From Leucoraja erinacea (Eukaryota): a DNA stretch of 64,000 nucleotides. This document shows, one piece after another, positions 1-64,000 of this stretch. Numbering within the stretch: the stretch's first letter is position 1; each line of letters begins with the position of its first letter. A program made the position numbers and the translations under genes. The notes beneath the pieces are model-generated. The model worked only from the letters and a program-made list of their open reading frames with translations. It did not search any database and had not been told where the DNA came from. The stretch lies in the NCBI RefSeq assembly GCF_028641065.1, contig NC_073396.1:20274001-20338000 (forward strand), in the 5' to 3' direction.

Positions 1-15
1 GGTCAGGACATCAGT

Positions 16-645
16 TCATTTTGTTTTGGCCAAGAGTCTCACTGTGGCAGGGAAGAAGCTCTTAAAAAAGCGTGTTCTGTTTGTGACGATGCTGTCCGCT
101 CGCCTGTGCCTGAGGTTGTATGTGCAGTTTTTGTGTTTGAGCAGGGAGTGAGCTGGATTTAGTATGTCTCTGATGATTCTCTCTGCTCTTTTTTGACAGC
201 GCTGTGTATAGATTGTATCCATGGAGGGGAGTTCCGTTCTGATAATCCTCTCTGCAGTCTTTATGACTCTTTGCAGAGCCTTCCTCTCTGTCTGTGTGGT
301 GTTTCCATACCACACCGTGATGCCTGTGGTGAGGATGCTCTCTATCAGTCCTTTGTAGACCTGGGTGAGAGGGCGACAGTGCAGACCAGCTTTTCTGAGC
401 AGCCTGATGAAGTACAGTCTCTGCTGTGCTTTTTTCACTGTGGCAACAGTGTTCAAAGTCCAGTTCAGATCTGATGTTACTTGTAATCCCAGGTATCTGT
501 AACTGTCAGCCCTCTCCACCACAGTCCCCTTGATGATGAGGGGCTGCAGGGGGGGGTGGATTTTTCCTGAAGTCCATTATTATTTCTCTTGTCTTGTCTG
601 TGTTGAGGCTTAGGTCGTTCACCTCACCATAGGCAAGAATGTCGT
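16..645 (-). mobile_element. Rex1/Babar-type LINE, reverse transcriptase C-terminal fragment
   Basis: ORF 16..522 reads YRYLGLQVTSDLNW...VKKAQQRLYFIRLLRK...IESILTTGITVWYGN...RFFKSFFPATVRLL, the usual Rex1/Babar post-RT region. Confidence 0.85.
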
Positions 646-1225
646 TCACCAGACTCCTGAAAAGCTTTTGTAGCGTGTTAACCAGTCAGCGGAAAGACTA
701 TACATGATTACAATCGAGCCATCCACAGTGTACAGATACATGATAAAGTGTATAACATTTAATGCGAGGTAAAGTCCAACTAAAGATAGTCTGCGGGTCT
801 CCAATGAGGTAGATTGTAGATCAGGACTGCTCGCCAGTTGTTGATAGGATGGTTCAGTTGCCTGATAACAGCTGAAGAAACGGTCCCTGATTCTTGAGGT
901 GTGCGTTTTCAATCATCTCCCCCCATCACCTGCTAGGTGGTTACAAGTGAGAGGAGGATTGCATGGCAGATGGGTGGAGTAAGTGACAAAGGCTAGAGGT
1001 GAAAAGGAGACAAATGGGTGTCGGGTATGGAGAAAAGTGAAATATGAAACTGGGAGAGAGATATGGGAGCATCCCACTTATTTCCCACCTGACCTGAAAT
1101 GGCGTCTTTACATTTCCCTCCACAGATGCTGCCTAACCCGCTGAGTTCCTCCAGCAATTTGTGTTTTGCTCAAGATTCCAGCATCTGCAGTTCCTCATGC
1201 CTTCTGGAGTAGATTCACTTGTTTT

Positions 1226-1590
1226 AGACAATAGATGCACGAGTAGGCCATTCGGCCCTTTGAGCCAGCACCGCCATTTAATGTGATCATGGCTGATCAT
1301 CCACAATCAGTGCCCCCGTTCCTACCCTCTCCCCATATCCCTTGACTCCGCTATCTTTAAGAGCTCTGTCTAGCGCTCTCTCGCGAAAGCATCCAGAGAA
1401 CCAGCCCCCACTGCCCTCTTCTTCTTTTGTGTCGCGTGCACAGCCTAAAGTTGTTGAACAACTTGTTCTATTTGATCTTCCATTTGTGCACGTCGAGTTG
1501 ATTGCATTAGTCGAAACAGGGCGGACCAAGTGAAGGTTGCAATCTTCCACCCCACTGCCCTCTGAGACAGAGAATTTCCCAAATGCAAAA
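1226..1590 (-). mobile_element. CR1 LINE 3' tail, interrupted by a short insertion at about 1420-1549
   Basis: Matches the CR1 3' end repeated at 45860-46065 and 56715-56975. Confidence 0.7.
1420..1549 (-). mobile_element. Short non-autonomous retroelement with (GAA)n tail, Ingi/Vingi-like
   Basis: Flanked by direct repeat CCCCACTGCCCTCT (1406-1419 and 1550-1563); minus-strand 3' end GCTGTGCACGCGACACAAAAGAAGAAGA. Confidence 0.55.
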
Positions 1591-1749
1591 CAAGATACTC
1601 CTTTATCATCACTGTGGGACTGGGGTGACCCTGCATATATTTCTGGCACAGGACGATCAAAGAGGAAGGAAATTATAGATTTTAATAGCTGACAACCAAT
1701 TCATTTGGTAAAATGTCTCAACGAAAACTCAGTCAAAGTACTGAGATAT

Positions 1750-2027
1750 AATTTAGTTTACAGCGCAGGATCAGGCGGTCCACCGAGTTTACGTTGACCA
1801 GTTATACCACTAACACTATCCTACACACAAAGGACAATTTACAGAAGCCAATTAACCTACAAACCTGCACGTCTTTGGGGTGTGGAAGGAAACTGGAGCA
1901 CCGAGAGAAAACCCACGCGATCACAGGGAGAACATACAAGCTTCAGACAGACAGCCCCCATAGTCAGGATTGAACCCGGCACACGGGTAAAGCAGCAACC
2001 AGCAACAACCACTGCGCCACCGTGCTG
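1750..2027 (-). mobile_element. tRNA-derived SINE (HE1/V-SINE type)
   Basis: tRNA-like head GGTGGCGCAGTGG...GGGTTCAATCC and central GTTCTCCCTGTGATCGCGTGGGTTT...TTGTAGGTTAATTGGC; many copies in the window. Confidence 0.8.
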
Positions 2028-2900
2028 CTCTTTGGACACAGAAGAAACTGCGGATGCTGCATTATTTGTGACTGAGATTGTATGGATATTTAAGATTGTT
2101 CCTCACGTGACAATAATAAACCTATATTTAATCATGTAATCACAAGAAACTGCGGACGCCGTTTAACTAAAAAAAAATACACTGTAAGTGTTGGAGTTGG
2201 GTCAGGCAGCATCTCTGGCGAGCATCTCTGACCCGAAACATCACCAGTCCATGTCCTCTAAAGATGCTGATTGACCCGCTGAGTTACCCTAGCACGTTAT
2301 CTTTTTTGTTTGCAAAACCTAATCTCTGCTTTTCTCGGGACCCTAACAATTGCAGTCTCTTATTTCCCCATTAACTCCTCAAGCAAAATAAATGAAGTGT
2401 AATGTGAGATGGTGGAGGGGTGATTAAAACTAGGAGACCGGGAGGGGTGGGGGGGGGGGGATGAGCACAAGGAAGAAGGGGAGAATTAGTTGCACAACGT
2501 TCCCAGTCGATAGTTTGTTTCTTGTTTATATAAAGCTGACTCATCTCCGCCTCCTCCCTGTCACCAACCCTCAGCGGCAAACCATTAATCTCCTGGAGCA
2601 GAATAAATGGATTGCGACAGGGCGAGGGGGGAGCGATGAGCAATTTGCAACGTTATTTACTGCTGCTGCTGCTGCAAACCAAAGGTCGCTGGCTCGCCTG
2701 GTCTGTCTGATTTTAAGGTGGTTTTTCTCTTGCCCACACCTTGGTCAATACCAAAGATCTTTGGTCAATACAAGGGGGACGGTGACACGAGGAGCAAAAA
2801 AACGCAAACTGCAGATGTTTTGGGGGGAGATGCAGCAGATGTGAGTGGGTTGCATTGGTACAGAGCTCTGCTGCTGTCCGCACGCTACCTTAAAACCCTG

Positions 2901-2917
2901 GGGGCGGACTTTGATCC
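2901..2917. promoter_or_regulatory. HNF4-type DR1 site overlapping a GC box, upstream of ANKS4B
   Basis: GGGGCGGACTTTGATCC; reverse complement contains GGATCAAAGTCC. Confidence 0.55.
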
Positions 2918-2959
2918 CCGGGACCGCTCTCCCTCTCTCTCTCTGCGCCAGCTCCAGCC

Positions 2960-3123
2960 ATGGGCGACCGCTATCACAAGGCGGCCCGGGACGGCTACTT
3001 GGGCCCGCTGAAGGAAGCCACCAGAAAGGACCTCAATGGCCCGGACGAGGACGGGATGACTCCCACGCTGTGGGCGGCTTTCCACGGCCACTTGGAGGCT
3101 CTACAGCTGATCTGCAGCCGGGG
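2960..3123 (+). CDS. ANKS4B: ANKS4B coding exon 1 (ankyrin repeat and SAM domain protein 4B)
   Basis: gccATGG start; [55 protein letters not shown]; 164 nt, phase-2 donor GG|GTAAGT. Confidence 0.9.
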
Positions 3124-3329
3124 GTAAGTCCCGGACCCAGGAGAGAGGAGAAAGGGGGCTTCTCTCTCCCCCAGGGGCGGGGGAGTGACGTGGCCACTCC
3201 GGCAGGGAGGGGTCCATGGATAATGCGCTCCTGGGGTAGGTAGATCCCTATGTGTAGGAAGCAACTGCACAAAATGCTGGGGCAACTCGGACCAGGCAGC
3301 ATCTTCAATAAGACTTTATTACCATCCCT

Positions 3330-3975
3330 GGAGAAAAGCACAAAATGCTGGAGTAACTCAAATTGGAGGAACAGCGCCTCGTATTTCGCTTGGGCAGCTT
3401 ACACCCAGCGGTATGAACGTTGATTTCTCTCATTTCAAGTAACTCCTGCATTTCCTTCCCCCCCCCCCCCCCCCATCTCATCTCGACCCCCTCTCCCCAC
3501 ATTAGTCGTCATATCAGTTCCACTGTTCGCATCCTTGTAACCCTCTCGTACCCAGCCAACAATGATGGGCCATTGTGGACTCCATCCTTCCTGGAGTCAT
3601 CTGTTGCCGGCCCTGTTTTGCTCAGGCCTCTTTGTCTTTCATTCCTCCCTTTATTTGACATTCTATTGTTTCCTTTTCACCTCCAGCCATTGTCACTTAC
3701 TCCCCCCACCCAACTGTATCCACCGATCACTTGCCAGGATTTGTCCCTCCCACCTCTCTTTTCCAGCTTTCTCCCCCCTATTGCGGCCTGGACTCTGTGG
3801 GGTGGCGTCTATTTCCACGCTGTATCTTTCAATTAAACTAAACGACTATAATCAGTCTGAGGAAGGATCCCAACCCTCAATATCACTGATCCATGTTCTC
3901 CACAGGTGCTGCCTGAACCGCTTAGTTACTCCAGCACTTTGTGTCTTTTTTGTAAAACAAGCATCTGCCGTTCCT
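3330..3975 (+). mobile_element. Penelope-like element, GIY-YIG C-terminus plus terminal repeat
   Basis: 3360-3442 reads KLEEQRLVFRLGSLH/GMNVDFSHFK* with one frameshift, followed by the pyrimidine-rich UTR and terminal repeat shared with other copies. Confidence 0.7.
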
Positions 3976-4004
3976 TATCTCCGTGATACTTTCATGTACC
4001 CAAG

Positions 4005-4280
4005 CTGGGGAGGGGAGGGGAGGGGGGGTGTACTGAGGGAGAGGAGGTGTGATGGGGGTGTACAGAGGGGGGTGGGATGGAGGTCAAAGGGGAGTGTATG
4101 GGTGTGGACGGGGGGGGGGGGGGGGGGGGTGTACAGAGGTGGAGGATGTCGTGTGGGGGTGTGTGTGGACGGGGGGGTTGTAGAGGGGTGTGGACAGAGG
4201 GGGGTGGGGGGTGTGTGGACAGAGGGGGGTATGTACAGAGGGGTATGGAGGGGGGGGGTGTGGACAGTTGGGAGGGGCTG
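4005..4280 (+). repeat. G-rich degenerate minisatellite (GTGTGGACAGAGGGGG-like units)
   Basis: Repeated GGACAGAGGGG/GTACAGAGGGG units with G runs just before the ANKS4B exon 2 acceptor. Confidence 0.8.
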
Positions 4281-4312
4281 CACTGAACCTGTCACCACGG
4301 TTGCTGTTCCAG

Positions 4313-5336
4313 AGGAGACCCGGACATGTGCGATGTCTGGGGCAACACGTGCCTGCATCACGCCGCCATTAACGGCCACCTCCACATCCTCTCGTTCCTG
4401 GTCAACTTTGGCGCCAACGTGTGGGCCCTGGACGTGGCGAGTCGCTCGGCGCTGGAGGCGGCGGCGGGGAAGGGCCGCATGGAGTGTGTGAGGCTACTGG
4501 ACGGGGCAGTGCTGCGGCAGACGGCCGACAACCCGCGGCTGGCGACGCGGAGGAGGGAGAGGGCGAGGAAGGAGTGCACCAGGCGGGCTCGGGATTGCGA
4601 GCGGCTCCAGAGGAAGCAGCAGGAGCGGATGAACAAGCGGCTGAGCCGGGACGAGGGTGCGGGGGTCATCGCCGGGGCAGCCGAGGGAGACGGAGCCGCA
4701 CCCAGTCTCCCCGGGTCGGGCAGCCTCACCCTCGCCTCCTTGCTGAAGGGATCGCTGCACAAGAAGCTCGGCAAGAAGGGGAGCGCAGGGAAGATTCCGG
4801 GTGGGCGGCCCGGCAGCGATGTCATCTTCGCGGGGCAGGCGGTCGCCGTCTCTCCCGACTCCGGGCCCATCCAGGGCGAAGATCCCGACGACCGGGAATC
4901 GCTCTTCAAACGTCCCGGATTGGGAAACATGCTCTTCAGGCGCAACTTCGGCCCGGGCTTGAGCGAAGAGCTGGATGACATTGGATCCCAGACCCAGCCG
5001 GCTCTCCTGGAGCTGGGAGACAGCGAGGAGGACCAGGAGGTCCTCGGCGAGGAAGAGTTGGACGAGCTGCCCTGGAAAGAGCAGGAGCTGGGACTTGACG
5101 ATGAAGATGTGGAGACCACCCCTCTCGAGGTCTTCCTGGCCGCCCACAACATGAGCGAGTTCCTGCCCTCTCTGGTCCAGGAACACATCGACCTCGATTC
5201 CCTCATGCTCTGCTCCGACGTGGATCTCCGGACCATCCACCTCCCTCTGGGGCCCCGGAAAAAAATACTCTCAGCAGTTGAGAAGAGAAAATTAATTCTG
5301 GAAACTAGCTGCGAGCTGGTGGACACCATGTTGTAA
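4313..5336 (+). CDS. ANKS4B: ANKS4B coding exon 2 (ankyrin repeats, central region, SAM domain, PDZ-binding tail)
   Basis: Acceptor TTCCAG|A in phase with exon 1; GDPDMCDVWGNTCLHHAAINGHLHILSFLVNFGAN, LFKRPGLGNMLFRRN, SAM domain TPLEVFLAAH...HIDLDSLMLCSDVDLRTIHLPLGPRKKIL, C-terminus VDTML*. Confidence 0.92.
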
Positions 5337-5354
5337 GTCTCGGATGTGGAAGCA

Positions 5355-5520
5355 GATAGCTAGTAGAGCTGCTGCATCACGGCGCCAGAGACCCCGGTTT
5401 GGGGACTGTCTGTGCGGAGTTTGCGTGTTCTCTCTGTGATCGCATGGGTTTCCTGTGGGTGCTCGAGTCTCCTCACATATCACAAGTTGTACAGGTCCAT
5501 ACGTTAATTGACCTCTGAAG
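5355..5520 (+). mobile_element. tRNA-derived SINE (HE1/V-SINE type) just after the ANKS4B stop
   Basis: GTAGAGCTGCTGCATCACGGCGCCAGAGACCCCGG...GGAGTTTGCGTGTTCTCTCTGTGATCGCATGGGTTTCC. Confidence 0.7.
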
Positions 5521-6028
5521 ATGCCACAAAGTCACCTATTCCTTTTCTACACAGATGCTACCTGACCCACTGAGTTACTCCAGATCTTTGTGTCTTTTTT
5601 TGTACACCAGCATCTACAGTTTCACTGTGTTTCCACCTATCACTTGCCACCTCCTGCCCCACCCCTTCCCCTCACATCTCCACCATATTTCTCCACTCTA
5701 CTCCATCGCTCCAAAGAAGGGTTCCGACCTGAAACGTCGCCTGTCAATTTGTCTCTACAGATGCTGCCCGACCCTCTTGAGTTGATCCAGCACGTTGTCG
5801 CTCCGGGTTCCGGCATTTACTGCCTCGTGTGTCCCGTCTATATAATACGTGTGATGTCATGTGACTGTTTCCAGATCCCAATTTGCATCTCACTCTGACC
5901 CAGCCTCTGGGACAGAGAGGGGAGGAACCGTCCATTCCCTTACTCCACAGATGCTCAGTGGCCCGCTGGGTTTATCAATTGTTTGTTTTTTTACACATAG
6001 AGCTTGGCTGGACTGGAGACTTGGTTAT

Positions 6029-6901
6029 AGGGAGGTTTCACGGCAGTCGGGTCACGACCCATGACCCGTACTGTTGCTACGCTACTCCAAATGGATTACA
6101 CGCGATGTACTGCAGGTAGGCACTTGCCATTGTTTCCAGCGTAGCGGGCCCGTTAAAACCCGCGAAATTGTCAATTTTTGCGCTGTAAATAATTATGGAA
6201 ACCGGGATAAGCATGAGAGACATTTAGCATACTTCAGAATTCCAAAAGTGAGGAGAAATGACGGCAGATAAAAACGAGAGCTGAAAGGGACAACAACAGC
6301 CAGAGTGCTTGGCGAACATTGGCCGTTTGCTCACTGCATTTCATCAAGTAAGGCATTTGTGTTTTTTCTTGATTTCTTTGGCATCTTAAAAAGTTTCAGA
6401 AGTGATAAATCTGGGTGTTATTTTTTTAAATCGCCCATGGTTCTCGTGGGTTTTTACCTACAAAATGAAAATGCATCTGAAGAAAAATTTACAGCCAGAT
6501 TTATCACTTCTGAGAATTTTTAGATACCAAATGAATCAAGAAAAAACACAAATAATGCCTTACTTGATGAAATTCAGTGAGCAAACGTGATAATTCCCAA
6601 TATTTTCATTGTTTACCAAGCACTTTAGCTGCTGAAGTCCCTTCAGTTCTCGCTTCTCTATACCTTCATTTCGCTTCACGTTTGGAATTGTAAAGTTGGG
6701 TACATGTCTCTCACACTTACCCCGACTCCCACAATTTTTTTCAGCGCACAAATTCAACATTTTGGCGGTTTTTAACAGGTAGGAAAGTACGCGTTTCTAG
6801 CATTAATAACATATACCGGAAGTGACGGAGGTCTTCCAGTTGGTTTTAGCGGCTCCATGCGTTGAGCCCTATGACCCAGTGACCTTCCGTGCAACCCCCC
6901 T
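6029..6901. mobile_element. Non-autonomous DNA transposon, ISL2EU/IS4EU-like, with THAP-like remnants
   Basis: Imperfect TIRs AGGGAGGTTTCACGG / CCGTGCAACCCCCCT, AT on both flanks, and two inverted arms encoding C-A-x-x-x-(C/Y)-G...F-x-I-P peptides. Confidence 0.65.
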
Positions 6902-6924
6902 ATACAGGAGACAGTGTTTTTTTA

Positions 6925-7185
6925 TAGATACAGCACAGAAACAGGCCCTTCGGTCCACCGAATCCACACTGACCAGTGATCCCTATGCACTTGCACTATC
7001 CGACACACTAGGGACAATTTCACCGATGCCAATTAACCTACAAACCTGCACGTCTTTGGAATGTGGAAGAAAACCCACGCGGTCACAGGGTGTACGTGCA
7101 AACTCCATAAAGACAGCACCCGTAGTCGGAATCGAACCTGGATCTGGTGCTGTGAGGCAGCAAATCTACGGTGTGCCACGGTGCT
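6925..7185 (-). mobile_element. tRNA-derived SINE (HE1/V-SINE type)
   Basis: Same head and core as the 1750-2027 copy. Confidence 0.75.
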
Positions 7186-8329
7186 GACCAGTGATGGGCG
7201 AGATATACAAAATTATGAGAAGGGGGATAGTGTCAATGTACAAGTTCAAGTGAGTTTATTGTCACGTGTCCCTGATAGGACAATGAAATTCTTGCTTTGC
7301 TTAGCACACAGAACATAGTAGGCATTTACTATAAAGACAAGGAACTAGTGTGAACACGATCGATGGTCAGCATGGACTCCTTGGGCTGAAGAACCCGTTT
7401 CCATGCTGGAATGAGGAACTGTAGATACTGGTTTACCAAGGAAAGACACAAATTGAATGGCGGTGCTGGCTCGAAGGGCCAAATGGCCTACTCTTGCACC
7501 TATGTCTAATATGATGCAGTAATTCAGTGTGTCAGGTGGCATCTCTGGATGACATGGATAGGTGACATATTGGGTTGCGACCCTTTTTCAGCTGATATAA
7601 TAAATCAAGGTGGAAGGCTTAGAAACATTTGGGGGAAATTTCTCCAGAGAGGGGCTGGAATCTGGAATGCTCTGCCTGAGGGAATGGTGGAGGTCAGTGT
7701 CCACATTTCATGAGCATCTGGACATCTTGAATCACAAAGGCATCGAGGAGTCATGCAGTCACACAGCACGGAAACAGACTCTTCGGCCCAACTCGTCCAT
7801 GCTAGCCAAGATACCCATCCACAATAATCACATTTGTCTGCATTTGGCCCATATCCCTCTAAACATTTCCTATCCATGAACCCGTCCAAGTGTCTTTTAA
7901 ATGTTATAATACCTGCCTCAACTACCTCCTCTGGCAGCTGGTTCATATACCCATTACCCTCTGTGTGAAAAGGTGGCTCCCCAGGTTCCCATTAAATCTT
8001 TCACCCTTCGCCTTAAACCTGTGTCATTGTGTTCTTGGTTCTCATACACTGAATAAAAATGATTTTCTATTCTTGTCTAACGTGATCTGCTATAAATGTC
8101 TGCGTTTAGTTAATCAACTGGTGCCAAGTGTCTGTGATCGTTGATCTTTAGCTGAGAGCAATTCGCTCTTTATGACGTGCTTCAACCAGCCATGAAGTTA
8201 TTTTATATTAATATGTAATTACCCAGAATCAAATCCACTTTCATTAAAAGAGATCTGGTGGCAAGAAATTTGTGAAGTACTCATTTTAAACATTGTGCAT
8301 TGCATCCTGCAACGGTGGTGAACAAATTG

Positions 8330-8860
8330 ATTGATTGAAAAATACAGCATGGAGACAGGCACTTCGGCCCACCGAGTCCACACCAACCATCGATCTCCCA
8401 TTCACACTAGTTCTATGTTATTTTGCTTTCTCATCCACTCCCCACACGTGAGGGGCAATTTACAGCCAATTAACCTACAAACCTACACGTCTTTCGAGGA
8501 AACCCACACGGTCACAGGGAGAACATGCAAACTCCACGCATGCAGCACCCGAGGTCAGGATCGAACCTGGGTTTCTGGCGCTGTGAGGCAGCAGCTCCAC
8601 CTGCTGCACTACCATGTATTTGTTTAGTTTAGAGATACAGCGTGGAAACAAGCCCTTCGGCCCACCGAGTCCACACTGACCATCGATCACCCGTTCACAC
8701 TGGTTCTATGTATCCCACTTTGTCATCCACTCTCTGCACACCATGTAACATGTAAACTGGGAGAACATGCAGACTCCCTACAGACAGCACCCATAGTTAG
8801 GATCAAACTCGTGTCTCTGGTGCCGTGAGGCAGCAGCTCTACCCGCTGCACCACTCTGTC
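8330..8860 (-). mobile_element. Two tandem HE1/V-SINE-type copies
   Basis: Two successive SINE bodies at about 8330-8615 and 8620-8860. Confidence 0.75.
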
Positions 8861-9529
8861 CCTGCAGGAGCATGTGTTGTGCTGGTGATATTTCAGGGTC
8901 TTGGTGAATGAGGAGAGGATTAGGGAAGGGATTCCTGAGTTGGGGAGTGGTGGAACCATGACACGTGCAGGTGAAGGGGATAGTCTATGAACAGGAGGTA
9001 ATTGTAGCATCGAGGATCCGGTGGAGGTTGGGGGCAATTGTGGAACCTCGATGCCAGGCCGGGGGAGTTCAGGAAAAACCGGGGACTTAAACCAGACATA
9101 GCCGGGGTTCCTTCCTTCCCCCTTAGTATCCTGTATTTGTACACAGTGGGTGGCTTGACGATAATCATGTACAGTCTTTCCACTGACAGCATAGCACGCA
9201 ACAAAAAAACTTCTCACTGCCTGACCCGCTTAGTTATTCCAGCATTTTGTGTCTTTCCGCAATATAGATTATTAGCCTTTCATACATTTTAATAGGGTTG
9301 AATGTACACTATATTCTGTACAGTTAATGGATATGATCTGGGATCCATCATGAAAAGAAACATTGTTACATTGCCACCATCCTTCCCCCTCACACACACA
9401 AACATTTGAGTGAAGATGTGTTAGTGACTCAATAGGTTCATTATTGTCACATATGCAGTGAAAAGCTTTGTTTGCATGCTATCCAAACTGATCATAATCA
9501 TGTTTAAGAAAGATGCTGTAAAAATCGAA

Positions 9530-9678
9530 GGTAGACAAAAATGCTGGAGGAATAGGTGATGTTTCGGGTCGAGACTTTTCTTCAGAATGAAGAAGGGTCT
9601 CGACCCGAAACGTCACCTATTCCTTCACTCCATTGATGCTGTCTCACCCGCTGATTTTCTCCAGCATTTTTGCCTACA
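9530..9678. mobile_element. Palindromic Penelope terminal-repeat derivative
   Basis: AATAGGTGATGTTTCGGGTCGAGAC..TTCTTCAG / TGAAGAAGGGTCTCGACCCGAAACGTCACCTATT, with outer arms CAAAAATGCTGGAG / CTCCAGCATTTTTG. Confidence 0.7.
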
Positions 9679-9679
9679 G

Positions 9680-10412
9680 TCATAATCATACTTTATTAGC
9701 CAAGTATGTTTTGCAACAAACAAGGAATTTGATTTGCAGTACAGTCATACCAATAAAAAGCAACGCAACACAATATACATTTTAACATAAACATCCACCA
9801 TAGTGACTCCTCCACATTCCTCACTGTGATGGAAGGTGAAAAAGAAGTTCAATCTCTTCCCTTCTGTGTTCTCCCGCGGTCGGGGGCCTTGAGCCTTCCG
9901 TTGACGGGATGATCTTAACTCCCTTAGCTGGCGACGATTGAGGCCTCGCGTGGGGTGATCAAGATCCTACATTGGGGGGAGGGGGGGAATCTCAGCTCCC
10001 CCTCGCCGAGCGATCTACCCCGGGTGGGGGCTGGTCGAAACCTTCTGTGACTGGAGTTTCCTGACATCGGTCACTACCCGACACTTACTAGCTCATCGAT
10101 GTTGAATCCGCAGTCGATCCCAGGCAAGGGACCGCAGGCTCCAATGGTAAGTCCGCGGTGGGGCTCAAAGTCAGTCTCGGGCAAGGCCGCCAGCTCCATG
10201 ATGTTAGGCCGCAGAGCGACCGGAGATATACGATCCGAAAAACAATCGCATCTCCGGCAAGGTAACGGATTGAAAAAACATTTCCCCCCACCCCCCACAT
10301 ACTTAAACCAGAGAACATTAACACATACTTTTAAAACACATTAAAAATAACAAAACAGATGAAAAAACAGACCATTGACGAGGCTGCCATCGCTGACGGC
10401 GCCACCCGGTGG
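9680..10412 (-). mobile_element. Non-autonomous LINE derivative (Rex/Babar-like 5' and 3' ends)
   Basis: Minus strand starts CCGGGTGGCGCCGTCAGCGATGGCAGCCTCG and ends AATAAAGTATGATTATGA; no long ORF; interrupts an older LINE tail. Confidence 0.5.
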
Positions 10413-10470
10413 TAACACTATACATAAATATAGCCAAGACATACTCGAGTACAACAGGTAGAGCATAGGA

Positions 10471-11986
10471 TAGCAATGTTACAACATTTTGAGATTTAAA
10501 AAATCAAGTCTGCAAATTATCCCATCAGATAAAGCATAAAAAGTTTAATTTGACATCAAATTCACTTTCATATCTTCAGTATTAAAAAAGTTATGGCCAT
10601 TTTCATACTCGGAAATTAGCATCTTGTTCCCTTTTGCTTTTCCATTGACTTAACACAAAAGCTGTGATCGAGGACAGTCAAAAGCCCATAACTTTCTTAA
10701 AAATTAAGAGAACTGAATGAAATTTTCAGTTATTATAGATTGAAGCATTCTGAAACAAATATAAAACATCTTTCATGGATGACCTGAAAGCATATAATTA
10801 GTTAATTACCTAATTGTAGCTAATTACAAAATTGACCGTTGTGACTGCCTTGAAAATTCAAAAATGTGATATTCTCAAGATCAGAACTTTAATATTATTG
10901 TATTATTTGCTGTAAGTCTGTAACAGATAGGTAAATAAATTACAATTTCTAGCAATAGACCAAGTCTTTATGGAGAAGATCAGTTGCTAGCTGGTACATT
11001 GGCATATCATAATCAGTAGCATCATCATACTCCTCAGATTGTAACCAATAAGCAACTCTCTTGTTTTACCTCAAATTTTCAATGTTGGCATTGTAAACTA
11101 CAGGTTTTTGCTCTTCAAACCACGCATGACATGCCTTTCTGCCCACTACTTTCCCATTAAGAATGTCCTGTAGATTCCATTTCTTAAGAAAGGGATTTTT
11201 TTTTTAAATAGCCTAAGTATCCAAATAACAAACTAATCCCATTCACACAAGAATTCACAATATAACATGATTTTTAAATCTCACTGTCATGAATTTATAT
11301 GCCAGATAGAAGGAATTTAATGTTTAATTCCCATAAATTAATCTAGAAACATCCACTCAATATAATTTAAATTATTATTTTTTTGCACAATACATGGGAC
11401 TAAAACTGATAGTTTGTATTAAAATATTGACTATGGATAGACAATAACACAAAATACAGACGATTTAGATGCTCTTATGACATGATTGTCCAAAAAAAAG
11501 AGCATTTAAATCATCTTGCGAGTGGGTTTTTCTGGAACGCGATCGATTGGAACGTTGCATTTGCGGTGAATTTGAACCCCATATCGGCAGGAAAAACACT
11601 GCCGGTTCGTATGGGGCCCAAATCACAGTATTGCAACGTAAAATTAGATTAAAGCCATCCTAAGATGCAAGTTTATATGTAAAATAGACGACTTACCCTT
11701 TGTTCTGTCCCGTTCTTGCGATCCATCACGTTGTAGGCATTAGAAGTCGCCTTTTATTTTAATCTAATTATTAAATTGTCTCGCTATTAAAAAAAAAATT
11801 GGGAACGGAAGTCGCATCGATTTTTCTTCAGCAGCTAGCAGCCCGAGGAAATCCGCCACCGACAGGCAGTAGAAAACGGCATTTTAATCCCATCACCCCC
11901 CCCCCCCCCCCAAAGGCGCCAAAGTCGCGCACACGGCCAGTGGCAGAACTGCAGTGCTGCTGAAGGTAAGTTTTGTAACATCGCTA
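10471..11986 (-). mobile_element. Internally deleted DNA transposon with TAG...CTA termini
   Basis: TIRs TAGCAATGTTACAA / TTGTAACATCGCTA, flanking near-duplication CATAGG(A/G), coding remnant at 10949-11188. Confidence 0.75.
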
Positions 11987-12466
11987 CATAGGGGAGGATA
12001 CTGAGTGTATGAACACATCCAGTCACGACCTTGGGTGCTGGACCAGACAGACAAAGAAAGTCAGAGGAAGCGTCCCCATCAGACCAAACAGCTTCATAAT
12101 TGCACAGGAGAAGAATTAGGCCATTCAGCCCATTGAGTCTACTACACCATTCAATCACAGCTGATCTATCTTTCCCTCTCAACCCCATTCTCCTGCCTTC
12201 TCCCCTGACACCCTTACTAATCAAGTATCTGTCAATCTCCGCTTTAAAAGTACACAATGACTTGGCCTCCACATCCGACTGTGGCAATGAATTCCACACA
12301 AAGTCCTCCTCATCTCCTTTCTAAAGGTATGACCTTTAACTCTGAGGCTGTGGCCTCTGGTCCAAGACTCCTACTAGTGGAAACATCCTCCCCACATCTG
12401 CTCTATCCAGGCCCTTCACCATTCGGTAATTTTCAATATGGTCCTCCCTCATTCAATGAACATGGT

Positions 12467-12705
12467 GAGGGGGGGGGGGGGGGGGGGGGGTGGGGGTGGG
12501 GGGGTGGAGAGTGAGGGTTGTTGGGGGTGGGGGGGAAAGTAAGGGTGGCTAGGGTGGGGTGGGGGTGGGGGGGGGGGGGGGGGGGGGATGGGAGTGAAGG
12601 CGGTTGGGGGTGGGGGGGGTTTGGAGGGAGGGTGGTGGGTGGGGGGGGGGGGGTGGAGGTGGAGGTGGGGGGGGGGGGAGGGTGAGTGAGGGCGGTTGGG
12701 TGGTG
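12467..12705 (+). repeat. Poly-G low-complexity tract
   Basis: Many G runs of 4 to over 20 nt. Confidence 0.9.
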
Positions 12706-12929
12706 AGCGGCACTGAGAACACTGGCCACATGCCACTGAACCACCCCCATCCCCCGTCGGTTTGCGCCAGAGGACCCCTGTGGAGTTATAGTTACCCACG
12801 CAGAGTGCATTTGGCACACGGCAAGATCCCACAGACAACGAGGAAGTGCAATGCTTTGCCATGGTCTGATGTTACCTCCCTCCCAGCCGCTGGGAGTCTC
12901 TCTCCTGCTTCGAGCTCAATGTGGGGTCC

Positions 12930-13320
12930 TCAATCCCAGTGGGATATTCAACTCCAGAGCTCCATGAAAGTGACAACACCAGCAGAGAAAGTGGTAAAAA
13001 AGGTGAAAGGTACGATTGCCTTCATTAGTATGGCATTCAACATAAGAATCAGGACGCCACGATGCAGCTTTGGTTGCATTTGGAATATTTAGTGTAGTTC
13101 TGGTCACCCCATTACAAGCGGGGTGTGGCGGCTTTGGAGAGGGTGCAGAAGAGGTTTACCCAAATTATGCCTCAATTACAGGGTTTTAGCTACAGGAGAG
13201 GTTGCACAAACATGGATTGTTATCTCTGGAACACCAGGGGTGGAGAGAAGTATATAAAGTAATGAGAGGCACAGATAAGGAAAGGAGTCAGAGCTTTTTT
13301 CCCAGTGTGGAAATGTCAAA
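12930..13320 (+). mobile_element. CR1 LINE RT C-terminal fragment, decayed
   Basis: GTTCTGGTCACCCCATTAC...TTTGGAGAGGGTGCAGAAGAGGTTTACC (FWSPHY...LERVQKRFT). Confidence 0.7.
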
Positions 13321-13844
13321 GGCTATTTCTTCATTAATTTTTGTTTAATGCATTTACAGACTTGAGCCTAAAACCTCTGGAAGAATAGTCAGTGGCTTAC
13401 ATTCCATGGATTTGTATTAACAACAAATTGTTGAGTGCATGTGTCAAATGAATTACTGCTTCAACATTTGTCCCTCCCTCACTCCAACCAACACAGTGAT
13501 TGAGTTTGCAGCATTAAACAGAGGAAGCAAGCTTAATTATAGGTAATTAGTCAATATTTATAAAAGTATGCATTTATAATTACAGGCGCGACAGGTCTCG
13601 AGGTGTTAGCGATCACGCAAGATTGTCACTATTTGATACGCAATATTCATCCTCATATTTCACTCAACAGTGCGAGTGTGAAGATTTATATCATTCACCT
13701 CTGATTAAATTACAATTAGCCAAAGTGATGAAATGCAGCACCTTGTAGTCATTGTGGTTCTATAAATTGTAAAGTAAAATAAACGTAACACTGAAGTTTA
13801 AAGTTATTTTAACTTGTATTTTGTTAATGTGACTGGTTACGTTT

Positions 13845-14135
13845 AGTTCAGTTTAGAGATACAGCGCAGAAACAGGCCCTTCGGCCCACCCAATCCACAT
13901 CGACCAGCGATCGCTACACAATCCTAGAGACAATTTACAATTTTCACGAAAGCCAATTAACCTACAAACCTGTACGTCTCTGGAGTGCGGAAGAAACTGC
14001 AGCACCTGCGGAAAACCCACCCGGTCACGGGAAGAACATGCATACAAACTTCACACAGACAGCACCCGTAGTCAGGTTTGAACTTGGGTCTCTGGCGCTG
14101 TAAGGCTGCAACTCTACCACTGCGCCACTGTACCA
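13845..14135 (-). mobile_element. tRNA-derived SINE (HE1/V-SINE type)
   Basis: Near full-length copy with tRNA-like head and LINE-derived tail. Confidence 0.8.
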
Positions 14136-14324
14136 CCCTAAGAAACATAGAGTCTGCATGTAAACAAGCCCTTTGGCCCAACGTTTAACGATAATATGCA
14201 GTTAATATTTACCTTATTTCAAATGTTCTTAAAGCTTACTTTTCCATGAAGCCCTTCTCACAGAAGTCTTTCCTTAAGACCTCTTAAGGTCCTAAAATGT
14301 CACGAATAACCTTTTGTTTGCAGG

Positions 14325-14735
14325 CTTGGAGGGCCAGCGAGATTGCATCCACCGTTGATCTGTTGTGATGGTACGCGAACTGCAGTGGGTCCAGGTTTTT
14401 GTCGAGGTAGGAGTTGATTTGCTCCATGATCAACCTCTCAAAGCACTTCATTACCACCAGCTTTAGTGCCACTGGTCGATAGTCATTGAGGCACTTCACC
14501 TTACTCTTCTTGGGCACCGGTATAATTGATGCCCTTTTAAAGCAGGTGGGGACCTCAGACCTCAGAAGTGAGAGGTTGAAAATGTCCGTAAAATCTCCCG
14601 CCAGTTGGTCCGCACAGGTTTTTAGAACACGACCGGGTATACCATCAGGACCAGGTGCTTTTCGGGGGTTCACCCCTCTGATGGATTTCCTGACATCGGC
14701 CTCTGTGACTGAGACTGAAATGCCATCACAGACCA
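14325..14735 (-). mobile_element. Rex1/Babar LINE RT fragment
   Basis: [24 protein letters not shown]...IIPVPKK...[18 protein letters not shown]...LDPLQFAY. Confidence 0.9.
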
Positions 14736-15160
14736 CGCTCTCATTTTATTCATGCCACCGGGAGAAGGTACAGGAGTCTGAGAACCGTGACCACCAGCTT
14801 CAGGAACAGTTGCTTGACGTTACACAACACTATCGTCAATAACTAAGAACTATGGGCTGTCTTCCACATCCCCTATGAAGAAAGGTCCCGACATAAAATA
14901 TCACCATCCACATTTTCCAGAGATGCTGCCTGACCCACTGAGTTACTCCAGCAGCTTTTTTCTTGTAAACCAGCATTTGCAGTTCTTTGTACACTTACTT
15001 GATTCTTAGTGCGACACTTAATGCAAATCCAAAACTAGCTTTGAAAGGTAATTGGATAAATGAGTGAAGATGAACATTTTTCCACAACTCTAGAGCAAGA
15101 GCTCAACACATGAGTGAAAATGGCTTCACTTCCCAACATTGGGCCGATGGGCTGAATGTC

Positions 15161-15262
15161 CTCCCCCCCCTCCCCCCCACCCCCTCACCCCTCTCCCCCC
15201 CCCTCCCTTCCCTCCCTCCCCCTCTCCCCCCTCCCCTCCCCCCCCCTCCCCCCCCCCCCCCC
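15161..15262 (+). repeat. Poly-C / (CCCCT)n low-complexity tract
   Basis: Seen directly in the sequence. Confidence 0.9.
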
Positions 15263-18116
15263 TTGCTGGGCACACTGGGACTGCAGGGTGGGGCCAAATG
15301 GGAGGAAATAAGAGGAGGGCAGGGTTTCCGCTTCCGTGCGGTGCTGCTGCAAGGTGCAGGTAACCCCGCCCCACCTGCTGCAATGAATGCACTGGACTGT
15401 GCTTTTGCATTGGGAAGTGTGGGTCCACAGCTAACTACCAGCTACCCACCTGCCATTGTGAATTTGTTTCATTCCAACGTTTTGGGCCGAAACCCTTCTT
15501 CAAGAGAAAAGCTTTTGTTTGCATGCTCTTCAATTAAATCAGAACATGTTGTACATTAAAATATTCTCAAATCTTGGGGTTAAATAGTTTTGGGAATCTA
15601 CTTGCATTGACATTAGCAATTGAAATTCAAATTTAAAATCCAGATGCTGGAAATCTGAAATAAAAACAAAATTCTGCGGGGAAAAAACTTAGCCTGTTAA
15701 GCAGCATCTATGGAAGGAGAAACCGTAACCTTGCAAGCCAGAGACTTTCTCAGAGCAGTGAACAAGAGAAAGCAATACACAAAGTGCCGTAGGAACTCAG
15801 TGGATCAGTCAGCATCTGTGGAGGGAATGGACAGGTGATGCTTTGGGACAGGACCCTTTTTTTTTTTTTTTTGCACCTTGAAACATCCTCTGTCCATTCC
15901 CTCCATAGATGCTGCCTGACCGGCTGAGTTCCAGTTGCTTGCTTTTTTGTATTCAGAAAGCAAGTTAGTCTAAGTGTTAGAGGATCTCAGCAGGTCAGGC
16001 AGCATCTGCGGAGGGAACGGACAGACAACGTTTCAGGATGTAAGAGAAGAATGGTCCTGACCCAAAACAATCATCCGTGTGCTAACTCTTTTAGTTTTAG
16101 GTTAGTTTACTGTCACGTGTGCTGAGGCACAGTGAAAAGCTTTTTTGTTGCGTGCTATCCACAAGCAGAAAGACTGTACATGATTGCAATCGAGATATCC
16201 AGTGTACAGATACAGGATAAAGGGAATAATGTTTAGTGTAAGATAAAATCTGATTTAAGACAGTCCGAGGGTCCCCAAAGAGGTAGATGGTAGCTTAGGA
16301 CAAGGTTGGGTTACAGAGCAAGGTGCTAGGTGGGTTCAGAGTCGGTGTCAGGATATAATTGAGATTGGGTCTGTGAACATACAGTATTGGCGTTGCCTGG
16401 TTAACCTCTTCCTCCCCCTCTGCTGTCGATGACTCCTGGTACCACAACACCATTGAGGCGTACCGCGAGGAGCATAGCAAGTGGGAGATATTCGGAAAGA
16501 TGGTGATGAGCCACAGCTGGCTAAGCTGTGTCACCGTGCCGGTGCAGAAGGAGACATGGCCTGGCCGCTCGGTTGAGAACATGTTCGCAGATTGACGGGG
16601 CATTCAGCTCCGTCGCGACTCTCCCACCTTATGTGTCAACCACGGATTAGAGACTGGCCATGGGGCATCTCCAGAAGATCCACAGGTCTACCGGATGCAG
16701 GGTTACAGAAGCACTTTGGACATCATTTGCAACACTAGCAGCATTGAGATGTTAATTGGGGCAGACGTATAACCGCTGTGTAACGTTCCCTGGGGTCTGC
16801 ACGGGGTTACTGGGGTCAAGGTGACTGTGTTCCTTCCCGTCTGCTCAACCAAGGTGAAAACCATCTTCCTATGTTTCACTCGTGTGCCCTGCATCTGATT
16901 GCATTCTCCACGCACCAAAAATGGTCATCAACTAGCGTCCTCCACTGCACTGTGCAAACATCTCCCTTTTACTTCTCCGTTTTTCTATGGGACTTTCTGC
17001 TACATCCAAATGAAAACGACATGAATTGGTGGGCTAATTGGCTATTATATGCAGGTGAGAGGTAGAGAATGGGAGGAGTTGATGGGAACGTAGGGAGGGT
17101 TAGTAAAATTGGATGGCTGATGGTTGGTGTGGAGTCAGTGGGGTGAAGGGCTCGGATCCATGTTCCAAGGTGGTGCTGACAAGTTGATGCCAGATGACCC
17201 ATTTTACTAACGGGCTGCATTATAAAGCAGCAGTCGGTGAGGGAGGTTAATTGCTACTGATTTGTGTAACTCTTCACCTCCATTATCAAGCTGGTATCTT
17301 TGAGTGGGTTCTACACTTGAGTTGGGGTTTAATGTGTAATTCTCCAGCCATTGTGAGATGCACCTGAGACGTTCCTTGGTCTGCTAACTGGCAAAAGCTG
17401 CCATCATTCTCAAACATTGACATTTTGAGGGAGAACCTTCCAAATGTGATGTTTTGAGCTTCAGATTTTGTTGCACAAATAGTTTATAAAGAATGTATAA
17501 TCACAAATTTACACAATATTTTGTATGGCAGTAATGAGATGTATGACCCTATGGGTTTTTTTTAAGATAGTCACTGCTCTTGTTCAAATGTGCAAGATTT
17601 GTGTTCCAAATTATAAATAAAGTTATTGAATCATTTAATGTAAATTCTATGCCTGATCTATATAAATGTTTTACAATTGCCTTAGATTTGAAAGAGTGGA
17701 ATAATTGTGAGGTGTAGCACTTTGGAAGGTTGAATACAAGTGGAAGGTTTACAATTCATGTCAAGACTGCATTGATGTACAGAGGGATCTTGGTGTCCAA
17801 GTCCATAACTGCCTGCAAGTGGCAACACAAATGTGTTGGAGGGAATCGTAAGTCTAACCTGTAACCAGTGCCTGGTACTGTGAGGCAGCAGCTCGGGCAG
17901 CTGTGTCATTGTGCTGCAGATAAATTGAATGAGATTGATTTTGTGAGCGTCTTGAGGGATATGGAAAGGATGTGAAATTGGGGGAAGACTTCAGCCCCAA
18001 TCAGGTTGAGTGGTGCAACAGGCTCCAGGGATGAATGAACTTCTACTTCACCTGAAGCCAGATCTGTGCACGTGGCAGCATTTAAAGGCAAGTACAAAAA
18101 TGTTCAGGTCAAGCAT

Positions 18117-18122
18117 TTTATT
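18117..18122 (-). terminator. Probable SNU13 poly(A) signal
   Basis: AATAAA on the minus strand about 125 nt after the stop codon. Confidence 0.6.
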
Positions 18123-18247
18123 TAAGAAAAAAATGAAAATAACAAATGCACACAACTAATGCTAGCACTACATTCTATGACAGATGAGTGTCCAACATCG
18201 ACACCACTGCCAGCCCAGCCTGGAATCCCCCACATTGTCGCAGGAAC

Positions 18248-18510
18248 TCAAACCAAGAGGCGTTCAACGGCTTGCTGCACAGACTGGATCTGAGGCTTCA
18301 GCTGCGAGCCCTCCTTTATGGTCACGGACGATGCAATGACTGGTCTGCACACTCCGCATGCCCGCCCCAGAGCCTGCTTTGACCGCACAAAGACGTATGG
18401 CACGTTCTTGTCTTCGCACAGGAGAGGGAGGTGAAGGATGATCTCCAGGGGCTCCGCATCTGCTGCCATCACTATGAACTCTGCAATCCCTCTGTTCAGA
18501 GTCTTGGTGG
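18248..18510 (-). CDS. SNU13: SNU13 (15.5K/NHP2L1) coding exon 3
   Basis: Acceptor TTTTTTGCAG|CC; [53 protein letters not shown]...ERLLV*; 263 nt. Confidence 0.96.
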
Positions 18511-18804
18511 CTGCAAAAAAAGTGAGTCAGATCGAGCTGGAAAGGGCTGTCCTGGGGCAGTCTATGATCTCCACCCCCATCTCTGCCAACTGAACATTGC
18601 AGCTTCCATCGAGATGAATGCATGTGCTTCCCCTGGACAGTGTTTGCTCAACCCGTCCCTCCCGGAATCCACGCCCAGCCGGGGGAGACTACACCCATGG
18701 GAGGTGTTATCCCATCTTCACCCATCCCCTAGCCTGAAGGACCCCCAGAGCGCTGCTCTCACACCCATTCTGCTAACTGCAACACCCTGTCTGTCTTTAG
18801 GAGC

Positions 18805-19275
18805 AGGAGGTCCTACTGCAGTTGTACAGGGCCCTGGTGACACCGCACCTGGAGTATTGTATGTAATTTTGGTCTCCTAATTTGAAGAAGGACCTTATTG
18901 CTATTAAGGTTCACCAGGTTTATTCCCGGGATGGCGGGAGTGACGAATGATGAAAGAATGGGTCGACTGGACTTGTATTTAGAAGGATGAGAGGGTATCT
19001 TATAGAAACATTTAAAATTCTCACAGGATTGGACAGGGTAGATGCAGGAAAAATGTTCCCGATGTTGGGGGAGTCCAGAACCAGGGGTCAAAATTTACGA
19101 ATAAGGGGTAGGCCATTTAGGACTGAGATGAGGAAAACCTTTTTCACCCCGAGAGTTGTGAATCTGGAATTCTCTGCCACAGAAGGCAGTAGAGGCCAAT
19201 TCACTGGATGTTTTCAAGAGAGTTAGATTTAACTCTTACGGTTAAGGATATGGGGGGAAAAGCCGGAATGGGGTT
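18805..19275 (+). mobile_element. CR1 LINE 3' fragment; its tail resumes at 20176-20260
   Basis: RMRGYLIETFKILTGLDRVDAGKMFPMLGESRTRG. Confidence 0.85.
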
Positions 19276-20175
19276 TAGACTGTGGGCCGAGGTGCTTTTT
19301 TGTTTAAGTTTGTGACCCAAATCATGTAACTACCTGAATTTTTAACATATTGTGTAAAGATATTATAGAAATCATACCTGAAACTCGTCAAGAACAAAAC
19401 CTGCACAGATTTTTTAAATATGAGAAAACCCTCCAATTTACCAAGTAGTAATTGTCCAATCAAAGCACGTGTGACATTGCGTTGGATGCCAATTGACCAA
19501 TTATGCGCTTGTTTCATGGTCGCTAGGCAGCTCCGGGAACATGGCTGCCTCCTAATTACATTAAAACAATAGCAAGGTTTCGAAGGAATAAAGGAACCCT
19601 TAGCGAGTTAGGGTTAGGCATTTTCCTGTCAGTGGAAGATGCTTTTGCCTTCCCCCAGCCTGGCACTGCCCCAGTCCCACCATGCCGTGAGCCACACTCA
19701 GCACACTGGCAGTCAGTAGGGTTCAGTAAACGGGGGAACCCACAGGAACTGCCCTCACCCATTAATTAGGCGGGTTCAGGAGCCGGACCTCTGCGGCAGT
19801 CTCATTCAAAATATACACTCACACTTATATTCAGTATATTATTTTTATATAATATAATCATATATAATTATACATAATTTCATATTCACAAGTCACTCAC
19901 ACACACAATAATAATATATGGTTTAAATAGACAGCAGCACAGAATTAGGCTCCCATGGAGTAATATGACCATTGAACACTAGATGGCGCTAACTTGTTCA
20001 ATGTCATTTTCTAATTAGCTTAATTAATTAATGTGCAACTTTTGGCACTAACGAGTTATGACTTCTCAATTATATTTTATCTAAATCTGTGCAAAATTTC
20101 AAGTAGTTCCCGGACACGGGTCACAAAAGTCACATCAGGTCATCGAAACATTTTCTATGCTCGGCCCACAGCCTA
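19276..20175. mobile_element. Non-autonomous DNA transposon with TAG...CTA ends (Academ-like)
   Basis: TIRs TAGACTGTGGGCCGAG / CTCGGCCCACAGCCTA; splits the CR1 tail motif GGGGTACTGATTTTGG; flanks GTT and GTA. Confidence 0.7.
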
Positions 20176-20499
20176 GTACTGATTTTGGATGATCACCCAT
20201 ATTGAATATTGATGGCTCGGGGGCCGAACGGCTTATTCCTGCACCTATTCCTGTTTCTAACCTTCAGCCAACCAGTGTTAATCTGAAAAAACAGTCAGGG
20301 GACTTTGCCTGTGTAAAACCTGCCTTTCCTCCTGGCCGCACTGCTGCTACACACGAGGAAGCAGACCAGCAGCCATGTCATTGCTGAGATTGAGATCAGT
20401 GTGTTTGTTTTACTCTTTGAAACAATCGGGCAGCAGAGTGAATGGAGTTTTATGGCAGGCATCGAACAAGAGTATGTAAACCCAAACTAAGAACACTTT

Positions 20500-20970
20500 G
20501 TCAAACTGCCTGCTGCATCTCCTGGTTGCTAACCATTTTAACTCCCCTTCCCACACAAACCTTCCTGTCCTGGGCCACCTCCATTGCCAGAGTGAGGCCA
20601 CGTGCAAACTGGAGGAACAGCACTTCATAATTCCATTTGAGTAGTTTACAACCCAATGGTATGAACATTGAATTCCCCAATTTAAATACCCCTGCCCCCC
20701 CCCCCCCCACTTCCGCTTTACATTCCACTACTTTTCTCTCTTTATCTGATACCTTTTCCTCTCCAGCCTGTCACTTACTCTCCCCATCTACCTTCCCAAC
20801 CCCTCTCACTTGTATCCACCTATCACTCGTCGAACTTTGTTCTGCCCCACCTCTCTTTTCAAGCTTTCTTCCGCAACTAGTCAGTCTGAAGTGTTCTGAA
20901 AAGTCACATGTCCATTCCCTCCCCAATTGCTGCCTGACCCACTGAGTTACTCAGGTACTTTATGTTTTAA
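20500..20970 (+). mobile_element. Penelope-like element 3' fragment
   Basis: VANHFNSPSH..L.VLG.LHCQSEATCKLEEQH and LQPNGMNIEFPN, followed by the terminal repeat. Confidence 0.75.
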
Positions 20971-21039
20971 TCACAATATAGTGGTTTACGTGGACTCAAA
21001 GTCTCTCCTCCCCTCTCCCCCAGGGACCAAACCAAATAC

Positions 21040-21160
21040 CTTCATTGGCTCCCTTCCGAAGCTGCTTGTAGCTGCCAGCTTGTTGAACGAGATCCAGTAT
21101 CGTCTTTGTCAGCTGAGCATCTGCAAGGGGGTAGGCCTTTGGGTTAACTTCTTGTTCTGT
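21040..21160 (-). CDS. SNU13: SNU13 coding exon 2
   Basis: CTGCAG|ACA...GAAG|GTATTT; [40 protein letters not shown]; 121 nt, in phase with exon 3. Confidence 0.96.
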
Positions 21161-21544
21161 CTGCAGTAAAGAGACAGCAACATGTGAGTTAGTGTATGGA
21201 CAGTCCAGCAGTCAATAATTTTGACTATAATGGAAGCTACAAATCTGTAAAGTAATAATTCAACGGGAACAAAAGTCAATCCTTGCACCCATGGCAGCAT
21301 GTGTTTTTAAAGATGCAACTTTTCTATATTCTGGTAGATACAAGGAACTGCAGATGCTGGCTTATACAAAGGAGGACAAAGTGCTGGAGTAACTCAATGG
21401 GTCAGGCAGCAACTCTGGGGAACATGGATAGGTGACATTTTGGATTGAGAGCCTGAAGAAGGGTCTCAATCCGAAACATCACCGATCCATGTTCTCCAGT
21501 GACACTGCCTAACCTGCTGAGTTACTCCACTGTCCTTTCTACTT

Positions 21545-21857
21545 TTTGCGATGGTCAGCTCGACATTGATTACAAGACCTACACCAAACCCAAACCAATT
21601 AGGAGCAGACGAGGGCATTCGATCCAATTTGTGATTCCAGCTACAAAGACAGATGTGTACAGTAATTCGTTCTTCCCCCGCACAATTAAAGCATGGAATA
21701 ATCTCCACCCAACTATAGTTACCCAACCAGATGCAACAACATTTAAAGTAGCTCTTTCGTCCCAATAACCCTTTCTGGCTTAAGTCCTCCCTCCACCACC
21801 TCCAGTTTAAATTCCATTTGGAATATTTTGGAGGACCAAAAAACCAAGAACCAAGAA
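21545..21857 (+). mobile_element. 5'-truncated LINE 3' end of a different CR1-group lineage
   Basis: ORF end IPATKTDVYSNSFFPRTIKAWNNL and (CCAAGAA)n tail. Confidence 0.65.
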
Positions 21858-22099
21858 CTGAAATTGCTATCCAGTTAAGAAACATAGGAGTATATGCTGC
21901 CTGGATGAGAGAGAATTAGTTACAAGAAGAGGTTGGACAAACTTGGGATTGTTTTCTCTCGTTCATCGGAGGTTAATACAAATATATAAAATTAAGGCAT
22001 AGTTAAGATAGACAATCAGAATCTTTTCCCCTCAGATGCCCCAGAGGGCATAGCTTTAGTGTGAAAGGCAGGATTTAAAGGAGATTCGTAGAAGGAAGC

Positions 22100-22965
22100 A
22101 GAGGGTGATGGTGAAAGGTTGTTTTTCAGGCTGGAGATCTGTGAGTAGTGTGTGTCTCAGGGATCAGTACTGGGGCCCATTGCTGTTTATGGTTTATATC
22201 AATGATTTGGATGTGAATGTACAAGGTACAATTGGTAAGTTTGCACATAACACTAAAACAGGTAGTATCATAAACTATGAATGTCCAAGCAAGCGGTGTT
22301 GCACTTTAGGTGGTCAAATACTAGGAGAAATTATACAATTAATTGTCCTTAACATTATTGATGTACAGATTAATATTGGGGTCCAAGTCTATAAGATACA
22401 AGATAATTGAAAGTAGCAACACAAGTAGACCGATTGGTAAAGCACATGGTATGCTTGCCTTCATCGGACAGGGCATTGAATATAAGGGGGGGGGGGGGGG
22501 GGGTAACCGTGTAGTCATGATTTATTGGACTTTAGTTAGGCCGCGTTTTGAATATTGTACAGTTCTAGTCATCCTGCTATTGGAAAATATTAATATGGAA
22601 AGGCTGCAGAAAAGATTTACAAGGATGTTGCCAGGGCCTGAGCTTTTGGGGGAGGTTGAGCAGGCTGGGACCTTGGAGGATAAGGGGTGATCCAGAGGAG
22701 TATAAAATCATGAGAGGAATAGATCGGGTAGATGCACAGCGCCCCTTGACCAAATTAGGGGAATCAAGAACGAGAGGACATAGGTGAGGAGGAGAAGAGA
22801 TTGAATAGGAACCTGAGGGGCAACTTTTTCCACACAGGCCTATGGCCGGAGGAGATAGGTGAGGCAGGGATCATCATTTGGCCAGGTACGTGGACATAAA
22901 GGGTTTGGAAGGATATGGGCCAAACCCAGGCAGGTGGGACTAGTGTAGATGGGACATGTTGATCG
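22100..22965 (+). mobile_element. CR1 LINE RT fragment, decayed
   Basis: GPLLFMVYINDLD...IGKFA, LVRPRFEYC, MERLQKRFTRMLPG. Confidence 0.85.
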
Positions 22966-23149
22966 GCATAAGTTTAAGGAGCAGAATTAGGCCATTCGGC
23001 CCATCGAGTCTCCTCTGCCATTCAATCATGGCGAATCTATCTTTCCTTCCTAACCCTATTCTCCTGCCTTTTCCCCATAACCCTGTACATCATGGTAGTC
23101 ACCATGGGCGGGATGGACAGTACTGTTCTGTGTTTTTGCAGCCTGCTCT

Positions 23150-23440
23150 AGGGGACCACGTTGCCGCCCTGGGCCCCGGCACAGCACCGGCCTCTCCCGC
23201 AGCGCGGAGCCGGAACACGCGGCCGACCCGTGCCGCGACCACCCCCGCTCCCAGCGCCCTCACCATCCTCTCCGCGATCCGGCCCGATACCGCTGTGCCG
23301 CCGCTTCACCGAGGAAGAGCCGCTGCCGTCTAACCAAAGATCTAACCGCGCACGGGGAAGGAGGTGCCGGACAAGAGAGCACTTCCGATACCGCAGCCCC
23401 GGGTGGCGTCACGCAGCGTCTCCTCCGGCGGCCGTCAGCA
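23150..23440 (-). promoter_or_regulatory. SNU13 CpG-island promoter
   Basis: CpG-rich; minus-strand CTCTTCCTC (23311-23319, TCT/TOP-like), ETS site CGGAAGTG (23380-23387), CRE-like TGGCGTCA (23404-23411). Confidence 0.65.
23264..23266 (-). CDS. SNU13: SNU13 coding exon 1 (ATG only)
   Basis: GAGAGGATG|GTGAGG inside the CpG island; 3+121+263 = 387 nt gives 128 aa, the known SNU13 length. Confidence 0.75.
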
Positions 23441-24242
23441 ACTGCAGCCCCCTATTCCAACCCCAACCTGGGACAGGAGCCAAGTGTCGCTGCTGCTGGA
23501 AACATCTTAATCAAAGATCTTATAGCTCCGTCTTAATGGATAGTCGGACAATGCAATCTGACCTGCAGTGATGTGGGGAGATGGCAGGAAAAAAATGTTC
23601 AAGGAAGATCAGTGATGATCTTGTTGAATGGTAACCCACTCCTTCAGAATAAAATGATGTACCTTTAGAAAGGATATGAGGATAAACTAAAATAAATCAT
23701 TATTCACTGTGATTACATATTCCGTTGTGCTGCAGCAAGTAAGAATTTAATTGTTCCATCTGGGGCATATGACAATAAAACACTCTTGACTTGAGGTGAA
23801 ATTTCTTTAGTCAGAGGGTGGTAAATCTGTGGAATTCTTTGCCACTGAAAGCTGTGCAGGGCAAGTAATTTGATATGTTCAAGGCAGAGGTAGATAGATT
23901 CTTGATTAGTACGGGTGTCAGGGGTATGGGGGAGAAGACAGGAAAATGGGTTTGAGAGGGAGAGACAGATCAGCCATGATTGAATGGCGTAGACTTGATG
24001 GGCCGAATGGTCTAATTCTGCTCCTATAATTTATGAACACACCTGCTATTTCAATGTCCTTACATTGAGTCTTTCTATTTCTCTTTATATGGAGATTCAT
24101 TAAAGCATAGATTAGTTCACAATAGAACAATTATACACTACTGTACTTGATGGAAGTGGGAAGATCTCTTGGAGCTGCTCTGCAGACATATTGAGCAAAG
24201 ATCCTGTAGGATCTTTGATATTGAGTGTCCTAACCAGATGTC

Positions 24243-24457
24243 TCGCCATATTGTGTGTATCCCGAACACGATTCTCCGCCATATTGAGTGTGTCCCGGAA
24301 CCGCCGGGCCGCCATATTGAGTGTGTCCCGGGACCGCCGGGCCGCCATATTGAGTGTGTCCCGGAACCGCCGGGCCGCCATATTGAGTGTGCCCCGGAAC
24401 CGCCGGGCCGCCATATTGAGTGTGTCCCGGAACCGCCGGGCCGCCATATTGAGTGTG
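24243..24457 (+). repeat. 33-bp tandem repeat upstream of UQCRC2
   Basis: Unit CCGCCATATTGAGTGTGTCCCGGAACCGCCGGG starts at 24276, 24309, 24342, 24375, 24408, partial at 24441, degenerate at 24243. Confidence 0.95.
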
Positions 24458-24493
24458 CACTGGGCACTGTGGCAGCGGACAGGCACGGAGACG

Positions 24494-24538
24494 ATGCGGT
24501 CGGTACGGAGGGTGAACGCTGCGCTGACAAACCTCACC
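24494..24538 (+). CDS. UQCRC2: UQCRC2 exon 1 (mitochondrial presequence)
   Basis: acgATG in CpG island; MRSVRRVNAALTNLT, Arg-rich with no acidic residues; phase-0 donor GTGAGT. Confidence 0.8.
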
Positions 24539-26388
24539 GTGAGTGTCCGCACCTTGGGGCGGGCGGTTGCCATCGCGCGGCGCCCGTGCTTTCGGGCCGC
24601 AGGCGGAGGAGAGACCGGTGACCCGGCACCGTGATCTAGGCCTGTGCCCGCCCGCCGCCGAGCACAGGATGGGTCTGCACTGCCATGACGCTGGAGCAGG
24701 CTCTCCTTCACGGCCGGCTGCTCGGCCCAGCGGGAGCCCTGGCTTGGGATAGCACCTAGCCTCTGCTTGCCGACTGAAGGTCATCGGCCCGCAGGCCGCG
24801 GCCGCCTCCAGCAGCTGCCGGCCCAACCTGTCCTTCACACTGACATTGCAGAGGTGCCCTCCCGTGGTTGTTATTCCTCTATGTACACCATATAAACTGT
24901 GATCGCAGGTGATCAGTTGAAGATTTGGTTCTTCCAAACCAAATGATAAAAATGTCATCGTTCTATCTGGGAGATATGACAATAAAACACCCTCGACTCT
25001 TGAAATGCAGACATGATATACCCTAGATGCTGCAATCTGAAGCAACAAACTGTCTCGACCGTTCGTCTGCATCCCCAGACGCTGCTCGACCCGCTGACTT
25101 CCCCCAGCAGCTCTTCTTTTTTGCTCTAGTTTCTTGTGCTTCTCCCTTCCTTGTGCCTGGCCGTATCTCGCTCCGTGTCCGTGTCGGAGGGGAGGGGGTG
25201 CAGGATGGGTGCAGGATTGTCGGAGGGGAGTGGGTGCAGGATTTTCTGGAGCTTCTTCCTAATGGCAATATTTTGTATGTTCAAAGTTAATAAGGAAGAC
25301 TAGGCAGGAATATGAAAATGATCACCTGCAGCTGAGACAAATAAAGATGGTTTGTGTGGAATTTGGTAAAATAATAGCAATATGAAGACGCCATGACCAA
25401 AGCAAAGATACTAGAGCGGAGACGGAAGCCGGTTACGGAAATGGTGCTAAAGATTACCCATGACCTACTACGACTTTTTCGTCGAGTGGACTATCTAGGA
25501 TCTTTGTGCTCTTCCATACCTCTAGTTTTCCCTCTCCCGTCTCAGTCTGAAGAAGGGTTTCGACCCGAAACGTCACCCATTTCTTCTCTCCAGCGATGCT
25601 GCTTGTCCCGCTGAGTTACTCCAGCATTTTGTGTCTATCTTTAGTGTGAACCAGCATCTGTAGTTTCTTCATACACACTGTAGTTATTTACCTCATTTAT
25701 GCCCCTCATGATTTCATACACCTCTATAAGGTCGCCTGCACGCCAGGGAGAAATGTCCTAGCCTATCCAGCCTCTTCTCTACACAAACAGTTGAGGCAAC
25801 CTCTTCATAAATCTTTTATAGCATTCTTTCCCATTTTATGACTTCCTTCCTATATCGAGGTGTTGGTATTTATTATTGTCACATATACCAGGAAACAATA
25901 GAAAATCTTTGTTTTGCGTGCTCACGGAAAATCTTACTATACATGTGTATAATCAAGGTGGTGTAAAAGAGAGAGACACCGAGTGTAGAACATAGTGTTA
26001 CAGCTACAGATAAAGTGAAGATTTTAAAGCCTGCCACGTTGATTGGGAGATCAGAATCAGATTACAGCAGGAAAGAAGTTTGGGTGAAAATTATTTTCCT
26101 CACCAATCTGTTAATTATCCTCAACGACGGTGTTTTAGATATTTAGTCTTAGTTACAGTCTAAGTAGGAATATATGATTTAATTTAGAGATACGGTGTGG
26201 AAACAGGCCATTTGGCCCACCGTGTCCGTGCAGACCAGCGGTCACCCGTTCACACTAGTTCTATCCTGGACACTAGGGACAGTTTACAGAAGCCAATTAA
26301 CCTACAAACCTACATGTTTTGGGGATGTGGGAGGAAACCTTTCAGGGGCCCTCAATCCATGCTGACTCTTGTGAATTTTTTATTTCAG

Positions 26389-26472
26389 GCAGCGAGGTTT
26401 TACTCTGCCAGACTCGCGCCCAGGAGTGAGTTTGCAGCGGATGTGGAGAAACTCCCACCTCAGGAGCCAGAG
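26389..26472 (+). CDS. UQCRC2: UQCRC2 exon 2
   Basis: TTTCAG|GCA; AARFYSARLAPRSEFAADVEKLPPQEPE; 84 nt; donor GTCAGT. Confidence 0.88.
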
Positions 26473-27786
26473 GTCAGTGATCACAGGCGCAGCTGAAGTG
26501 TGCTTACCCCATTCTTGAAGGTGTGCCCACGTGGAACAGATTGTCTGAAGGCCATGGGTTTATGTAGCAGTGTGCCAGGCACCACTGAGCCTGCACCTCC
26601 TCTTACTGCTGTCTAAATCATTCATTCAGCAAGCTGTGCATGACTTGAATATATGCACCATTTTAAATGCTGTAATTGGGATCTGAGTATGGATGGTCTG
26701 GGCTTCTCAGTGTGTCAGTTCACTGACCAGGTCAGTAACTGTGGGTGTATCTGTTGGCAGCCCTGATTTGTCCTGGTCTTTTCTTGTTTCCAGTCCCCCC
26801 CCAAACAATCGGTCGGAAGAAGGGTCCCGACCCTAAACGTCACCTATTCATTTTCTCCAGAGACGCTGCCTGTTACTCCAGCAATTGTGCCTAAAGTGGA
26901 GATTGACAGGCTCTTGATTAGTAAGGGTGTCATTAAGGTTATGGAGATAAGGCAGGAGAATGGGGTTGAGAGGGAAAGACAGATCAGCCATGATTTAATG
27001 GCAGAATAGACGATGAGCCAAACTGTGACCTGTTGACCGGAAAGTTTAACTCGGCAGCTTAGCTTGGTACGTACATGTTGTTTGATCATTGGGAAAACTT
27101 CAGAGACGCAAGGAACTGCTGGAATCCTGAGCAGAATAAAAGAGTGAGTGCTGGAGTAACTCAGCATGGAAAAGTTGTTTGTGCTTGTTTGTGGACACAA
27201 GGAATTGCAGAATGTGGAATCTTGCATAGAAAACAAAGTGCTGGAGTAACTCAGCGGATCATGCAGCATCTATGGACGACATTCATGGCGACGTTCTGGG
27301 TCAGGACCTTGTCTCTGAAGAAGAGTCCCGACCCAAAAAATTGCCTATCCATTCCATTCTCAGTATTGTACTGTAACAGTCCCAGAGAGAAAGTCCAATG
27401 TTGGCAGTGACGTATGTCGGAAAATCGGACTGTACCCTAGCTTATGGATGGACTGTGCAGAAGCCTGACAACAGAGAGGAAGAAGCTGTTCCTGAGTCTG
27501 CTGGTGCTGGACAGGAGCGGGGTGAAGAGAGAATGACCAGAGTGGTTCTTCATTATAATAGTTACTTTCACGAGGCAGCATAAAGTGTAGATGGAGTCAA
27601 TGATGGAGTTGGGGTATCTGGTATGTGTGGCGGAATAAGTTTACGATTCTGCATGCATTTTCTTGCAGAAATAAAAGATGCAACTAAAAATCATGACAAT
27701 GATTTTAAAGAAATATATAGGATATAGCATTCAGCATTTCATATGGATAATGGCGTCTTTATGTTAATTAAATGTTTCTCTTGCAG

Positions 27787-27936
27787 GTATCCAAGTTGTC
27801 AAATGGATTGGTGATTGCCTCCCTGGAGAATTACTCACCGACCTCGAAAATTGGTGTCTTCATAAAGGCGGGCAGCAGATATGAGAGCACCAGTAACTTG
27901 GGCATCACTCACGCCCTGCGCCTGGCAGCCAACCTG
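27787..27936 (+). CDS. UQCRC2: UQCRC2 exon 3
   Basis: [50 protein letters not shown]; 150 nt. Confidence 0.97.
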
Positions 27937-28019
27937 GTCAGTGGAGACTTTCAGAAAACCTAGTCGGGAAAATCTCTGCACCTCCTTCAAAATGCCTTTC
28001 AGCTTTGTCTTTGACTGAT

Positions 28020-28330
28020 GGAAAGATATAACATGGAACCAGGCCCTTCGGTCCACCAAGTCCAGGCTGACCATCAATCACCTGTTTACACTAGTTTTAT
28101 ATTATCCCACTTCCTCATCCACCCCACAAACACTTGGGGAAATTTACATCGGCCAACTAATCTACAAACCCACACATCTTTGAGATGTGGAAGGAAACCA
28201 GAGCGCTCCGGAGAAAACCCATGTGGTCACAGGGAGAACATGCAGACTCCGCACAGACAGCACCCGAGGTCAGAATCGAACTTGGGTCTCTGGCGCTGTG
28301 AGGCAGCAGCTCTACTAACTGCGCCACTGT
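28020..28330 (-). mobile_element. tRNA-derived SINE (HE1/V-SINE type)
   Basis: Near full-length copy. Confidence 0.8.
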
Positions 28331-29299
28331 GCTTATTCCATATGCTTTAAATAACAGGGTTTTAATTAAGAGGTAGTTGAGTCCGGTGCTATAACAGCAT
28401 TTGAAAGGCACCTGGACAAGGATGGGAAAGGTTTAGTGGGATATGAGCCAAACCCAGGCAGATGGGACGAGCTTAAATGGGCATCATTTTCGGCATGGAC
28501 GAGATGGGCTGAGGGGCTCCGGTTTCCTCCCACATCCTAATGTAGGTTAATTGGCCTCCGTAAATTGCTCCGAGTGTGTAGGGAGTGGATGTAAAAATGG
28601 GATAACATAGGACAAGCGTGAATGGCTGATCAATGGTTGGTGTGGATTTGATGTTTCCATGCTGTTTCTTTCAGTCAATTAATTCAATTGAAAACCCATT
28701 CATTGGTCGGTTAATTTAAATAACCTCTTGTGTGTAGGTAGTGGTAGAATGTAGAGAAATTTGATGGGAATTTACCGATGATAAAATTGAATTAGTGTGG
28801 GGTTATTTGAAGGATAGGCACGGTGGACTGAAGGGTATGCTTCCATCCTGTCTCATTCTAACTATATTAGGCAGCATATGCAAATAGAAGAAAATCTTTC
28901 ACTTTCTGTTTTTTATTAAGAATTTTGTCATCTGCAGATCTCGTTTTGGTCAATAGATTCTTTTTACAACAGTCAAACTCTTTGATGTCAAACCCATTGC
29001 CTCCCAAGTTTTTTTCCTCTCAAATTTATCACTTGAAGTAGTTTCCATGTCCAATATTTGATCGACATGCAGAGTGATTATTGTTTTTTACGTGTATACG
29101 ACGGTTGAAATAATTGAACAATTGGCTGGAGCAAAAGTCTTTTAGTGGCTGATAAAAAATGACAAAGCAACACATGGCATTTTTTAAAGAGATTCATTTT
29201 GTAGCATCTTAGGGGGCGAAAAAACAAAGTTGTTTGCATCTTTATTGAAAAGTTCAGAGTTCTCCTTGAAGTTAATTGACATCCTGTTCTGAGTTACAG

Positions 29300-29364
29300 A
29301 CCACAAAGGGAGTTTCATCATTCAAAATAACCCGTGGCATAGAAGCTGTTGGTGGCAGCCTGAG
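29300..29364 (+). CDS. UQCRC2: UQCRC2 exon 4
   Basis: TTKGVSSFKITRGIEAVGGSL; 65 nt; AG|GTGAGT. Confidence 0.96.
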
Positions 29365-30173
29365 GTGAGTCTGCTCCACACGCTCTCTCTCTCTCCCCGT
29401 TTGCCATCCTTGCAACCCAGACCATCGCACAAACCAACCTCCCTTCCATTGTCTCCATTTACACCACTTTGCATCGGCAAGGCATAATCAAGGACCAGTC
29501 TCACCCTGGATACTCCCTCTTTTCCCCTTTCCCATCAGACAAGACGTACAGAAGTGTGAAAGCACACACCTCCAGATTCAGGGACAGCTTCTAATCAGCT
29601 GTTATCAGGCAACTGAACCATCCTATCATCAACTAGAGAGCAGTCCTGACCTACCATCTACATCATTGCAAATCCTTGGACTTTACTGGACTGTATCTTG
29701 CACTAAACGTTATTCCCTTTATCCTGTATCTGTATACTGTGGGCGGTTTGATTGTAATCATGTATAGTCTTTCTGCTGATTGGTCAGCACACAAGAAAAA
29801 AGCTTTTCCCTGTACCTCGGTACACGTAACAATAAACTAAGCATCAGTACCGGAGGGAACTACCTGTAACTGGGGCAACTCAATGTTGGGCAGCATCTCT
29901 GAGTGCCGCACCTTGTGGTTCGAGCTGGACACACAATGCACCTCACTCCAAAGCAGAGTATTGTGTTTTATTCTAGAAACTCTGGCTGTTCCTAGAGTGT
30001 CAGTCACCGAACTGCACCACTGGAGGTAACATCTTTCAGATGCACTGTCAGATCAAGGCTCTGTCGTCTTCTATGCATTTAATAGATTAAAGGAGATGTG
30101 CGAGGTAACTTTTGTACAAAGAGAGTCGTGGCTGCCTCGAACGCGATGCCTGGGGTGGTGGTGGATGCAGACA

Positions 30174-31050
30174 TATTGCCCTCCAAAATGTTTGGGACAA
30201 AGACCCATGATTTATTTATTTGCCTTTGTACTCCACAATTTGAGATTTATAATAGAAAAAATCAGATGCGGTTAAAGTGCACATTGTCAGATTCTATTAA
30301 AGGATATTTTTATACATTTTGGTTTAATCATGTAGAAATTACAGCTGTGTTTATGTACAGCTTACGTACAGTTTATGCACCCCCCATTTCAGGGCACCAT
30401 AATGTTTGGGACATGGCTTCACAGGTGTTTGTAATTGCTCAGGTGTGTTCAACTGCCTCCTTAATGTAGGTATAAGAGAACTCTAGCACCTAGTCTGCAT
30501 CCTGGGGACATGAACATTGAATTCTCCCAATTTTGTTAGCCCTTGCTGTCTCCTCCCCTTCCTCAGCCCTCGGGCTGTCTCCTCCCATCCCTCAGCCTTC
30601 GGCTCCTCCTCCTTTTTCCTTTCTTCTCCCCGCCCCCCACCTCCCATCAGTCTGAAGAAGGGTTTTGGCCCGAAACGTTGCCTATTTCCTTCGCTCCATA
30701 GATGCTGCTGCAACCGCTGAGTTTCTCCAGCATTTTTGTGTACCTTTGATTTTCCAGCATCTGCAGTTCCTTCTTAAACACGAAATACTAAACATGACTA
30801 CTTTCATCTACATGACATTGCTGTGTCCCAAACATAATGGTGCCCTGAAATGGGGGGGGACTATGTATAAACACTGCTGTAATTTCTGCATGGTGAAACT
30901 AAAATGTATAAAAATGGCCTTTATTAAAATCTGACAATGTGCACTTTAACCACATGTGATTTTTTTTTCTATTAGAAAACTCAAATTGAGGAGAACAAAG
31001 GCACATAAATAAATGATGGGTCTTTGTCCCAAACATTATGGATGGTACTG
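30174..31050. mobile_element. Tc1-family non-autonomous element (IR/DR TIRs) with a Penelope fragment at about 30494-30780
   Basis: TIRs of about 230 bp with ATGTTTGGGACA repeats at both ends, matching the 36974-39069 element; ends ...ACTG|TA. Confidence 0.85.
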
Positions 31051-31785
31051 TACAGTAGACGTAGAGAGTGTTTAAGAGACCTGGATAGGCATATGGATAT
31101 GGAGAGAGATAGATTATGTACAGGTAGATAAGAGATGTCTTGGCATCATGTTCGGCACAGACATTGTGGGGCAAAGGGCATGTTCTTGTGCTGTCCTGTT
31201 CTATGTTCTAAGACCTCAAGCATTATTCAATCCAAACCATCCTCATTCCTCAGTCGGAGTCAGTGGATTACTACTAATACTATGTTATTCCTGTATTGTA
31301 ATAGTGTAGTAGTGTCACATTGGCATTGAGATTTTGAGAGATTGTGAGGAATAATCTATATAAAATCAGACTGTGTACAGACCAGAATTGGGACAGAATC
31401 GTCTACAGTGCATTATATTTTCAAAGTTCTTTGTTATTCCTCAGCCAAGTGTAATTTTCCAGTTGTGGAAATTGTGGAAGTTGTATTGCAGTTTTATAGG
31501 ACTTTGGTTCAGCTGCATTTGAAGTATTGTGGGGTAAAAGTTTAAAGGAGATGTGCAGGGCAAGTTCTCTTATATGGAAGGCACTTGTGTTTGTGGAAAC
31601 GCCACTGAGCTACTGCTGATATCAGTTAATTGCTTGGTGAAGTGGATAGGAAGGGTATCAAGGGAAATGGGCCAAACACAGCCAAGTGGGACTAGTTCAA
31701 TATACCAGCTTGGTGGGCATGGAAATGGTGGGCCGAAGGGCCTGCTTCAATGAATCTAAATGACCGATCTTTTCTGCTTTTGCAG

Positions 31786-31842
31786 TGTGACATCGACAAG
31801 AGAAAACATGATCTACACGGTGGAATGTATGCGAGACTATGT
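31786..31842 (+). CDS. UQCRC2: UQCRC2 exon 5
   Basis: VTSTRENMIYTVECMRDY; 57 nt. Confidence 0.96.
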
Positions 31843-32834
31843 GTGAGTATTGGACCACTGTATCTTACATCACATCAACCCTGCTGGAGGTTGGGAGTTT
31901 ACTCAAACGTTCGTCTGTTGGAGGAAAGGGCCAGAGCAGTCAGTCCCTTGAACCCACTCCACCATTCGGCTACTTTCTACCTGGTTTCTATTCTCTTATC
32001 TTGGATTATGTTTTTTTTATATCTTTGTTTAGCTAAACTCTATTGAGCTCGGGTTTAGAATTATTAATTGGTCTGTCATCTGCTTTATTTTTGCTGTACC
32101 AATTTTTATGAAGCATTCATTTGTTACTGTTAGCTTAACTGGGTGGTGTTGATTTGTTTGGATCTGCTGCATTTGTAGTATTTATTACATACAGTTCTGG
32201 TCGCCCCATTACAGAGCGGATGTAGGGGCTTCAGAAAAAATCTTGGAACGTGTAAAATAAATTTATCAAAATGCTGCCTGGATTAGAGGATATTAACAAC
32301 TACACAAAAAAGTTGAACAAATTTATATTATTATATCCAGGACATCGGAGGTTGAGGGGGGAGACCTAATGGAAATATATAATATTATGAGAGTCATCGA
32401 TAGGGTCCCTTTGGGCCCCTCACGTGCAGCGGTGATGGGTTGTAAATAGCGCGCACGGTAATCTGTCACACCAAGCCTTTGTGACAACTGCTTTCAACTC
32501 CCATCTGTGTCTCTGGTTTAATTATTTAATCTTCTCTCTTGTTCTCTGAAACCCGAGATGTTTCCTTGTGTTAATTCTTCATAATTTCCTCTGCCTGCTC
32601 GTGAGCCATATACCTCCATTCCCTGCATGTCCATGTTCATATTCGAGCCTCTTAAACAACACTATGGTATCCTCTTCCACCATACCACAAGCAGCGAGTT
32701 CCAGGCACTCACCACTCACTCTGTAAATACTTGCCGTCCTTTTCACAATGTACATGCAAATTGTTGTGGGCTTCTAACCATTGTCTCTCTCTCTCTCTCT
32801 CTTCCCCCCCCCCCCCCCCCCTCCCCCTCCCCAG

Positions 32835-32959
32835 TGACACAGTGATGGAGTATTTGATCAACGTCACTGCGGCCCAGGAGTTCAGGCCATGGGAACTATC
32901 AGAACTCCCTACAAAACTGAGACTGGACAATGCTGTAGCCTCTCAGAACACACAGTTAG
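32835..32959 (+). CDS. UQCRC2: UQCRC2 exon 6
   Basis: DTVMEYLINVTAAQEFRPWELSELPTKLRLDNAVASQNTQL; 125 nt. Confidence 0.96.
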
Positions 32960-33519
32960 GTGAGAGTCGATTGCCCGGATTGGACGATAGTAAAGCAACT
33001 GGGTGGCAATGTGATCTTTGAAACGCTGAGGTGCTGGTCCCGAGATCACCACTCTTTAACACCACTGGCAGCTGCACTTTGTAACAGCTTGGAGCAGGGT
33101 CACTGCAGACTGATGCATTCACTTGGAGTTCACTAAGGGATGCCCTCATCGTTCATTTCGTGGCCATTTCCTTCTCAGGTTTCTGCAAGTAAAAATTTAA
33201 TTATTCCCTAAGTTGCTGGAGTAGCTCAGCGGGTCAGGCAACATCTCTGCTGAAAAGGAATAGGCGTTGTTTTGGGTTGGAAACCTCCTTCTTGTCAGTA
33301 TAAATCACAGTTAAACACTCTTGACTCTCTCTTGACTCTGTTAATGTAATTTGGAGGCTTCACATACAAGTGATTCTTCACAAATCCACTGGGTGGCCCT
33401 GTAAGCTGGAAACTGCGAAGATCTTCAAACGGACACAAAACACTTATCTCTAGTATAATGGCACAGCTGGTAGAGGAGTTGTCTCACTATCGATCACCCT
33501 TTCACATGTTCTGTCAGGT

Positions 33520-33774
33520 TAGGGACCCCCCCCCCGCCAAGGGTACCATGTAATCCTCTGCTACCTGCTCCATGGTCGGATAGAGGGTGACTAACCCGTC
33601 TACCCTGGTTTGCCAGGTGAGGAGGGGGCTGGGGACCCCCAGTAGGACCAAAAACAAGACCTGTCAAAGGGCGGATGAACCAACGGCCATCCACATTTCA
33701 GCAGAAGTTGCGATCGCTGTCGTACACAGCATTGTAAGGTACCGTGCCCGTTGATGTTTTCAATGATGATGATG
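33520..33774 (+). mobile_element. Short retroposon with (TGA)n tail inserted in a HE1-type SINE
   Basis: Interrupts a minus-strand SINE; ends AATGATGATGATG; GGTTA on both flanks. Confidence 0.5.
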
Positions 33775-34247
33775 GTTATTCCACTTTCTCATCCACTCCC
33801 TACACACTCGGGGCAATTTACAGAGGCCAATTAACCTGCGCATTATTGGGATGTGGGAGGAAACCAGAGCACCTGTAGGAAACCCACACGGTCACAGGGA
33901 AAACATGCAAACTCCACACAGACAGCTTCCAAGGTCACTGTGAGGCAGCGGCTTTACTAGGTGTGCCACTGCGCAGTTAGATTAGATTGGCATTGTAGTT
34001 GGTGGAGAGTGATTTGCCAAAAGACCTGTTCCTCTGCTCTAACAGTCACAGTTTTCAGGTGCTGGGGCACCACTTCTAGAACGAGGGGTGTTTTGAGGTA
34101 GTGAACAGGCCCTCAGTGATCTCCTCCCTGCCCTCAGCACCCTATTGTGTATCCCATCTGGACCAGGGTATGGACACCCTTCAGCTTGCCTTTCTAGTTA
34201 TCAACCCATGGTTGGATGTAAAAAAAATGATGTTGTTGTTGTTGCAG

Positions 34248-34345
34248 GTGTCCTGGAGAACTTGCATGCCGCTGCTTATCGCAGTGCCCTGAGCAACCCC
34301 CTCTACTGTCCAGATTTCATGATTGGTCAGCACACCACAGAGCAG
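34248..34345 (+). CDS. UQCRC2: UQCRC2 exon 7
   Basis: [32 protein letters not shown]; 98 nt. Confidence 0.96.
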
Positions 34346-34446
34346 GTGAGAAGAATGCACTGCAGACCATCCACTCAAAAACCTTTGAAAGGAACAAATA
34401 TTGATGTTCGTTGCTAATATGCCAGTGTGCTGTTGTGTCTCCATAG

Positions 34447-34504
34447 CTGCATCACTTTGTGCAAAGTAACTTCACAACTGGAAGAATGGCTCTTGTGGGG
34501 CTGG
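34447..34504 (+). CDS. UQCRC2: UQCRC2 exon 8
   Basis: LHHFVQSNFTTGRMALVGL; 58 nt; CCATAG| ... G|GTAAGT. Confidence 0.95.
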
Positions 34505-34998
34505 GTAAGTGTCATACTTGCACAAAATGTTCCACATTTAGTCGTAAAAATGGCACAAAGTGCTGGAGTAACTCAGCGGGTCAGGCGGCAACTCTGGAGA
34601 ACACGGATAGATGACTTTTCGTTTTGGGACCCTTCTGCAGCCTGAGTCTGAAGAAAGGTCCCGACCCAAAAACATCAGCCATCCATGTTTTCCAGAAATG
34701 CCAGCTGACCCACTGAGTTACTCCAGTACACTTGTCTTTTTTGTAAACCATCATCTGCAGTTCCTTGTGTCTATATATTTAAACCTTCTTGATCAAAGTC
34801 ATGGAATGCAATTTATTAAAAGGAACCAAATTCAACTGCGATGTGTTTTGTGTTGGAGATCACTGCCGTGTTGGTGAAGTGTCACTCGCTTTGTCCCTGA
34901 ATCTGAGGTGGAGAGGTTAACATTGACATGGTGCTGCAGGGTGTAGTTGCCCCAGAACCTGTGTTCAGTGCATTCATATTGTTGATCTTCTCCCACAG

Positions 34999-35094
34999 GT
35001 GTGAGCCACTCAGTTTTGAAGCAGGTGGGCGAGCATTACCTCAACATGAGGAGCGGTACCGGTGTGGCTGGGGCCCCAGCCAAGTTTCGTGGAG
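34999..35094 (+). CDS. UQCRC2: UQCRC2 exon 9
   Basis: [31 protein letters not shown]; 96 nt. Confidence 0.96.
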
Positions 35095-35892
35095 GTGAGG
35101 TTTGCAATTGGTGTGCGCAGGTCACTGGGCTGCAGGGAACTTTGCATCTCCAGCAGCAGAATCTGTCTGCAGAGAAACTAACATCAGCACATGGCCTATT
35201 TTGGGACATTAACTGTGTCATCGGGGGGGGGGGGGGGGGGCTGGTAGAGCAGCTGCCTCATAGCGCCAGAGACCTGAGTGTTATCCTGACCTTGGGTGCT
35301 GTCTGTGTGGAGTTTGTTTGTTCTCCCTGTGATCGTGTGGGTTTCCTCCGGGTGCTCTGGTTTCCTTCCACATCCCGAAGATTTGCGGGTTTGTAGGTTA
35401 ATTGGACTGTAAATTGAAAGGGGGGGGGGGGGGATAACATGCAACTAAAGTGATCTTGGCCTCGGCTCCAGGGGAGTTTAACAAAATGTCTGTGCAAGGA
35501 ATGCGCTGCAACAGTTCAGGTCTCAGAGTTTGAAGAGGGGTCCTGACCCAAAATGTCACCTGTCCATTCCCTCCCCAGATGCGGCTTAACATGATGAGTT
35601 CCTCCAGCATTTTGTGTTTGGCTCGAGATTCCACCATCTGCAATTCCTTGTGTCTGCGATTACAATAAATTCCAATCCAAGTGCAACAGATTAAATGAGA
35701 AATGTTAGTGCGAATGGTTAATGCTATCTTTCTATACAACTCTAAAAATATAGTATGTAAATAACAACATAACTAGATATTTACTTGAAAATATATTCTT
35801 TAAAGGTGGGCACGTGACAGATGAAAGTGATGTCACGAACATGAGAGGTGGCCTTCCATACCTGTGGTGATTTGTTAACTGTGTGCCCACAG

Positions 35893-36092
35893 GGGAGATC
35901 CGTGATCAGAAGAGTGGCCCTCTGGTTCACACGGCCGTGGTAGCGGAGAGCGCAGCCACTGGGTCGCCCGAGGCCCTGGCGTTTGGAGTCTTGCAGCAGG
36001 TTCTTGCTGCTGGACCTTACGTCAAGAGGGGCAGCAACGTGGCCAGCAAGTTGTATCAGGCAGCACTAAAGAAAAACACAGGGCCATTTGAA
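35893..36092 (+). CDS. UQCRC2: UQCRC2 exon 10
   Basis: [20 protein letters not shown]...[19 protein letters not shown]...GPFE; 200 nt. Confidence 0.96.
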
Positions 36093-36172
36093 GTGAGTTT
36101 TGCTTCCGTAGTAAAACATTTATTTAAATCTGCATTTGCTATCTCTAACTTGCAACATAATCTTACCAACAG

Positions 36173-36253
36173 GTTTCGGCATTCAATGCCAGTTACTCTG
36201 ATTCCGGGCTGTTTGGCATCTACACTATCTCGCAATCTGCTTCTGCAAGTGAT
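36173..36253 (+). CDS. UQCRC2: UQCRC2 exon 11
   Basis: [27 protein letters not shown]; 81 nt; follows an 80-nt intron. Confidence 0.96.
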
Positions 36254-36973
36254 GTACGTATCATCCGTGGTGTAACATAGCACAGTACAACACAGGAACA
36301 GGCCCTTCAGCCCACAATGTCCGTGCCGAACATGATGCCAAGATAAACTAATCTCCTCTGCCTGCACGTTATCTATATCCCTCCATTCCCAGCATACCCA
36401 TGTGCCAATCTAAAAATCTCTTAAAGGTCACTATCAAATCTGCCTCCACCACCACCCTTGGTAGCGTGTTCCAGGCACCCACCACCTTGTTTCACACTTT
36501 GTTAAACTTTGCCCCTCTTTCCTTAAAGCTATATCCTCTAGTCTTTGACATTTCAACCCCTGGGGAATGCTGGTGACCATCTACCCTACCTACCTATGCC
36601 TCAATTTAGTTACTTGTATCAGGTCTCCTGTCAACCTCCAACACTGCAGAGAAAACACTCTATCCAGTCTCTCCATGTAGCTAACACTTTCTAATGCATG
36701 CTGCATCTTGGTGAATCTATGCATCCTCTCCAAGGACTCAACATCCTTCCTGTAATGTGCCTTGAAACAGGGATCCTTGTTGATAATATCCTCAAATCCA
36801 GGCAAAATTCTGCCCACTTCCTGCTAGTGTCCAAATCTTTACTCATCTCATAGAGTCATACACCATGGAAACGGGTCCTTCGGCCCAACTTGCCCACATC
36901 AACCAACATGTCCCATCTACAAGAATTCCACCTACCTGCTTTTGACCCATATCCCTCTAAATCTATCCTATTA

Positions 36974-39069
36974 TGCCCTCCATAATGTTTGGGACAGACC
37001 CGTCGTTTATTTATTTGCCCCTGTAATCCACAATTTGAGATTTGTAATAGAAAACCACATCACATGTGGTTAAAGTGCAATTTTATTTTATTAAAGGGTA
37101 TTTTTATACATTTTGGTTTCACCATGTAGAAATTACAGCTGTGTTTATACATAGCTGTGTTTATTTCATGAGTACCGACTGGTGGCCCTCACCTCGGTAG
37201 TCATGAAATGCTTAGAGAGGTTGATCAAGAACCATATCTGCGCCTTCCTCCCTCGCAACATGGACCCGCTACAGTTCGCATACCGTCCAAACAGATCCAC
37301 GGACGATGCGGTCTCCCAGGTTCTGCACACCGTTCTCTCTCACCTTGACAGCCAGATGGGGGGGGGGGGGGGGGGGGGGGGGGGGCTACGTGAGGATGCT
37401 GTTCATTTACTTCGGTTCAGCCTTCAATACGATAGTCTCCCACCAGACCTGCTGAGAAGCTGCTGGAATTGGGGCTTAACACTCCCCTGTGTGCCTGGGT
37501 CCTGGACTTTCTCACCGCCAGGCCCCAGGTAGTCAAGGTGGGAAGAAATACATCAAACACCCTCACCCTGAACACAGGATCCCCCCCCCAGGGTTGCATC
37601 CTCAGCCTCCTATTGTACTCCTTGTACACAAGACTGTGTGGCCAGGTTCAGCTCCAACTTTATAATCAAGTTTGCTGATGACACTGTGGTGGTGGGCCTG
37701 ATCTCCGATAATAATGAGAAGGCCTACTGGGAGGAGGTGGCTGATCTGGCACTCTGGTGTCAGGACAACAGCCTCCTCTTGAATGTCATAAAAACTAACG
37801 AGCTGATTGTGGTATTGGGGGCTAGTTTTGGTGGCCCTTCAGTTTTCTCTTCAGCAAATAAAAGGCATGCTCAATTGGGTTCAGATCAGGTGATTGACTT
37901 GCCCACTGATGAATTGACCATTTTTTAGCTTTGAAAAACTCCATTGTTGCTTTAGCAGTATGTTTGCGATCATTGTCTAGCTGTAGAATGAACTGCCGGC
38001 CATTGAGTTTTGAGGCATTTGTTTGAACTTGAGCAGATAGGATGTGTCTAAACACTTCAGAATTCATTGTGCTACTACCATCAGCAGTTGTATCATCAAT
38101 GAAGATAAGTGAGCCAGTACCTTCAGCAGCCATACATGCACAGGCCATAACACCCCCATCACCGTGTTTCACAGATGAGGTGGTATGCTTTGGATCTTGG
38201 GCAGTTCCTTCTCTCCTCCATACTTTGCTTTTACCATCACTCTGATATAAGAATCTTCATTTCATCTGTCCACCAGACCTTTTTCCAGAACTGTGGTTGC
38301 TCCTTTAAGTACTTCTTAGTAAACTGTAACCTGGCCATCATATTTTTGCGGCTAACCAGTGGTTTGCATCTTGCAATGTAGCCTCTGTATTTCTGTCCAT
38401 GAAGTCTTCTGCAGATAGTGGTCATTGACAAACCCACACCTGACTCCTGAATAGTGTTTCTGATCTGTCGGACAGATGTTTGGGGATTTATCTTTATTAT
38501 AGAGCGAATTCTTCTGTCAGCTGTGGAGGTCGTCCTTGGCCTGCCAGTCCCTTTGCGATTAGTAAGCTCACCAGTGCTCTCTTTCTTCTTAATGATGTTC
38601 CAAATAGTTGATTTTGGTAAGCCTAAGGTTTGCCTGATGTCTCTAACAGTTTTATTCATGTTTCTCAGTCTCATAATGGCTTATTTGACTTTCATTGGCA
38701 CAACTTTGGTCCTCATGTTGATAAACAGCAATAAAAGTTTCCAAAGGTAATGGAGAGACTGGAGGAAAGACTAGGTGCTGAGAGCTCTCTTATACCTACA
38801 TTAAGGAGGCATTTAATTACAATTACAAACGCCTGTGAAGCCATGTGTCCCAAACATTATGATGCCCTGAAATGGGGGGACTGTGTATAAACACAGCTGT
38901 AATTTCAACATGGTGAAACCAAAATGTATAAAAATACCATTTAATAAAATCTGACAATGTGCACTTTAACCACATGTGATTTTTTTTCGATTACAAATCT
39001 CAAATTGTGGAATACCGAGGCAAATAAATAAATGATGGGTCATTGTCCCAAACATTATGGAGGCGACTG
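36974..39069 (-). mobile_element. Tc1 transposon (DD34E) with disrupted transposase
   Basis: Long IR/DR TIRs; transposase from ATG 38716 with HTH (LGLPKSTIWNIIKK, GRPR), WWTDE, QLDNDRKH, SPDLNPIE and 34 residues between D and E; early stop and frameshift; TA at 39070-39071. Confidence 0.93.
37170..37815 (+). mobile_element. Rex1/Babar LINE RT fragment nested in the Tc1
   Basis: ALTSVVMKCLERL...[36 protein letters not shown]. Confidence 0.9.
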
Positions 39070-39441
39070 TACTTGTGCAAATGTTTTTTAAACATCATGT
39101 TAGTTCCTGCCTCAACTACCTCCTCTGGCAACTTGTTCCATGTACCTACCACCTTTTGTGTAAAAAAAAAAAAAATGTTGCCCCTCAGGATCCCTGAAAT
39201 CTTTCCTCTCTCACCTTCAACCTATATCCTCTGGTTCTTGATTCCCCTACCCTGAGTAAAAGACTCTGTCCATTTACCCCATCTATTGCCGTCATCTGCT
39301 GCAACTTGGTTAATGGGAACTGAGAATGTTATGCCACATGAGTTTGGCAATGCCAGAATGATTAGTAACTATCATGATTGTCATAAAACTATTTGCTGCT
39401 CTCTTTTGTGTTGAATGAAATGTGTAAACTTTGAATTCCAG

Positions 39442-39518
39442 ACTATCAAGGCTGCGTTGAAAGAAGTCCAGAAGGTTGTGGAAGGCAGTGTCACTGAGGC
39501 TGATGTTACTCAAGCCAA
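39442..39518 (+). CDS. UQCRC2: UQCRC2 exon 12
   Basis: TIKAALKEVQKVVEGSVTEADVTQA; 77 nt; AA|GTAAG. Confidence 0.93.
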
Positions 39519-39839
39519 GTAAGCCCAATAACATTGACCGTGATCTTGCTGTCGTAAGTTCACTGATATCGGGCCACTCACAAAGGAAACACCAAAATCC
39601 AGCAACTATCCCTGGCGGAAAGTTTTAAACTCCACTGCCAAGATAGTTTAGGTTTAGGATGAGTCCAAGTACAATAATAGTGGATACAGGTAAGCTGCAG
39701 AATATCCAGTGCCCGGGTCTGGATAGTATAACAACAGGAGACAGCACCAAGTGCTAGAGGTTGGGTGTATTGGCTGATACTTCCATCATGGTCAACGGCA
39801 ACTTTCAGTATGGTTCAGCGATTTAAGTTTATTATATAT

Positions 39840-40338
39840 AGACAAAAATGCTGGAGAAACTCAGCGGGTGAGGCAGCATCTATGGAGCGAAGAAAATAGG
39901 CGACGTTTCGGGTCGAGACCCTTCAGACTGATATGGGGCGGGAAGAAGAAAGGAAGAGGCGGATACAGAGGGCTGTGGGAGAGCTGGGAAGGCGAAGGGA
40001 AAGAATGAGATATCACGGACTACCTAAAATTGGAGAAGTCAATGTTCATACTGCTGGGGTGTAAACTACCCAAGCAAAATATGAAGTGCTGCGCCTCTAA
40101 TTTACGATGGGCCTCACTCTGGCCATGGAGGAGGCCCAGTACAGAACGGTGGGAGTTGAAGTGCTGAGCCACCGGGAGATCAGGTTGGTTATTGCGAACC
40201 GAGCGGAGGTGTTGGGCGAAGTGATTGCCAAGCCTACGCTTGGTCTCACTGATGTAGAGCAGCTGATACCTAGAGCAGCGGATGCAATAGATGAGGATGG
40301 AGGAGGTGCAGGTGAACCTTTACAGCACCTGGAAAGAC
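39840..40338 (-). mobile_element. Penelope-like element, GIY-YIG endonuclease remnant plus terminal repeat
   Basis: Minus strand reads RFTCTSSILIYCIRCSRYQLLYISETKRRLGNHFAQHLRSVRNNQPDLPVAQHFNS. Confidence 0.85.
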
Positions 40339-40950
40339 TAATTTATATAATAAGTTTATTATATTCTCACATGTACTGAGGTGCAGCGAAAAGGCTTGTT
40401 TAGCGTGCTAGCCAATTCAAATTAGGTAATACTATACATAAATGCAATAGGCCAAACTCAAATATAAAAGAGTGCGAAATATAGTTCTCAGCATTCTAGC
40501 ACATCAGTTCCAGAGACAAAGTCCAATGTCCGTAATAGGATAGAGATGAATCAGAAACTACCCACTGCTGACTGCCAGGTCTGAGTACACAGAATGGCTT
40601 GCTCAAGTTAATGTTAGACATCATTGAGAATAAAATCCCTGATGTGAGCTGGAAATGCTTGCAGCTAATACCTTCTAATCCAGGCATTATACTGGTAAAC
40701 CACTTTTGCACCTTCTCCAAAACCTCCACATCCTCCCTGTAATGAGGCGACCAGAACTACACACAATACTCCAGGTGTGGCCCAACCAAAGTCCTATAAA
40801 GCTTCAATGTGACTCCCTGACGCTAGTACTCAAGTTTGATTCCCAGTCACCAGAAACAGGTAGGATGGGCAGGTTTTTGATGGCCGTGCAGAATGTTGAA
40901 AAGCCTTTGTTTTGAGCATCTTGTTTGATGGGCGTGGGTTTGTTTTGCAG

Positions 40951-41104
40951 GAACCAGCTCAGAGCCAAGTGGTTGATGGATGCCGAATCATCTGATGAGC
41001 TGCTGGATGAGATTGGCTGCCAGGCGCTGGAGACGGGCACGTTTGTGGCCACTGTGGATTTGGTTCAGCGGCTCGACTCTGTGTCAGTCACCGATGTGGT
41101 GAAG
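40951..41104 (+). CDS. UQCRC2: UQCRC2 exon 13
   Basis: NQLRAKWLMDAESSDELLDEIGCQALETG...LDSVSVTDVVK; 154 nt. Confidence 0.96.
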
Positions 41105-42666
41105 GTAAGTCACACTTTGAGTAGCGGCCAATACGGTTTAATGGTCATATGGACCAACAACAGAACAGTGATATTCTTACTTGCAGCAGCTTAACAGACC
41201 CGTAAACAAATTAACATGGATGATTAAAATCATTTGAAAAAATATAAACGTTAATAATACCAGAGCAAAAAGTCCTTAGTGCAACCAAAGAACATCATAG
41301 ATGCTGAGGCCAGTGTTGTGCAGTGTTTAATAGCCTGATGGCTGTTGAGAAGAAGCTCTTCTTGACGATAGACACAAAATGCTGAAGTAACTCAGCAGGT
41401 CAGGCAGCAACCCTGGAGAAAAGGATTAGGTGATGTTTCAGGGCCGAAAAGCTCTTCTCAAACTTGGTCATGGTTTTCAGACCTCTACGATCCTTCCCAG
41501 GAGTAAAGTTAGGAACATGGTCAGGGTGGTGTGGGTCTCTGATAATATTGGCTGCCTTTTTGAGGCAGTGTCTTCCATAGTTCCCTTCGATGGTGGCGAG
41601 GTCAGTACCTGTGATGGACTGGTCAGAGTCCACCACTCTCTATAATCTCATTCATTTCTGGCCGTTTGAGATGCTGCACCAGGCCGTGATGCAACCAGTC
41701 AGTGTGCTCTACCCTACACCTGCAGAAGTTCAAGTATATTCATGGACATACAATCTGGTAAGGAAGTAAAGGTATAATGTTGGTACATTGCTGTCACTGA
41801 CACTAATGTGTCCCTTACCTCCCTGCTGTTTTCTCCACTTTAAGAATTGACATTACCCTGCCCAGTTGCCTACGTGTGTCTACGCTCAGTTAGTGCAGAC
41901 GACCGCTGTGTCACGTGGACATGGGCGCAGGGCCAGGTCTCCATCCTTAGTCTGACTCATCTTCCCAGTGAACTGAGTAGGAGGACTCTGTCCAGTCCAG
42001 GGTTGGGGAAAACAAGAGTCCAGCCAAAGCCAATCCCAAATCAGAGTATTACACTTCACCTACAGGATGTTTAGATGACAAGGATGTATTGCCCCTGAAA
42101 TAATAAAATACTAGCTACTGTACAAATACAATCACATGCTTTTCTGATCAGATTAGTTTGGGCCTGTTACCCAGGGATGTAGTAGTATTTCTGTGTACAC
42201 CTGACAGGGACCACAATCCACTGGGTCACAGGGAACACCTCTCCCAGTTGAGCAATCGGGATTACTCGGTGTCAATCTCTCGATGTAACTGGCTCAGCCT
42301 TGGGTGTTGGAGACTGTGAGCACGGTGTCTGACGGTGCGGTGGTGTCCGATGTTGCGGTTCAGCTGCTCCCCTCTACAGCACTGCATTCACTTGGGGCCA
42401 CTGCAGTTCTGCGAGAGGCTGTAACCCCTCAAGTTTTAGTTCAGCCTGTCAATGATGGCTGATGGGACTGGGAAGAATTAACCTTTAGAACAACATTCTG
42501 CATTTACACAGATCCTTAACTGGGAAAACCATTGCAATGGAAATTGGGAATTCAAATAGCATTTTTATTTTGAAATGGCTATTTCAGAGGCGATTCGGAG
42601 ATGTCAAACCAACCCGAGAAACACTGTTGTGCCCATTTTCTAATGCAATCCCTCTCTGCTTTGCAG

Positions 42667-42750
42667 GCTGCGAAAATGTTTGTCTCTGGGAAGAAGTCGA
42701 TGGCCGCCAGCGGCAACCTGGCGAACACACCGTTTGTTGATGAATTGTAA
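42667..42750 (+). CDS. UQCRC2: UQCRC2 exon 14 (last)
   Basis: [27 protein letters not shown]; total CDS 1374 nt, 457 aa. Confidence 0.97.
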
Positions 42751-42805
42751 ACTTGTTCTGCAAACCAATCTAACCTGACTGAGTTGTACTGGCACAGTCG
42801 CTGCT

Positions 42806-42811
42806 AATAAA
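42806..42811 (+). terminator. UQCRC2 poly(A) signal
   Basis: AATAAA 55 nt after the stop codon. Confidence 0.7.
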
Positions 42812-42846
42812 GTATATATCATTGTCCCAGAAAAGTCTCAGTATCC

Positions 42847-42852
42847 TTTATT
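42847..42852 (-). terminator. Candidate PDZD9 poly(A) signal
   Basis: Minus-strand AATAAA about 570 nt after the PDZD9 stop. Confidence 0.5.
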
Positions 42853-43425
42853 AATGCAACAACGAGTAAGAGGAAAACAAATAGCTAATGTTTAAATCTA
42901 AAGAATCGTTACAATCCGAACACCTTGTGCTCCGTTATATTGGCAAATCATGAACTACTTTCCTTGGCATTGTGCGGAGCTTTTGTTGAAGACAGTCCTT
43001 TAGACTTGAAGGAAACAATGGCCTGTCATACAACTGAAAAGGGTGAAGAGTCTCACCTGTTTCTAAATGTACACATACACAGGCCAGTGACAGAAGTTAA
43101 CAAGAGATCCCTTGGTAATGGGAAAACAGTAAATGCCGGATGGCTAACAGATTTTGAAATCAAAACAGTACAATGTGGTTCATTTCAAGGGGCAAAATGT
43201 TCATGCGAGTCCTTATTTGGATCGGAGTTTGCAAGGTGCTTAATACCACAAAATGGGAAAAGAGAAGATGCAAAGAAATGTATAAAGATGCAAGAGTCGG
43301 GAGGGCAACCATCAGAAGTCCTTTACATACGTCCCTTAAAAGGTGAAAGTATGTTCACAGATAGAATCCTCTCATACTGAATGATTCAGAGGAAAATCGA
43401 GTGATGGAGAAAGGACTAGGGTGTG

Positions 43426-44218
43426 CTAGTGTTGGACGATGTCGGTGGGAGGATTAGGTGGAGGCTGGAGGATTTCTGTGCTCTTAGTCCAATGCTGGAG
43501 ATGTGCAGCTTGCAGGTCACCTTCGTGTGTGATGTCCTCACGAGTGGTATCCACGCTTGAAAAGTCCACCATAAAATCCTCGATGGTGGTGAGTGACTGT
43601 ATGGAAGCGTTGGAGGAAATGCCCTGGGGATGCTGTGGCAAGGATTCTATGCTGGCTGATGCGGAGTTCTCGAGGCTGGAGGTGGAGGCGTAGTTTGTGG
43701 AGCTGCTGCTCTGGTCCGTTGAGCTTTCCGCTGCGGGAGGTGGCAGCTGATTCGGGACTGGGACCGCGTGGGCCGACTCGCCCGCTGTTCCCTCGTGCAG
43801 GCTGGTGCCTCGTTCCAAGTCCAGGTCAGGGGCCTGCAGCTGCCTGATCCACTGAGAGTCTGTGGACGATGAGGAGGACGAGGTAGAGCGCACGCTGTCT
43901 GACTGTGCGGAGCAGATGGCATAGAGCGGCGCGACATGCTCTTCCCCTTCCCTCTCAGCTGCCATGTGGTCATCTTCATGCATGTGGTGGAGCACGATGT
44001 CACAGCCGGCGTGGAAGCCCACAATCAGGACGTTACTGTTTTTCTTTGGAGTGTGCCAGGTTCTGGAAACGGGTGGGATGGAGATGCTAAGGTCATGCCA
44101 AAATATGGAAAGGGGCCTAAAGTTCTTGAACCTCACCCTCGAGGTTTCATCATCATCATCACCACCATCCTCATCGAGGTCACTGCTGCTCGACATATCA
44201 GACTCCCCTTCCTCGCTG
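43426..44218 (-). CDS. PDZD9: PDZD9 last coding exon
   Basis: Acceptor TTTTCTACAG|C in phase with the previous exon; acidic/Ser tract, SRTWHTPKKNSNVLIVG...CDIVLH and STSSSSSSTDSQW resemble the PDZD9 C-terminal region. Confidence 0.82.
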
Positions 44219-45409
44219 CTGTAGAAAACATTAGACAGAAGGAAAGACTTGTCTTTATACGGAACCTTTCTCAATGGTGGTCCTTATCCACTCAGTCATA
44301 GAGCATAGAGTCACTATTGGAGGAAACTCAACGGCCAAGTCTTTCCAAATTGGAAACACTGCATTGATGTATAGTGGGAACTTGGGGTCCAAATCCACAG
44401 CTTTCTGAAAATGGCAACATAAGTAGATAGAGTGGTAAATAAAGTGTATGGTATACTTGCCTGCATCATCATGGTATGGAGTAAGTGTCAAAAAGTCATG
44501 CTTTATAACACTCAGGTTAGGTCACTGTCTGGATTGGGATAAGGATCACGGCAGGCAGAGGGAATTAGTTTATCATAGGGATTGTGGGCTGAAGGGCCTA
44601 TTACTATGTCCTATATTTACCTCCCCCCTCCCAATGCAGGCTGCATTTCTTGCCATTCGTGGAGTATTGCATGCGTTTCTGGTCGCCTCATTACAGGAAG
44701 GAGTGTGGGGGATTTGGAGTTGGGGCAGAAGAGGTTTACCAGCATGCTACTTGGATTGGAGGATATTAGCTTTAAGAAAAGGTTGTGAGACTTGAATTAT
44801 GTCTCTGGAGCATGAGAGGTTAAGAGATCTGAGAGAAGTAGATAAAATTAAGAGAGGCAAAGATAGGGTAGACAGTCAGAATCTTTTACTCCAGGGTAGA
44901 AATATCAAATACTAGAGGGCATAGCTTTAAGGTGAGCGAGGAACGTGCAGGGCAAGTGATTTTTTTTTTACACAGAGGAATATGCTGCCACCGGTGTTGG
45001 TGGAGGTAGATACAAGAGGGGCATTTAAGAGGTTTTCAGCTAGGCACATATATATGCTAGGAATGCAGGGATATGGATCACATGCAGGCAGGAAAGAGAA
45101 GTTTATCCTGGCATCATGTTCATCACACTGTGGGCCGAAGGGCCTATTTCTAAGTTCATCCCCTCGGGCTGCCTTTCTTGTATAACAGTCTTATTGAAAC
45201 GGCAGAAATGTTACTCTCTCCATTTGTTTTCTTGTTTATTTGCATTCTGGGATCTGGATGTCTATGGCAAGGCCAGTGATTTTCAGTCACGAACAAGCAG
45301 GATCAGGCGAAGGACCGCAGATTTCCTTCTCAAACGACCGCTGATGAATCTGGATATTTTGCGCAAGAAGTGTTTTTGAAGTTAGGTTTACTAATTCCAC
45401 TTCCTCCAC

Positions 45410-46065
45410 AAGAAAGCTAATGGGATGTTGGTCTTCATAACAAGAGGATTTCAGTATAGGTGTAGAGAGGTTCTTCTGCAGTTATCTAGGGCTCTGGTAA
45501 GACCACATCTGGAGTATTGTTTACAGTTTTAGTCTCCTAATTTGAGGGAGGCCATCCTTGTGATTGAGGGAGTGCAGCGTAGGTTCACAAGATTGATCCC
45601 TGGGATGGCGGGACTGTCATATGAGGAAAGATTGAAAAGACTAGGCTTATATTTACTGGAGTTTAGAAGGATGAGAGGGTATTGTATAGAAACATATAAA
45701 ATTATAAAAGGACTGGACAAGCTAGATGCAGGAAAAATGTTCCCAATGTTGGGCGAGTCCAGAACCAGGGGCCACAGTCTTAGAATAAAGGGGAGGTCAT
45801 TTAAGACTGAGGTGAGAAAAAAACGTTTTCACCCAGAGTGTTGTGAATTTGTTGAATTCCCTGCCACAGAGGGCAGTGGAGGGCAACACACTGGATGGAT
45901 TTAAGAGAGAGTTAGATAGAGTTCAAGGGGCTAGTGGAATCAAGGGATATGGGGAGAAGGCAGGCACGGGTTATTGATTGGGGACGATCAGCCATGATCA
46001 CAATGAATTGCGGTGCTGGCTCGAAGGACTGAATGGCCTCCTCCTGCACCTATTTTCTATGTTTT
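45410..46065 (+). mobile_element. CR1 LINE 3' fragment
   Basis: LVRPHLEYC...IEGVQRRFTRLIPGMAGLSYEERLKRLGLYLLEFRRMRG plus CR1 tail. Confidence 0.9.
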
Positions 46066-46842
46066 TATATAAGCGCTGTCTGCTCTGCTGTGCGACTCCA
46101 GAAATTTTTACTCATTCGAGCACTTCACAGAATCATAGAATCATACAAATATTTTTTAACGGTTGCAATTTTATCTGCCTCCACCATCTCTGACAGCTTG
46201 CTGCAGATAACCACCACACCGCGAGATAAACTTCCCACTTTAAATTTCTCACCTTCAACCTGTGCCCTCTATTTCTCGCCTCTTCTACCCTGGTGAAAAG
46301 ACAATTTTTTCTATCTTGTCCTCTTATGATTTTATAAACCTCTACCAGGTCTCGGGGAAATGGACCCAGCCTATCCATCCTTGCCTAACTCAAACCTTCC
46401 TGAGCCAGAAACCCTGTCACCTTGCTCCTTCTCCAGTTTTACATTCTTCCTGTAGTAGGGAGACCAAGAACTGCACACAGTGCTTCAAATGTGGCCTCAG
46501 CAGCATCTTGCAGTTATATCATAATTGAATGTGGTTTTGCCAATGTTTCATACTTACACCTGTAACATTTGTACTGAAATATTTTAAAAATTACACCCCA
46601 ATCCTCTCAGCAGGTCCGTGGGATCTTTGCCTCCTATTGCAGCTGTTAGATAAATCCTCTTCAATGCAGTTACAGGGCATGACACAGGCTACTCTCAACA
46701 GTGTCACAGAGCTAGACTTCCTAAAGTTCCTAAACTCCCCAGAGAACCATGGCTGGAGAAATCAGTTTTGCCGCTCTACATAATGAGCAAACTCTAACAT
46801 AATTTACCACGGAAATTTCAATGTCAAGCGTTCCAGCTGTAC

Positions 46843-47017
46843 CTTCTAGTTGATAGCTTTCCTGCCGTGGATTTCCAGTGCTCCGGGAGTTCCTTGTAAT
46901 TCCTGTACACAATAACTTGTAGCTGACTTCCTGTGGGAATTTTCCCCACCAGCCGCCGCAGCTCACGCAGCTTGTAGCCCAAGACGTTGGTATTACCGAT
47001 TTTAACCAGGATATCCC
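46843..47017 (-). CDS. PDZD9: PDZD9 exon, second half of the PDZ domain
   Basis: GDILVKIGNTNVLGYKLRELRRLVGKIPTGSQLQVIVYRNYKELPEHW; 175 nt; CACAG| ... AG|GTACAG. Confidence 0.9.
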
Positions 47018-49476
47018 CTGTGAATGAAGAGGAACAGGAACTTACAACATCCTGACGATGACCAGGGAATCTGTTCTGTAACGTTGCCTCAGGACAAAGC
47101 ACCAAGGTAATTCTGAATCTAAATTTCAGTGTGAAGAAATGTCCTGACCCGTTTTGTGTGCTATCCAGTCAAAGACTATAGCTGAATACAGTCATTGCTG
47201 TCCACAGTGTACAGATAATGGGTACAACATTTAGTGCAAAGATATAACATTGAAGTCTGAAAAATCTGATTATAGAAAGTTCAAATGTCTCCAATGAGAT
47301 GGATGGGAGGTCAGGACTGCTCTCTAGTTGGTGAGAGGATGGTTCAGTTGCCTGATAACAGCTGGGAAGAAACTGTCTCTGAATCTGGAGGTGTGCACTT
47401 TCACACTTCTGTACCTCTTGCCAGATGGGAGAGGGGAGAAGAGTGAGTGGTGAGGGTGAGGCTGGTCCTTGATTATACTGGCGGCCTATCCAAGTTCTCC
47501 AAAGATGCTAACACGCTGAGTTACTCCAGCACTTTGTATCTCTTTTTCATAAACCACCATTTGCAGTTGATTGGTTTCTACAAGTTAACTTCCTTGTGCT
47601 ATGTGGAGCGGTGCCTAACATGTTTGTATCTGTTTACATGGACACCGTACTCTGATCTATATCTCATACTACATGTGTTCCTCCCAAATTAGAATGGAAT
47701 GTTACTGTATGTCAGATTTTAGTGTTCCTTGGAGCGCACAAACTCTCGGCTCTTCCACTCAAAATTCCAGCACTGCAGTTCCTTGTGTTGCAACTCTTTC
47801 AATTCAATGGTTAACAATCCCAGCAACTGATCAAAGGGAGAAGATCAATCAACCACTGCCATCACATTTAGCAAAATGGTGCAGTAGGCAATTACAAGGA
47901 AAATTACAAGCTTTGACAGATAGGGTTGAAACCGACATGTAAGGGTAATGCATTTTGCAAAGTCAAATCTGGGTAATATAGTAAATGGCAGGGCCTTATG
48001 GCATGTTGATGAATAGAGCGACTTTGGGATTCCATCATTAGTTCCCTGTAAGTGACAATGCAGGTTGTTGGGTGGCGAGAAAGGCAAATGGTGTGGTGGG
48101 TTAGGACACAGAATATCAAAGTTGGGACATTATGTTGAAACATTACAAAACACTAGTTAGTCCGTACTTGGAGCGTTGTGTCTCGTTCTGGTTGCCACAT
48201 CATACGAAGGATTAAATTATTGTCCACATTCATCAGGATGCAATGAAATGACTTGTTCACATGAAGCTCAGAGTGTAAGTCAGTGTACCATGGCTGGCAT
48301 ACTGTGGAGAAGTCTCCACTTGCCTGGATGAGTAGAGATGCTGAAAGGTGCTGGTACTCAGATAGTTTATGGGAGTCTTCATGCAGGGATCACTGAAGAT
48401 TAAAAAGCAGAAAGGAAGGCAAGTGACAGGTTGGTCTTTATGTGATGGGAATGGGCTACAGGAGATTACAAACAGAATTAATATTTCAGGCTGAAGATTC
48501 TTGACAGAAGGCCTTCGTGAAATGGTTATTCTGTTTCAGAAACTGCTTTTCTATCTCCACAGATGCTGCCTAATCTGCTGAGTATTTCTAGCATTATTTT
48601 TATTTTAAACCCTTGGATCCCAGCTTTATTTTCCTAATTGCAGATATTATTGGTATCATTTGTGTGAAAATCATCGAATCTTCAAATCTTCCCTTTTAAA
48701 TGTAATAATTATAGCTCTCCATTTTTTGTTAACAACCATTCACATTTTTAATTATGCGACCATGGCATTTTCTAACCCGATTTCATGTAACATTGCAGGC
48801 ATTAGCATAAGTGAATCATGTTATCGGAACTAACGCATTAATTTACCCACAAATGTTAAAGATAGGTCTAGAGTCATTAAATGAGAAACCAAATATAGCA
48901 ACATAGTAATTTCAATTTATTCTAACCTAGTTAGAAACATGTTGTAAGTCTCTCCTCCCAGAGGAAAACTATTTGATTCTTAGCCTTTGCAGAAATCAGA
49001 TCAATCACATTACTAACTCACTACCATCTCAAGGAACTGTCCCAATCAGTCCCCCCCCCCCCCCCCCCCCCCCATATTCCATTACTCACCTACTCACTAA
49101 AAGTTTAATATTGTCCGACCCTCATCTTTGGGATGTGGGAGGAAACCTGGAGAGAACCCATGCAGAGAATGTGCAAACTCCACACTCACTGCACCTGAGA
49201 TGAGGACTGGAACAGTGCCAAAGAAAGTCCTGTGCCAATGGCAGTTGTGGTTTTGATATAAATGTGTTGGAAGCAGTTCCAAGAAGATTTATTGGACAAA
49301 TATCTGGAATGGGCCAGTCACCGTGAGGAAGGATTGGCTGGGCTTGCACCTTACATTTGTTGGTGGTGATTTATGAACTTTGCAAGGGGGAGTTTAACCT
49401 ACAAACTTGTAACCCAAACAGCTGTAACATGGGGTTCATCTACAGCATTAATGGACAAATTCTAAAATGTAAATAC

Positions 49477-49653
49477 CTGGCTTCAGGTTTGCCATGGCAT
49501 CTCCAGGGCCACCCTCAACAGTTCTCACAACCTGCAGAAAGGATCCGTTTTCGATCAGTACCAAACCCAGGCCTTTAGCTCCCCGCTCGATGAATGTTTT
49601 GTAGCTGCTCCCTAAGTTATGCTCCAATTTCTCTTTCTTATCTGCATCTGGCT
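49477..49653 (-). CDS. PDZD9: PDZD9 exon, first half of the PDZ domain
   Basis: EHNLGSSYKTFIERGAKGLGLVLIENGSFLQVVRTVEGGPGDAMANLKPG with GLGL loop; 177 nt; TTTTTCAG| ... CAG|GTATTT. Confidence 0.9.
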
Positions 49654-50271
49654 CTGAAAAACACAATTGCAGAACAATTGTACCAACACACAGGACTCAA
49701 GAGGCTGCAGCGAGTGGTTAGCTCAGCCCAGTCCATTGTGGCACAATTCTTCCCATCATCGCGAGCATCATGAGGTGCTGCTTCAAGAAGACAGCATCTA
49801 TCACCAAGGATCCCCACCATCCGGGCCGTACCCTCTTCTTGCTGCCTCCATCAGGCAGGAGATACAGAAGCCTGAAGTCTCACACCATCAGGTTCAGGAA
49901 CAGCTACTTGCCCTCAACCATAAGATTCTTGAATTGACCTGCACAACCCTAATTCAACCTCAGCAACAGAATACACTATCTTGCACTATCACATTTTCTA
50001 ATTATATTTTACACTCATGCCTTGTTTTTTGTGGTCTACTTTATTTCAGTCTTGTAGAATGTAATCTATGTAATAATTTATGCCTTTGTGTGTTGTCTGA
50101 GACTATGTGTCTGTGATGCTGCTGCAAGATTAAAAACTTGCCTTAACTTGTTAATATCTGCATTTAAACCCTGGATTTGGGAAGAGGTCATGCAGACAAA
50201 GTGTTATTTATATCTCATTTAAGAAATGAAGATATTTTGAGTAGAAGAGTTAGGAAGTCATAATGCAAATG

Positions 50272-51555
50272 ACAAGTCAAGTCACATTTATTTATATAGC
50301 ACACTTAAAAAACAACTCTTGTTGGCCAAAGTGCTTGACATTTGTTATAAGAATAGTATAAACAAACAAGCCACATACATATATACATATAGGCCTCGCT
50401 CAGTGGACGTCAGGAAAGGCTTGGGAGTATAGATACGTTTTTAGTCTTGACTTAAAGGAGTCGATGGAGGGGGCAGTTCTGATGGGAAGGGGGGTGCTGT
50501 TCCACAGTCTAGGAGCTGCAACCGCAAAGGCGCGGTCACCCCTAAGCTTATGCCTAGACCGCGGGATATTCAGCAGCCCCAAGTCGGCTGATCTGAGGGA
50601 CCTGGAGGTGGAGTGGTGGGTGAGAAGAATTTTAATGTACGAGGGGGCAAGCCCATTGAGGGCTTTGTAGACATAGAGGAGGGTCTTAAAATGTATACGG
50701 AACCGCACAGGGAGCCAGTGAGAGAGGCCAGGATCGGGGTGATGTGGTCCCTTTTTCGGGTGCCCGTCAGGAGTCTCGCTGCGGCGTTTTGGACCAGTTG
50801 CAGGCGGGACAGGGAAGATTGGCTGATGCCAGTGTAAAGAGAGTTGCAGTAATCTAGGCGGGAGGAGATAAATGTGTGGATGATCTTTTCGAGGTCATCA
50901 AAGTGGAGGAATTGTTTTATTTTAGTTATCGTCTGAAGCTGAAAGAAGCTAGCTTTTACCACGGCATTGACTTGTTTGTCAAATTTCAGTGCCGAGTCAA
51001 ATATCACACCGAGGTTTTTGACATGAGGTTTGAGTAGTGGGGTAAGGCTTCCAAGACTGCCTGCTATCATTTTGACTGAGTCCGAGGGGCCGAGAAGGAT
51101 GACCTCAGACTTACTCTCATTTAGTTCGAGGAAGTTCTGGGCCATCCAGCACTTTATATCCTCGAGGCAGCGGGTAAGGTTAAGCAGATTTGATTGTTTT
51201 TTGGGCTACAGGGGGAGATACAGTTGTGTATCGTCTCCGTAGCAATGGAAGGATATGCCGTGCCTTTCAATGACTTGGCCTAAGGGGAGCATATACAGGG
51301 AGAAGAGAATGGGGCCAAGGATGGAACTTTGTGGAACCCCACAGCAGAGATTAGCTGGGGAGGAGAAAGGGTTACCTATGTTAGTCAAGAAACTCCTGCC
51401 TTTGAGGTAGGAGATGAACCAGCTCAGGGCAGTGCCATCAATACCAACCCCGTACTGGAGACGGTCAATTAGGATGGTGTGGTCGACAGTGTCAAATGCT
51501 GCGCTGAGGTCAAGACGGAGCAGGATTGCACAGTCGCTGGGGTCAACAGTGAGCA
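50272..51555 (-). mobile_element. L2 LINE 3' fragment (RT), frameshifted
   Basis: GVPQSSILGPILFSLYM, HCYGDDTQLY, SRLDYCNSL...LQLVQNAAARLL...HITPILASL, GDRAFAVAAPRLWNS; tail AATAAATGTGACTTGACTTG. Confidence 0.92.
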
Positions 51556-53742
51556 GTAGATGCAGCTCTGTAAAACTGCTTAGGCTGCATTTACGGTATT
51601 GTGTTCAGTTCTGGTTGCCCCATGACAAAGGATGTGGAGGCTTTGGAGAAGGCGCAAAAGAGATTTACCAGAATGCTGACTGGATTATGGAGTATTAGCT
51701 AAATGGAGAGGTTGAACAAACTTGGATTGTTTTCTCTGGTGGTGGAGACAGATATGACAGTGGCATTTAAGGCTTGTAGGTAGGCACAGGGATGTGCAGG
51801 GAAAGGAGGGATCATGTGGAGTCATAGGAGATTAATTTAACTTGGCATCGTGTTTGGCATGGCTGTTGTGATACGAAGGAACTGTTCCTGTGTGTGCTGT
51901 TTTCTGTTCTATCTCCCAGGGTGGCCAGGAACCAAAGGAAACATGTAAGATGAATCGAAATAACGAAATGGAGAGAGGGTTGGGGAAAAGAAGAGGGAGG
52001 GGAGAGGTTGGATTGTTTTCTATGAAATGCCAGAGGTTGAAGGGAGACCTGATAGAAATGAATATAATTATGTGGGCGTTAGAATCCAGGAAGAGTCGAT
52101 AGGAATGTGGGGAGAGTAAAACAGGATTAAAGTAATGGTCGTCATGGACTCGGTAGGCCAAAGGGCCAATTCCTGTGCCATATGAGTCTCTAAATTAGCA
52201 GAGACTGTCCCCAGAAGATTTTGTGCAGACACGTCTGCAGTAACAAAGATCAGGGCTGGGATTGGAGCCAGGAGGATGTCAGGCCGGAGCAGGGGGTGGG
52301 AGGATGAGATAGGGCTGGTGCTTGAGGATGAGATGGGGGTGGAGAGCATGCAGAGCAAGAAACTGAACTCCAGGAAACCACCCTCATCCGCCCAAGTATC
52401 TCCCAGTTCCACACAGATTGAGACCATTCCCGTGGGCCTTCTCCACATCGTTAAGTGGTCCATTGGCGCTGACTCCCCCACTGTGCAGTGAGCTCTATCA
52501 GCAATCTCCAGTACGTTCTGCCTCCATCCTCACCTCTCTCCGGCCGAATGTTCCAGTCCCTGGGTTCCATGGCAGGGAGGGTTTGATTGGGATTAAGCCG
52601 CACTGGATAATTGGGTGGTGTGCCGGGAACTCCCTGGCCAACGGGACTCATACAACGACAATCCTCAGATCTCCCGGGGCAACAGAGAGCAGGGGCTGAG
52701 GATTCTGGAATGTTGCTAGTGAGGGATGAGAGAGTCTCGAGCAACAACTTCCTGCTAACCCCCAGTGTTTATCACTTCTTAGTACTCCCTTTGCTAAGGC
52801 TCACTGCTGCATAGAATACATTAATATTAGCTTTAGGTTTATTATTGTCACGGATATCGAGGTACAGTGATTTTAACTGTGATTTATTTGAACTTTGCAT
52901 TCGATTGATTAATTCAAAAATACAGCATGGAAACAGTCCCTTGGCCCATCAGGTCCATGCCGACTATCGATCACCTGATCACTCTAGTTCTATGTTATTC
53001 CACTTTCTCATCTACTCCCTACACTCTAGGGGCAATTTACAGAAGCCAATTAAGCTACAAACATGCACGTCTTTGGGATAGAGGAGGAAACCGAAGGAGC
53101 CAGTGGAAACCCGCGTAGTCATTGGGAGAACGTGCGAGCTCCATAAAGACAACACCTAAGGTCAGAATGGAACCCAAGCCTCTTATGATATGCCACCCTC
53201 TAATATTAACAGCTCTTTCTTCTCCATTTATATAGCCAGATCTGCTGGGTAGGTGTGCCTCACATTTCACAGCTCTTAGAAACCCCATTGGTTGTTTGCT
53301 CCCTCTATCACCTGCCTCGTTAATATCCTCCAGATGCCTTCACCAACATTTATTACCACATCCTCACCCGATCAGAGATATTCCCTTTGTACTATTCATC
53401 CATCCCTCACCCTCTCTCTGTTTAAAACTAACTTGTTTCCTCACTTTCCCAGTTCTGATGAAGTCTTCAATCTCATGTCTATTTCTTTTTGCACAGATGT
53501 GACCTGAGCTGTTTAGTGTTTATAGCATTTTCTGTTTATTTTATATTTTCAGTATTTGTAGTACGTACCATCTTCAGGTCTCCTCACAGTTCGAATGCTC
53601 AAATTCAGGAATCAATCTGGCCAATACATTCTGCACTGACACTAATACAAATACAAAGGCCAAAAGAGAACCAATATGGGACTAAAACAGCATCAATAAG
53701 CAGACATTAAAGCCCAATACATACCCAGCAAGATTTCCTCAC

Positions 53743-53809
53743 TTATGCACTCCAGCTTCTTTGCAATTAGTAGTCCATTTTCCTTCTGAAATTCTTGACT
53801 GTCCAACAT
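53743..53809 (-). CDS. PDZD9: Candidate PDZD9 coding exon 1
   Basis: aacATG start; MLDSQEFQKENGLLIAKKLECI; phase-1 donor A|GTGAGG matches the phase needed by the next exon; no homology support. Confidence 0.45.
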
Positions 53810-55844
53810 GTTTCCTTATATGTTTCTTAAACCAGGTGCCTTAGCACACCCACATTTTCTTTTAGTTTTGCAGTGCTTCACAGCAAGGTGCACCTCAGAT
53901 TATACTCAACTTCATCTGCCAGATCGCTCTGCCTATGTCTCTCAGCTCAGCTTTGTCTTTCAACTTTATATCATCAATAAACTTGGATTTATCACTCCGT
54001 TCTCTTCAGTCATGCATAAAAACCGTATTGCTGTAAATCCATTATTGATCCCAGTGGAATATCCTTTTCTCCTCCTGTGGTTCTCGCATCCCCTCCACCT
54101 CACCCTCCCCCATTGTATCTACTCCTTCCCCTCTCTCCTGCATCTCTCCCCCTCCCCTCCTCCTTCTCTGTCCCCTCTCCATCTCTCCCCACCTGCATCT
54201 CTCTCTCCTCACTTCCTCTCCTTCTCTATCACGTTTTCCTCCTCTTGAATATCCGCACTTCCCACCTCAATATCTCCCTCCCATATTTCTCCCCCTTCCT
54301 CCACTTTTCTTCAGTTCCCTCTTAGCTTCAAGCTGGGGAAGTTTATTGGCCTATTATTGTCATATGAACCAAGATACAGTGAAAACATTGCTTTTTCAGA
54401 AGATAATACTATTCATGAGTATGTCAGATACTCCAAAATATAAAATTAACAGAGTGCATAATATAGTGTTGCAAGTATAAAGAAAGTGCAGGGGCCATTT
54501 GAAAGTAGATTAGAAGATCAGGAATACATCCTTAGCACACGAGAGGTCGGCTTTAAAGTCTGATTACATTAGGGAACAAGCTATTCTTGAATCTGGTGTC
54601 ATAGAGTGATAGTGTGGAAACAGGCCTTTTGGCCCAACTTGCCCACACCAGCCAACATGTCCCAGCTACACTAGTCCCACCTGCCTGCGCTTGGTCCATA
54701 TCCCTCCAAACCTGTCCTATCCATGTACCTGTCTAACTGTTTCTAAAAATGTGGGATAGTCCCAGCCTCAACTACGTCATCTGGCAGCTTGTTCCATACA
54801 CCCACCACCTTTGTGTGACAAAGTTACCCCTCAGATTCCTATTAAATATTTTCCCCTTCACCTTGAACCTATGGTCCTCAATTCTCATACTCTGGTCAAG
54901 ATCTACCCAATCTATTCCTCTCATGATTTTGTACACGTGGTATGTACTTTCAAGCTGTTGTAACTTTTACTCGACGGGGAGAAGAAAGAATGACCGTGTG
55001 TGGTCTTGGATTATGTTGCTGCTTTCCCAAGGTAGCATGGACATGATGAGGTGGGGAGGCTGTTTTATGAGATAGACTGGGCTGCACCCACATCTCTCGA
55101 CAGTTGCCATATCAAACTGTGACACATCTCAGTAAAATATTTTTGCATCTGGAGAAATTGGTAAAAGTCATTGGAGACATGCAAAACATCCTTAGTCTTG
55201 TGAGGAGGTAGAGGCGCTGGTGTGCTTTCTTGGCTCTATTGATGTGATTGAACCTGGTCAAATTATTGGCGATATTTAAAGCAGGGAATTTGAAGCTCTC
55301 GACCATCTCCAAAATTGAACAAACATCTATAGTACCCTGTTTCTAAATAAAAAGCTTCACTTCTCAGCTCAAAAAGTCTCGTTTCAAAAGGTACTTTGTA
55401 TACCTTAGTCTTGTTCATTCTTGTGAAAATATATTATAATAAAATAAAATTCTTAAGTGGTTGTTCAGTAAAGCCTATTAGTAATTTTGTTGAGAAGGAT
55501 GAAGGGGCGGCAACATATTTCTAAGTCAGGCTGCCGCACTTTTTAAAGGGAACCTGTAGGGGGTGATAGTCTCATGTGTCTAAAACCTTTGTCCTTGGTG
55601 ATTGAGTTTACAGATTGAGGAGGTGCTGTCGGAGTAGCCCAGGAAAGTAACTGCAGGGTTTATTGTATCTATGAGTATTGTGTTTACTGAACTATTATGC
55701 TGGTGCAAAAAATAAGTTAATTTAATTGTTCTGTTTTCAGTACGTGTGACAATTAAACACTCTTGACTTGTTTTGAGTTTCTTAAACTGTGCTGTACTCC
55801 TCTTTAGAGAGCTTCCATCAGGCTTCAAACGTACCTTGTAGATG

Positions 55845-56460
55845 ATTCAAGATTCAAGAGTTTATTGTCATGTGTCCCTGATAGGACAATGAAATTCTTG
55901 CTTTGCTTCAGCGCAACAGAACATCATAGGCATGACTACAGAACGGATCAGTGTGTCCATAAACCATTATATAAATATATACACACATGAATAAATAAAC
56001 TGATAAAGTGCAAATAAGTGCAAATGGGCTATTAATGTTCAGAGCTTTGTCTGAGCCGAGTTTAATAGCCTGATGGCTGTGGGGAAGTAGCTATCCCTGA
56101 ACCTGGTCGTTGCAGTCTTCAGGCTCCTGTACCTTCTACCTGAAGGTAGCGGGGAGATGATGTGTGGCCAGGATGGTGTGGGTCCTTGATGATGCTGCCA
56201 GCTTTTTTGAGCCAGCGACTGCGATAGACCCCCTCGATGGAAGGGAGATCAGAGCCGATGATGGACTGGGCAGTGTTTACTCCTTTTTGTAGTCTTTTCC
56301 GCTCCAGGGCGCTCAAGTTGCCAGACCAAGCCACGATGCAACCGGTCAGCATGCTCTCTACTGTGCACCTGTAGAAGTTAGAGAAAGTCCTCCTTGACAT
56401 ACCGACTCTCCGTAATCTTCTCAGGAAGTAGAGGCGCTGATGTGCTTTCTTAATAATTGC
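55845..56460 (-). mobile_element. Rex1/Babar LINE 3' fragment
   Basis: AHQRLYFLRRLRRVGMS..TFSNFYRCTVESMLTGCIVAW; tail AATAAACTCTTGAATCTTGAATC. Confidence 0.85.
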
Positions 56461-57039
56461 AGCAGATCAGGTGAGCCACTCACCGCTGAATACCTGCGCT
56501 TGTAGCCACGTTTCTTATGTGACTGATTCAGTCGGATTTCTGGTCAATTGTGACCCTTAGGACATTTAAATTGGAGGACTTGGAAATAGCATTGTCATGG
56601 GTGGGTTGTTATACACCCTCTTCTTAGAGATGATCATTGCAGTACTGTTAGATGTTCTCCCTCCACATCCACCCTGTCAATCCCCCTTTGGACCTCACAC
56701 TGTTGAATAAGGAATAGGACTGAGATGAAGAAAAACGTTTTCACCTAAAGAGTTGTGAATCTGTGGAATTCTCTGCCACAGAACTAAGTGGAGGTCAATT
56801 CACTGGATGTTTTCAAGAGTGAATTAGATTTAGCTCTAAGGGCTAACGGAATCAAGGGATATGGTGAAAAAGCAGGAACGGGGTACTGATTTTGGATGAT
56901 CAGCGATGATAATATTGAATGGCGGTGCCGGCTCGAAGAGCCGAATGGACTACTCCTGCACCTATTTTTCTATGTTGTTAATGTTCCAGATGAGTTACCT
57001 GACTGCATTTGAGTTCCAGAGAGGGTCCTGGCCGCTGGT

Positions 57040-57557
57040 TACAACCAGTCACCCTCCCGGGCTGTGATAGTGGGATCTTGCCATGCCGGGGCACGAGCGG
57101 GCACAGGGCGCGGAAACAACAGGTGGCGGCCGGCGGGCGCGCGCGCGCGTGACAACGACTGGGCGGACGAAGAGCGCAGGCGCGGGCGAGGGGGCAAGCT
57201 CGCGCGGCCCCGCTTGCGCGCGCGCCCCCGGTCTCCCAGCGCTGGCGGCGGCGCGCACGCAGCCGCTGCGGTTGCCGCCGAGTGAATGGCCGCCGTCCGC
57301 TAGTGAGACGCTACCGGGCACGAGCGGCTGAGACGCGGATCGGTGTCGCCTCTTCCCCCCCACCACCACCATCACCACCACGCACACACAATGGAGGGAG
57401 TAAACTGAGGGCGGGGTCGTCGAGCGAGTCCGCCGTGCTCGCTGTGAGCTGAGGGGCCGAGCCCGGGGGCCAGCTGAGGCGATGCTCCGCGGCACGGGCC
57501 GGGCGCTCGCCAGCCGCCGCCGTCTGGCTGCCGAGTGAAGGCGGCCGCGCTCCCGCC
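57040..57557 (+). promoter_or_regulatory. MOSMO CpG-island promoter and 5' leader
   Basis: Very CpG-rich, with GCGCGC runs and GC boxes, directly upstream of the MOSMO ATG. Confidence 0.75.
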
Positions 57558-57663
57558 ATGGACAAACTCACCATCATCTCAGGCTGCCTCTTCCTGGCGG
57601 CAGACATCTTCGCCATAGCCAGCCTGGCCAACCCAGACTGGATCAACACCGGGGAGTCCGCAG
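57558..57663 (+). CDS. MOSMO: MOSMO (modulator of Smoothened, C16orf52) coding exon 1; later exons not found in the window
   Basis: gccATGG; MDKLTIISGCLFLAADIFAIASLANPDWINTGESAG, nearly identical to the vertebrate MOSMO N-terminus; 106 nt; G|GTCGGT. Confidence 0.95.
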
Positions 57664-60600
57664 GTCGGTGCCGCCCCAGCTCTACCCTCACTTCTCATCC
57701 CACCCAACACCCTACCTTCATCCCATCCAGTACCCACCCTCAGCTCCTACTCTCACCCCCAACCTCAACCCAGTTCCTCCCCTTACCCATCCCACCCCCT
57801 CACCTTCGTCCCCAGCTATCCTCATCGCACCCAGCTCCTACTCACTCCCCATCTCCCACACATACCCCGCCGCTGCACTAACCTCCCCCTTACCCTGCTG
57901 CCCCGGCCATCCTCTTTTCCCACCCCGGTTATTATATTCCTCCTCCTGTCCATCCCAGCTGTCACAGCGCCCCACCATCCACTCTAGTTGTCTTATTCCT
58001 CCCCTCATCCATTCCGTGGTCATATTCCCTCATCCATGCCGTGGTCATATTCCCTCAACCCTCCCCATACTTGGCTGTCATGTCCTTCCTCCCCATTCAC
58101 CCCAGTTGTCACATGTCCCCTACATTCACCTTGGCTGCTTCCTCCCCATTCATGCCAGCAGTTCATATCCTCCCCACATCCACCCTGGATGCTCACACCT
58201 CCCTTTGCCTCTGCGCCCACCTCCCCACCTATTCATGCTGCGTTTACCTCCACCCTGTCTGTTACTACATAACCTCCCACCCTCCATGACTGTGCCATAG
58301 GTCATCCTGCTTCTGGGCATTCTTTAATCTCATTTTTATCACTCTCCAACCCACCCCAGACTCCCTCCTGTGTCCCCCAAGTCTGCCTGGCTCCTACCCT
58401 TTTGTTCACCACAATTTCCCCCATGCCAGTTTCCTCTTTGACACATAAATTAAGCTTGTTAGTGGCAATCATAACTTTTTGACCCGTCAAGTATATTTTC
58501 TCTGTTGCAACTTATGAATGTGGGGTGTTTTTTGGTGGCGGTGGGGTTAGAAGAAAATCGTGCTGTGGTGTATATATGTTGGAAAGAAACACTTCATTGG
58601 TTAGTGAAAGGACAATAAAGAGTCATTTGGTTTCAAATTTTGCAATGCCTGCTCTAATTTCAGGTTGAGAAAAAAATCCTTTGCTTTTGGATTTAGAAGG
58701 ATGTGCTGCCTATTTGTGTCGTGTAGTTGTTCAGTATATTTGTAACAAGATTTTCTTTGTTTGCATTTTAAAGCCCATCTTGTCACACTTACACATTAGC
58801 ACCTAAACTGAGTTGTAAAGTATTTCTCATTTGTATAAAAGGAACCTTCAGGCAGTCATCATAGTTGGTTGCAATTAGAGATGTGTTAGATCCCACTTTA
58901 GAAAATTAAAACCAATTGTTTTGTTTGCTGAATTTTTGAAATGCTATATTATGTAGAGGTCTGAAGGAAAACAGGAACAATTTAATAAGGTGTATATGGT
59001 ATGACTTGGATGTAACCATGCACTTGGGTGAGACCCCATAAGGATGAAATAATGCTAAATAGAGTCATAGAGTAATAGTGTGGAAACAGGCCCTTCGGCT
59101 CAACTCGCCCACACCGGCCAACAATGTCCCATCTACCCTGGTCCCACTTGTCTTCACTTGGTCCATAACCCTCCAAACATTTCTAGTCCATGTACCTGTC
59201 CAACTGTTTCTTACACGATGATATAGTCCCAGCCTCGACTACCTCCTCTGGCATCTTGTTCCATACACCCACCACCCTCTGTGTGAAAAGGTACCCCTAG
59301 GATTCCTATTGAATCTTTTCCCCTTCCCCTTGAACCTGTGTCCTTTGGTTCTCGATTCCCCTACTCTAGGTAAAAGACTCTGTATCTACCCGATCTATTC
59401 CTATCATGATTTTGTATACCTCCATTAGATCTCCCCTCATCTTCCTCCATTAGATCTCCCCTCATCTTCCTCCATGGAATAGAGACCTGCTGGATATATT
59501 TGATACTTGAATAGTTATACCAAGCATTTGAGCGGTCAGTGTGTTTGTGATTCAAAAGATGAAAAGCTAGCGTTGCTTCCTGTCTCCTGAGGATTTGGCA
59601 GTAAAATTGTTCTTAAATTTATTTGAGGAACTGGAGTTAACTGTAACTTAGAACAGATGGTGGCAGCTGATTTGTAACCCTGTGGCCTTCGGTTCAAGTA
59701 GGCTGAAGATCTTATGCAAATTTGCATGCTCCCTATTCTGGTTGTGCCCCCTATTCTGGTTTGAGTACGTAACCTAGGGTAATGAAGAGTTGCAGTTTTT
59801 CGGATGATGGACTCTGGTGCTCTCATTTTAATTTAAAAGATCCAAAGCTTCTGTGTAAAGGAAAGGAACAGATGTTCATCCCACTAACCAGATTACTTTT
59901 CTGTTTGTGTGATCTGGGGTCGCACAAATTGGCCACAAGGAATTGTCAAAAAAACAATAGCAAAGCACAAGCACACACTTTGGATTGTATTCAGGATTTG
60001 AAGGTGCTGTATAAATTAAGTTTGTATCTGGCTTCTGTTTTGCATTATTAGCAATCTCTTCCAAGCTTTTTCCATTACCACCTGTGTTCTCTACTAAGAT
60101 AATTAATGGGCTCTTGAGAGAATTGAGAAATGTTCATGCAAGTTACTGTTTTGTGCTGATATTTGGCAGGTTAAACATTGCATTAGTTCATCAGACCCAA
60201 CCCAAAACATAATCTATCCATTTCCAAAGATACTGAATGACCCGTTGAGTTATTCCAACACTTTCTGTCCTTTTGTGTAAACCAGCATCTTCAATTGTTT
60301 GGTTCGATATCATCAGTTCAGTATGCTTTTTGACTGTTAACTTATGCCAATACCATTTGGTGAAATAAGCTAATCAGCAAATGTTAATTTGTAGTAGAAA
60401 ATATCTTAATGCATCTAATGAACTTGGAGGTTAATACTGTACTGGAGCAGTTGCATTCCAAATTCTTTGGAACTAAACAGTATCCAGATTACTGATAAAT
60501 TCTGATACTGTTAACCGTTATAGATGTTAAGGTGATACTTTGTAATGTGATATAAATGCTGTTTTGTTACTGTTTTTATGTAAATAATTCCAGTACAGCT

Positions 60601-61649
60601 ATGTAAAACATTAACAAGTCATTGGAATTAGTTATTGAATTTGTTTAATTTAATAAATATTTCATATAAAATCATCTGTTTTATGAAATTCATATTTTGA
60701 GACACTTTGGGTTATTGGGATTCAAATTAGAGATATTTTGCTGAATCTGAGTGTACAAATAATATTTGTATTTTTGACGCCATAATCGGCATTGTACATT
60801 GGTGGGTCATGTGATTTGTTCTCACCCCACACTGTGGTCAGTTATATACATTTATCAGTTGTTGAGCAAGATCTAAACTCTTCCTGGCCCTTAAAAAAGT
60901 TCCAAGTTGACAGATTTAGATAGACTACATTTTTAAGGAGAAACGCTTGCATTTTAAAGTGATTCTAATTCTGCTTATCCCAGTGTTGCACTGTAGCCAC
61001 ATATGAACAATTAAGAATCCACGTATGGCTAAGTGCCTTTCTGAATGCTGTTCATTGATTTATTACCAGGAGCTGTTATTGGTCATGTGACCTCAAAGGC
61101 TAAATTCACTCGACATAAGCATGTGAACATTAATCTTCCTGTGTGCTGGTTTTCAAAATGGTGATATGAAAAGCAGGGTTTGGTTTTTGACCAGGATAAA
61201 AGAGAAATGCATTTGTGTTTTTTAAATACAATCCAAGCACTAAATTGATTTCTGTCCTGTCCAGCCATCTGCAGCGATCATGGATGCACAGTGCTGATTC
61301 CCTGCCCTATGTTTTGTCGTCCTGTGAATAGAAGCTGGGACGAGAAGGTGATGTTTGAAGCTAAAGCTGAGTGAAAGGGCTTTATCATAAAACTGACCTA
61401 ATCAAACTGTGCAAAATAACAATTTGTTTGGGTAGATATGGATAAACCCAAAAGCAAAGACCACACACTCAAATTTGGAACAAGATCATTCAGAGGTGAA
61501 ATCATAAAGCAGTTTGCCAGAAAAGGGTTACTTAATAATTAATTGTACTTATGTAGTATTTCATGCTGAAGTGTCCCTCGTCCAATATTTTTTGACCACA
61601 GTGTTCTATACATACCCTTGTATGTATTGTAGTAAAATCATGTTAGGTA

Positions 61650-61860
61650 TAGTGCCCTCCATAATAATTGGGACAAAGACGCATCATTTATTTACTTGCC
61701 TCGGTACTCCACAATTTGAGATTTATAATAGAAAAAAATCACACATGGTTAAAGTGCACATTGTCAGATTTTATTAAAGGCCATTTTTATACATTTTGGT
61801 TTCACCATGTAGAAATTACAGCTGTGTTTATACATAGTCCCCCCATTTCAGGGCACCATG
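61650..61860 (+). mobile_element. Solo Tc1 TIR fragment
   Basis: AGTGCCCTCCATAATAATTGGGACAAAGAC...CCCCCATTTCAGGGCACCAT, same TIR family as 30174 and 36974. Confidence 0.85.
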
Positions 61861-64000
61861 TTTTTTTGTTTTTGTGCAGCTAGCAATAAAACTAAGCTGT
61901 TAATTGTGGGTGGCACAGCAATTGCGTTGGTCATATTGGATAGCAACAAGGTTCAACGACAACAATTACTCACTATTTTTGAATGTAGCCCATTATGTAG
62001 AGCTAATAAGATGCAAAGTCTAAACAAATCAAATGTAAAAAGACTTCCAAGACCTTGGTACGATTGAACAGGTTTTATTGGGCTGAACCCATCATTTTCA
62101 AAAAATATAACAGCTGTTTCCTGTTTATACTCTATCTGAAACGTGATTTTTTTTTTTGGGAGCCCAAATAAGAGTCAGTATAACAATGTCCTATGTACAG
62201 TTTTGTTTTGAATCAGTTTTATGCCATGTTTTCCACCCAATGGTTTTTGTCTCTTCCCATTTCATTTGGTTTTGTCTTCCGCTCTGCTTTTTGTTATCGT
62301 GTTGGTAACTTGTTTCACATTTCAGCATTATGTATTTTTCCTCAATGGGAATGGACAGACAATGTTTCGGGTTGGGACCCTTTAGATGCTCGATCACTTT
62401 TTCAATTCCCATTGGGCCACCTTGGTTTTGCATCTTGCATTGACCCCATTTGTCAGGATGGTAGAGAAATCTTGTGCTAAGATCTTTCGATGTTGCAATG
62501 AAGAGATGGATGTTTTGAGGATGGCTCAAGGTGACCTTCCTTTCTGGGTAGCTGTCTGACTTCTGTTTAGGTTTGGAAAACTAATATTTTGTCATGGGGA
62601 AACAAGACCAGAACCAGGCCATCCCATTAGTATCATCAACATTCCATTGATTGAGGATGACCTCAATACAGATTTTGAGGTGACTCACTAGTGCGATCCT
62701 GGGACCACAATCTTCACTGTAGAATGTACAGATATTTCCTTGCAAACTAACAGCTTGCTGGCAAGAGGTTGTTTACCTTGTTTCCTTCTCTTTTTCCTTT
62801 CCCTCCAATCTTATTTACTTCTAATAGCAGAAGGAGATGCAAGAGCCTGCAGATGCTGGAATCTGACTCTAATAGCGAGTTATTTTGGACCTCGGAGCTG
62901 AGCGTTGAATCTGTACTTTTTGTCATTGTCATTGTCAGTGCTGGTTCCAGAGGAAGATGGATGTATCATGCAAACATTATATTAATTGTTAAGGATATAT
63001 TAGATTTTTTTCTGCTTTGCTTAAGGATTCCAAGAAACAGTATTAGATACAAGAAATCTTTCTGCACTTGTTCATGGGGGAAGTGGCCCTGCTTCTCACA
63101 TACTATTGCACCCCACTACAGAGAATACGTGGGAAAGGCTAACTTTATTTCTGTCCAATTGTACAGCTTTTTATTCATTTTTATGAGAGCGGAGTTGTGC
63201 TAAAGGGTGCAGATCGTGCCTTTGGAAATTCATTGTCAGAGTTCAGTGTTGAAAAAGTATATGAGCAGTGGAATCACTTGCAGTGATAATTGCTTTTTTG
63301 GAGAATATTAATTTACTGATAACAGAATCTGTATATTACAGGAGGAAAGAAAAATGTCTTTGTACTTTTGTTTAAAATTCCCAATCAATGACTGCATGAC
63401 TGGCATAAATCATGGATTTGGGTAATTTGCTGGGATATAATTGGTAGTCGGGCCTTTCTTATAATATAGCTATATATCAGTATATGTCCCAGAATGGGCT
63501 TTCAGTGCTCAACAGGATGTGCACCTCGTATGGCTAGTTATGTTGGAATGCTGATTTATTTTCCCTTTCAGACTCTTGTGCCCAATTTGCCAACTTCCTG
63601 CTGGTTTTCTCTGCTGTGTAAAATACTTCCATTAGTACACTTGAATGCAATATATATGCTTTAAATTGGATTAGCTATGATTAAGGTTAGAGTAAATTAC
63701 ATTCCTAATTACATTCCACAGTATGGTAGGGAATCCCTCCCAGCAGGTAGCGTAGCTGGGACATGTTGGCGGGGGTGGGCAAGTTAGGCCGAAGGGCCTG
63801 TTTTCACACTGTATCACTCTATGACTACATTATACCTCCACCTTGCATGAATGCTTCAAAATTAAGTGATCGAGTTTTATTGCCATATACTCAAGCATAA
63901 AAACACAGAAAATAGGTGCAGGAATAGGCCACCGGCCATTCGAGCCAGCACTGCCATTCAATATGATCATGTCTATTCATCTAAAATCTGTACCTCTTTC

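Follow-up and report, generated by a model that had tools for sequence, protein, structure and literature searches.

A probable transposon excision scar upstream of ANKS4B in Leucoraja erinacea, with P-like features and traces of the same end nearby

The upstream region of the ANKS4B gene of Leucoraja erinacea harbours a short palindrome flanked by two copies of the same 8-mer, which raises the question of what kind of event produced it. The initial annotation of the window, i.e. the whole stretch of 64,000 nucleotides analysed here, had proposed that an element of the P superfamily inserted at this position and was later excised. We analysed the anatomy of this mark, looked for the same end elsewhere in the window, in other sequence collections and in related organisms, and weighed the various mechanisms that might account for it.

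The mark upstream of ANKS4B

The mark can be read directly from the window as GTCAATAC (2744-2751), CAAAGATCTTTG (2752-2763) and GTCAATAC again (2764-2771), and the perfect 8-bp duplication around a 12-bp palindrome described initially is thus exact to the letter. Owing to a left flank that ends in TTG and to the GT....AC form of the 8-mer, both features are longer than first described: the direct repeat measures 11 bp (2741-2751 being identical to 2761-2771), the palindrome 16 bp (2750-2765). The features of this region are as follows.

2744-2751, plus strand: left copy of the target-site duplication (TSD), 8 bp (GTCAATAC), a perfect repeat retrieved by an unbiased scan.
2752-2763, no strand: 12-bp palindrome, putatively two transposon-end stubs overlapping at the self-complementary AGATCT/GATC; the same end is found at 23335, 23512, 24196 and 25403 and in the metagenome contig L005.
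2764-2771, plus strand: right copy of the TSD, 8 bp, kept in related organisms B, D and E and altered near its last base in organism C.
2960-3123, plus strand: coding exon 1 of ANKS4B, with ankyrin matches and a start that agrees with the NCBI ANKS4B protein.

The unbiased scan was blind to motifs: it collected 8-bp direct repeats flanking inserts of 8-60 bp with terminal inverted repeats (TIRs) of at least 6 bp over the 64 kb. It yielded two sites, at 2744 and 24188, both bearing CAAAGATC ends, and no site in any of 40 block-wise dinucleotide shuffles. Lowering the inverted-repeat threshold to 4 bp brought in three more sites, with unrelated ends.

The downstream gene is ANKS4B: exon 2 is 100% identical across 329 residues to the protein labelled ANKS4B of Leucoraja erinacea at NCBI, whose start also agrees with exon 1 in the window. 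The mark is located 189 bp upstream of the ATG at 2960, in line with the distance of about 190 bp given initially. A TATA-like word is present at 2527, upstream of the mark, which may therefore sit in the 5' UTR rather than in the promoter.

Other traces of the same end in the window

Five traces of one end were identified in the window, namely the 12-bp palindrome described above, a 22-bp palindrome, two half-deleted scars and a 104-bp remnant. Those other than the ANKS4B mark are listed below.

23327-23346, plus strand: half-deleted scar consisting of CGTCTAAC, the stub CAAAGA and then TCTAAC, with one or two TSD bases lost; a class found in Table 1 of PMC2895639.
23504-23537, minus strand: half-deleted scar consisting of one 14-bp end, the spacer CGGAG and the TSD minus one base; its inner junction is that of L005.
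24188-24225, plus strand: scar with a perfect 8-bp duplication (ATATTGAG) and a 22-bp palindrome, retrieved by the unbiased scan.
25403-25506, plus strand: MITE-like remnant of 104 bp with CAAAGAT at both ends and devoid of a TSD.

The word CAAAGATC occurs 11 times in the window, at 9 distinct sites, for 3.0 occurrences expected, a number reached in none of 100 shuffles. At four of these nine sites the preceding six letters recur within 45 nt, compared with 24 of 1,254 for control hexamers. The family sites that bear duplications are those at 2744, 23327, 23504 and 24188. The 12-bp and 22-bp forms, together with the 33-bp form of L005, are nested lengths of a single end. We did not retain as family members the occurrences at 5583 (inside a dispersed repeat), 33013, 46622 and 52244, which lack a duplication, or a CAAAGA match at 43271, which lacks the family end.

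Both scars reported initially besides the ANKS4B mark, at 23504 and 24188, were recovered, the second TSD copy of the former lacking its first base. The scar at 23327 was absent from the initial annotation; it precedes the probable SNU13 start by approximately 60-80 bp and belongs to the same class as the Drosophila P product described as 'TSD + CATGA + TSD lacking its first base' among the junctions tabulated in PMC2895639 (Table 1). The 8-mer of the 24188 scar also belongs to the 33-bp unit of the neighbouring tandem repeat: it is found once in six of the seven downstream units and twice around the insert. The downstream units can be read as an internal control for the empty site; caution is warranted, since the spacing of the two copies, 30 bp, resembles that to the next unit.

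For the 104-bp remnant, we found no second copy in the window and no Rfam match in a search of the 22.5-26 kb region that covers it, and attempts to rebuild its flanks from other repeat copies were unsuccessful. CAAAG is directly duplicated at its left end (25398-25409), and on the right it directly adjoins a truncated dispersed repeat; both features may reflect an adjacent deletion.

The initial annotation had also pointed to a bias of these scars for promoters. All five traces are in 500-bp windows with CpG observed/expected ratios of 0.66-0.87, for a median of 0.39 and with 17% of windows reaching 0.6. Nevertheless, the five traces represent only two independent regions, and no family trace was found in the CpG island at 57-58 kb. 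The promoter bias is therefore weak.

The same end outside the window

A 19-nt end pattern was built from the copies in the window and run on viral contigs, metagenomes and prokaryote genomes. It gave no match in the viral contigs, eight in the metagenomes and four in the prokaryote genomes. A second end was absent from the vicinity of 11 of these 12 matches (seven of the eight in metagenomes, and all four in prokaryote genomes within 40 nt), and the seven metagenome matches without it showed no likeness to the window.

The remaining match is L005, in which, at 2954-3005 of the metagenome contig, the 19-mer is directly followed by the reversed end, head to head, forming a 33-bp hairpin (z -7.6). 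This arrangement, seen in 1 of the 12 pattern matches, has a probability of about 0.004 of occurring by chance over the 12. The first 19 letters of the L005 end were set by the search pattern itself; the inner junction (CGGAG-CTAT) is that of the 23504 scar, to which 12 of the 14 letters beyond the pattern are identical. The TSD of L005 is imperfect, with 7 of 8 letters and an offset of 3 bases. With a GC content of 39%, an Ig-domain exon that is weak (E 3e-4, short of the Pfam cut-off) and no similarity to the window by blastn, the contig looks like it comes from another, unrelated animal. The 3 bases that follow the hairpin in this contig reverse-complement its left flank, an outcome expected of fold-back synthesis, and a 9-bp tandem duplication is present in that flank.

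A shorter, 15-nt pattern matched 106 viral loci. In three of them, the pattern was accompanied at 3.3 kb by an inverted match of 10 bp; it had no TSD and was identical in all three, and we attribute it to chance. No long element was found among 118 pattern loci.

The mark in related organisms

To these searches we added a comparison with related organisms. Among 24 runs under five organism labels, 20 hold part of the 2500-3130 region, and for each of organisms B, C, D and E a single run was compared (4 of the 24), using contigs, which drop rare alleles. In B, D and E the orthologous contig runs across the mark, and its gap letters total only 9, 6 and 12, respectively; a 20-bp absence is therefore impossible in all three. 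In organism B, one C is missing at 2751. Organism C is represented by a single contig of depth 3.7, which has 38 other letters in 608 and is thus approximately 6% diverged. It carries 624 letters across these 608 positions, with 30 gap letters that arithmetically correspond to 23 inserted and 7 left out. As the left-out letters are all located at 2863-2869 and 2918-2939, organism C keeps the mark as well. It does so with an A2757G substitution, changes at 2771-2775 and 13 inserted letters somewhere between 2757 and 2894. The A2757G substitution turns the core into CAAAGGTC, which resembles a word at 2680.

An empty site with a single 8-mer and no insert had been expected in related species; all four relatives have the short form instead, and neither an orthologous empty site nor a full-length element was seen in any of them, up to approximately 6% divergence. 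Since it is present in all four, the mark predates the lineages of B to E. On these alignments the mark at 2744 is old, and the description of this site as the product of a recently mobile family does not hold.

Similar marks are also found at other loci of the relatives. Non-orthologous contigs with the same flanks in B, D and E match only 2739-2773 (35 letters with 2 differences), and another one, in organism B only, matches just 2741-2777 (37 letters with 5 differences). The remaining off-locus matches correspond to a microsatellite (two records) and to a coding stretch (one record). In a random genome with an assumed size of 2.2 Gb, 4e-5 matches like that of 35 letters would be expected, and 0.05 like that of 37 letters. 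If 12-bp scars arose independently, two loose matches would be obtained with approximately 170 to 25,000 scars, depending on target bias, and the tight match would then be expected in 5-8% of cases. In simulations, loose off-locus matches outnumber tight ones by approximately 25-40 to 1, whereas one of each was seen. The tight match may therefore be a copy of the 2744 mark itself rather than an independent scar.

Both off-locus sites have additional features. In the 2741-2777 match of organism B, the loose ends on both sides repeat GGTTATTAC words, in which six of eight letters are like the TSD at 2744, and this target may have been hit more than once. In the 2739-2773 match, a single locus common to B, D and E, the downstream loose end harbours a second near-palindrome of the CAAAG..CTTTG type.

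Origin of the mark

We consider it likely that the 28-bp mark is an old scar, now fixed, of the excision of a DNA transposon of the cut-and-paste type that had CAAAGATCYTATAG ends. The cut was probably P-like, and the mark is present in all four relatives. The transposon origin proposed initially gains weight from the existence of a family of end remnants between target duplications and from the presence of the same end in L005, and the resemblance of the junction types to published Drosophila P excision junctions speaks for a P-style repair. In Drosophila, cutting by the P transposase leaves the donor site with 3' tails of 17 nt derived from the element's ends, and repair gives rise to products in which a TSD, stubs joined at microhomologies and a second TSD follow each other, including the TSD + CATGA + TSD-minus-first-base form (PMC2895639, for the junctions that it describes).

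By analogy, insertion at 2744 would have duplicated 8 bp of target. The transposase would then have cut inside the element ends, so that long single-stranded stubs stayed attached to the donor DNA, as suggested by the stubs of 6-19 nt at the four window sites and in L005. Annealing of the stubs at the self-complementary AGATCT followed by end joining would yield the 12-bp form, a joint at a TATA-type word the 22-bp form, and a joint near the tips of near-full tails the 33-bp form, while joining of a stub to the TSD would produce the half-deleted forms at 23327 and 23504. The allele, whose presence in the relatives is observed, would have been fixed before their lineages split.

Three other explanations were considered. 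The same family may have left its stubs through abortive gap repair or the collapse of a hairpin MITE, the element then being a hAT or belonging to another superfamily with 8-bp TSDs. We regard this as rather unlikely, even though the nT....An pattern given for hAT elements is present at three of the four window scars and an internally deleted piece, the 104-bp remnant, exists nearby. The strong 33-bp hairpin could also shrink to 22 and 12 bp via deletions at the same microhomologies, and the 13 letters inserted in organism C are compatible with such a process. Stubs of 6-19 nt fit a long overhang, but gap repair or the collapse of a hairpin MITE could produce them for any superfamily, and two of them extend to position 19, past the 17 nt known for Drosophila P. 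However, all TSD-flanked inserts seen, at few sites, are at most 33 bp long, as a fixed overhang predicts, which counts against gap repair and MITE collapse, since gap repair should leave varied and longer remnants. Besides, the hairpins of hAT excision form on the flanks (PMC3878927), and plain hAT excision should therefore leave no element ends, contrary to what is found at these sites.

A scenario without any transposon appears improbable. A local duplication with a 20-bp period would have created the palindrome and two GGTCAAT words, selected as sites of the ANKS4B promoter; by the HNF consensus patterns, these words would be of the HNF1/HNF4 type. The extension of the repeat to 11 bp, the retention of the mark in all four relatives and the conversion of the core to CAAAGGTC in organism C, like the word at 2680, fit this scenario, and human ANKS4B is described as being under HNF1A and HNF4A regulation (PMC7387654). 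Nevertheless, the same end occurs with different duplicated targets at three other window sites by housekeeping genes and in L005, and retention at approximately 6% divergence is expected even without selection. The two GGTCAAT words and the CAAAGGTC form of organism C might represent a later co-option of the scar. Least probable of all, in our view, are tiny mobile or copied units of 12-33 bp inserted as such rather than derived from a larger element. The inner junction common to 23504 and L005 and the locus that matches the mark at 33 of 35 letters would agree with such units, but P transposase is reported to require internal binding sites beyond the TIRs (PMC7776569), for which 12-33 bp are too short, and insert lengths vary from site to site as those of repair products do.

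Superfamily assignment and comparison with known systems

The excision scar that we favour probably works like a P footprint, and we treat the skate end as a putative member of the P superfamily. The TSDs are consistent with the 7-8 bp of P elements, as they are perfect 8-mers at 2744 and 24188 and partial at 23327 and 23504. CAAAGAT ends are common to the five traces and L005, and the ends of P and of the zebrafish element Pdre2 likewise begin with CA. Within the target, T and A are found at positions 2 and 7 in three of four window scars, and GT..AC is present at 2744, a pattern shared by hobo; the left flank of L005 likewise has the nT....An form of hAT targets (PMC3878927, PMC2577343, PMC3276498). 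The flanks of the scars lack the outer AT...AT of the 14-bp P motif (ATRGTCCGGACWAT). Unlike in hAT flank-hairpin footprints, the inserts consist of element-end sequence common to several sites and not of inverted flank. No P, THAP or hAT domain was detected with Pfam in 150 of the 159 open reading frames of at least 55 codons in the 15.0-36.5 kb region or in 14 chosen ones elsewhere, and the analysis recovered neither a long element nor one that combines both ends with a TSD. Because neither a transposase nor a long element was found and the target pattern also suits hobo and other hAT elements, P membership stays putative. The only transposase detected by Pfam is a broken one of the Tc1 type (37822-38680, minus strand; HTH_Tnp_Tc3_2 and DDE_3), unrelated to the scars.

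The closest parallels are the Drosophila melanogaster P junctions as tabulated in PMC2895639 (Table 1) and discussed in PMC7776569, in which the 8-bp TSD is kept and stubs of both ends are joined at microhomologies. They include a class with one stub joined to the far TSD and one TSD base lost, and P elements share with the mark at 2744 the GT....AC target and the location near gene starts. Unlike the Drosophila system, the skate end is CAAAGATC instead of CATGATGA and its stubs extend to 19 nt instead of 17; the skate scars have AT-rich TSD cores, are natural, fixed and common to several organisms, and no transposase was found for them.

The view that vertebrate P transposase is mainly known as the domesticated THAP9 is overstated, as zebrafish is described as carrying Pdre in approximately 50 copies that are bounded by 13-bp TIRs and flanked by 8-bp TSDs (bioRxiv 10.1101/2024.03.22.586318; PMC7776569, PMC8230255). 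Pdre2 and THAP9 resemble the skate family in being vertebrate and P-like, with short TIRs that begin with CA, 8-bp TSDs and internally deleted copies (bioRxiv 10.1101/2024.03.22.586318). In contrast, the Pdre2 TIR given there, CATACCTGTCAAC, is unrelated to the skate end beyond CA, and Pdre2 is known from elements and not from scars. The 104-bp piece is comparable to the short non-coding P-end derivatives represented by the P-MITEs of Anopheles gambiae (PMC1562414) and by BuT5 (PMC3698922), but these are described as at least 200 bp long and multi-copy, with TSDs and known masters, whereas the skate piece has no TSD and no master in the window. As for hobo, Hermes, Ac/Ds and Tol2, these hAT elements share the 8-bp TSD and the nT....An or GT....AC preference with the skate scars, and differ from them in that their footprints, as published, are built of flank sequence and not of element sequence.

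In the literature covered, we found no description of the skate end or of P scars in skates, and Repbase or Dfam may already catalogue the family. We tentatively raise a broader possibility, which we would not presume to be correct: a skate family of the P superfamily, whose end is common to an unrelated invertebrate, might have left hundreds to tens of thousands of stereotyped 12-, 22- and 33-bp scars concentrated at CpG-island gene starts. Such scars would document, as fossils, a staggered cut of 17-19 nt and the microhomology repair of a vertebrate germline; some of them, including that of ANKS4B, may be co-opted HNF-type promoter words. Knowledge of P-type footprints comes for the most part from laboratory excision experiments in flies. 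If the family is real, natural fixed scars would allow the geometry of the cut, the choice of target and the pathway of repair to be deduced for a vertebrate P-like transposase even in the absence of a living element. They would also provide clean presence/absence markers for skate phylogeny and illustrate how a transient transposon can lengthen gene starts by 20-40 bp.

Neighbouring genes

The cluster of scars at 23.3-24.2 kb is located between SNU13, on the minus strand, and a gene for an M16 peptidase, on the plus strand. We take the latter to be UQCRC2, an assumption that extends to the positions of its first exon. SNU13 (15.5K; 18251-23270, minus strand) separates ANKS4B from the UQCRC2-like gene, with which it is arranged head to head. 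CRYM was considered as the neighbouring gene and rejected, the minus-strand gene being SNU13 instead; as CRYM is presumably the neighbour at the human ANKS4B locus, synteny would differ in the skate. The gene start in the CpG island at 57000-57700, which bears no family trace, presumably corresponds to a MOSMO-like first exon. Just upstream of the M16-peptidase gene, the 33-bp tandem repeat spans 24244-24457 in 6.5 copies, and each unit contains CGCCATATTG, which we assume to be a YY1-like word.

Follow-up and report, generated by a model that had tools for sequence, protein, structure and literature searches.

A probable P-style transposon excision footprint in the divergent SNU13/UQCRC2 promoter of the skate Leucoraja erinacea

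P transposase makes a 17-nt staggered cut, produces 8-bp duplications and shows a preference for promoters (PMC7776569; PMC1592238), and the size of P target-site duplications is given as 7-8 bp (PMC7776569). At P donor sites, Chan, Yu and McVey (2010) describe two-sided remnants lying between intact duplications, with the joins at short overlaps inside the 17-nt tails, together with one-sided remnants joined into the duplication itself (PMC2895639). Among vertebrates, mobile P-type elements are described in zebrafish and a domesticated THAP9 elsewhere. In the hAT system Ac/Ds, the footprints described consist of flank deletions and of flank palindromes derived from hairpins (PMC5873905).

The window analyzed here is a stretch of 64,000 nucleotides of Leucoraja erinacea DNA (assembly GCF_028641065.1, contig NC_073396.1), numbered from its first letter. 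A scar at 24188..24225, to which no strand is assigned, lies 269 bp upstream of the UQCRC2 ATG (24494). Its three parts are the left copy of an 8-bp target-site duplication (24188..24195), recovered in a window-wide duplication scan; a 22-bp remnant (24196..24217) that appears to consist of two joined element ends, with one palindrome mismatch in two of four compared organisms (A and C) and a perfect palindrome in the other two (B and D); and the right copy of the duplication (24218..24225), in which a single base is altered in organism B. The original prediction of a perfect 8-bp duplication, a 22-bp remnant and 10-bp inverted arms at this position was correct in all coordinates and letters.

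A blind scan of the 64-kb window for 8-bp duplications with an insert of at most 60 bp and inverted arms of at least 5 bp returned exactly two sites, at 2744 and at 24188. In 30 shuffled windows, the same scan gave four weak matches in total, with arms of at least 6 bp in one. The first 8 terminal bases are identical at the two scars, and this terminal 8-mer occurs 11 times in the window, against 2.4 occurrences expected by shuffling (maximum of 10 in 300 shuffles) and 2.7 expected under a Markov-3 model. The hairpin z-score of the 24188 scar is -5.45. The window scan also established that its termini are those of the 2744 scar while target and remnant length differ, as had been proposed. A duplication surrounds a short remnant of element ends at 24188, and the same ends recur at unrelated targets (2744, 23329, 23505 and 24188 in the window, foreign contigs from the comparative runs, and the metagenome contig L005). 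The 24188 scar is very probably a real excision footprint, one of at least four in the window.

The flanking genes place the scar, as expected, in the SNU13/UQCRC2 divergent promoter. On one side is an L7Ae-domain gene on the minus strand, with its ATG at 23266 and the L7Ae domain in the last exon; on the other is an M16-domain gene on the plus strand, with its ATG at 24494 and M16 domains in later exons. We take these to be SNU13 and UQCRC2, respectively, from their domains and from what is known of the proteins. The ATG that ends SNU13 exon 1 occupies 23264..23266 (minus strand), and the first coding exon of UQCRC2 spans 24494..24538 (plus strand). Elsewhere in the window, an ankyrin-SAM exon matches ANKS4B of Leucoraja erinacea with 100% identity across 98% of the exon. 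An Rfam search of positions 22500-26500 returned no match.

Immediately downstream of the scar is a 33-bp tandem array of 6.5 copies (24244..24457, no strand assigned), of which a degenerate upstream unit appears to have been the insertion target. The scar had been placed at the degenerate edge of this repeat, and it does sit in the array's most decayed upstream unit. Within the array (24244-24457), the word CGCCATATT is present in 7 copies, and the units degrade toward the scar; CGCCATATT resembles a YY1 site and is a candidate for one. The 8-mer of the duplication is the array core and its copies stand 30 bp apart, near the 33-bp period, so the duplication might be no more than the next degenerate unit and the palindrome a product of chance. 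The probability of this is close to nil. When the 22-bp insert was aligned with the array unit spacer, 1776 of 2000 shuffles aligned equally well, indicating that the two are unrelated, while the spacer following the second 8-mer does resemble the unit spacer (only 71 of 2000 shuffles were as good). Moreover, the sequence to the left of the left 8-mer copy is unit-like, as is that to the right of the right copy, which is the pattern expected of a target duplication, and deleting 30 bases at the scar restores one decayed 33-bp unit. The identical terminus stands beside a different 8-mer at 2744, the palindrome is perfect in organisms B and D, and the chance expectation is about 7e-9 per window. 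The spacer shuffles and unit contexts rule out a tandem-repeat origin of the 22-bp insert, and the neighboring array does not fully account for the duplication. Nor is the palindrome without counterparts: the window has three further sites as well as an element of 104 bp, 3 of the 4 comparative runs gave foreign contigs, and L005 has a remnant.

The sister scar at 2744..2771 (no strand assigned) is an 8-bp duplication around a 12-bp palindrome that starts at 2752, 189 bp upstream of the ANKS4B ATG. Two further scars are one-sided and are read on the plus strand. The first, at 23329..23346, has 6 bp of the terminus (starting at 23335) enclosed by a 6-bp duplication; it lies 63 bp upstream of the SNU13 ATG and may belong to the SNU13 5' UTR. 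Organisms A and C both carry it, C with a single change at 23335. Organism D is without exactly the 12 extra bases 23329-23340, which corresponds to an empty site, although slippage loss between the 6-bp repeats could also leave this 12-bp gap; the run from B does not cover the position. The second, at 23505..23537, has 19 bp of terminus-like sequence (starting at 23512) flanked by a 7-bp duplication and is present in A, C and D. Runs X1 and X19 have raised depth at 23500-23539, which suggests that copies of this scar exist elsewhere. Because 3% of random positions are followed by a repeat of at least 6 bp, the one-sided scars are weaker evidence when taken alone. Five-base starts of the terminus are accompanied by a nearby 6-7-bp repeat in 10 of 186 cases, 6 of which come from the four scars; the matches of this kind at 15845, 40909, 43271 and 51331 were set aside as background level.

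A longer relative in the window is a MITE-like element of 104 bp at 25403..25506 (no strand assigned), in UQCRC2 intron 1, which has a related terminus and 13-bp inverted ends with 12 of 13 positions paired. No target duplication was found at 25403-25506. The first five terminal bases of the element are repeated just upstream of it, at 25398, and an upstream 8-mer recurs within it. The Anopheles P-MITEs, which are short and non-coding, with 8-bp duplications and a bias toward the 5' side of genes, offer a likeness to this element; as described, they are at least 200 bp long and mobile, whereas the skate remnants measure 6-33 bp (PMC1562414). The 104-bp element is the best seed for tracing the parent family.

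CpG islands make up 9.7% of the window and contain 4 of 5 terminus sites; of 13 other sequences that match the first 7 bases, 0 lie in an island. This gives p of about 4e-4 if the sites are independent, with the limitation that three of the four island sites lie in one promoter and that the comparison was chosen after the fact. The CpG island of the fourth gene (56801-58000, near 57,500) has no terminus site. That island, which bears no scar with the terminus, encloses the first coding exon of a gene that, from its translation, is presumably MOSMO-like.

If excision were to leave two identical single-stranded tips on the chromosome, these could pair at any self-complementary stretch of the tip. 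Joining the 17-nt end of L005, an independent locus, to itself gives 50 possible products, the best of them a 22-mer with a 6-nt overlap, and this 22-mer differs from the 24188 remnant by one base, which is the base read by organisms B and D at 24206. When the end variant at 23512 is self-joined, the best of 51 products (8-nt overlap) is exactly the 12-bp remnant at 2752. The 33-bp remnant of L005 has a length of 17+17-1, that is, two 17-nt tips joined on one base. Remnants of 6, 12, 22 and 33 bp fit a 17-nt stagger, a small sample in which the 19-bp remnant is 2 nt over unless part of it derives from the other end. These 19 terminus-like bases at 23512, being more than 17, count against a P-style account, and any deletion between inverted ends, not just one that follows a P-type cut, would be expected to join at internal palindromes.

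We read the locus as the P-style excision footprint of a cut-and-paste transposon that duplicates 8 bp on insertion, a full account to which we assign a probability of about 0.68. A longer element would have inserted into open promoter chromatin, duplicating 8 bp of the target. It would then have been excised by a P-style staggered cut within its inverted repeats, at about 15-17 nt, leaving the single-stranded tips of both element ends on the chromosome. The two tips would then have paired through the 6-base self-complementary word that each contains, and the junction would have been sealed, probably by microhomology-mediated end joining. An A-to-G change at 24206 would have followed later in the lineage of organisms A and C, and such events would have built up a genome-wide family of scars of the order of 10^3.

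As at Drosophila P{wa} junctions, the skate 8-bp duplications are intact and the joins fall at short overlaps within the tails; Drosophila P excision retains up to 17 nt per end, to which the skate remnants may be likened, and the one-sided join at 23329 resembles the one-sided Drosophila joins into the duplication (PMC2895639). Unlike Drosophila P, the skate terminus has a different sequence, and its scars are natural, fixed germline events in a vertebrate rather than induced ones. It also differs in containing internal palindromes of 4-8 nt, so that a few perfect-palindrome products would be expected to dominate. Zebrafish Pdre/zfTHAP9 is a vertebrate P-type system with 13-bp inverted ends that start with CA and with 8-bp duplications, as in the skate (PMC10983969). 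The terminus of zebrafish Pdre2 and that of the skate have only the first two bases in common, and zfTHAP9 excisions in cell assays are described with larger flank deletions, unlike the skate scars (PMC10983969).

Both two-sided scars have an 8-bp duplication, within the 7-8 bp of P elements, and the ends are CA...TG with short inverted repeats. Such ends are common to hAT and not diagnostic, and 8-bp duplications combined with CA...TG ends suit hAT as well as P. It is possible, though unlikely, that the insertion was the same but due to another superfamily with 8-bp duplications, hAT being the most likely, and that the remnant is an extreme internal deletion. It might have been produced by clean excision, sister-chromatid copying aborted after 10-20 bases per side and a microhomology join, or else by the collapse of a hairpin-forming MITE in replication. 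Two lengths in excess of a 17-nt tail, 104 bp for the element at 25403 and 19 nt for the remnant at 23512, favor such a deletion, as does the microhomology-mediated miniaturization reportedly known for mariner MITEs. Against it, all five short remnants (6, 12, 19, 22 and 33 bp) fall below a 34-bp ceiling, the two-sided remnants are exactly the best self-annealing products, and aborted copying gives no reason for stopping so short so often.

The character of hAT footprints bears on the same choice. The 8-bp duplication is found here as expected for hAT, and matches the one at Ds (PMC5873905). The Ac/Ds likeness extends to a palindromic footprint, but the hAT palindromes described are made of flanking host DNA between damaged duplications, whereas the skate palindrome is element sequence and is constant across unrelated targets (PMC5873905). 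The usual hAT footprints are described as being without element ends (PMC5873905), and the standard form, with no ends and a damaged duplication, is not what the skate scars display: the ends are kept and the duplications are intact. Another way to explain an intact duplication with seemingly many identical copies is that the 22-bp palindrome, as a mobile micro-element in its own right, was inserted in its present form by a transposase acting in trans. This is very improbable, since remnants of 6, 12, 19, 22 and 33 bp that have one terminus look like repair products rather than one mobile unit, and P ends are described as requiring of the order of 100 bp for movement (PMC1562414).

A source for the scars was sought in the window and in outside collections. 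Among the 85 window ORFs of at least 110 aa, Pfam identified no P or hAT domain in any; the only matches were to ankyrin/SAM domains, RT fragments and a Tc1 transposase. The latter was rejected as the source of the scars because the ends of the Tc1-like element differ. This element lies in a UQCRC2 intron at ~37061-38978, with inverted ends and a transposase in two frames (HTH_Tnp_Tc3_2, DDE_3), and a non-LTR fragment (RVT_1 at 37155-37529) apparently lies inside it. The nested inverted repeats at 30277-30944 and 30398-30839 resemble the ends of the element at 37061 and are probably a deleted copy.

In viral contigs, three search patterns returned 0, 0 and 106 loci, none of the 106 having paired ends with a duplication matching at 5 or more of 8 positions; prokaryote genomes gave 0 and 4 loci, and no duplication accompanied any of the 4. 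The metagenome scan returned 8 loci, of which 7 were without a partner end and were taken as chance. The one retained, L005, is an AT-rich contig with an Ig-like exon; it has a 33-bp remnant with 15-bp arms (15+3+15) and the scar terminus, and no clean duplication. The two strands of this remnant agree with the sequences at 25403 and 23512, in each case at 17 of 19 bases. The same contig contains a near-perfect palindrome of ~110 bp at ~777-885, whose inner start has the 8 bases of the zebrafish Pdre2 end, which may be chance. The perfect form of the skate 22-bp palindrome also occurs, with no target duplication, at 5001-5022 of L116, a GC-rich bacterial MAG. Given this 22-mer and the absence of a clean duplication at the L005 remnant, a palindrome alone is poor proof.

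A literature search for the terminus sequence returned only unrelated matches, probably primers, and no report of P-type elements or footprints in skates or sharks was found in the open literature. Repbase, Dfam, closed journals, figures or supplements may already list a family with these ends. The ends of 1360/Hoppel and of some mosquito P elements may have the same first few bases as the scar terminus, a likeness that was not counted as evidence. As no parent element or transposase was found in the window ORFs or in the scanned viral, prokaryote and metagenome collections, the assignment of the scar ends to the P superfamily is one that we infer. Thus, of the original description as a P-like footprint, the footprint is well supported, and "P-like" holds for the type of junction only.

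Comparative data came from one run for each of organisms A-D (4 of 24 runs, covering 23100-24275). Divergence from the window is 0-0.2% for organism A, ~1% for C and 1.7-2.8% for B and D. The 24188 scar is present without a gap in all four. Position 24206 is A in B and D, where it makes the 22-mer a perfect palindrome, and G in A and C. B and D likewise agree with each other at 23214 and 24129, and G at 24206 is therefore likely the derived state. Little skate heterozygosity is 1.6% (PMC10115646), close to the 0.8-2.8% that separates these organisms, and an absolute dating of the scar was accordingly abandoned. Neither an empty nor a filled allele was seen at 24188 in the 4 runs, a sample of one per organism that rare alleles would escape. 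The suggested search for such alleles succeeded in part, yielding an empty allele at the neighboring 23329 (organism D) and none at 24188 in the four organisms; an orthologous site lacking the insert was found in 1 of 3 covering runs at 23329 and in 0 of 4 at 24188. At 23451-23456, organism D has a 6-bp gap in a short tandem-like tract, so small slippage-type differences do occur in this promoter.

Besides the orthologous contig, short foreign contigs aligned to the scar in three of the organisms (two in B, one in C and one in D), while organism A had no such contig. The foreign contigs carry A at 24206, and their aligned part, the extent of which was deduced from binned depth, is about 24189-24226, corresponding to duplication, palindrome and duplication. 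One such match would require ~1,300 copies if copies are flanked by a duplication, versus ~1.9 million if unflanked, when target preference is ignored. This points indirectly to scar copies elsewhere in the genome, probably in numbers of the rough order of 10^3, although the foreign contigs need not represent unrelated loci and could have their origin in similar array units or in paralogous promoters.

Conservation of the scar might also be functional. Its presence in 4 of 4 organisms, within the CpG island of two housekeeping genes, would be explained if the palindrome, whatever its origin, were retained as a promoter element of SNU13/UQCRC2, as a factor site or a cruciform. We consider this improbable: there are two changes in the 38 bp of the scar among organisms only 0.8-2.8% apart, one of which disrupts the palindrome, and Rfam gave no match. 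These changes among such close organisms give no indication of constraint, and we regard the scar as likely neutral.

Beyond the single locus, it is possible, with rather less than an even chance, that skates have a hitherto undescribed P-superfamily transposon in common with the unrelated, invertebrate-like animal represented by L005, and that its frequent insertion into promoters open in the germline left thousands of 6-33-bp scars fixed in skate CpG islands. If the ends do belong to a P element, a cartilaginous-fish lineage would be added to the vertebrates with P-type elements. The scars would then allow the cut stagger to be tested genome-wide, as a length ceiling, from existing assemblies, and would also test end-joining preference (the 12-, 22- and 33-bp classes) and promoter targeting. 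That one housekeeping promoter has three scars within 900 bp suggests that such scars make a real contribution to the turnover of promoters. If the skate P-transposon reading is true, the scars would be natural evidence of a 17-nt staggered cut in a vertebrate. They would also form a fossil map of the chromatin that is open in the germline and represent a steady supply of small promoter and 5'-UTR insertions that is invisible to repeat annotation.
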